Positions 1 to 39,009 of a stretch of DNA of 39,009 nucleotides are shown here, piece by piece. Numbering within the stretch: position 1 is the stretch's first letter; each line of letters opens with the position of its first letter. A program made the position numbers and the translations under genes. The notes beneath the pieces were generated by a model. It was not told the origin of the DNA, did no database searches, and saw only the letters and a program-made list of their open reading frames with translations. The stretch covers positions 1 to 39,009 of the forward strand of contig JAHDDB010000002.1 in assembly GCA_020629575.1 (NCBI GenBank). Direction: 5' to 3'. The stretch is from Caedibacter sp. Lineage in GTDB: Bacteria; Pseudomonadota; Gammaproteobacteria; Francisellales; Francisellaceae.

Positions 1-2446
1 CCTCACTCATGCTATAGCCGCTTGAGATATTCGCACTAATTTGTGCGGTATTAACTCGATTGTATCTAAAGAGACTACTTTGTCTAACATCTGGGGTCAC
101 CTTAATGAGATTTGATAGTGGTACCATCAATCCTGAATCACTTGGCACATAGATCTTACTTAAACTACCAAAACTAGATAAATCTTTAAGATTCATTTGC
201 ACCAGAACTTGATAGCTTTTCTCATCGGTTTTAACATCAGTAATATGCTTACCACTCATTAAAATACTAAATGTATCGGCGATGTTTTGCGAGTCAACCC
301 CAACATTTGCTGCTAATTTGCGTTGAAACTTAACATTATAAACAACATTATCAAACTTCAGACCATTGTTAACATTATTAAGTCCGGGGTAATTCATGAG
401 TTTCTTGGTTAGGCTATCAGCAGCTTTAACCAAATGATCAATTGGTCCGACATTATGCAAATAAATGATCACATCAGAGCCATCAGCATCAGGTCCAAAG
501 CTCACAGGATCTGGGATGCTCATACTGACTTTGATGCCAGGGATTTGCTGAGCCTCGGCCAATAATTTGTCAATAATTGTCTGAGTTGGTACTTTACGCT
601 TATCACCCCATGGTTGCATTGTGACAAAGTTATTGCCATTGCCCGAGAATACATACTCGGCATTGTTCAAAATATAAGGGTTCTTATCATAAACACGCTG
701 ACTTAACATATTCATATAGTAATTGGTATAATCTAGTGCTGCACTTGGCGGAGAGGTGATATTTGCCTCAAAATACCCAATATCCTCTTTGGGAATAAAT
801 GACTGAGGTACGACCTTAAACAACATAAAACACAAAACACCCAAAGCAACGAGTAATGCAACTACCCAATATTTTGCCTTTAACACGAAGTTTAGTACTT
901 TGGCATAAGCAGCATTTAACTTATCAAATGCATGGTTAAGCGTCAGCTCAATTTTAGTCTCTTTTTCCCGTGATTTTAAAATATAGGCACACATCATGGG
1001 GGACAAGGTCAATGCAACAAAACCAGAGATTAGAACGGATCCCGCTAAGGTGAAGGCAAATTCTCTGAAAATAGTCGCACTAAAGCCTGATAAAAAGCCA
1101 ATGGGTGCGTAAACTGCTGCTAGTGTTAACGTCATTGCAATCACTGAAAATCCAATCTCCGCTGAACCTTGTACGGCTGCATCAAAAGGCTTCTTACCCA
1201 TTTCAATGTGTCTGTGAACGTTCTCAAGCACAACAATGGCATCATCAACCACCAAACCAATCGCAAGAATAATTGCTAAAAGTGTTACAACGTTGATACT
1301 AAATCCACATAGTAACATGACACCAAAGGCACCTATAACACAAACAGGGATGGTTAAGATCGGAATTAGTGCAGCACGGATACTACCCAAGAATACAAAC
1401 ACCACCAACATTACCAAAATAATTGCTTCAAGCAAGGTATCATAACCATCAACAATAGATTTTTGCAAAAAGGTTGATTGATCATAAACCACTTTGACTT
1501 CCATGCCTTTTGGTAGCTGCTTGGCAACGCGTTTGAGCTCTTCTTTGGCAAGGTTTGCCACCGTAATTGGGTTGGCGTTATCCGTCGGTCTTAGCTGCAC
1601 ACTTATGGCATTTTGCCCATTAATCAACATGGGCGAGTCGCTTAAACTGGCATTACCTAGATCCACTTTCGCAATGTCTTTTAAATAAACTGGTGCACTG
1701 CCACTATCTTTAACAACAAGATTTTTAAATTGATCTGCTGTCGTCAAATCAGTATCTGAACTAATGGAGAAATTACGATACTTGCCGCGAACACTGCCAC
1801 CTGAGAAGCTAATATTATTACTATTCAAGGTGCTTTGCACATCAGAAACGGTAATACCAAGCGCTGCCATTTTTTGTGGGTTAAGCCAAATTCGCATCGC
1901 GTAATCACTGGCACCATAGACCCACACGGCCCCCATGCCCGGAATGGATTGAAAGATCGGAACAATATTCTTTTGCACATAGTCACGTATTTGTGCTGAT
2001 GTTAGATTTTTATCTAACACACCTAAGTTAACCACAGGACGCTCAACACCCCCTTGAGTCACACTAGGCGCATCAATATCAGCAGGCAGTTTTTGCGATA
2101 TAATACTTGAGATATTATCACGCACCTGCCCCATGACATTGGTCATATCAGCATCGTCGGCAAAGGTTAAGTTGATTTTGCTACTGCCGTATGAGCTTGA
2201 TGAAGTCATCTTGACCAAACCGTCAATATTATACAGTGCATCTTCAACTGGTACCGTAACATCATTTTTCATCAATGTCGGCGAGGCGCCTGAATATGAA
2301 ATCGAGACTTGTGCAATTTTCTGCTGAATCTTAGGGAAATAACGAATCTCAAGATAGCTAAAGCCAACAATACCTAGGACGATAATCATCAAACTTAGAA
2401 CAACCGCAAAAACGGGTCTCTCAATACATATCTTAGAAAGCTTCAT
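1..2446 (-). CDS. RND efflux transporter permease subunit (AcrB/MexF/MdtC-like), truncated by the left window edge
   Basis: Absent from the ORF track because its stop lies outside the window. Manual translation from ATG at 2446 gives MKLSKICIERPVFAVVLSLMIIVLGIVGFSYLEIRYFP..., and later LAIGLVVDDAIVVLENVHRH, the RND TM4 DD motif. It directly follows an MFP gene. Confidence 0.95.
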   Translation of the reverse strand, partial: MKLSKICIERPVFAVVLSLMIIVLGIVGFSYLEIRYFPKIQQKIAQVSISYSGASPTLMKNDVTVPVEDALYNIDGLVKMTSSSSYGSSKINLTFADDADMTNVMGQVRDNISSIISQKLPADIDAPSVTQGGVERPVVNLGVLDKNLTSAQIRDYVQKNIVPIFQSIPGMGAVWVYGASDYAMRIWLNPQKMAALGITVSDVQSTLNSNNISFSGGSVRGKYRNFSISSDTDLTTADQFKNLVVKDSGSAPVYLKDIAKVDLGNASLSDSPMLINGQNAISVQLRPTDNANPITVANLAKEELKRVAKQLPKGMEVKVVYDQSTFLQKSIVDGYDTLLEAIILVMLVVFVFLGSIRAALIPILTIPVCVIGAFGVMLLCGFSINVVTLLAIILAIGLVVDDAIVVLENVHRHIEMGKKPFDAAVQGSAEIGFSVIAMTLTLAAVYAPIGFLSGFSATIFREFAFTLAGSVLISGFVALTLSPMMCAYILKSREKETKIELTLNHAFDKLNAAYAKVLNFVLKAKYWVVALLVALGVLCFMLFKVVPQSFIPKEDIGYFEANITSPPSAALDYTNYYMNMLSQRVYDKNPYILNNAEYVFSGNGNNFVTMQPWGDKRKVPTQTIIDKLLAEAQQIPGIKVSMSIPDPVSFGPDADGSDVIIYLHNVGPIDHLVKAADSLTKKLMNYPGLNNVNNGLKFDNVVYNVKFQRKLAANVGVDSQNIADTFSILMSGKHITDVKTDEKSYQVLVQMNLKDLSSFGSLSKIYVPSDSGLMVPLSNLIKVTPDVRQSSLFRYNRVNTAQISANISSGYSMSE

Positions 2447-2449
2447 GCG

Positions 2450-3673
2450 TTACTTACTTCCATTATTACTATTATTACTATGAGTTTCTGCCTGCTCGTT
2501 AATCCCAAAGCTACTTTTCGGATCAATATCGATATTTAACTCTTTTTGTAATTTATCAAAGCTTGGTGGTGGCAAATCAGAAATGCTAATTTTAGCGCCA
2601 TCGGTAAGCTTAAACCCACCTATGGTCACTACTTTTTGCCCTTCTTTTAAGCCTTTTGTTATCTGGGTCCAGCCACTACGGACCATACCAATATCTATTT
2701 GCACCATTTTAACCGTATTATCAGGATTAACCACATAGACAAAGGATCCTTGCTGATTGGTTTGAATCGCCATATCTGGCAATGCCAAAATCGCTTGTTT
2801 ATCCTTTAGAATTTGTGAAACCGACATAAACATACCAGGTGACAATAAATAATCATCATTATTGACCTCTGCTTCAATCTCAAGTGTGCCACTTTTGCTA
2901 TCTACCGTTGGCGAGATATAGTTAACAACACCTTTGAATATTTTCTTTGGATACGTTTCAGTAGAAAGCTCAACCTCATTACCAATCGCTACTTTTGGCT
3001 TAAGATCCGCTGGAATCGCAAAGCGTATCTTTAACGGGTTCTCCTGTGTCAACTGCACAACGGCCGTACCAGCTGCCACATACGCACCAACATCAAACTT
3101 ATAAATTCCAAGCACTCCAGTAAATGGTGCTTGTAGTTTATCATGCGCAACCACCGTTTTTTGTTGATCAACATCGGCTTGCGCCTGCTGTAAATCAGCA
3201 TACTTCTGGTCAATATCTTCTTTAGAAATCGCACCTGATTGCTCCAATAACTTAACGCGCGAATAAGTTTGCTTAGCTAAATCTAGCTTTGCCTGTAATG
3301 AGCTTAAGGTTGCCATATCTTGCTGATCATCTAAAGCTGCAACCGTTTCACCTTTTAAGACCCTGTCACCATTTTTAAAATATTTCTCTTTTAACTTACC
3401 ACTATTATCAAAGCTTAAATCAACTTGTTTTAACGCATAGATATTACCCACTGCAGTAATCGTCTCTGGCACATTAATCTTCCTAACCTCACCGACATTA
3501 ACCGCCGTAGGTTTGACCACTTGTTCCTTATCTTCTGCATAAGCAGACTGATGTAGGCTCATCAATGGTATAGCTAAAGCCATCATCAACGTAGTGATCT
3601 TTACTGTTTTTAGTGTTTTTGAAATGTGATATTTATTATTTTCATTGTTGTTGTTCATAGGCTCACTTGTCAT
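2450..3673 (-). CDS. RND efflux periplasmic adaptor (membrane fusion protein)
   Basis: Lipoyl-like halves (SGKLKEKYFKNGDRVLKG; LQAPFTGVLG), a central alpha-hairpin, LSPGMF and GLKEGQKVVTIG motifs. The start is uncertain (3673 or 3658 preferred over 3757). Confidence 0.92.
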   Translation of the reverse strand: MTSEPMNNNNENNKYHISKTLKTVKITTLMMALAIPLMSLHQSAYAEDKEQVVKPTAVNVGEVRKINVPETITAVGNIYALKQVDLSFDNSGKLKEKYFKNGDRVLKGETVAALDDQQDMATLSSLQAKLDLAKQTYSRVKLLEQSGAISKEDIDQKYADLQQAQADVDQQKTVVAHDKLQAPFTGVLGIYKFDVGAYVAAGTAVVQLTQENPLKIRFAIPADLKPKVAIGNEVELSTETYPKKIFKGVVNYISPTVDSKSGTLEIEAEVNNDDYLLSPGMFMSVSQILKDKQAILALPDMAIQTNQQGSFVYVVNPDNTVKMVQIDIGMVRSGWTQITKGLKEGQKVVTIGGFKLTDGAKISISDLPPPSFDKLQKELNIDIDPKSSFGINEQAETHSNNSNNGSK

Positions 3674-3758
3674 GGAATGTGTTAAGTCATAAGCTAATTT
3701 GATTATAGCCACTGCTTTTATTATGTCTAATAAACTATGATCTTTTATTATCACCAAA

Positions 3759-4700
3759 TTATAATCGATCTAAAATATACTCAATACGTTCTTCTTTGGT
3801 CATTGGCTCATTAAGTACTGGTTTGATAAGCTCATGACGCTTTGCCAGCCCTACTTGGTTCGCGATTTGAATATTAAGACCAGGACGTGCATTTAACTCA
3901 AGCATCAGTGGTCCATGATCTTTATCTAACACCAAATCGACACCTAAATAACCCAAATTGGTCATATCATAACTGGCACTGGCAATCTCTAAACATTTCT
4001 GCCAATGTGGCACAGTAATCCCCTCGATTTCATGTAAGGTGTCTGGGTGATGTGTGATGATCTCATTATGCCAAACACCATGCAGTGTTATTCCGGTTTT
4101 TAAATCAACGCCAGCACCAATTGCACCTTGATGTAGGTTTGCTTTGCCACTTGATTGCTGTGTTGGCAGGCGCACCATTGCCATTACTGGAAAACCTTTG
4201 ATCAAAATAATCCGAATATCTGGCACCCCTTGATAAGCAACTTTGGCAAAGGTTGGATCAAACTGAATCAAGTATTCAATCATCGCTTTATCAGGACGAC
4301 CACCGAGTGAGTAAGCGCCACTTAATGTGGTTGAAGTATGATAGCGCAGCTGATCTAGCGTCATCAATTTACCATTTGCCAAGCGGTAACGATTATTAAT
4401 AAAGTGTGTAATGACAAGGATACCCTCACCACCGGCACCTTGTGCAGGCTTAATCACAAACTGATGACGATCGCCTAAGATCGATTGTAGATTTTTATTA
4501 TCATGTTCTGAACCAATTACGCCATAAAGCTCAGGTACATTAATGCCATGCTCAAGTGCTAAGGATTTGCTCTTGAGTTTATCATCAACCAATGGGTAGT
4601 ATTTGCGATCATTATATGCCTGGATATAACCAACATTGCGATTATTGATCCCCAATACACCTGCTTGTTTTAGTGCACGCCATTTACTAATCCACCACAT
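3759..4700 (-). CDS. alpha-L-glutamate ligase-like (RimK-like) ATP-grasp protein
   Basis: Motifs GINNRN, VDDKL, FVIKPAQGAGGEGI, PDIRII, KANLHQGA, YLGVDLVLD and LELNARPGL. Confidence 0.92.
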   Translation of the reverse strand: MWWISKWRALKQAGVLGINNRNVGYIQAYNDRKYYPLVDDKLKSKSLALEHGINVPELYGVIGSEHDNKNLQSILGDRHQFVIKPAQGAGGEGILVITHFINNRYRLANGKLMTLDQLRYHTSTTLSGAYSLGGRPDKAMIEYLIQFDPTFAKVAYQGVPDIRIILIKGFPVMAMVRLPTQQSSGKANLHQGAIGAGVDLKTGITLHGVWHNEIITHHPDTLHEIEGITVPHWQKCLEIASASYDMTNLGYLGVDLVLDKDHGPLMLELNARPGLNIQIANQVGLAKRHELIKPVLNEPMTKEERIEYILDRL

Positions 4701-6302
4701 TTACTGCTCACCTTTGTCTGCTTTTCCTTGTTGCTGATCATTAATCTTCTGCGCCAATGCTTCAAAACGATAAAGCTCAGTCAAACGGTAGCCACGATAA
4801 CGCCCAATCAATAACATCACAGCCATCACGACTAACAAAAGCCCCGGGAAAGTGAAAAACCAATACTCTAAATAAGCATTAAATATAAAGATATAACAGA
4901 TCGTTGCAGCAAATAGACTACCAATGGCAATTTTAATTGCTTCAGTACCACCACGCTCTTCCCAAACGATCGATAAACGCTCTATCGACATGGTTAAAAT
5001 AACCATTGGGAATAAGGTGATCGATAAACCTTGTGATAGTTCCATTTTATGCATTGAAATACTAATAAGCGCCATAATCAGCACAACAACACACAGAAGC
5101 ATCCCAAGCCGTGGCACGACTAATAATTGCAATTTTTCAAAATAAGCTCTAAAGCTCAATCCTAAAATCACCACCAATGAAAATAAGATAATCCCCCATA
5201 CAAGGCTGGTATCTTTAAATGCTAAGGCAATCAATACCGGCATAAATGTACCCAATGTTGGCACACCAATAATAATCCGCAAAATTAAAATAATCAGCAC
5301 ACCAAAAGGCACCATCAAGATGATTTTATAAATTTCTTGTGTTTGCGCAGGCAAATTAAGTAACGAAAACTCATAAATATTTTGTTTTACCGTGTCGTTT
5401 TTAAGATCTAGATAACGCTCCATCGGGATGCTTTGTTGTGCTGCGGTAAAAGATACAAGCTTAACTGTCCCGCCTTGGACATTGACAAAATCGCCATTGC
5501 CACTCCACCATGTCATCGCTTTGGTATTAGGATTATCAATATACTCACCCGTGCTGACATCATATGTGTGCCAATCTTTACCGTAATAAACCTTAATCCA
5601 CGCTGGCAAATTTCTAAGATTTAATTTCCCTTCATACTCATAAGGAACCACATGGATAATTAGATTTGGTAAATTAAGCTCTGTTAACAAATAGTTAAGT
5701 AATCTTGCTCGTGCTTTTGCTGTTGGTTTACCGTTGGTCATCTCTTGCCAGAAATATAGATTACCATCATCATTGATAAAATTGATGGCTTGTGCAATCA
5801 AGGTTGCTGAATCTGCAGATTTTTCCGCAATCCCTTTTGCCGTAGTTAACAACGTTAATAACTTTTTAGGTTCTAAAATATCTTTTATTTTCTTTTTCTC
5901 TTTTTCAAGGTCGGGAATAGTGTTTGCTACACTTTGCGCATTACTCGCTACCGTCACATCATAAATCACTGTTTGCTTATGATTCACCTCACTCTTAGAG
6001 AGCACTGCCATACGGTTATTTTTATCCTCTGAACGCAACACAATCTTACCAAAACCTGCTGCATTAATGCTTTCAGCTAGAACATCCGCCTTAACCAAAT
6101 TTGGCACCAACAAATTCACCTTAAGTGATGAATCCGTCGTATCTGGCGCAATCTGCAACTCTGCATTAAACTTCCACGTCATATTTTCACCATTTGGCCA
6201 CCATGAAAGTCCGAGTTTAAAGTGCTGATAAAGGCTAAAACCAATACCTGCCACCAACAAAATGATTAGTAATGTAAAAAATTGTTTATTAACCTTGCTC
6301 AT
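4701..6302 (-). CDS. inactive transglutaminase domain fused to a 7-TM domain
   Basis: One N-terminal TM helix and a TGase-like core lacking the catalytic Cys/His (PAWIKVY...WHTYDVSTG). The C-terminal 7TM region has GVPTLGTFMPVLIALAF, LFPMVILTMSIER and GRYRGYRLTELYRF. It lies between the protease and ATP-grasp genes. Confidence 0.88.
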   Translation of the reverse strand: MSKVNKQFFTLLIILLVAGIGFSLYQHFKLGLSWWPNGENMTWKFNAELQIAPDTTDSSLKVNLLVPNLVKADVLAESINAAGFGKIVLRSEDKNNRMAVLSKSEVNHKQTVIYDVTVASNAQSVANTIPDLEKEKKKIKDILEPKKLLTLLTTAKGIAEKSADSATLIAQAINFINDDGNLYFWQEMTNGKPTAKARARLLNYLLTELNLPNLIIHVVPYEYEGKLNLRNLPAWIKVYYGKDWHTYDVSTGEYIDNPNTKAMTWWSGNGDFVNVQGGTVKLVSFTAAQQSIPMERYLDLKNDTVKQNIYEFSLLNLPAQTQEIYKIILMVPFGVLIILILRIIIGVPTLGTFMPVLIALAFKDTSLVWGIILFSLVVILGLSFRAYFEKLQLLVVPRLGMLLCVVVLIMALISISMHKMELSQGLSITLFPMVILTMSIERLSIVWEERGGTEAIKIAIGSLFAATICYIFIFNAYLEYWFFTFPGLLLVVMAVMLLIGRYRGYRLTELYRFEALAQKINDQQQGKADKGEQ

Positions 6303-7045
6303 TGCTTATCCATATCATTTGCATTGCTACTATTTGACGCTTTATCACTAATTTTATTCGCTTTCTGTAGTTTCTTTGACTTGTTATCAGAAACTTCCGT
6401 TACATCCTTTTTTTGATCACTACTTATTGTTGCTTCTTTTGCTTCTTTTGCTTCTTTTGCTTCTTTCTCCTCTTGCTCTTTTGCCATCTTAGCAAATAGC
6501 GCTTCACAGGCACTGCCATCCATCGTGAATTTTTGTGCCGGATCGATCACAGAACCCAATTGGATTAATGCTTTACGCCCTAAAAGTACAGGGTAATCAA
6601 AATGCGTTCTATCGGTTAAATTAACCTCAATCGTATAGATTTTGCCATCAAAACAAACTGGCATTTCAACCACAGGCCGTTCATCATATTGATCTTTTGT
6701 ATCTTCACCGGCACGGTTTTTAATCTTCATCTCACGCTTTAACGGCAAATCATATGCTACCTTTTCAACCTTATCTTTATTGCGCTTACCCTGCTGTTCT
6801 ATCGCCTCATGTGTGACATCAAAGCGTACATGCTTCTTACCATCTTTTTCATAGATATGAATATTGGTGGCTGAAATCGATGAAACCCCAGCCCCCGTAT
6901 CTAGCTTCGCATCTAAGAGTGTTTTGCTTGGTAAAATATACACATTTTCAACATAACCATAACCTGTTTTTATATTTGCCATCGCTGTACTCGTCATTAA
7001 TATGGTTGATAAAGCTAAGTGTTTGATGATCTTATTTGCCTTCAT
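6299..7045 (-). CDS. exported retropepsin-like (RimB / 'ATP-dependent zinc protease' family) aspartic peptidase
   Basis: Signal peptide; motifs AKLDTGA, ERPVV, EVNLTDR and VLLGR; charged low-complexity C-terminal tail; 4-bp overlap with the next gene. Confidence 0.88.
   Translation of the reverse strand: MKANKIIKHLALSTILMTSTAMANIKTGYGYVENVYILPSKTLLDAKLDTGAGVSSISATNIHIYEKDGKKHVRFDVTHEAIEQQGKRNKDKVEKVAYDLPLKREMKIKNRAGEDTKDQYDERPVVEMPVCFDGKIYTIEVNLTDRTHFDYPVLLGRKALIQLGSVIDPAQKFTMDGSACEALFAKMAKEQEEKEAKEAKEAKEATISSDQKKDVTEVSDNKSKKLQKANKISDKASNSSNANDMDKQ
6431..6466. repeat. perfect 9-bp tandem repeat x4 (TGCTTCTTT) encoding (KEA)4
   Basis: Directly visible; in frame in the protease tail. Confidence 0.95.
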
Positions 7046-7200
7046 TTGTTTCCCTTTAAAGTTTTATTTACCTTTAGGCAGTAAATTGCTCTGTAGTATA
7101 GTTATAAACTTGTTATTATGCCAATGGATATGCTATTAACTATAAAGCCTAATTATAAAGCGCCCAATAACACCATATTTGTATTAATTGAACCTTAAGA

Positions 7201-7821
7201 ATGGCAACAATATCGATTATGACGACAAATTATTACAGCGTTGAATGCATTTCACAGCATGAGATTGAGCCGATTAAAAAGTCTCGATTTATTGCTCATC
7301 TATTACCTTTAAAAGAGCCTTCTGAGCTTCACAATTTCCTGCAGCAACTTACCAAAGAATATACCAACGCCAATCATCACTGTTGGGCTTATCATCTCTT
7401 TGACAATCAGCAGATTCGTTTTAATGATGATGGCGAGCCGTCAGGTTCCGCTGGCAAGCCAATTCTTAATCACCTTCAAGGTAATAAACTCATCAATGCC
7501 GCCATCGTTGTGACGAGAATTTTTGGCGGCACCAAGCTTGGCGTGGGCGGCTTAGTACGCGCTTATGGTCAAGCAGCCAGTGAAGTCATTAAAAATAGTC
7601 AGCTTGTGAGCTTCACACCAACCAAAAGACTGTCACTGACCTATCAATACAGAGATACCGCATTAATTGAGCAAGTGCTGCATACACTTAAATTAACAGC
7701 GATTGATTCGATCTTTGGCAATGACATTACCTTGCACTTCGATATTGCATTAACTCATTGGGACACCACTTATCAAGCACTACTAGAAATGACACAAGGG
7801 CGAGTGATTATTCATCGATAA
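7201..7821 (+). CDS. yigZ: YigZ/IMPACT family protein
   Basis: Motifs IKKSRFIA, ANHHCWAY, DDGEPSGSAGKP and VTRIFGGTKLGVGGLVRAY. Confidence 0.93.
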   Translation: MATISIMTTNYYSVECISQHEIEPIKKSRFIAHLLPLKEPSELHNFLQQLTKEYTNANHHCWAYHLFDNQQIRFNDDGEPSGSAGKPILNHLQGNKLINAAIVVTRIFGGTKLGVGGLVRAYGQAASEVIKNSQLVSFTPTKRLSLTYQYRDTALIEQVLHTLKLTAIDSIFGNDITLHFDIALTHWDTTYQALLEMTQGRVIIHR

Positions 7822-7884
7822 ATCGCTTTGCATTTACTCATTTTTTCTCTACCATGTGACAAATCAATTGAGTTTGAAGCAGCT

Positions 7885-8952
7885 ATGTTACATCCAACTT
7901 ACGATATTCATAAGTCTTATGATGAGAATTACAACAATGGACCCATGTGTGATTTTACCATCCCCAAACGCATTTTATTAAAACCGATTAACTTATGGGG
8001 ATATCAGATAAACTCACCCGTTGGCGTGCCAGCGGGTCCTTTAATCAATGCCGAATATATTAAGCTATATGCTGAATTAGGCTTTGATCTGCCGGTGTAT
8101 AAAACCGTGCGCACCATTGAGCGTAAAGTGCATCCAGCACCTAACTGTTTAATGGTTGATAGTCATAAGCAATTAACCATTGATGATATCGGTCAAAGCA
8201 TTTACCCATTTGATCAAGCACCACAAACACCGCATGAGATTGCCATTACTAACTCTTTTGGTATTCCAAGTAAGTCAATTGCAATCTGGCAAGAAGATAT
8301 TGCCAAAGCCAATACATTTATGACACCTAATCAGCTGATGATCGTCTCATGCGTTGGCACACCTCAACCAGAGCGCAATTTTATCGATGATTTTGTTCTT
8401 TGCGCACAAAGGGCTGTTGAAGCGGGAGCTAAAGCCATTGAGCTTAATTACTCATGCCCTAATGTTGTTTCTAAAGAAGGCAGTATTTATCAAGATGCTG
8501 AGCTTTCAAGCACCATTTCAAAAGCGGTAAAAAAAGCAATCAAGGATGTGCCGCTGATGATTAAAATGGGCTATATCAAAGAAGAAGCCAAAGCATATGA
8601 CATCATCAAAGCCAATGCGCCTTTTGTTGATGGTATTGCCGCAATTAATACCATTTCAATGCAAGCAAGAAACAAAGATAATACTCAAGCACTTCCTGGT
8701 GAGGGACGTTTAAACAGTGGCATTTGCGGCAGCATTATTAAAGACCTATCGCTTGAAATGACCAAGCGCATTCATAAGATACGCAAAGAAAATCACTTTG
8801 ATTTTGTACTTTGTGGTGTGGGCGGCATTGTTTGCCCTGAAGATATTGATGACTATCTAAATGCAGGTGCTGATATTGCCATGAGTGCAACGGGTGCCAT
8901 GTGGAATCCATTATTAGCGCATGATTGGCAGAAGTTGCAGACAACAAAATAG
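7885..8952 (+). CDS. class 1-like dihydroorotate/dihydropyrimidine dehydrogenase family FMN enzyme
   Basis: Motifs PVGVPAGP, YKTV, NSFG, ELNYSCPN (catalytic Cys loop), AINT and GVGGI. ATG at 7885 preferred over TTG at 7828. Confidence 0.8.
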   Translation: MLHPTYDIHKSYDENYNNGPMCDFTIPKRILLKPINLWGYQINSPVGVPAGPLINAEYIKLYAELGFDLPVYKTVRTIERKVHPAPNCLMVDSHKQLTIDDIGQSIYPFDQAPQTPHEIAITNSFGIPSKSIAIWQEDIAKANTFMTPNQLMIVSCVGTPQPERNFIDDFVLCAQRAVEAGAKAIELNYSCPNVVSKEGSIYQDAELSSTISKAVKKAIKDVPLMIKMGYIKEEAKAYDIIKANAPFVDGIAAINTISMQARNKDNTQALPGEGRLNSGICGSIIKDLSLEMTKRIHKIRKENHFDFVLCGVGGIVCPEDIDDYLNAGADIAMSATGAMWNPLLAHDWQKLQTTK

Positions 8953-9012
8953 TCGCTAACTCACGCGCTTTTTTCTTTATTCTTCTGACTAAGACTAAAT
9001 ATCCACCCACAA

Positions 9013-9065
9013 ACGCTCAGCTAACGCTTACACAATCAAGATGGGCCGCACTATGGTCATAGCCA
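9013..9065. repeat. family A composite repeat, 5'-truncated copy
   Basis: ACGCTCAGCTAACGCTTACACAATCAAG...TATGGTCATAGCCA matches the tails at 20676-20727 and 37209-37262. Confidence 0.8.
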
Positions 9066-9072
9066 TTCTTCT

Positions 9073-9504
9073 TTATTTTTTCTTTTTCTTATTCAAACAA
9101 TCCTTGCATTCGATATAGAGCACGGAGCTATGCTCAACAAGATTGCCGCCTAGCTCTTCCACTGCTTTGATTTGCCTTGCTTCAATCACATGATCAACAA
9201 ACTCTTCGACCTTGTGGCATTTAACACAGATCATATGATCATGGTGATCATCTGAATCAAGCTCATACACTGCCTGCTCACGCCCTAGGTTTAAGCGCTG
9301 CAACAATCCGGCAGATTCAAACTGTGCCAAGACGCGATACACCGTTGCAATACCGATATCTTCTTCTTTTTCTTTAACAATTCGATAAACGTCATCCGCA
9401 GACAAGTGACGCTGTTCTGATTCTTCAAAAATACGTAATATTTTCAGTCGTTGCTGCGTGATTTTTAACCCCGCCTGTTTTAAATCTTCTTTTCCTAATG
9501 ACAT
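9073..9504 (-). CDS. fur: ferric uptake regulator
   Basis: Motifs LKQAGLKITQQRLKIL, HLSADDVY, IGIATVYRVLAQFESAG and HHDHMICVKC. Start is 9504 or 9522; the 9579 start is unlikely. Confidence 0.96.
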   Translation of the reverse strand: MSLGKEDLKQAGLKITQQRLKILRIFEESEQRHLSADDVYRIVKEKEEDIGIATVYRVLAQFESAGLLQRLNLGREQAVYELDSDDHHDHMICVKCHKVEEFVDHVIEARQIKAVEELGGNLVEHSSVLYIECKDCLNKKKKK

Positions 9505-9605
9505 TTGTGTATAAGAACTCATTAAATTCGTCAATGCTCGACATTCTAACCTGATCATTTCGATAAATGAAGGAGTCACTCACGTAAAATTTGTAGTTGT
9601 TTATC

Positions 9606-9772
9606 TATACCGCTCGTAAATCATTTTGCAGTGTTCAGTGCCGAAGAAGTTTTTGATGCTTTTGGGTGATTATATTGCAGGCAACAGCTAGGACTATTGT
9701 CAAAATAGAATCGCTCAAAAGGGCGTAAAATTCAATGGTAGAAATGCTGTGAAATGGTTTGTGGGCGGTATA
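9606..9772 (+). mobile_element. ERIC-like MITE / long hairpin element (family B), copy 1
   Basis: TATACC...GGTATA ends. The terminal 30 nt pair completely (22 Watson-Crick + 8 G-U), and there is an inner stem. Homologous to 12437-12670. Confidence 0.8.
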
Positions 9773-9807
9773 TATTACCAAACAAAAACAGTTGCTTTAA
9801 GCATTTT

Positions 9808-9859
9808 CCCCTCACCCGTGCAGCTTATGCGGCATGACTTCTCCCACAAGGGGAGAGGT
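9808..9859 (+). repeat. family C palindromic repeat (CCCCTCACCC...CTCCCACAAGGGGAGAGG)
   Basis: Near-identical to the reverse complement of 17785-17837. Confidence 0.9.
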
Positions 9860-9872
9860 TATTTCACGTTGA

Positions 9873-9934
9873 CTGAGCGTCAGTCGAAATCATAATGCAT
9901 TCGATCTTAACTACAACCCTTCGACTATACTCAG
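9873..9934. repeat. family A inverted doublet
   Basis: CTGAGCGTCAGTCGAA (9873-9888) ... TTCGACTATACTCAG (9920-9934). Confidence 0.85.
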
Positions 9935-10043
9935 GAAACGGTTAATACTTTGCACTTTTGAGAAATCAAAGTATCATACTTGCTTTTTTGCATCGTGAAT
10001 CATTACCATAAGTGCCATCTTTAGATAAATTGATAAGGCATTT

Positions 10044-11534
10044 ATGCTGAACTACAAAGACTTACGCGAATTCTTAGATCACTTAGAGGAAATGGGTGAG
10101 CTAAAACGCATCAAACAAGAAGTATCGCCCTTTCTGGAGATGACTGAGATCTCATCACGTGTACTTCACCAAAAGGGACCCGCGCTTTTATTTGAAAACC
10201 CCAAAAATCATGACATACCGGTGTTAACCAACTTATTTGGCACTGAAAAACGCATTGCATTGGCACTTGGTGCGGACGATGTTAGTCAACTGCGTGAAAT
10301 TGGTAAGCTTTTGGCTTATTTAAAAGAACCTGAGCCACCAAAAGGTCTTAAAGATGCTTGGGATAAAATGCCGATATTAAAGCAAGTTTTAAAGATGTCA
10401 CCGAAGGTTATTAAGAATGCGCCGTGTCGAGAGGTGACAATCAATAAAGAAGAGATTGATTTTTATCAAATGCCCATACAAACCTGCTGGCCTGGGGATA
10501 TTGCCCCACTTGTAACATGGGGTTTAACCATCACTAATAGCATTCGCAAAGAGCGTTTAAACCTAGGTATTTATCGCCAACAAGTCATTGGCAAGAATCG
10601 CCTTATTATGCGCTGGCTTCATCACCGCGGTGGTGCGCTTGATTACCAAGCTTGGTGCAAAGCCAATCCTGAGAAGCCTTTTCCGGTATGCGTGGCACTG
10701 GGTGCAGATCCTGCGACTACTTTAGGTGCGGTGACACCTATTCCTGATACGCTCTCTGAATATGCTTTTGCCGGATTATTGCGTGGTAGCAAAACCGAGC
10801 TCACCCCTTCGATACTCCATGGTGACGATATGATGGTGCCAGCGCATGCTGAGATCATTTTAGAGGGCTTTATATATCCTAATGATGTCGCTGAAGAAGG
10901 TCCCTTTGGAGATCATACCGGTTATTATAATGAGGTTGAAAAATTTCCTGTATTCACTGTTGAGAAAATCACTCATCGCAAAAACCCGATTTATCACAGC
11001 ACATACACCGGACGCCCACCAGATGAACCGGCTATTTTAGGTGTTGCCTTTAATGAGATATTCGTGCCGATCATTCAAAAGCAATTTCCTGAAATTGTTG
11101 ATTTTTATTTGCCACCTGAAGGTTGCTCCTATCGCTTGGCAGTCGTTAGTATCAAAAAGCAATACCCAGGACACGCCAAGCGCGTGATGATGGGGGTTTG
11201 GTCATTCTTACGTCAATTCATGTATACCAAATTTGTGATTATTGTTGATGATGATATCAATACGCGCTCGTGGGAAGATGTAATCTGGGCAATTACCACA
11301 CGTATGGATCCCACAAGAGACACCACCTTGATCGATAATACACCGATTGATTATTTGGATTTTGCCTCACCTGTTGCTAGTCTAGGCTCGAAAATGGGAT
11401 TAGATGCCACCAATAAACTCCTTGGTGAAACAACACGCGAATGGGGTGAGGTGATCACCATGCGCCAAGATATTATTGATAAGGTTGATGCGATCTGGGC
11501 GAATTTAGGGATTGATAATGACTCAAAAGCCTAA
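10044..11534 (+). CDS. ubiD: 4-hydroxy-3-polyprenylbenzoate decarboxylase
   Basis: Motifs [36 protein letters not shown] and [10 protein letters not shown]. Confidence 0.97.
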
Positions 11535-11640
11535 GCAGCCCAAAGCCCTCTATGCTTTGAGGTAGAATAATTTTTTACAACTTTCTATCTTAAGGTTTTT
11601 TTGCTACCCTATGCGGACTTTGAGTTTACTTTAAAAGTCT

Positions 11641-12396
11641 ATGCCTATTTTTTTTCAACGTATTTACGCATGGTTCGTACATTTATTTACCGCTAGTGGC
11701 GCTGTTTTCTCGGTACTGGCACTAACCAGCTCAGCACAAGCTTATGCGGCTAAACTATTAGGAAACCATCTTGATTATATCCATTATCTAAAGCTTTCTT
11801 TTTTATATGTTGTCATTGCGATTTTAATCGATGCCGCCGATGGCACATTAGCGCGACGCGTTGATATCAAAAAACTAGCCCCTTTAGATGGCGGCCTATT
11901 GGATAATATTATTGATTTCACCAATTATGCGGTTATCCCTGCTGTATGGGTTTATATTACCGATGTCGTACCTGATGGCTTTAAAACACTCGCACTTATC
12001 TTGATCATGCTCGCTTCGTGCTATCAGTTTTGTCAACTTGATGCCAAAACCAAAGACCATTTCTTTAAAGGGTTTCCAAGCTATTGGAATCTAGCAATTT
12101 ATTATCTGATTTATTTCCAGTTCTCAGGAATCACTAACCTTGTAATTATTGTTGCTCTAACGATTTTGACCTTTGTGCCGATTAAATACATTTACCCATC
12201 ACGTATGAATTACCTAAGCAAACGTAAGTCAGTTATTTCATTGATGTTTATTTACACATTGATATGGGGTGCAGCAACGATTGCTTCAGCGCTTATCTGG
12301 CCAGTAGCCAACGCCCTTTTGACTTGGACGATTGTCAGTTATATTTTAGTCTATTTTCTATTTAGCCTTTATCGCACGTTAAAGCCTTTAAACTAG
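11641..12396 (+). CDS. pcs: phosphatidylcholine synthase (CDP-alcohol phosphatidyltransferase)
   Basis: Motifs AWFVHLFTASG, DAADGTLARR...DGGLLDNIID, FFKGFPSYWN and FVPIKYIYP, typical of Pcs. Confidence 0.85.
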   Translation: MPIFFQRIYAWFVHLFTASGAVFSVLALTSSAQAYAAKLLGNHLDYIHYLKLSFLYVVIAILIDAADGTLARRVDIKKLAPLDGGLLDNIIDFTNYAVIPAVWVYITDVVPDGFKTLALILIMLASCYQFCQLDAKTKDHFFKGFPSYWNLAIYYLIYFQFSGITNLVIIVALTILTFVPIKYIYPSRMNYLSKRKSVISLMFIYTLIWGAATIASALIWPVANALLTWTIVSYILVYFLFSLYRTLKPLN

Positions 12397-12436
12397 CTGT
12401 AAATAATCGGATGTATAAAGTATCGCACCTGTCATA

Positions 12437-12670
12437 TATACCCATCATAAATCATTTCGCAATGTTTAATGCTGCAGAAGTGTTTAATGATCTTGAGCGA
12501 TTGGATTGTAGATAATAGCTAGCCTTGACAGAGTCTTTGGGCGCTCATTTGCTAAAACAATGAAACTATTCATTATTTCTTAACGCATTCGCTATTGGCA
12601 AAATCCAATCGCTCAAAATCGCAAAAAATTCAATGGTAGAAATACTGTAAAATGGTTTTCGGTGGGTATA
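12437..12670 (+). mobile_element. ERIC-like MITE / long hairpin element (family B), copy 2 with a ~67-bp central insert
   Basis: TATACCC...GGGTATA ends, a perfect inner stem TTGAGCGATTGGATT/AATCCAATCGCTCAA, and AAAATTCAATGGTAGAAAT shared with copy 1. Confidence 0.8.
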
Positions 12671-12712
12671 TACTCCCAACCAATTTAAAATATCACTTTA
12701 TTACTCAAGCAC

Positions 12713-13279
12713 ATGCTTAAACATAATCGAATTATTATTGCGTTATCCGGTGCCACTGGCATTGAATATGCTGTCAGAATGCTCAAAGTTCTAAAATTGC
12801 AAGGCATTGAAACACATTTAATCATATCAAAGCCCGCTGAAATGACGCGTGAATACGAAACAGAATATCGCTCACAAGAGATCAAATCCTTAGCGCATAG
12901 CTATTATGCCAATGCGGATATTGGCGCTAAAATTGCCAGTGGTTCCTACCCAACCGATGGTATGATCATCATTCCCTCATCGACCAAAACCTTGGCTGAA
13001 ATCGCTAATGGCATAGGTGATTCGTTAATCGCACGTGCTGCAGATGTCGTGCTCAAAGAGCGACGTAAACTTATCATCTGCTTAAGAGAAACCCCCTTTA
13101 GCTTAATACACATTGAAAATATGCAAAAAGCAACATTAGCAGGTGCGATTATCATGCCGCCTGTACCTGCTTTTTATCATAAACCGCAAACGCTTGATGA
13201 CATCATTGATGACTTTGTTTATCGTACACTCGATGTTTTTGGGCTAAATTTACCACAAATGAAACAATGGCAAGGATAA
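12713..13279 (+). CDS. ubiX: flavin prenyltransferase
   Basis: Motifs IALSGATG, IASGS, LIARAADVVLKERRKL, RETP and PPVPAFY. Confidence 0.96.
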   Translation: MLKHNRIIIALSGATGIEYAVRMLKVLKLQGIETHLIISKPAEMTREYETEYRSQEIKSLAHSYYANADIGAKIASGSYPTDGMIIIPSSTKTLAEIANGIGDSLIARAADVVLKERRKLIICLRETPFSLIHIENMQKATLAGAIIMPPVPAFYHKPQTLDDIIDDFVYRTLDVFGLNLPQMKQWQG

Positions 13280-13292
13280 AAGGATAAAAAAC

Positions 13293-14309
13293 ATGCATCA
13301 AAACCTTAAATATTTTTACAGTGCTTTTTTCATTACGATCATTGGTATCATTGCTGCCATCATGCTTGAGCCAACCCACAAACTCTATGCGCTTTATTTG
13401 ATTTTGGTATTATCTCTTTTGGAGATTTCATTGAGTTTTGATAATGCCGTCGTTAATGCCAAAGTATTGGCAAAAATGCCTAAAAAATGGCAAAAGATAT
13501 TTATCTGGATTGGTTTGCCAATTGCTGTATTTGGTATGCGCCTAATATTTCCTATCCTCTTGGTTAGTGTGACAACAAGCTTATCTTTCCTTGATGTCTT
13601 TAAGCTTGCCACTAATGATCCTGCGGCTTACCAACATGCCTTAGAGCTTGGCTTCCCTACGATTTGCGCATTTGGTGGCGGCTTTCTGATCATGGTATTT
13701 TTAAAGTTTTTCGTTGCTGAGAAACATGATCTTCACTGGATCCCTGCAATTGAAGAAAATAGATTCATTAGCCTAATTCGTCACTATCCAGGTGGCTATA
13801 TTATCTTCGCATTAATTATTGGCTTTATCGTTATCTATAATGCAGATACCAATCAAGGAGGCACACTAGCGCTTGCTTTTTTAATGGGCTTAATGGTGCA
13901 TGAAGCATTAGGTATTTTAAATCATGCCTTTGGTAGCAACATGACGGGCAAGGTTATGCAAAACGGTTTTATGGGCTTTTTATATCTTGAAGTATTAGAT
14001 GCGTCTTTTAGTTTTGATGGTGTGATTGGCGCCTTTGCCATTTCAACGAATATTTTCATTATCATGATTGGTTTGGGTATTGGTGCAATGTATGTGCGCT
14101 CACTCACCATTTTCTTTGTTGAGCATCAAACCTTAACAAAATTTCGCTACCTTGAGCATGGTGCACATTACGCCATTGGATTTTTAGCGGTTGTGATGTA
14201 TATCAAGATCTACACTCATGTACCAGAATGGTTAACAGGAACTGTTGGTATTGGTTTAATTATCGTGGCATTTGTTCATTCAAATATTGCAAACAAACGT
14301 TCAACATAA
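13293..14309 (+). CDS. DUF475 / TerC-like integral membrane protein
   Basis: Motifs LEISLSFDNAVVNA, AVFGMRL, LYLEVLDASFSFDGVIGAFA and YLEHGAHYAI. Confidence 0.9.
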   Translation: MHQNLKYFYSAFFITIIGIIAAIMLEPTHKLYALYLILVLSLLEISLSFDNAVVNAKVLAKMPKKWQKIFIWIGLPIAVFGMRLIFPILLVSVTTSLSFLDVFKLATNDPAAYQHALELGFPTICAFGGGFLIMVFLKFFVAEKHDLHWIPAIEENRFISLIRHYPGGYIIFALIIGFIVIYNADTNQGGTLALAFLMGLMVHEALGILNHAFGSNMTGKVMQNGFMGFLYLEVLDASFSFDGVIGAFAISTNIFIIMIGLGIGAMYVRSLTIFFVEHQTLTKFRYLEHGAHYAIGFLAVVMYIKIYTHVPEWLTGTVGIGLIIVAFVHSNIANKRST

Positions 14310-14320
14310 CTCTTACTTGC

Positions 14321-14337
14321 CTTCGACTTACGCTCAG
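14321..14337 (-). repeat. family A motif downstream of the GIY-YIG gene
   Basis: CTTCGACTTACGCTCAG is the exact reverse complement of 14865-14881. Confidence 0.92.
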
Positions 14338-14375
14338 GCAGCGTGGTCATATGATGTGAAAGGTGGAGCCCCCTA

Positions 14376-14690
14376 TCAATGATCTTCTGGTAAATTTTTG
14401 CTCTTATTAGAATTTCGACAAATCGATAATATATGTAACTGATTATAATCACCTTGAATCAAGGCTTGTTTTTTCTTTCGACTCCAGCCTTGAATTTGCT
14501 TTTCTCGGGCATAAGCCTCATCAATTCGATCAAATTGTTCAACAAATACTAACTTTACTGGCAAACGCTTACGTGTATGATTTGCTCCTTGGCCATTTTG
14601 ATGCTCCCACAGTCTAAGCTCGACATTCTTAGTGCTCCCTGTGTAATAACTTCCATCACTACATTCAAGTATATAAACAAATGCTTGCAT
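14376..14690 (-). CDS. small stand-alone GIY-YIG endonuclease (UPF0213/YhbQ-like), 104 aa
   Basis: MQAFVYILECSDGSYYTGST..ELRLWEH..GANHTRKRLPV..AYAREKQIQGWSRKKK retains the catalytic Y, Y, R, H and E. A GAGGA RBS lies 7 nt upstream of ATG 14690. The longer ORF to 14807 just reads through the repeat. Confidence 0.92.
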   Translation of the reverse strand: MQAFVYILECSDGSYYTGSTKNVELRLWEHQNGQGANHTRKRLPVKLVFVEQFDRIDEAYAREKQIQGWSRKKKQALIQGDYNQLHILSICRNSNKSKNLPEDH

Positions 14691-14924
14691 AAGCTTAATC
14701 CTCGTTAGCTGAGCGCCAGTCGAAACCAAGCATACTGCTTCATTAACAGTGCTGCATAAAACCCCACCAAGACTTAACCCCGCTGGCTGAGCGTAAGTCA
14801 AAGTCAAATACGCTACTTCACTAACAGCGCAGCATAAAACTCGACTAAGAGCTCACCCCGTTGGCTGAGCGTAAGTCGAAGCCAAGTATACTACTTTGTT
14901 AGCAGCACTGCCCAAAGACGACAT
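14691..14924. repeat. tandem array of three 78-bp units, each carrying the family A motif
   Basis: CTGAGCG motifs start at 14709, 14787 and 14865 (period exactly 78). The units align over their whole length. Confidence 0.92.
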
Positions 14925-16353
14925 CAAGCTCGCGTACGGCTTTAACATCATCAACACGTTTTACTGGTTGCGTTAATGGCGCTGCTTTCATTTTCTCAGG
15001 ATTTGTTCGTGCTAGCTCACGAATTTCAATCATCGCATTAACAAACTGATCCATTTGCTCGCGCGTTTCTGTTTCAGTTGGCTCAATCAACAAACACTCA
15101 GGCACTAACAATGGGAAATACATCGTTGGCGCATGCATATCATGATCCAAAAGCTGCTTAGCAAAATCATTGGCATTAACACCATAGGCTTTTTTCTCAG
15201 GTGCTAATGAGACAATAAACTCATGTGACGCACGACGATCAGGTAATGCAATAGTAAAGCCTGCCAACTTCAAACGTGCCATCATATAGTTGGCATTTAA
15301 CGTAGCAATTTCTGAAGCTTTGGTTAAACCATTTCCACCCAATGTTTTAAGGTAAACATAAGCACGGATTAATACGCCAACATTCCCCATAAAGGCATGC
15401 ATCGCACCAATGGTTTGCGGAATGGCCTCTTTACCTTTGATGCGATAGATATCACCCTCTTTAACAATGGTTGGCACTGGTAAATAAGGTAATAAGCGTT
15501 TATTCACGGCAATAGGACCACCTCCTGGTCCACCACCACCATGCGGTGTTGCAAAGGTTTTATGAACATTCATATGCATTACATCAAAGCCCATTTTGCC
15601 TGGTTTGGCTTTACCCATAATCGCATTTAGATTCGCGCCATCATAATACAAAAGCCCGCCTGCCTCATGCACAAGCTTAGCCACCTGCTCGATATCACGT
15701 TCAAATACGCCCATCGTTGATGGGTTGGTTAGCATAATCCCTGCCGTATTAGGTCCTAGGACTTTCTTTAAAGCCTCAATATCAATATCACCTGTTTTTA
15801 GTGATGTTGGAATTTCGATAACTTTGCATCCTGCCATCACCGCTGTTGCAGGGTTTGTGCCATGCGCGGCATCTGGCACAATGATTTCATTGCGATGCGC
15901 TTCATTATTAGCAATATGATACGCTCTGATCATCTGTACACCGGCAAACTCACCTTGAGCACCGGCACAAGGCACAAGTGACACAGCATCCATACCAGTG
16001 ACTTCACTTAAGATTTCTTGCAACTCATAGAGCATCTCCAACAAACCCTGCTGTGTCAACTCATCTTGATAAGGATGAATATTTAATACCGATGGATTAA
16101 AGGCACACTTCAAGGCAATACGTGGGTTGTATTTCATCGTGCATGAACCCAATGGATAAAACTGCGTATCAATTGAGAAATTCTTTTGCGATAACTTGGT
16201 GAAATGACGTAAGACTTCAAGCTCACCTAATTCTGGTAATAAGGGCTTATCATCGCGCAAATGCTTTTGATCAAAATGGATAGTATCTGACACTGCCCAT
16301 TTTTGTGAATTTGCTCTACGGTTTTCTGCTGATTTTTCAAAACTAACTGTCAT
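14899..16353 (-). CDS. gcvPB: glycine dehydrogenase subunit 2
   Basis: Motifs [47 protein letters not shown] (PLP lysine) and IEPTETE. Confidence 0.97.
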
Positions 16354-16356
16354 TGA

Positions 16357-17739
16357 TTATACCTCTGCTGCACAGGTTGCTAGAACTTTTGTTAACACAT
16401 CGACATAGCGATTTAGGTCCGTCTCATTGTGCACTTCAGTGACACATACCAATAAACTATTAACCTGTTGAGCATCAAATTGCCCAAGATCATAACCTAA
16501 TTGAACTTGCTCTTTAGTCGCAAGCGCCTTAGCTTCTTTGGCTGAAATCGGCAAGTCCACAACCATTTCATACATATAGTTATGCGTAGAGCGGACTTTA
16601 ACACCTGGTATCTTTGATAGCTTCTCTATCAATCGATGCGTATTTTGATGCGATTGTAATGCCACTTCTTTTAAGCCAACAGCCCCCATCAGTGTCATAT
16701 AAACTGTTGCCGCTGTTACAAGTAAGCCTTGATTTGAGCAAATATTTGATGTTGCCTTAGCACGTCTGATATGCTGCTCACGTGCTTGAAGTGTCAAACA
16801 AAAAGCCTCTTTACCATCAACATCGACCGTGCGCCCAACAATACGACCTGGCATTTGGCGAGATAGCTCTTCCTTTGTAGTAATAAAACCAAAGTACGGA
16901 CCACCCCCACTTAAAGGTAAACCTAAACTTTGACCATCGCCACAAGCAATATCGGCACCATCTTCCTCTTCACCCCAATAGCCAGGTGCCTTTAACAAGC
17001 CTAACGTCATTGGATTGACAAGACCGATAACCATGACAGAAGACTCATGCGCCCAATCAGTTATTGCATCAAATTTAGTAATCTGACCATAGAAGTTAAC
17101 CTGTGGCACGATAACAGCAGCATAATCACCCACTTCAATCTCAGGTAAATCATCAATTTCAGTTTTACCAACACTTGGATTTGGCGTTAAAAACTCAAGC
17201 TCAACCCCTTGAGCATGTGTCATTGACTTAATGACATCAACATACTGCGGAAAAATTGCATCCGTGATAAGCACTTTCTTACTTTTGATTTTCTTATTGG
17301 CACGCACTGCCATCAATACGCTTTCAGCTAATGCTGTGGCGCCATCATACATCGAGGCATTAGAGATATCCATCCCTGTTAATGAAGCAATCATTGTTTG
17401 ATATTCATAGATCACTTGCAATGTCCCTTGTGAGGCCTCTGCCTGATATGGGGTATATGAAGTATAAAACTCACCACGACTAATCACATCCGTGACAATT
17501 GCTGGCGTGTAATGCTGATAAGCACCCGCACCAATAAAGTTGGTTTGTGGAATATTTTTAGCACACTTGTCATTAAACAAGCGATGCATTTGGCATTCAT
17601 TTAAACCATCTGCCAAATTTAAATGGCTTTTACTTTTGATCGACTGGGGAATCTCATCAAACAAGTCTTCAACTTTTTTTGCTCCAATCGTATAAAGCAT
17701 CATATCAATGTCACGCTCGGTATGCGGTACAAAAGGCAT
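16357..17739 (-). CDS. gcvPA: glycine dehydrogenase subunit 1
   Basis: Motifs MPFVPHT, YTPYQAEASQG, NASMYDGATA and LQAREQHIRRAKATSNICSNQ. Confidence 0.97.
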   Translation of the reverse strand: MPFVPHTERDIDMMLYTIGAKKVEDLFDEIPQSIKSKSHLNLADGLNECQMHRLFNDKCAKNIPQTNFIGAGAYQHYTPAIVTDVISRGEFYTSYTPYQAEASQGTLQVIYEYQTMIASLTGMDISNASMYDGATALAESVLMAVRANKKIKSKKVLITDAIFPQYVDVIKSMTHAQGVELEFLTPNPSVGKTEIDDLPEIEVGDYAAVIVPQVNFYGQITKFDAITDWAHESSVMVIGLVNPMTLGLLKAPGYWGEEEDGADIACGDGQSLGLPLSGGGPYFGFITTKEELSRQMPGRIVGRTVDVDGKEAFCLTLQAREQHIRRAKATSNICSNQGLLVTAATVYMTLMGAVGLKEVALQSHQNTHRLIEKLSKIPGVKVRSTHNYMYEMVVDLPISAKEAKALATKEQVQLGYDLGQFDAQQVNSLLVCVTEVHNETDLNRYVDVLTKVLATCAAEV

Positions 17740-17784
17740 ATAGGCTCCTTATATCATGATAAAAAATAAGTTGTACTACTTATC

Positions 17785-17837
17785 ACCTCGCCCCTTGTGG
17801 GAGAGGTCGTGCAGCATTAAGCTGCACGGGTGAGGGG
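17785..17837 (-). repeat. family C palindromic repeat, copy 2
   Basis: Its reverse complement CCCCTCACCCGTGCAGCTTAATGCTGCACGACCTCTCCCACAAGGGGCGAGGT matches 9808-9859. Confidence 0.9.
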
Positions 17838-17891
17838 TAATCAAAGTTCAACTTATTTTTTCATTGTTACTATGTATTATCTTACTTACAA

Positions 17892-17914
17892 GGGCGTATT
17901 CAATACGCCCCTAC
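17892..17914 (-). repeat. GTAG-type REP palindrome
   Basis: The minus strand reads GTAG-GGGCGTATTGAATACGCCC. A second copy is at 25094-25116. Confidence 0.85.
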
Positions 17915-17955
17915 TTACACTTAAAAAGTTATCATCGTATTTTATCATTACAAAC

Positions 17956-17990
17956 AAAAACGCCCGATGTCATCACAGCTCATCGGGCGT
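17956..17990 (-). terminator. probable intrinsic terminator after gcvH
   Basis: 10-bp stem ACGCCCGATG/CATCGGGCGT with an 11-nt loop, followed by a short T-run on the minus strand, 17 nt after the gcvH stop. Confidence 0.65.
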
Positions 17991-18007
17991 CTCTTTATAT
18001 GCCAAAC

Positions 18008-18391
18008 TTAAGCATCAAGCTCATCTGCATATTCTTCTGCAGATAATAAATCATCTAACTCGGTTGGGTCATCCATTTTAATTTTGAATAACCAACCCTC
18101 ATCATAGCACCCCTCATTAACCATTGATGGTGAGTCAACCAGTGCCTCATTGACTTCAACAATTGTCCCTGATACTGGTGCATAAACATCCGATGCAGCT
18201 TTAACTGATTCAACAACACAAACATCGTCGCCGGCTTTTACTTCATCATCTAACTCAGGCAACTCAATAAACACAAGCTCACCCGCACTTGATTGCGCAA
18301 AGTCATCAATCCCACAAACGGCAATATCACCCTCAACACGCACCCACTCATGTGACTTGCTGTAGCGACATTCTTCTCTTATTTCTGCCAT
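18008..18391 (-). CDS. gcvH: glycine cleavage system H protein
   Basis: Motifs YSKSHEWV, VESVKAASDVYAPVSG (lipoyl Lys) and GWLFKI. Confidence 0.97.
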   Translation of the reverse strand: MAEIREECRYSKSHEWVRVEGDIAVCGIDDFAQSSAGELVFIELPELDDEVKAGDDVCVVESVKAASDVYAPVSGTIVEVNEALVDSPSMVNEGCYDEGWLFKIKMDDPTELDDLLSAEEYADELDA

Positions 18392-18430
18392 TTTTTTCTC
18401 CTTAGGTTTTATATGTCATTCATTAAGATA

Positions 18431-19537
18431 TTAATTTTCAGTCACTGCCTTTTGGCATTCTTTATATACTTTTTCGCCTTTGCGTACAAAAGGAAACTGC
18501 ACGATTTTAGCCGGTACTTGTTTATTGCGGATTTCAACAAACACATTCTCAGCATCTTTAGGAATACGGGCAAGCGCTATACTTTCAGATAGCGTTGGTG
18601 AGAAAGTACCACTGGTGATAACCCCTGTTTTACTACTTCCTTTAATCACAACTTTTTGACCATGACGCAGTACACCGCGATCCAAAAGCACTAAACCGAC
18701 AAGCTTGCTATCAATTGCAGGTTTTTTATTTAATAACGCCTCTTTACCGACAAAGTCTCGATCATCAGTTAATGATACTGTCCACATTAACGCTGACTCA
18801 ATTGGTGTTGTCGTTTGATCCATATCTTGGGAGTAAAGATTCATCCCAGCTTCTAAGCGCAACGTATCGCGTGAAGCTAAACCACAAGGAGTAACATCCT
18901 CTTCAATCAACTTATCCCAAAATACAGCTACCTCATCTGCAGGCAGTGAGATTTCATAGCCATCTTCACCGGTATAACCAGTGCGCGCAATCATCCACTC
19001 ACCATTTTTATGCATGGTAAATGGTTTTAGGTTTTTCACCTCTTCTGTAGCTAAGTTTGCTAATGCAACATCAGCTTTTTGACGCGCCTCGGGCCCTTGC
19101 ACGGCAATAATTGCCAAATCATCGCGCACATTAATCTTTACATCAAAGTTACTTTTATGTTTATTCATCCACTGAACATCTGTTGTACGATTACCCGCAT
19201 TAATCACCAAACGAATAAAGTCATCACTAAAATGATACGCGATAAGATCATCAACAATCCCCGCTTCTTCATTGAGCATGCAAGAATACAATGCCTTACC
19301 TTCTGGTATTTTATTAATATCATTGGCTAATAAAAATCGAATAAAGTGCTTTGCGTCCTTGCCAATAATATCAACCGTTAACATGTGACTAACATCAAAC
19401 ATGCCGGCACTTTTTCGTACTGCATGATGCTCTTCAATCACGCCTTGATATTGAATAGGCATCTCCCAGCTAGCAAAGTCAACCATTCGTGCATTGTGTT
19501 GTAAATGCTTTTCATATAAAGGTGTTCTTAATCCCAT
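18431..19537 (-). CDS. gcvT: glycine cleavage system aminomethyltransferase T
   Basis: Motifs LRTPLYE, GMFDVSHM, ARTGYTGEDGYE and RDTLRLEAG. Start at 19537 (MGLRTPLY). Confidence 0.97.
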   Translation of the reverse strand: MGLRTPLYEKHLQHNARMVDFASWEMPIQYQGVIEEHHAVRKSAGMFDVSHMLTVDIIGKDAKHFIRFLLANDINKIPEGKALYSCMLNEEAGIVDDLIAYHFSDDFIRLVINAGNRTTDVQWMNKHKSNFDVKINVRDDLAIIAVQGPEARQKADVALANLATEEVKNLKPFTMHKNGEWMIARTGYTGEDGYEISLPADEVAVFWDKLIEEDVTPCGLASRDTLRLEAGMNLYSQDMDQTTTPIESALMWTVSLTDDRDFVGKEALLNKKPAIDSKLVGLVLLDRGVLRHGQKVVIKGSSKTGVITSGTFSPTLSESIALARIPKDAENVFVEIRNKQVPAKIVQFPFVRKGEKVYKECQKAVTEN

Positions 19538-19729
19538 GATAACCTCGCGTGGCTTAATCCTCGTATGTTGAGGGCTCATTATAGCTAAAAGAAAATAGTG
19601 AATAAATCGCTAATTGGCAGAAATTTACAGAATTTAAATCTCCCTCACCCGTTTCTTCATATTGTTTACTTCACTGGGTAAATACGCTAAGGTAGCCATC
19701 AATTTACTATAAATATATTTTACTTTACG

Positions 19730-20572
19730 ATGATTCACTGGTTTCCAGGGCATATGCACAAGGCAACTAAAGAGCTGATGAAGCTTATGCCACAAATTGA
19801 TATTGCAATTGAAGTTGTTGACGCGCGCGCGCCTGAGGCAAGTGCTAATCCGGTATTGCATGAAGCAGCCAAAAGCAAACCGATTATTAAGATTCTCTCT
19901 AAATCTGATCTTGCTGATCCCAAAGTCACCAAACAATGGCTTCAATTTTATAATGGTAAGGCAATTGCCTTGGATATTGCACGCGATAAAAAAAGCGCAC
20001 AGAAAATCATTCAATTATGTAAAAAACAGCTACCCAATCGCGGTACGCTTTTAAAGCCAATACGCGCAGTTATTTTTGGTATTCCTAATGTTGGTAAATC
20101 AACACTTATTAACAGTCTTGCCAAGCGCAAAATCGCACAAACGGGCAATGAGCCTGCCGTTACTAAAAGGCAGCAAAAAATTGAAATTGAGAAACATTTT
20201 TATCTGAATGACACACCAGGAATTATGTTTCCAAGCCCTAAGGATGAAGGGTGTGGCTTTAAGCTTGCTGCCATTGGTTCGATTCGTGATACCGCCATGG
20301 ATTACCCAACAACCGCTTATTTTATGCTGCAACTATTAAAAGAAGATTACTCTGGGGTATTAAGTTCTCGTTATAAAATTACTGAAGACTCAGAAGATTT
20401 AGAAAAAATGCTTATGGCAGTTGGTAAGACACTAGGGCAGCAGCATATGCATCATATTGCCGAGAAACTTATCCAAGATTTTCGCCAAGGCAGAATAGGT
20501 AAAATAAGCTTAGAAACACCTGAGAATTATTTGAAATTTCAGGTGGCTGAAGAAACTAAAGACAATAGCTAA
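19730..20572 (+). CDS. ylqF: ribosome biogenesis GTPase YlqF/RbgA
   Basis: Motifs IHWFPGHM, VVDARAP, GIPNVGKSTLIN and DTPG; circularly permuted GTPase. Confidence 0.95.
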   Translation: MIHWFPGHMHKATKELMKLMPQIDIAIEVVDARAPEASANPVLHEAAKSKPIIKILSKSDLADPKVTKQWLQFYNGKAIALDIARDKKSAQKIIQLCKKQLPNRGTLLKPIRAVIFGIPNVGKSTLINSLAKRKIAQTGNEPAVTKRQQKIEIEKHFYLNDTPGIMFPSPKDEGCGFKLAAIGSIRDTAMDYPTTAYFMLQLLKEDYSGVLSSRYKITEDSEDLEKMLMAVGKTLGQQHMHHIAEKLIQDFRQGRIGKISLETPENYLKFQVAEETKDNS

Positions 20573-20626
20573 CGTCGTTCATATTATGCGAACGGTATTC
20601 CCAACTTGATAAGTTGAAGCGATGCA

Positions 20627-20727
20627 CTGAGCATCAGTCGAAGTGGGTAATCACACTTCATAGAGGCTTCGACTTACGCTCAGCCAACGCTTACACAATC
20701 AAAGTGGTCAGGAATATGGCATAGCCA
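20627..20727. repeat. family A composite element (inverted doublet + ~45-bp tail)
   Basis: CTGAGCATCAGTCGAAG (20627-20643) and CTTCGACTTACGCTCAG (20667-20683). 20649-20686 is identical to 37182-37219. Confidence 0.92.
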
Positions 20728-20728
20728 A

Positions 20729-21688
20729 TTATTTAATAACAGACGCTTCACCTGAAGCAAACACGCGTTCACTATCTCCAATTTTTAGTTTCAACTGACC
20801 TAATGCATTGACACCATTAGCAATGCCAGTAATCACCTCTTTATTTAAAATATTTAAACCAATCGTTTTACCTTTTAAATAATCATACTTAGCATAATCC
20901 TCAATAAAAGCACTAAAGTCATTGTTTTCAAATCGCTCTAGCGTTGAGATTAATTCATTGCTAATCCCGATAGCTAAGTCATTGCGATCAATATAATGGT
21001 TTAATTCACTTGTCAATGACGTCCAGCCTTGTGTGATATCATCGCGTTTCTGCATATTAACATTAATACCAATACCAATCACAATCTGGCTTTGCGCATT
21101 TGATTCCGCTTTAACTTCAATCAAAATACCTGAAAGTTTTTTGGCATTGATATAAATATCATTTGGCCATTTGATTTTAATATCTAATATTGGATATTTA
21201 TTCACTAAAGCTTTTGCAACACTCACTGCCACTGCCAAACTCAAGCCTGATAGCTCACTTAATTCTTTGTGTAAGCTTACCTTTAATGAGTAATATAGAT
21301 TCTCAGCAAAGGGTGAGCACCACACACGATCAAAGCGCCCTTTGCCTTGGCGTTGCTCTTCTGCGATACAAATATGATAATCACTTTTGACTGTTGAGTT
21401 TTGTAGATAGGTATTGGTTGAATCAACAGTTGTTAAACATTCAATCTCTACATCTTTAGCCTCAACAGCTGCTAAAATCTTTGCTTGATCAAGCATAATA
21501 AGCGGTGACTGTAACTTATAACCACGAACACGATCTGACTCGACCGCTATATGATAATCATTTTGCAGTTTTTGAATCGCTTTCCATACTGCAGCCCGTG
21601 TAATTCCAAGCGTATTACCGATGGTTGTGCCATCAGTATAAACTTCATGACTTAATTGCTTTAAAATCTCTAACGTTGTTGTATTCAA
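20729..21688 (-). CDS. birA: bifunctional biotin--[ACC] ligase / repressor
   Basis: N-terminal HTH (LGITRAAVWKAI); motifs DSTN, AEEQRQGKGRFDRVW, KWPNDI and KLSGILIE; TTG start with a GGAG RBS. Confidence 0.95.
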   Translation of the reverse strand: MNTTTLEILKQLSHEVYTDGTTIGNTLGITRAAVWKAIQKLQNDYHIAVESDRVRGYKLQSPLIMLDQAKILAAVEAKDVEIECLTTVDSTNTYLQNSTVKSDYHICIAEEQRQGKGRFDRVWCSPFAENLYYSLKVSLHKELSELSGLSLAVAVSVAKALVNKYPILDIKIKWPNDIYINAKKLSGILIEVKAESNAQSQIVIGIGINVNMQKRDDITQGWTSLTSELNHYIDRNDLAIGISNELISTLERFENNDFSAFIEDYAKYDYLKGKTIGLNILNKEVITGIANGVNALGQLKLKIGDSERVFASGEASVIK

Positions 21689-21754
21689 TTATGATTACTC
21701 CATTGTCTAACTGCGTCTTTTATTGACACATTTAGCAATATTAACAGTGAGGGG

Positions 21755-21779
21755 AAAAAACATGCTCCAAAGAGCATGT
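21755..21779 (-). terminator. probable intrinsic terminator after lpdA
   Basis: Stem ACATGCTC/GAGCATGT with a 4-nt loop, then a T-run on the minus strand. Confidence 0.65.
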
Positions 21780-21834
21780 CTTGATAAGTATAGCTATATT
21801 AAAAATTTAAAAGGTAATGTTGTCGTAATTAGAA

Positions 21835-23253
21835 CTACTTCTTCTTAGGCGCATAAATATCAGTTGCTGTACCCTCATAAACCTCTGTTGCCATCATCAA
21901 GGTTTCAGATAAAGTTGGGTGTGGATGGATTGTCAATGAGATATCTTCAGCATCACAACCCATCTCAATGGCTAATGCCGCTTCAGCAATTAACTCACCG
22001 GCATTTGGACCAACGATACCAGCACCGATGATGACATGGTTCTCATCATACAGGACTTTAGTCATCCCTTCATTGCGCCCAATACTAAGGGACCTGCCGC
22101 TAGCTGCCCATGGGAATACACCCTTGTCATATTTGATACCTTTTTCTTTGGCTTCTTTTTCAGTCACACCAACCCATGCTACTTCAGGATCAGTATAGGC
22201 AACTGCTGGAATGCATTTTGGCTCAAAGTAATGCTTCATGCCACAGATCACCTCAGCAGCAATGCGCCCCTCAGGCACTGCTTTGTGTGCCAACATTGGC
22301 TGACCAACCACGTCCCCTATCGCATAAATATGTGGGATATTTGTTTTTAACTGATTATCAACAGCGATAAAGCCACGTTCATCAACGTTAACCCCTGCTT
22401 TCTCAGCATCGATTAACTTACCATTTGGTGTACGACCAACTGCCAAAAGAATACGATCAAAACGCTCATCTTTAGCAGCTTTTTTACCTTCCATTGAAAC
22501 GTAAAGACCATCTTTTTTTGCTTCAACTTTTGTCACTTTAGTCTCTAAGCGAATATCATAACGCTTAGCCATCATCTTCTCATAAGGCTTAACGATATCT
22601 TTGTCAGCTGCACCCATAAGTTGGTCCATAAATTCAACAACGGTAATCTCAGTACCTAATTCGCTATAAACTTGCGCCATCTCAAGACCGATGATACCGC
22701 CACCAATAACGAGCATCTTCTTTGGCACTTCTTTCATCTCCAGTGCACCTGTTGAATCAATAATACGTGGATCTTCTGGAATAAATGGTAATTTAATTGA
22801 GCTAGAACCCACCGCGATAATCGCATTCTCAAACGCAATTTTCTTAACGCCATCTTTTGTTTCAACCGCGATTTCATTCGCACCTGTAAACTTACCATAG
22901 CCTTGGACGATTTCAACTTTACGTTGTTTCGCTAAGCCCTTTAAACCACCTGTTAACTGACCAACGATCTTATCTTTATAACCTAAAATCTTATCTTTAT
23001 TGAAAGTTAAGTTATCAAAACTAATCAAGCCATCTTTTTCTAAATGACGCGCTTCATTAATGACTTTAGCGACATGCAGCAACGCTTTTGATGGGATACA
23101 TCCAACATTCAAGCACACACCACCAATAGAGTCATAACGCTCAACAAGGACGACCTTCTTACCTAAATCTGCCGCACGAAATGCTGCACTATAACCGCCA
23201 GGTCCACTACCTAAGACAACGACTTCTGTTTTAATATTGTTTACATCACTCAT
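21835..23253 (-). CDS. lpdA: dihydrolipoyl dehydrogenase
   Basis: Motifs GSGPGGY, GGVCLNVGCIPSKAL, GGGIIGLE and HPHPTLSE. Confidence 0.98.
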   Translation of the reverse strand: MSDVNNIKTEVVVLGSGPGGYSAAFRAADLGKKVVLVERYDSIGGVCLNVGCIPSKALLHVAKVINEARHLEKDGLISFDNLTFNKDKILGYKDKIVGQLTGGLKGLAKQRKVEIVQGYGKFTGANEIAVETKDGVKKIAFENAIIAVGSSSIKLPFIPEDPRIIDSTGALEMKEVPKKMLVIGGGIIGLEMAQVYSELGTEITVVEFMDQLMGAADKDIVKPYEKMMAKRYDIRLETKVTKVEAKKDGLYVSMEGKKAAKDERFDRILLAVGRTPNGKLIDAEKAGVNVDERGFIAVDNQLKTNIPHIYAIGDVVGQPMLAHKAVPEGRIAAEVICGMKHYFEPKCIPAVAYTDPEVAWVGVTEKEAKEKGIKYDKGVFPWAASGRSLSIGRNEGMTKVLYDENHVIIGAGIVGPNAGELIAEAALAIEMGCDAEDISLTIHPHPTLSETLMMATEVYEGTATDIYAPKKK

Positions 23254-23268
23254 TTTTTTACCCTTTGT

Positions 23269-24849
23269 TTATAAAAGTATTTCTCTTAAATCTGCCAAAA
23301 TTGCGCAATAACGTGTTAAGAACTGTGCTGCTAACGCGCCATCAATCACTCGATGATCGGTTGATAATGACAATGGCAACATGGTTCTTGGTGCAAATTC
23401 TTTACCATTCCACACCGGTTTAATAGCAGCCTTTGACACACCCATAATTGCCACTTCAGGCATATTAATAATTGGTGTAAATGCTGTCGTGCCCAAAACA
23501 CCCAAGCTTGAAATGGTAAATATCGCACCTTGCATATCATCAGGTTTTAGCTTACCATCACGTCCTTTTTTGACCAACTCCATAATCTCGCGTGAAATCT
23601 CAAAGATCCCTTTTTGATCGGCATCTTTAATCACCGGTACAACCAAACCTTTTGGTGTATCTGCAGCAAAGCCGATATTAAAGTATTTCTTAACAATTAA
23701 ACTCTCTCCATCATTCGATAATGAGCTGTTAAAACGTGGATATTCTTTTAATGCCACAGCTGCGGCTTTGATCAAAAATGATAGCGGTGTCACTTTAACC
23801 CCTGCTTTTTCAGCTGCTGGCTTTTTAGCATTTCTAAAGGCTTCAAGATCGGTAATATCCGCATCATCATAAAACGTTACATGCGGGATCTTAACCCAAT
23901 TACGCGCTAAGTTCTTGGCACTTAATTTATTAATGCGTGACAAAGATTCCACTTCAATCTCACCAAATTTGGCAAAATCAATCTGTGGATCAGGTAAAAG
24001 ATCCAAACCACCACCGCTTGATACATTGCCTGATTGAACGGCTTGCACGGCTTTTTTGATATAGTTTTCGCAATCTTCTTTGGTAATACGTCCTTTGCGA
24101 CCTGTCGCCACAACGCGTGCTAACTCAACACCTAAGATACGCGCTAAACGACGTACAGCAGGTGATGCATGCGCATTGGTATTATGCACATCCGTTGTTT
24201 CCACTGCAGCAGTTAACTGAGCTTGAGCCGCTGGAACAGCAGCTATCATTGCTTCTTTGGTTTCTGATTGTTTTGGCGCAGGTGCCACAGTTGCCGCACC
24301 TGTCACTTCAAGGGTTAGCACCAAGTCGCCTTGTGATACTTTATCACCGACCTTGATTTTGACATCAACGACTTTACCTGATTCAGGTGATGGAATTTCC
24401 ATTGACGCTTTATCAGTTTCAAGCGTTGCTAATGAATCTTCAGCATTGATCACATCCCCCGGTTTGACGTTGATCTCAATCACATCAACACCTTTATAGT
24501 CACCGATATCAGGAACGGTCACATCAATCACTTGTGTACTTTGCGCTTGTGATGGTGCAACTTCTGCCGCTGCAGGTTCTACTGATTGAGGTGGCTCAGA
24601 TGAGGCAGCTGCATCAGTTTCGACCGATAGAACTAATGAGCCCTCTGAAACTTTATCACCCACTTTGACATTAATCTCTTTAACAACACCTGCAAAGGGA
24701 GCTGGAACTTCCATTGACGCTTTGTCTGTTTCTAGGGTAACTAATGAGTCTTCTGCCTCAATCGTGTCCCCCACTTTGACATTCACCTCAATTACATCAA
24801 CATCTTTATAGTCACCGATATCTGGTACTGTGACTTTTTGTATTGCCAT
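23269..24849 (-). CDS. aceF: pyruvate dehydrogenase E2 with two lipoyl domains
   Basis: Two ETDKASME lipoyl motifs, the HASPAVRRLAR binding domain and the catalytic DHRVIDG. Confidence 0.97.
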   Translation of the reverse strand: MAIQKVTVPDIGDYKDVDVIEVNVKVGDTIEAEDSLVTLETDKASMEVPAPFAGVVKEINVKVGDKVSEGSLVLSVETDAAASSEPPQSVEPAAAEVAPSQAQSTQVIDVTVPDIGDYKGVDVIEINVKPGDVINAEDSLATLETDKASMEIPSPESGKVVDVKIKVGDKVSQGDLVLTLEVTGAATVAPAPKQSETKEAMIAAVPAAQAQLTAAVETTDVHNTNAHASPAVRRLARILGVELARVVATGRKGRITKEDCENYIKKAVQAVQSGNVSSGGGLDLLPDPQIDFAKFGEIEVESLSRINKLSAKNLARNWVKIPHVTFYDDADITDLEAFRNAKKPAAEKAGVKVTPLSFLIKAAAVALKEYPRFNSSLSNDGESLIVKKYFNIGFAADTPKGLVVPVIKDADQKGIFEISREIMELVKKGRDGKLKPDDMQGAIFTISSLGVLGTTAFTPIINMPEVAIMGVSKAAIKPVWNGKEFAPRTMLPLSLSTDHRVIDGALAAQFLTRYCAILADLREILL

Positions 24850-24922
24850 GCAATTTTCCTCTTGTTTTTAATTTTTTTAATTTAGTTTTAAAACGCTTAA
24901 TTCTATTATTTACTATCAGTCC

Positions 24923-25038
24923 AACACCCCCGCCTTCGTAAACTCGGCACCCCTCTTGCAAAGAGGGGAATCTAAATAAGCCTTAGCCTAATTCCCCTCT
25001 TTGCAAGAGGGGTGGCAGCCACAGGCTGACGGGGTGTT
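24923..25038. repeat. family D inverted doublet of palindromic units
   Basis: AACACCCC...CACCCCTCTTGCAAAGAGGGGAAT, a spacer, then ATTCCCCTCTTTGCAAGAGGGGTG...GGGGTGTT. Confidence 0.88.
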
Positions 25039-25093
25039 TTAAGATTATAGTTTCTTTAAACTATGCAAATCCCTATTGGGCATATGCAATATT

Positions 25094-25116
25094 GGGCGTA
25101 TGCGATACGCCCCTAC
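25094..25116 (-). repeat. GTAG-type REP palindrome, copy 2
   Basis: The minus strand reads GTAG-GGGCGTATCGCATACGCCC. A degenerate partial copy is adjacent at about 25075-25093. Confidence 0.85.
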
Positions 25117-25137
25117 TAGTATTTAATATATGCCCGA

Positions 25138-27819
25138 TTAGTGACTTACTGGGTCAAGACGCTCAGGATCAATATTGTATTTCTTAATCGCATCTTTAAC
25201 CACTTTGGCAGTCACAGCACCTTCGCGTAACAAGCCAGTTAGCGCGGCAATAACCACATGATAACGATCGACTTCAAAGAAGCTTCTTAAGTTCTCACGC
25301 GAATCAGAGCGACCAAAGCCATCCGTACCTAAGGTAATATAATTTTGAGGCATAAACTCACGTAATTGCTCAGTATAAAGCTTGATATAATCCGTTGATG
25401 CAATCACAGGACCTGTGTGACCTTTTAAACATTTCTCAATATGTGTTTGTTGTGCCTTTTTATCAGGGTGAAGCATATTCCAACGTGCCACTTGTCGACT
25501 ATCACGATAAAGCTCATTCGCTGAGGTCATACTCCAAACATCACTGGTGACACCAAAGTCTCTCTCTAATAACTCGGCAGCTGCTTCAACTTCGCGCAAA
25601 ATAGTGCCTGAGCCCATTAACTGTACATGCTTTTTCGTATCGGCTTTTTTAGCGCCTTTTAATAAGTATAAGCCTTTGATAATGCCTTCTTCAGAGCCTT
25701 CAGGCATCGCACCATGCATATAGTTCTCATTCATTACCGTGACATAGTAGAAAACCTGCTCACCTTCAACATACATGCGACGCATACCATCCCAAAGAAT
25801 CACAGCAAGCTCATATGCATACGTTGGATCATAAGAGATACATGATGGAATAAGACCGGCTTGAATATGACTATGCCCATCTTCATGTTGAAGCCCTTCA
25901 CCATTAAGTGTGGTGCGTCCTGCAGTGCCTCCTAATAAGAAGCCTTTGGCGTGTGAATCTCCTGCGAGCCACGCAAGGTCACCAATTCGTTGGAAACCAA
26001 ACATTGAGTAATAAATATAAAATGGAATCATCGGTACACGATGAACACTATACGAAGTGGCTGCCGCTAACCATGAGCAAAAGCCGCCGGCTTCATTGAT
26101 ACCATCTTGGATGATCTGTCCATCCGTTGATTCCTTATAGTACATTACTTGCGCTTTATCTTCTGGCACATATTGCTGACCGCGATGGTTGTAAATACCT
26201 AATTGACGGAATAAGCCTTCCATACCAAACGTACGTGATTCATCTACTGTCACTGGCACCAAACGATCTTTTAGCTCTTTATGACGTGTTAGATTAACAA
26301 ACATACGTACAAATGCCGTTGTCGTTGAAAACTCACGATCACCACTTGCCTCTAAGAATAACTGACCGAAATCCTGATAACTTGGAATCGGTAAAGCGGT
26401 GTTATTTTCAAAGCGTGCAGGCGCGTAGCCATCTAATGCTTTACGTTGCGCATGTAAATAAGCATGCTCTTTAGAGCCTTCTTGGAATTTGACAAACTCC
26501 ATATTTTCAACTTGCTCATCCGTTGCCGGCACATCGAATCGATCACGAATATATTTTAGTGCTGCGGTATCAAGCTTTTTAACATTGTGCGCAATGTTCT
26601 TAGATTCACCCCATTCACCTAAACCATAGCCTTTAATGGTCATTGGTAAAATAACCGTTGGCTTACCTGTTGTATTATTAACAGCGCGTTGGTAAGCCGC
26701 ATATACCTTAATCGGATCATGCCCACCACGCATTAAGTTTTGCACATCTTCATCAGTGTAACCCTTGCCCATTTCTTCTAGCTCTGGATCGCCACCGAAA
26801 ATGGTTTGACGCAAATCTTGTCCGCCATGCGAACGTGCAAACTGCATCTGACCATCATTCATCTGTGCTAAACGCTGTTGTAGTTTACCATTAGTATCTT
26901 TGGCAAATAATGGCTCCCAGTTGCTACCCCATAACACTTTAATGACATTCCAACCAGCACCTGTAAAGATCTGAGCGAATTCCTCAACAATCTTACCATT
27001 TCCATCAACCAGACCATCTAAGCGCTGAAGATTACAGTTGATCACAAAAATTAGATTATCCAAGCCCTCACGTGCTGCACGATTAATCGCGCCTAATGAC
27101 TCAGGTTCATCCATCTCACCATCACCACAAAACGCCCATACACGGCGATTGCTCGTTTGGGCTAATTTACGTGCTTCTAGATACTTCATAAAGCGTGCTT
27201 GATAAATCGCTTGCAATGGACCAAGCCCCATTGAAACCGTTGGGAACTGCCAATAGGTTGGCTGCAAATATGGATGCGGGTAAGATGATAAGCCTTTATC
27301 ACCATTGAATGCTTGTTGGCGGAAGTTCTTTAGCTGCTCTTCAGTTAATCGCCCTTCAAGGTAAGAGCGCGCGTAAATCACAGGCGTTGTATGTCCTTGA
27401 TAAAAAACCAAATCCCCTGCTTTTGTTTCACTTGGCGCATGGAAGAAGTGGTTAAACCCGACTTCATAAAGCGTCATAATTGAGGCACCTGAACCGATGT
27501 GTCCACCTAATGTACCATCTTTTTTATTCGCTTTAGCAACCATAACCGCCGCATTCCAGCGATTAAGATTCTCGATTTTTTGTTCAATTTCCAAATCTCC
27601 TGGATAACCGGGCTGATCAGCGACTTTAATCGTATTCATAAACGAAATACTTTTAGCAGGTGCATACGCACTATCAATACCAATTTCGCCAGCACGATCC
27701 AATAAACGATTCACCAAAAAGCTAGCACGCTCTGCACCTTCACGTGTCACAACATCCTCTAATGCTTCTAGCCACTCTTGCGTTTCGGTTGTATCAATAT
27801 CATGAAACCTTTCAGACAT
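25138..27819 (-). CDS. aceE: pyruvate dehydrogenase E1 (homodimeric)
   Basis: Motifs ETQEWL, LSSYPHP, WQFPTVSMGLGP, the TPP motif GDGEMDEPE and GEGLQHEDG. Confidence 0.98.
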   Translation of the reverse strand: MSERFHDIDTTETQEWLEALEDVVTREGAERASFLVNRLLDRAGEIGIDSAYAPAKSISFMNTIKVADQPGYPGDLEIEQKIENLNRWNAAVMVAKANKKDGTLGGHIGSGASIMTLYEVGFNHFFHAPSETKAGDLVFYQGHTTPVIYARSYLEGRLTEEQLKNFRQQAFNGDKGLSSYPHPYLQPTYWQFPTVSMGLGPLQAIYQARFMKYLEARKLAQTSNRRVWAFCGDGEMDEPESLGAINRAAREGLDNLIFVINCNLQRLDGLVDGNGKIVEEFAQIFTGAGWNVIKVLWGSNWEPLFAKDTNGKLQQRLAQMNDGQMQFARSHGGQDLRQTIFGGDPELEEMGKGYTDEDVQNLMRGGHDPIKVYAAYQRAVNNTTGKPTVILPMTIKGYGLGEWGESKNIAHNVKKLDTAALKYIRDRFDVPATDEQVENMEFVKFQEGSKEHAYLHAQRKALDGYAPARFENNTALPIPSYQDFGQLFLEASGDREFSTTTAFVRMFVNLTRHKELKDRLVPVTVDESRTFGMEGLFRQLGIYNHRGQQYVPEDKAQVMYYKESTDGQIIQDGINEAGGFCSWLAAATSYSVHRVPMIPFYIYYSMFGFQRIGDLAWLAGDSHAKGFLLGGTAGRTTLNGEGLQHEDGHSHIQAGLIPSCISYDPTYAYELAVILWDGMRRMYVEGEQVFYYVTVMNENYMHGAMPEGSEEGIIKGLYLLKGAKKADTKKHVQLMGSGTILREVEAAAELLERDFGVTSDVWSMTSANELYRDSRQVARWNMLHPDKKAQQTHIEKCLKGHTGPVIASTDYIKLYTEQLREFMPQNYITLGTDGFGRSDSRENLRSFFEVDRYHVVIAALTGLLREGAVTAKVVKDAIKKYNIDPERLDPVSH

Positions 27820-27971
27820 GTTGCCTCCATAGACAGTTAAAACTTAAAAAGCTTAAAAAACAATTAAAGCTAAGTATTAAAAACGGCGACAATTATAAAC
27901 CTAAGACTCCTGAAAATATAGGCGAATTAGCACTTTAGCGGAAAAGCTTGGATTCTTTGATTAAAACACAA

Positions 27972-29246
27972 TCACAAAGTAATATCTTTTGTTCTAACTT
28001 CCTTAAAAAAGAATGCAATCACAAAGGATAGTAACATTAAAACAGGAATTAAAACCATCATATATTGATAGGCCTGATGAAGACCATGCGAGCCCTTAAA
28101 GAGCTGTAATAGGAAACCAGACAGAGGTTGCAATACCGCGCCACTTAGCGGCAAAAACAAGTTAATAAAAGCAATGCCAACACCTAACTGCTTATCATGA
28201 ACATGTCCTTTAATCATTGAGAAATTAAGCACATGCGCACTTTGCATTGCACCAAATAAAAAGCATAGCAAATAGATAAAATATACATTTAAATCAACGT
28301 AAATGAGTAATAGCACAACAACAAAGCCAATAATCGGCGCCCATACTAAGAGAACTTTGTCCTTATTTATAATTGTCGCTAATGTACCCCAGATTGGACT
28401 TGAAATAGCAACCGAAATAAAAATCAAACTACAAGCAAATGCCGCTTGCGCTTCAGTGATATGATGGACACTACTTAAGTAGCTAATTCCCCATAAATCA
28501 GCAAAGACAACGGTTGTACCATAGATGGTGAAAAAATATAGTCCATTTAACAAAAGTTGGCGATTTTTAACCATTTTACCTAACGCTAAAATTTGCTGCC
28601 AAACTGTCTCTTGGTGAATCAAATGACGCTTTCTATCCATTGAAGGGTGTTTACGTATAAAAAGCGCACTCACCAAAAACAACACCAAACTGATTATTGC
28701 GACCACAAAAAACACTTCAGAAACCGTGTAGTGATCCAAAAACAGTACCAAAGGCAATGCAGAGAGCGCACCTCCGGCATAGCAGCTAAACTGAGTGAAG
28801 CCGACAAACATTGAAAACAATCGATCTGGCAACCATAGTGATAATGATTTTAACGCACACAAAATGCCAAATCCTCCAGCAAAACCCGCGATGACGCGTG
28901 CCAAGATCATCACAATGGGATTATGACTTAGTGAGAACATAAACATTGCCACGGTAAACAAAAACGTACTACAAACCATGATACGCTTCACACCAAAGCG
29001 ATCGACCAACAGCCCTGCTGGAATTTGTGAAATCACATAGGATAGATAAAACGCCGAACCTAAAATAGCAATCGTTGATGAGTCAAAACCATAGTCATTA
29101 CGTAATGACAATGCCAAGGCATTGGTCGATGAACGCACAAAATATTCAAAGCCATAAAAAAGCGCACAAATACTCCAAATAAAAAGCCCCAGTGCGGTTA
29201 GTTTTTTGACGGTGTTGTTTACGGTATCAGCATGATTAGAATGCAC
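27972..29246 (-). CDS. MFS transporter
   Basis: About 12 TM helices and motif A (QIPAGLLVDRFGVKR). Confidence 0.92.
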   Translation of the reverse strand: MHSNHADTVNNTVKKLTALGLFIWSICALFYGFEYFVRSSTNALALSLRNDYGFDSSTIAILGSAFYLSYVISQIPAGLLVDRFGVKRIMVCSTFLFTVAMFMFSLSHNPIVMILARVIAGFAGGFGILCALKSLSLWLPDRLFSMFVGFTQFSCYAGGALSALPLVLFLDHYTVSEVFFVVAIISLVLFLVSALFIRKHPSMDRKRHLIHQETVWQQILALGKMVKNRQLLLNGLYFFTIYGTTVVFADLWGISYLSSVHHITEAQAAFACSLIFISVAISSPIWGTLATIINKDKVLLVWAPIIGFVVVLLLIYVDLNVYFIYLLCFLFGAMQSAHVLNFSMIKGHVHDKQLGVGIAFINLFLPLSGAVLQPLSGFLLQLFKGSHGLHQAYQYMMVLIPVLMLLSFVIAFFFKEVRTKDITL

Positions 29247-29271
29247 GTTATCCCCTTTTATCTTCTAAATC

Positions 29272-30660
29272 TTAAATAATAAAATGATATACTTTCGTGA
29301 AATCACCCATATTTACAATCCATAGTAAGGTTGTTTTATTCGACTTAATGTCAACCGGCGTCTCTTTTAATGCAATATCCAGTGTATATTTTCCCGGCGT
29401 ATATTGCTGCTCGAATAGTTGAATATTATTAGGCAATAGTAGCCAGCTGCGTTCATCTGCTTGTGCGGTCATAAAGCTATAAATGGAGCCTGCTAACAAA
29501 CCCCAACCCCCGGCTTGGTTACTCGCCTCATAAGTTGCCAGTGATTTCACAACCAAACGAATCACTTCACGGGTAATAATCGCAGGGTACTCTTCAGTTA
29601 ATGACTTCATTGCCATTTGTGTGGTATTAACCAATAGTGAAGTTCGCCCTTTATCGATGATTTTCTTATCTTGTGTGATGTATAAGTCTTTTGCGGGCAA
29701 CAAAGTATACGTTGAAGGGTAATAAGCCACCGCAACCTCTTGCAACCCAAGTTTGCCTAAAAAGAGTGGTAGCTTAAACGCCTGTCGTGGAGTGACAAAA
29801 CCTTGCTCATAAAGCACAACCAAACGCCCTTTGCCAGAGGCATAGGCGTTACCGCCATTAAAGCCACGCTCAATCTCATCATAAGTACGTAAAACATAAG
29901 GGTTATCAGGCAAAAGTCTTTTGGCATCTTTGATCGAGACAAAGGCGTTATTGTAATTATCATCAAACGCTTGGTATAAAATGCTCGCCAGATAATAACC
30001 AAAGCCATTTTCATAAGCGTTACTGGCATCTTTGACCGCACTAAACATCTGATTGATCTCGGGTGATTTGTTAAGCCCTAGTTTATCCTCATTAATTCCT
30101 GCTTTATTCGTGTCTTTTTGATATTTGTTTTGCAAGTCTCCTGCCATTAACTTTTGCTGATATGTCCAATACTGTGCATTACTTAACTGACGAATAGCCA
30201 CAAGCGCACCACTTAGGTCATTTTCAGATAAGTAATTCAATGCCTGGTACGGATATAAAAATGTCATTGCATAATCAGGCGTTGAAAATGGTAACTCACG
30301 ATCATTAGTGAGTACCGCCCCCATATTTTCTAACATTTTAGATACTTGAACTTTCGCTGCCATTTTACTGGTTGCCACGGTTTGAATGACTGTTTGATAA
30401 TCTTTCTTAGACTCGGCAATATTGCCATTTAATTGCGCTAAACGCGCCTGCTCTAACAAATATAAGTTATCAGTTGTCGGCTTATCACCAAACGCTTCAA
30501 CAAATGCCTTTTGTGCTTCGGGGATATTCCCACTTGCCGCATCTGCCTTTACTTGCTTCATTTTTTCGGGGTAGGATGCTGAAAAAGTCGCACATCCTGA
30601 TAACATCAACGCGCTAACACACAATAGACTTAACGCGCTATTTTTAATTATTTCTGCCAT
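29272..30660 (-). CDS. conserved helical-repeat lipoprotein (COG3014-like)
   Basis: Lipobox LSGC; motifs LYLLEQARLAQ, YQALNYL, VVLYEQGFV and ADERSWLLLP. This family is typically found next to lpoB. Confidence 0.75.
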   Translation of the reverse strand: MAEIIKNSALSLLCVSALMLSGCATFSASYPEKMKQVKADAASGNIPEAQKAFVEAFGDKPTTDNLYLLEQARLAQLNGNIAESKKDYQTVIQTVATSKMAAKVQVSKMLENMGAVLTNDRELPFSTPDYAMTFLYPYQALNYLSENDLSGALVAIRQLSNAQYWTYQQKLMAGDLQNKYQKDTNKAGINEDKLGLNKSPEINQMFSAVKDASNAYENGFGYYLASILYQAFDDNYNNAFVSIKDAKRLLPDNPYVLRTYDEIERGFNGGNAYASGKGRLVVLYEQGFVTPRQAFKLPLFLGKLGLQEVAVAYYPSTYTLLPAKDLYITQDKKIIDKGRTSLLVNTTQMAMKSLTEEYPAIITREVIRLVVKSLATYEASNQAGGWGLLAGSIYSFMTAQADERSWLLLPNNIQLFEQQYTPGKYTLDIALKETPVDIKSNKTTLLWIVNMGDFTKVYHFII

Positions 30661-30675
30661 TACCTTAATCCAAAC

Positions 30676-31887
30676 TCACTGCTTTGTAGGATAAACTTGT
30701 AAACCCCTGACAACCTTACCAACCTGACCTGAGAGCACTTTTGCTATCGCATATTTGGGTGTCACACTCGTTACTTCTATCTCAGCAAATTTTTTACCTT
30801 GTATTGGAATATGCTCGCCCGTACTTGGATCGATTACCGTATCTGCTTTAGCATGGACTTCAAATTTTTGACCAACTTGCACGCGATCACCCCCTTGATT
30901 AAGATAAATATCATCACCCTGAACGGTTAATATCGTCAATGGATAAATCAACCCAATCACTTCATTAGCAATTTGTTGCCCTGCTTTGTCAAACAAAGAC
31001 TGTGCAATCGCATTTACCTCTGTGTCTTCTGAGTTCATCTCTTTTGCAACATCGGATGATGGTAAGTAAACTTTAACACTATCTGACCATTTGATTGCCA
31101 TCGTTGCCGTTTCAATGACGCGATAGTTAATGACCAAACCAACATGCCATGTTTTGAAATCCTCACCATAAAACTCTTTTTTGGTTTGATAAAAATCAAA
31201 GCTTGCAATATCACCAACCACCATAAAATCCGCACCAATCAACTGCTTAATGCGCGCTTTTTCAGCTGGCTTGGCATGCCCTGATTCCAGCACTGCCATT
31301 TCATCTTTATATGCACCAAAATCTTCGGCACTACGACTGACCACATTAAACTTGCGCGACTGGACAAACTGGTTTTGCAATGCTTCTTGAATCATTGGTT
31401 TGACTTGCTCTAAACCGATTAAGCCATTAATTGATCCAGGCATGAAATGAAAAGGTGTCAAAGCAATTGAGTAAAGCTTGAGCTTCTCACGCTCATCAAC
31501 ATTTTGATATTCACTCATTTTGACAACAACCGTTAGCTGCCATACACCATCAACCTCTTTGCTATCAATCACATCATAACCATTGATTAAGCCTTTGGTT
31601 GCAGTTTTAATGCTCGATTCATAGCTTTTTGATAACTTAATATCTGCCTTTACATCACCATAATCACTGGTTTTGGCATCAATATTCGCATCAAACGTTT
31701 TATTAATCGACCGCTCAATTGACGACACATCGACACCATTGATTTGTGATACTGCTTGAACTAAGGCGCTTTTTAAAGCCTTGTCATAAGTCTTACCAAC
31801 ACCTGTGACATTTTTTGATACTTCCGTCACCTGTGCAAAAAGTACAGCAGGCAACAAAGAAAGCGCTAATATCGTTTTTTTAATCAT
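30676..31887 (-). CDS. exported CsgG/HfaB-like protein with FlgT-like N- and C-terminal domains
   Basis: Signal peptide; ALKSALVQAVSQING N-terminal domain; central FVQSRKFNVVSR...IGADFMVVGDI; C-terminal YLNQGGDRVQVG. Confidence 0.7.
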   Translation of the reverse strand: MIKKTILALSLLPAVLFAQVTEVSKNVTGVGKTYDKALKSALVQAVSQINGVDVSSIERSINKTFDANIDAKTSDYGDVKADIKLSKSYESSIKTATKGLINGYDVIDSKEVDGVWQLTVVVKMSEYQNVDEREKLKLYSIALTPFHFMPGSINGLIGLEQVKPMIQEALQNQFVQSRKFNVVSRSAEDFGAYKDEMAVLESGHAKPAEKARIKQLIGADFMVVGDIASFDFYQTKKEFYGEDFKTWHVGLVINYRVIETATMAIKWSDSVKVYLPSSDVAKEMNSEDTEVNAIAQSLFDKAGQQIANEVIGLIYPLTILTVQGDDIYLNQGGDRVQVGQKFEVHAKADTVIDPSTGEHIPIQGKKFAEIEVTSVTPKYAIAKVLSGQVGKVVRGLQVYPTKQ

Positions 31888-31896
31888 TATCGATTC

Positions 31897-32046
31897 TCAC
31901 TTAAAATTGATGTAAATAAGGATTGTCATTGAAGAGTTTAAGAAATTAGCATAGTTTGCTTCAGCAACTGCACGTGCTTGCGCCACTGCGATATCCAAAG
32001 AGTTAGCCAAGCCGCAACGTTGATAACCAAATTGCGCATAAGATAA
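31897..32046 (-). pseudogene. possible coding remnant within the lpoB operon
   Basis: A stop-to-stop frame without an N-terminal start reads LSYAQFGYQRCGLANSLDIAVAQARAVAEANYANFLNSSM. Confidence 0.4.
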
Positions 32047-32052
32047 CTAGAA

Positions 32053-32682
32053 TTACCAGCCAAAAGAGCTACGCTTTTGTACTTTGCGAATCTGTTTTTG
32101 ATCTTGCCAAACAATAATGCCTGTTTTTAGATCGATCATTTTTAATGTAATCAAATAAAATAAAGAGTGCTGATCACTATTCATCGATTGCATATCAGCA
32201 ATGCTGCCATAAATCATATATTGTGCACCGATTTGTTGACCCATCTTCGTCGCTGTTGCTTGATCGACCATACCAGATTCAGACTGATAATCCATCTGCT
32301 CTTTCATTTGCTTGACTTGCGACATATCAGTGAACTGGAATTTACCACTATTGATAATCTCAGTTGAAACGGTATTCGCTAGCATGCCTGTATTAATATG
32401 CTCTGCGGTTTCATTCTTAATCGTACTAAAGAATACCACCGGTTGTTTACCACCCGCTGTAATACGTGCAATCGCTGGAGATGCGAGCATGCCACCAACC
32501 ATTTTCTGCGTTGTCGTTTGCAAGTCTGTTGAGTTGAAATTGATTGATGTCGTATCGACACCCTGCGGATCTACATAGCTAACATTATTGCCAGAACTTG
32601 CACAGCCTGCTAGTAAGCCAATAGATAATAATGCCGGTAGCATATAAATTGATTTGGTTTTTAACTCTTCTTTCATATTCAT
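32053..32682 (-). CDS. lpoB: penicillin-binding protein activator LpoB
   Basis: Lipobox LAGC; motifs STDLQ, IKNETAEHIN, GAQYMIYGSI and TGIIVWQDQKQIRK; GGAG RBS before ATG 32682. Confidence 0.85.
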   Translation of the reverse strand: MNMKEELKTKSIYMLPALLSIGLLAGCASSGNNVSYVDPQGVDTTSINFNSTDLQTTTQKMVGGMLASPAIARITAGGKQPVVFFSTIKNETAEHINTGMLANTVSTEIINSGKFQFTDMSQVKQMKEQMDYQSESGMVDQATATKMGQQIGAQYMIYGSIADMQSMNSDQHSLFYLITLKMIDLKTGIIVWQDQKQIRKVQKRSSFGW

Positions 32683-32808
32683 CGTATTCACTCCATAATC
32701 CTTAGAATCCAAAATTCAACCGAGATTTTATTGAAAAAAAATCTCACTTTCAAATTTTATTTATTATACACACAGCTATTTTTTATTTTTTGATCATAAA
32801 CGTTACAA

Positions 32809-33552
32809 TTAAGCGCCAAAGTGACACAAACCATTGGCCTTTAAAGTAATCGTTGAACATTGCTGCCATAATTTCTCATTGGTAATCTTTCCTGTTTTGT
32901 CAGCATAAGTATAATAACCATCTTTAGTTAAGCCACAGACTTTAGCACATTGCAAAGCTTCCTGCTGATCAATACGATACCAATATTGCGTGCGCCCAAA
33001 CAATGAGAAACCAACATAACCACGCACATAGAGCTTTTTGCCATTTTCTTGTGTTTGAATCTTGCAACTATAGACTTTGCCACTGGATGGATCCAAGATT
33101 GAACCATCTTCATATAACGCTCCATCTGATCCATCTTTGTCACCATCCTTGTCAAAACTCCACATCATTTTCAAGCCTTGCACTTGATTGTTTGGATAGC
33201 TTGAATAGTCAAACTTATACCCATTTTCATCGCCCTTGCCACAGTTTTTGCACGAGACATCAGGCACTTGTTTTTTGTCATCAACAATATTAACAAAAGG
33301 CACAATAATCTTACCTTCAAGCTTGCCATCTTTACCTTTGTAAACTTGTAAAATTGACTGTGCTTGTTTGCCATCATCGGTATACTGCAACCAATAACCA
33401 ACGGGTGAATACAGATTGTGCGCTTTATGCATTCTAGCAATTGTTTGATCATTATACGACTTCACTGAAGCTTGATCAGTGGCTGCTTGCGATAGCCCGA
33501 TACTGACAGTTACAGACATTGAAGCGAGTAATGCTATATATTTTCCTTTCAT
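32809..33552 (-). CDS. DUF2147 family exported protein
   Basis: Signal peptide; motifs SPVGYW, GSILDPSSGKVY and LYVRGYVGFSLFGRTQYW. Confidence 0.88.
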   Translation of the reverse strand: MKGKYIALLASMSVTVSIGLSQAATDQASVKSYNDQTIARMHKAHNLYSPVGYWLQYTDDGKQAQSILQVYKGKDGKLEGKIIVPFVNIVDDKKQVPDVSCKNCGKGDENGYKFDYSSYPNNQVQGLKMMWSFDKDGDKDGSDGALYEDGSILDPSSGKVYSCKIQTQENGKKLYVRGYVGFSLFGRTQYWYRIDQQEALQCAKVCGLTKDGYYTYADKTGKITNEKLWQQCSTITLKANGLCHFGA

Positions 33553-33566
33553 CTTGTTTCCTTAGT

Positions 33567-33616
33567 TTTTTTATTGATATTGCGCCATAGATACTTGCAG
33601 TTGCAATAACCACTCT
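33567..33616 (-). pseudogene. possible C-terminal remnant of a PIN/VapC toxin
   Basis: RVVIATASIYGAISIKK begins at the antitoxin stop and resembles the PIN motif DR-hh-h-ATA-xxx-G-xxhhT-xD. Confidence 0.5.
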
Positions 33617-33839
33617 ACGCAAGATCCCAATTACTATCAGCCACAGGCACGGTTGGAGCCTCAAACTTCATTACTGAGTTTCCCAACACATCCAACGGCA
33701 TTCCCTTCTTTATTAATGAAATCATTAATGATGGCTTACCATGATTTGTAATAATAAATGGCTGCCCCGTTTTTTCTATCGTAAGGAAACACTCTAAAGC
33801 ATGTGTTTTAAAATTTGATTTAGAAATTTGCTTACTCAT
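33615..33839 (-). CDS. Phd/YefM family antitoxin
   Basis: MSKQISKSNFKTHALE..IEKTGQPFIITNHGKP, 74 aa, with an AGGTGG RBS. Confidence 0.85.
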   Translation of the reverse strand: MSKQISKSNFKTHALECFLTIEKTGQPFIITNHGKPSLMISLIKKGMPLDVLGNSVMKFEAPTVPVADSNWDLA

Positions 33840-34061
33840 AAACAATGACCACCTATAATGATTATATCCATACTTTAGCCTCAAAACAGAGCAATGCAAA
33901 CATTAATAGTTAGACTCCGCACCCTAAAAATTAAAGCATTAATGACGACAACGCAAGATAAACACTATTGATACTAGTCGTTTCTTAAAAATTTCGCTAA
34001 CATACTGGCAATTTATTAAATACTTAATACCGCTACTTAGAACATACAATTGGATAATAGA

Positions 34062-36491
34062 ATGCAACAAACTTACGACTTCACCCAATTAGAAAAGCAA
34101 ATTCAAGCCTTCTGGCAAGATAATCAATCTTTTAAAGCCGTTAAAGATACCAGTAAAGAAAAGTTTTATAGCTTATCAATGCTACCCTATCCAAGTGGCA
34201 CATTGCATATGGGGCACGTGCGTAATTATACCCTAGGTGATGTCGTTAGCCGCTATCAACGCATGCTTGGTAAAAATGTATTGCAACCAATGGGTTGGGA
34301 TGCCTTTGGTTTGCCCGCTGAAAATGCTGCTATCAAACATCAAAAAGCACCTGCTGATTGGACATATAGCAATATCGCTTATATGAAAAAGCAGTTACAG
34401 TCTTTAGGCTTTGGTTATGACTGGGATCGCGAGCTTGCAACATGTGATGATAGTTATTACAAGTGGGAACAGTGGTTTTTTATTGAGCTTTACAACAAAG
34501 GCTTAGTCTATCGCAAAAACTCCGTAGTTAACTGGGATCCCATTGATCAGACTGTTCTTGCCAATGAACAAGTTGTTGATGGTCGTGGTTGGCGCTCAGG
34601 TGCACTTGTTGAGAAAAAAGAAATCCCTCAATGGTTTGTTAAAATCACGGACTATGCCGATGAGCTTTTACAAGATCTAGACAAGCTAAAAGGTTGGCCT
34701 GACGCGGTTAAAATCATGCAGACTAATTGGATTGGTAAATCTGAAGGCACAACGGTAACATTTGATGTCAACGGCACTAAACTTGATGTTTTCACCACAC
34801 GCCCTGATACCTTAATGGGTGTCACTTATTTAGCAATTGCTGCTGAGCACCCGCTCGCGTTACAAGCTGCTAAAGATAGTACTGAGATTGCTGAGTTTAT
34901 TAAACAGTGTCAGCAAACCTCAACCATGGAAGCAGATCTTGCCACACAAGAAAAACTTGGCATTAAAACACCTTTTTATGCAACACATCCTATCACTGGT
35001 GATAAGGTTGAAGTCTGGATTGCTAACTTTGTCTTAATGAGTTATGGCACAGGGGCTGTGATGTCAGTACCTGCGCACGATGAGCGTGATTGGGAATTTG
35101 CACATAAATACAACATTCCATTAAAACAAGTCATCAAAACGACTGAGGGTAACACTGACCTTAGCAAAGGTGCGATTACTGAAAAAGGCACTTTAATCAA
35201 TTCAGGACAATTTAATGGCCTTGATTTTGATACTGCTTTCAGCAAGATTGCTGAATATCTCATTACCAATAACACAGGCGAGATCACCACCAATTTTAGA
35301 ATTCGCGACTGGGGTATTTCGCGCCAACGCTATTGGGGCTGTCCTATTCCAATGATTCATTGTGAAAATTGCGGCATCGTCCCTGAAAAGGAAGAAAACC
35401 TACCTGTCAAACTACCTCAAGATGTCGCATTGACAGGGGCTACCTCACCCCTTAAGATAATGCCTGAATTTTACCAAACGACTTGCCCACAATGTGGCAG
35501 CAAAGCCACACGCGAGACAGATACCTTTGACACTTTTATGGAGTCTTCGTGGTATTACGCACGCTACACTTGTCCAACAGCTGATAAGATGCTTGATGAT
35601 GAAGCCAACTACTGGCTGCCTGTTGATCAGTATATTGGTGGTATTGAGCATGCGATTATGCATCTGTTATATGCGCGCTTTTTCCATAAACTGATGCGTG
35701 ACGCGGGTCTTGTCACCAGTAGTGAGCCATTTAATAACTTATTAACACAAGGCATGGTACTAAAAGATGGCGCTAAAATGTCAAAATCAAAAGGTAACAC
35801 GGTTGACCCGCAAGCTTTGATTGAACAATATGGTGCCGATACCGTGCGTTTATTTAGCATGTTCGCAGCTCCGCCTGAGCAATCACTTGAGTGGTCTGAT
35901 TCAGGTGTAGAAGGCGCACACAGATTCTTAAAGAAAATATGGAGCTATATTCATAGCCATCATGACAAGATTGACCTTCAGCACACCTTGAGCCTTGATA
36001 AGTTAAGCAACGACGATAAAAAGGTACGCTTTGAAATCTATAGCGTATTAAAACAAGCGCTCTTTGATTTTGATAAGATGCAGTTTAATACGGTTGTTTC
36101 AGCATGTATGAAGATTTTTAATAGTTTACAAAATGCCACAAACAGTGCTGTTATTACCGAAGGCGTGAGCATTTTGCTGCGTTTATTAGCGCCATTTACC
36201 CCACACATTGCACAAGCTTTGTGGTCAGAGCTTAATTTTGGTGATGATATTTTAAATGCAGGATTCCCGCAAATTGATAACCAAGCGCTTATTAGTGACA
36301 ACTTTACTCTAGTGGTACAAGTCAATGGCAAGTTGCGTGCCAAGATGGATGTCTCAAGCACACTTACTGCCAAAGAAATCGAGGCTATGGTTATTGCTGA
36401 TGAGGTAGTCAGCAAATTTCTTGAAGGAAAAACAATTAAAAAGGCCATTTACGTGCCGAAAAAATTAATGAATCTAGTGATTGGAGCCTAA
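34062..36491 (+). CDS. leuS: leucine--tRNA ligase
   Basis: Motifs [37 protein letters not shown] and KMSKS. ATG at 34062. Confidence 0.98.
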
Positions 36492-36494
36492 TGA

Positions 36495-37097
36495 ATGATG
36501 CATTATTTACGCTTTAAAACCGTTAATCTTAAATTACTGATTATCGCATTGTTTGTTACTTTGCTTTATGGCTGCGGCTTTCACTTACGCGGTTGGAACG
36601 AGGGCATGCCTAAGTTTATGCAAAAAGTATATATCAGCTACAATGGTAACGAATTTGGCTTTATCAATGCATTAAACTCCATTGTCACCTCAACAGGTGC
36701 TGATATTGTGACTTCTGCCAAAGAGGCTAATATTATCATTCACATTAAGTCTGCTGCACAAAGTAGTCGCCTAGTCGGCATCACCGGTGGCGCATCTTCC
36801 AATGACTACATCATGAGTTATACAGTGAGTTATGATATTTTAAATAACAAAAACCAAATTATCCTCAAAGATCAAATCAACTCCGCACAACAAACGTATA
36901 CCACAAATGCAACGCAACAGCTAAGTAATAACTCACAACAGCAACAAATTTACAACAGCCTGCAATCACAAGTGGCAAGTAATATTATTGTGCAGATGCA
37001 GAGTATTACTTTAGAAAAATATAATGCTTCCTCCAGTGACAAATCTGAAACACAATCAATGTCTAGCCATAACGAAGTAGAAGTTACTAAAAAGTAG
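36495..37097 (+). CDS. lptE: LPS assembly lipoprotein LptE
   Basis: Lipobox LYGCGFHLRG, directly after leuS (conserved synteny). Confidence 0.88.
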   Translation: MMHYLRFKTVNLKLLIIALFVTLLYGCGFHLRGWNEGMPKFMQKVYISYNGNEFGFINALNSIVTSTGADIVTSAKEANIIIHIKSAAQSSRLVGITGGASSNDYIMSYTVSYDILNNKNQIILKDQINSAQQTYTTNATQQLSNNSQQQQIYNSLQSQVASNIIVQMQSITLEKYNASSSDKSETQSMSSHNEVEVTKK

Positions 37098-37161
37098 GCG
37101 CCTTCAAACTAATGATGATTACGCATTGACTAAATATTTACCCAAAAGGGCTCACCGTACC

Positions 37162-37262
37162 CTGAGCATAAGTCGAAGGGCAATCACACTTCATAGAGGC
37201 TTCGACTTACGCTCAGCCAGCGTTTACATAATCGAAGTGGGCGGGCACATGGTTTATAGCCA
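37162..37262. repeat. family A composite element (inverted doublet + tail)
   Basis: CTGAGCATAAGTCGAAG (37162-37178), CTTCGACTTACGCTCAG (37200-37216), and a tail ending TATAGCCA. Confidence 0.92.
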
Positions 37263-37286
37263 ATGATTTATGCAGTGGGCATATAA

Positions 37287-38426
37287 TTAAAACGAATATG
37301 CAATCGTTGTTGATGTCACGGTATTAACACGTTTCTTATTGGAGCTTGCCCAACTGCTACCATTGATTTGGAAGCCCAATTGCAAAATAAGATTCTTGTA
37401 AATCTCCGTCGATAAGGTGCTATTGGTCTGATAAGTCGTTGCATCATCTGCTGTCCAGTTGACTAAAATACTTTGCTTAAAGCTAGAGCTATCGGTAAAG
37501 TTCCATACATAGTCTAACCCACCCTGCGCACCGAGCGCATTGGAAAACTCGCCAGTATCCTTGACTTTTTGTTGCGTTAAACTTGGACCGATAGATGACG
37601 TTAAACTCATCTTGTCATTACTATACAGCTGACGCTGATAACCGATAGACTCTGATAAGATATAGGTGTAGGTATCTAACTGATCATTCAAGTAATTAAC
37701 CCGACCATAAACACCATTATTTTTATCGAAGTTCCATGAGCTTGTTCCTGTTGCTTGGAATTTATTGGTTTTAACGCCTTTACCATCAGGCATATCATCG
37801 CGATTATACAAATAGCTCATCACCAATGTATTTTTCCATGGGATAATCGGATTATAACTAATATTAGCATTACCATTATAGTTAGTTGCCGCGGAATTTC
37901 CCGTGACGATGCTGCCACCCAAACCAAAGCTAGTACCTTTCCAAGGGTCTGCAACGGCTATGTTTGGCTTCTTCTGCGATACCGCATCATCATTGGCAAT
38001 ACCTTCTGGCAGATTTAGACTATTAAGTGAAGACGTAGATTGCACCTGTGATGTTGCTGCAGTATCGGTACTTGATTCAGATGCTTGCTTTGGCTGAACT
38101 GCTGATTTTTTCTGCTCCTGCAATGCATCACCCCAAGGGCTAAGCACTGCGTCACTGTCAACTGGTACTTCGGCGTCCGCAACGGAGCTATCCGTTTTTT
38201 GTGTAACTTCACTTGTTTTTACGCTTTGTGCTTTATCACTTGGGTTAGCTTTAGTGCTACCAGCATTAGCAATTGCCTGATAATGTTTGGCTAAATCTTC
38301 ATAACTTTGCGCTAATGCACGATATTTCTGTGCCATAGTTTGTGCGTCATCAGGACTCATTGCATAAACTGCTGTTACGTTAAGCGTCCCTATCAATACA
38401 GCTAAAGCAGTTAGCCTTTTTGTCAT
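37287..38426 (-). CDS. DUF481/YdiY-like outer-membrane beta-barrel with a long N-terminal extension
   Basis: Signal peptide; the barrel begins at PWKGTSFGLGGSIVTGNS; amphipathic strands; C-terminal YSF. Confidence 0.8.
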   Translation of the reverse strand: MTKRLTALAVLIGTLNVTAVYAMSPDDAQTMAQKYRALAQSYEDLAKHYQAIANAGSTKANPSDKAQSVKTSEVTQKTDSSVADAEVPVDSDAVLSPWGDALQEQKKSAVQPKQASESSTDTAATSQVQSTSSLNSLNLPEGIANDDAVSQKKPNIAVADPWKGTSFGLGGSIVTGNSAATNYNGNANISYNPIIPWKNTLVMSYLYNRDDMPDGKGVKTNKFQATGTSSWNFDKNNGVYGRVNYLNDQLDTYTYILSESIGYQRQLYSNDKMSLTSSIGPSLTQQKVKDTGEFSNALGAQGGLDYVWNFTDSSSFKQSILVNWTADDATTYQTNSTLSTEIYKNLILQLGFQINGSSWASSNKKRVNTVTSTTIAYSF

Positions 38427-38472
38427 CGTTCACTCCAATTGTTTTGTTTTATTTTTATTTACTTTTTATTCA

Positions 38473-38835
38473 CTATTGATTTTTAAGCGTCTCTGCACTT
38501 TGCTGATCTTGCTGATTATCCTGCTTGGCTTCTGCATCATTAGCAGCCGTCTGGCTATTAGTTGATGATAACGATGTATTGCTTTGAGCACTTTGCTTAT
38601 CTTTATCATCATTATTTGTTGTATCAACTAATTTATTCGATGGCTTATCATCATTGCTAGTATCTGCCGACTGCGCTGCTGTAGCGCTTGTCTTTGTTTT
38701 ATTAGAAGCTTCGGTGGACTTTGCAACAGTCGCAGTATCATCCTTTGGCAAATACAAAGGCCCCATTTGCCCACAGCCCACTAGCAAGGTTACAGGAATA
38801 AGTAATGTAAATAATTTTGTAGATCTTTTTGTCAT
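38473..38835 (-). CDS. lptM: LptM/YifL-like lipoprotein with a long disordered tail
   Basis: The lipobox motif LVGCGQMGPLYLP matches CGxKGPLYxP. Start at 38835. Confidence 0.75.
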   Translation of the reverse strand: MTKRSTKLFTLLIPVTLLVGCGQMGPLYLPKDDTATVAKSTEASNKTKTSATAAQSADTSNDDKPSNKLVDTTNNDDKDKQSAQSNTSLSSTNSQTAANDAEAKQDNQQDQQSAETLKNQ

Positions 38836-39009
38836 AATCCGCTTGGCGCTATGTAAATATTCGTTAAAATAATTCCCAATATAATAAGAAACATTATGCA
38901 TGAAGCCAATTAGAATTATGGTCTTTCTGCAATGAATTTGACATCTTTTACTTTTACGAAGGAATATGTGTGTGATTAAAAAACTCTTACTTAGTATTAT
39001 CGGCATTAT

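What the first reader, a model, noticed from the sequence alone, without database searches (positions are those of the whole stretch)
14321..14924. Stand-alone GIY-YIG nuclease embedded in its own repeat family: candidate nuclease/REP-like mobile system
Seen: a 104-aa GIY-YIG gene with intact catalytic residues sits between housekeeping genes (DUF475 and gcvPB). It is bracketed by inverted copies of a 17-mer: CTTCGACTTACGCTCAG at 14321 and CTGAGCG(T/C)(A/C)AGTC(G/A)AA at 14709, 14787 and 14865. The same motif occurs six more times as gene-less inverted doublets (9873/9920, 20627/20667, 37162/37200), plus a fragment at 9013. Established: this layout, a nuclease gene flanked by its repeats with dispersed doublets elsewhere, is that of RAYT/REP/REPIN systems, but those use an HUH transposase. 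Inference: a GIY-YIG nickase recognises the motif and spreads or maintains the repeats. The motif can fold into a small hairpin with tandem G.A pairs (CT-GA-G...C-GA-AG). I recall similar repeats near small GIY-YIG genes in other bacteria but know of no established mechanism.
Basis: partly seen in the sequence, partly recalled or inferred. Interest (0 to 1): 0.85.

Follow-up and report, generated by a model that had tools for sequence, protein, structure and literature searches.

The report
Ssn-like nuclease with own DNA hairpin
A tiny DNA-cutting enzyme gene sits between copies of a DNA hairpin that accompanies its gene family across many bacterial phyla; it likely cuts single-stranded DNA at that hairpin as the Ssn nucleases described in 2025 do, but it forms a separate branch with a different hairpin, and most scattered hairpin copies here lie inside a small element likely moved by an unrelated transposase.

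Summary
Observation confirmed. The 104-aa GIY-YIG gene (14376-14690, minus) lies between outward-facing copies of a 17-mer with 122 exact copies genome-wide. The motif is a hairpin: covarying outer stem, invariant tandem G·A core, GNA/GNNA tip. A relaxed hairpin pattern flanks 82 of 85 homologues from 11 phyla, against 1 of 27 housekeeping-type UPF0213-like and 2 of 39 Ssn-like genes. The closest system is not RAYT/REPIN but Ssn/NTS (Chenal 2025). Membership fails: separate tree branch, and the published SRM pattern hits 0 of 85 loci. Two additions. About two thirds of this genome's copies lie in or near a 139-201-bp MITE with 8-bp target duplications, which points to a DDE transposase, not the nuclease. 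The ORF is nearly identical between species whose neighbouring genes are far diverged (4 of 87 synonymous codon differences against 34% background), suggesting recent lateral replacement at this site. Four congeners lack the gene but keep 39-125 copies. No activity was tested. This scan noted similar cassettes before on other DNA. Verdict: new variant of a known kind.

The parts
14376..14690 (-). GIY-YIG nuclease gene, 104 aa, single domain (Y6, Y16, G18, R26, H30, E63)
   Evidence: model pLDDT 87, nearest folds UPF0213 1zg2/1ywl then Slx1
14314..14347 (-). Downstream hairpin copy (core 14321-14337); one arm of the 34-nt inverted repeat around the gene
   Evidence: I3, I4
14691..14924 (+). Three 78-bp tandem units upstream of the start codon, each with one hairpin core (14709-14725, 14787-14803, 14865-14881); the last unit includes the final 26 nt of gcvPB
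   Evidence: D3; unit tails homologous, 0 of 1000 shuffles; 1 unit in G008, 2 in G005, 3 here
13293..14309 (+). DUF475/TerC-family gene, host flank
14899..16353 (-). gcvPB, host flank
9873..9934 (.). Free inward-facing doublet: 4-nt-loop copy (9873-9889 +) and 3-nt-loop copy (9919-9934 -); no MITE ends; also at the orthologous site in G001 and G003
8987..9064 (+). Internally deleted MITE (the '9013 fragment') with a perfect 8-bp target duplication (8979-8986 and 9065-9072)
   Evidence: empty site with one near-identical copy of the 8-mer in G003
20610..20726 (+). MITE remnant: hairpin doublet 20627/20667 plus the MITE right end; left end missing
   Evidence: site empty in G002, G003, G005, G008
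37122..37261 (+). Degenerate full-length MITE carrying the 37162/37200 doublet; flanks agree at 6 of 8 bases

Best explanation
This is a single-domain GIY-YIG gene flanked by its clade's own hairpin repeat; the enzyme likely recognises that hairpin in single-stranded DNA and cuts beside it, as Ssn nucleases do, while most scattered copies in this genome lie in a miniature element likely moved by an unrelated DDE transposase. Shown: gene and hairpin co-occur across phyla; the outer stem covaries while the inner C-TGAG...CGAA-G core is fixed; the tip matches DNA mini-hairpin loops; the clade is separate from SRM-flanked Ssn-like proteins; the MITE has 8-bp target duplications and empty sites; the ORF is anomalously alike between species. 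Inferred: the protein reads the stem base and tandem G·A core (the tip varies from 4 to 30 nt in the sister clade, so it is probably not read); it nicks ssDNA a few bases from the conserved 5' G/CG tag; repair of such nicks yields the local tandem arrays and lets the ORF be replaced or copied between hairpin-bounded alleles by recombination. The free doublets are likely older products of this system, inherited vertically.
For: Strict motif within 400 nt: 70 of 85 clade loci, both sides in 49; 249 hits in 69 kb near against 32 in 230 kb far; reversed control 1; 0 of 37 distant GIY-YIG loci. Structure-aware pattern: 82 of 85 clade, 8 of 9 sister clade, 1 of 27 UPF0213-like, 2 of 39 Ssn-like; reversed control 3 of 85. 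Covariation on 60 loci: two outer pairs show 29 and 28 both-side changes; 83% of cells paired against 32-48% for slid controls; 0 of 500 shuffles on cells paired, both-side cells and covariation score. 208 of 249 clade cores have a 3-nt loop, mostly GNA; GCGNAGC/GCGNNAGC are DNA mini-hairpins, far less stable as RNA (PMC13037366, section 2.3). SsnA binds and cuts ssDNA at its flanking hairpin and needs Y6, Y17, E64 (PMC11893778). In a 51-row tree the three hairpin-associated groups lie on one side of a 96/88 branch from the motif-less UPF0213-like group. Synonymous codon differences G000/G005: 4 of 87 against 1836 of 5459 in 16 neighbouring genes (binomial 5e-11); G008/G005 2 of 87. A close strain shows at least 6 differences in the 312-nt ORF out of 29 in 1601 nt, so the ORF is not slow-mutating. 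dN is far below dS. MITE: 11 of 34 perfect and 21 of 34 at least 7/8 for 8-bp duplications, none perfect at lengths 3-7 or 9-12, mismatched control 0.45%; empty sites in 4 of 5 relatives at one copy.
Against: No binding or cleavage was tested; ssDNA specificity rests on analogy to a different branch. By sequence the protein is closer to UPF0213 structures (E 2.5e-16) than to SRM-flanked proteins (about 41 bits). The tree has 95 columns and a long Ssn branch; in the 114-row tree the Ssn-like group attached inside the clade without support, and A+sister against A+Ssn-like could not be told apart (p-AU 0.48). Two of five covariation measures were not above shuffles. Standard DNA folding gave the outer-stem hairpin for only the 14865 copy of the four gene-flanking copies, with z about -2, and does not model G·A pairs. 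Lateral replacement rests on 3 genomes and 87 codons, with no co-conversion tract. No transposase with matching ends was found for the MITE. 9 genomes with at least 15 motif copies had no clade or sister hit with this query.
Confidence: 0.62

Rival explanations
1. RAYT/REPIN-like system: the nuclease itself copies and spreads the gene-less doublets, which are its non-autonomous elements.
For: About 56 of 164 copies lie outside the MITE, many as inward heterodimers and some in tandem arrays. In a class sample of 351 genomes, 7 of 13 with a clade or sister gene had at least 15 copies against 9 of 338 without (threshold chosen after seeing the counts; kin not independent). The hairpin had to enter the MITE somehow, and G007 holds the same MITE ends with another hairpin inside.
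Against: Most copies carry a DDE-type signature. The four free doublets checked in relatives are old and shared at orthologous sites; the one clean absence (G001, G004) looks like a deletion between short repeats because the more distant G005 has the doublet. G001 has 125 exact copies and no clade gene. GIY-YIG enzymes hydrolyse and have no known strand-joining step (established knowledge).
Confidence: 0.15
2. Host-domesticated ssDNA restriction: the enzyme trims incoming transforming DNA at hairpins, as SsnA does in Neisseria, and plays no part in its own spread; the similar ORFs reflect ordinary interspecies recombination.
For: SsnA lowers transformation by NTS-bearing DNA (PMC11893778). One copy per genome at a fixed site in G000, G005, G008, under purifying selection.
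Against: Absent from the site in G001-G004, with remnants in G001 and G003 that look like loss. The low divergence stops at the ORF edges rather than running into the flanks. Homologues are scattered over 11 phyla. Competence of this organism was not examined.
Confidence: 0.12
3. The hairpin works as RNA (3'-end stabiliser, terminator or RNA partner) and the enzyme acts on or with RNA.
For: Copies are intergenic (2 of 84 clusters inside ORFs) and enriched between convergent genes: 25 of 66 classified clusters against 99 of 736 gaps. One RNA-run contig covers the ORF, which does not show transcription.
Against: The GNA triloop is the dominant tip and such hairpins are much less stable as RNA. 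Copies occur on both strands around the genes. No Rfam match in the window. SsnA ignores RNA. Convergent gaps are also where insertions do least harm (inference).
Confidence: 0.07
4. An ordinary UPF0213/Slx1-like structure-specific repair nuclease that happens to sit among repeats.
For: Best sequence and fold matches are UPF0213 and Slx1 structures.
Against: Motif beside 82 of 85 clade genes against 1 of 27 UPF0213-like genes; separate supported branches; patchy presence within one genus.
Confidence: 0.04

Closest known systems
Ssn nucleases with NTS/SRM hairpins (SsnA of Neisseria meningitidis, cd10448; Chenal et al. 2025, PMC11893778)
   Same: About 100-aa single-domain GIY-YIG gene flanked by a directional hairpin with a conserved 5' tag; hundreds of intergenic copies; repeat-gene-repeat layout; equivalent catalytic Tyr, Tyr, Glu positions.
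   Different: Separate branch from SRM-flanked proteins; SRM pattern at 0 of 85 clade loci and 1-2 places in this genome; hairpin has a conserved tandem G·A core and a short covarying stem instead of a long perfect palindrome; activity untested.
UPF0213 / prokaryotic Slx1-like proteins (1zg2 BH0048, 1ywl EF2693; PMC1564403)
   Same: Nearest solved sequences and folds; minimal stand-alone GIY-YIG domain.
   Different: UPF0213-like genes sampled here lack the hairpin (1 of 27) and form their own side of the tree.
RAYT / REP / REPIN / BIME and CGTC-tagged REPs (PMC3733652)
   Same: Inverted doublets, heterodimers and tandem arrays in intergenic DNA; a single enzyme gene bracketed by the repeats.
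   Different: No HUH/Y1 transposase found; no GTAG tag; the motif is not in that paper's main text (its figures and supplements were not seen).
IS1595-family MITEs
   Same: 139-201-bp elements with imperfect terminal inverted repeats starting GG and 8-bp target duplications, the usual length for IS1595 (PMC8101967).
   Different: No transposase with matching ends found; the IS1595 copies in G004 and G008 have other ends. The cargo is a nuclease-associated hairpin doublet, and another hairpin in G007.
Free-standing GIY-YIG homing endonuclease genes (recalled, not looked up)
   Same: Patchy presence at one intergenic site and a younger ORF than its flanks.
   Different: No C-terminal DNA-binding domain; no co-conversion of flanks; the likely target is a multi-copy ssDNA hairpin, not a unique duplex site.

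Membership tests
Ssn family | Small single-domain GIY-YIG protein (under 150 aa) | tested here: met
   104 aa, PF01541 only; one-domain model
Ssn family | Catalytic Tyr/Tyr/Glu (Y6, Y17, E64 in SsnA) | tested here: met
   Y6, Y16, E63 invariant in 63 homologues; equivalence inferred from position, SsnA itself was not aligned
Ssn family | Belongs to the cd10448 / SsnA clade | tested here: not met
   SRM-flanked proteins and their close kin (a proxy for cd10448; CDD was not run) form one side of a 100/100 branch without this clade. Ulvibacterium marinum and Aquimarina spongiae, which hold clade genes, are NO for SsnA tblastn and strict cd10448, YES only for the loose psiblast test, in the paper's Supplementary Data 4 (same species, assembly identity not verified)
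Ssn family | Flanked by SRM-pattern repeats | tested here: not met
   0 of 85 clade loci; 1-2 hits genome-wide, none at the cassette; the same pattern hit 18 of 162 loci, the Ssn-like ones
Ssn family | Flanked by its own multi-copy, directional hairpin repeat | tested here: met
Ssn family | Site-specific cleavage of ssDNA only | not testable with these tools
   needs purified protein
RAYT/REPIN | HUH (Y1) transposase flanked by the repeats | tested here: not met
   flanked gene is GIY-YIG; PF01797 not found in the 96%-complete genome
RAYT/REPIN | Dispersed inverted doublets in intergenic DNA | tested here: met
   45 of 84 clusters hold inward-facing copies with the 4-nt pattern alone
IS1595-type MITE (dispersed copies) | Terminal inverted repeats and 8-bp target duplication | tested here: met
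   34 paired-end elements; 21 of 34 at least 7/8; empty sites
IS1595-type MITE (dispersed copies) | Cognate IS1595 transposase with the same ends | tested here: inconclusive
   PF12762 in 4 of 9 genus genomes, not G000; no shared ends; metagenome scan gave no partner in 80 of 95 loci examined
UPF0213 / prokaryotic Slx1-like | Sequence and fold similarity to 1zg2/1ywl | tested here: met
UPF0213 / prokaryotic Slx1-like | Groups with the repeat-free housekeeping-type members | tested here: not met
   separate supported branches; CDD assignment cd10456 could not be run
Homing endonuclease gene | Nuclease-driven conversion of empty alleles with flank co-conversion | tested here: inconclusive
   ORF younger than flanks, no co-conversion tract

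The most novel reading that the evidence does not exclude
A second, phylum-spanning lineage of site-specific ssDNA nucleases that reads a tandem-G·A mini-hairpin, and whose gene spreads by a homing-like route: nicks at the hairpins bounding it drive replacement of the ORF between species at the same site, while the hairpin doublets hitchhike on IS1595-type MITEs. Hairpin-paired small GIY-YIG enzymes would then be one radiation much wider than cd10448.
Probability: 0.25. Interest if true: 0.8.

Novelty: new variant of a known kind. Interest (0 to 1): 0.52.

Why it matters
If the enzyme cuts ssDNA at this hairpin, it extends site-specific ssDNA nucleases beyond the published Ssn clade to a branch with at least several hundred genome loci and a compact, well-defined target whose stem and tip appear free to vary. 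The Ssn paper only hypothesised mobility; the congeners here give filled, empty and half-deleted alleles and a lateral-transfer signal to test it. The MITE result is a caution: high repeat copy number beside such a nuclease need not be the nuclease's doing.

Tried and rejected
SRM pattern as the motif's family: rejected. My first clade scan fixed the loop at 4 nt and found only 8 of 86 loci; allowing 2-5 nt gave 70 of 85, so the 4-nt loop is the local variant. RAYT: no PF01797. Second copy of the gene in this genome: none. Rfam: no match. NCBIfam: no family for the protein. Viral contigs: no relative among 40 candidate stretches. Autonomous partner of the MITE: not found in genus IS1595 loci or 10 fetched stretches, plasmids or metagenome matches, which were chance hits. 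Target duplication for the nuclease cassette itself: none clear. Host tree from DUF475+gcvPB did not resolve the genus, so gain against loss is argued from distances and remnants only. Co-variation of motif and protein tree: loop length is clustered (4 changes against 8.8 shuffled, but kin share labels); the bulged base is not (12 against 12.7). Promoter scan: not above chance. Sequencing runs were contigs only, so expression could not be judged. Literature: six spelled-out motif variants hit 0 papers; searches listed no paper on this branch; 12 of 14 Ssn supplementary files lack the motif, files 13 and 14 were not searched. One pattern had the wrong spacer and returned 0. No protein-DNA complex could be modelled.

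Full report
Observation. The ORF at 14379-14690 (minus) encodes 104 aa with a GIY-YIG domain (PF01541, E 3.4e-19) between DUF475 and gcvPB. The genome holds 122 exact copies of CTGAGCRYHAGTCRAAG with 0 for the reversed control, and 158 at up to one mismatch against 0 in five shuffles. It has one copy of the gene. The nearest named homologues are from Cysteiniphilum (98%). The three upstream copies form a 78-bp tandem array whose last unit overlaps the end of gcvPB; relatives have one or two units. The copies around the gene face outward; those in doublets face inward.

Gene and motif travel together. With the loop fixed at 4 nt only 8 of 86 clade loci matched. With 2-5 nt, 70 of 85 matched within 400 nt (one duplicate locus dropped), 49 on both sides; there were 249 hits in 69 kb near the genes against 32 in 230 kb farther off, 1 for the reversed control, and none at 37 distant GIY-YIG loci. 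A pattern requiring three outer pairs around TGAG...CGAA matched 82 of 85 clade, 8 of 9 sister-clade, 1 of 27 UPF0213-like and 2 of 39 Ssn-like loci (two ungrouped rows left out). The clade loci span 11 phylum labels. In 351 genomes of the class, 7 of 13 with a clade or sister gene (E up to 1e-19, this genome included) had at least 15 copies, against 9 of 338 without. The threshold was chosen afterwards, G256 was not scored for the protein, and unpublished G077 is one of the 338.

The motif is a structured hairpin. On one copy from each of 60 loci (one of 61 was left out, cut by a contig end), the two pairs just outside the core show 29 and 28 both-side changes while C-G, T-A, G-C and C-G inside are fixed or nearly so. 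83% of cells pair, against 32-48% in slid controls; three of five measures beat all 500 shuffles and two did not. The tip is GNA in most phyla (208 of 249 cores have 3 nt) and mostly GTAA here. GCGNAGC and GCGNNAGC are very stable DNA mini-hairpins and much weaker as RNA (PMC13037366, abstract and section 2.3); here a T or C is bulged next to the loop, so stability is inferred. A G five bases 5' of the core is kept in 223 of 248 copies. In the sister clade the tip varies from 4 to 30 nt. Standard folding, which ignores G·A pairs, gives only weak support.

Closest known system. Chenal et al. 2025 (PMC11893778; I read abstract, introduction, results, discussion and two of three parts of methods, and searched 12 of 14 supplements) show that SsnA, a 94-aa GIY-YIG protein flanked by NTS hairpins, binds and cuts only ssDNA beside the hairpin, lowers transformation, and they propose that repeat-gene-repeat is a domesticated mobile unit. 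That is how this cassette most likely works. It is not a member by their tests: the SRM pattern hits 0 of 85 clade loci, and SRM-flanked proteins with their kin form one side of a 100/100 branch without this clade in trees of 114 and 51 rows drawn from 162. In the 51-row tree this clade (98/98), the sister clade (96/97) and the motif-less UPF0213-like group (96/88) are each supported, so the three hairpin-associated groups lie together, but their order is unresolved (p-AU 0.48). Two species with clade genes score NO on the paper's strict cd10448 test. By sequence and fold the nearest solved structures are UPF0213 and Slx1, classed as prokaryotic Slx1-like in PMC1564403 (passages).

Most dispersed copies ride a MITE. 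Printing the doublets with flanks showed fixed ends about 40 nt outside the cores. 34 elements had both ends; most are 139-201 bp and four are internally deleted. Their flanks repeat over exactly 8 bp: 11 of 34 perfect, 21 of 34 at least 7/8, none perfect at 3-7 or 9-12 bp, control 0.45%. Of 164 four-nt-loop cores, 76 lie inside these elements and 108 in or near MITE sequence; about 56 are free. Orthologous empty sites keep one copy of the 8-mer (window 8987 in G003; a second element in 4 of 5 relatives). Eight-bp duplications are usual for the IS1595 family (PMC8101967, passages), but no transposase with these ends was found. G007, which has no copy of the motif, has an element with the same type of ends, a perfect 8-bp duplication and a different hairpin inside, so the chassis is independent of this nuclease. 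The four free doublets checked are shared at orthologous sites with relatives.

History of the cassette. Of 9 genus genomes, the gene is at this junction in G000, G005 and G008; G001 keeps two abutting hairpins, G003 one, G002 and G004 none; in G006 the flanking genes are not adjacent, and G007 gave no match. G001-G004 have no clade gene elsewhere by protein or family search yet carry 125, 87, 65 and 39 exact copies. The motif was in 7 of 9 genus genomes and 0 of 32 other family and order genomes. G005 is more distant than G001, G003 and G004, and the remnants look like deletions, so loss is likely; the host tree did not resolve this. The ORF differs at 1-3% between G000 and G005 while the hairpin regions and adjacent genes differ at 12-19%; synonymous codon differences are 4 of 87 against 28-41% in each of 16 neighbouring genes. 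A close strain varies in the ORF at the same rate as in the flanks, which argues against unusual constraint. The simplest reading is recent replacement of the ORF between species at an old hairpin-bounded site; whether the nuclease drives it is untested. dN is well below dS. G005's protein stops at residue 91, after the last predicted helix.

Mechanism. Shown: co-occurrence, covarying stem, separate branch, MITE carriage, patchy presence, young ORF. Inferred: the enzyme binds the stem base and G·A core in ssDNA, nicks near the 5' tag, and repair gives tandem arrays and allele replacement. Confidence 0.62.

Novelty. No paper in the searched library prints the motif or treats this branch; PMC3733652 lacks it in its main text (passages; figures and supplements not seen) and a 2026 preprint mentions Ssn repeats only as a benchmark (passages; its supplements are closed). 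Earlier notes of this scan describe similar cassettes in other genomes and none in this one; I had named Ssn before that look-up. The kind of system is published; the branch, the hairpin, the MITE carriage and the lateral-replacement signal are not, as far as these searches reach. New variant of a known kind, interest 0.52.

Noticed in passing
L364 (G000:C103:2926-3252) and L365 (G000:C178:15976-16299); repeat copies in window 9805-9862 and 17782-17840: Two DUF559 genes are each flanked on both sides by a different G+C-rich hairpin family, which is also dispersed gene-less in the window: a second nuclease/hairpin pair in the same genome.
   Followed up: partly
window 24948-25014: Perfect 24-nt inverted doublet of a CCCCTCTT...AAGAGGGG hairpin; 74 strand matches genome-wide (palindromic, so about half as many sites); absent at the orthologous site in G002, G003, G005, G008. 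No partner gene sought.
   Followed up: partly
L203:175-335 (G007): MITE with the same type of ends and a perfect 8-bp duplication but carrying the CCCCTCTT-type hairpin instead; the chassis takes different hairpin cargo.
   Followed up: partly
G002, site orthologous to window 9579-10044 (L200): A MITE left end is joined at the hairpin core to the right half of a free doublet, as if recombination occurred at the hairpin.
   Followed up: no
window 9603-9785 and 12434-12683: A further repeat of about 180 bp (families D5, D6), present or absent among relatives at several intergenic sites.
   Followed up: no
window 17892-17924 and 25094-25126: Short GGGCGTAT...ATACGCCCC hairpin family, repeated at gene ends and variable among relatives.
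   Followed up: no
L197-L199 (G313): Three copies of an element of about 700 bp, apparently non-coding, with the GNA-loop core in inverted pairs 320-350 bp apart, in a genome with no clade gene by this query.
   Followed up: partly
L012 (G002:C13:54734-54976): An Ssn-like GIY-YIG gene flanked by yet another tandem repeat family that the SRM pattern misses.
   Followed up: no
G263 (L132): 13 matches to the protein, several of them C-terminal fragments near contig ends; sister-clade gene possibly multi-copy.
   Followed up: no
P0007, P0009, P0012, P0075, P0101, P0116: Many homologues read through the downstream hairpin, giving C-terminal tails with GFDSAQP- or RSLSGVE-like words that are the translated motif; lengths of 130-180 aa in databases reflect this.
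   Followed up: partly
G001, site orthologous to window 20572-20729 (L196): A 642-bp insert with another small gene occupies the junction that holds the MITE remnant here and is empty in four other relatives.
   Followed up: no
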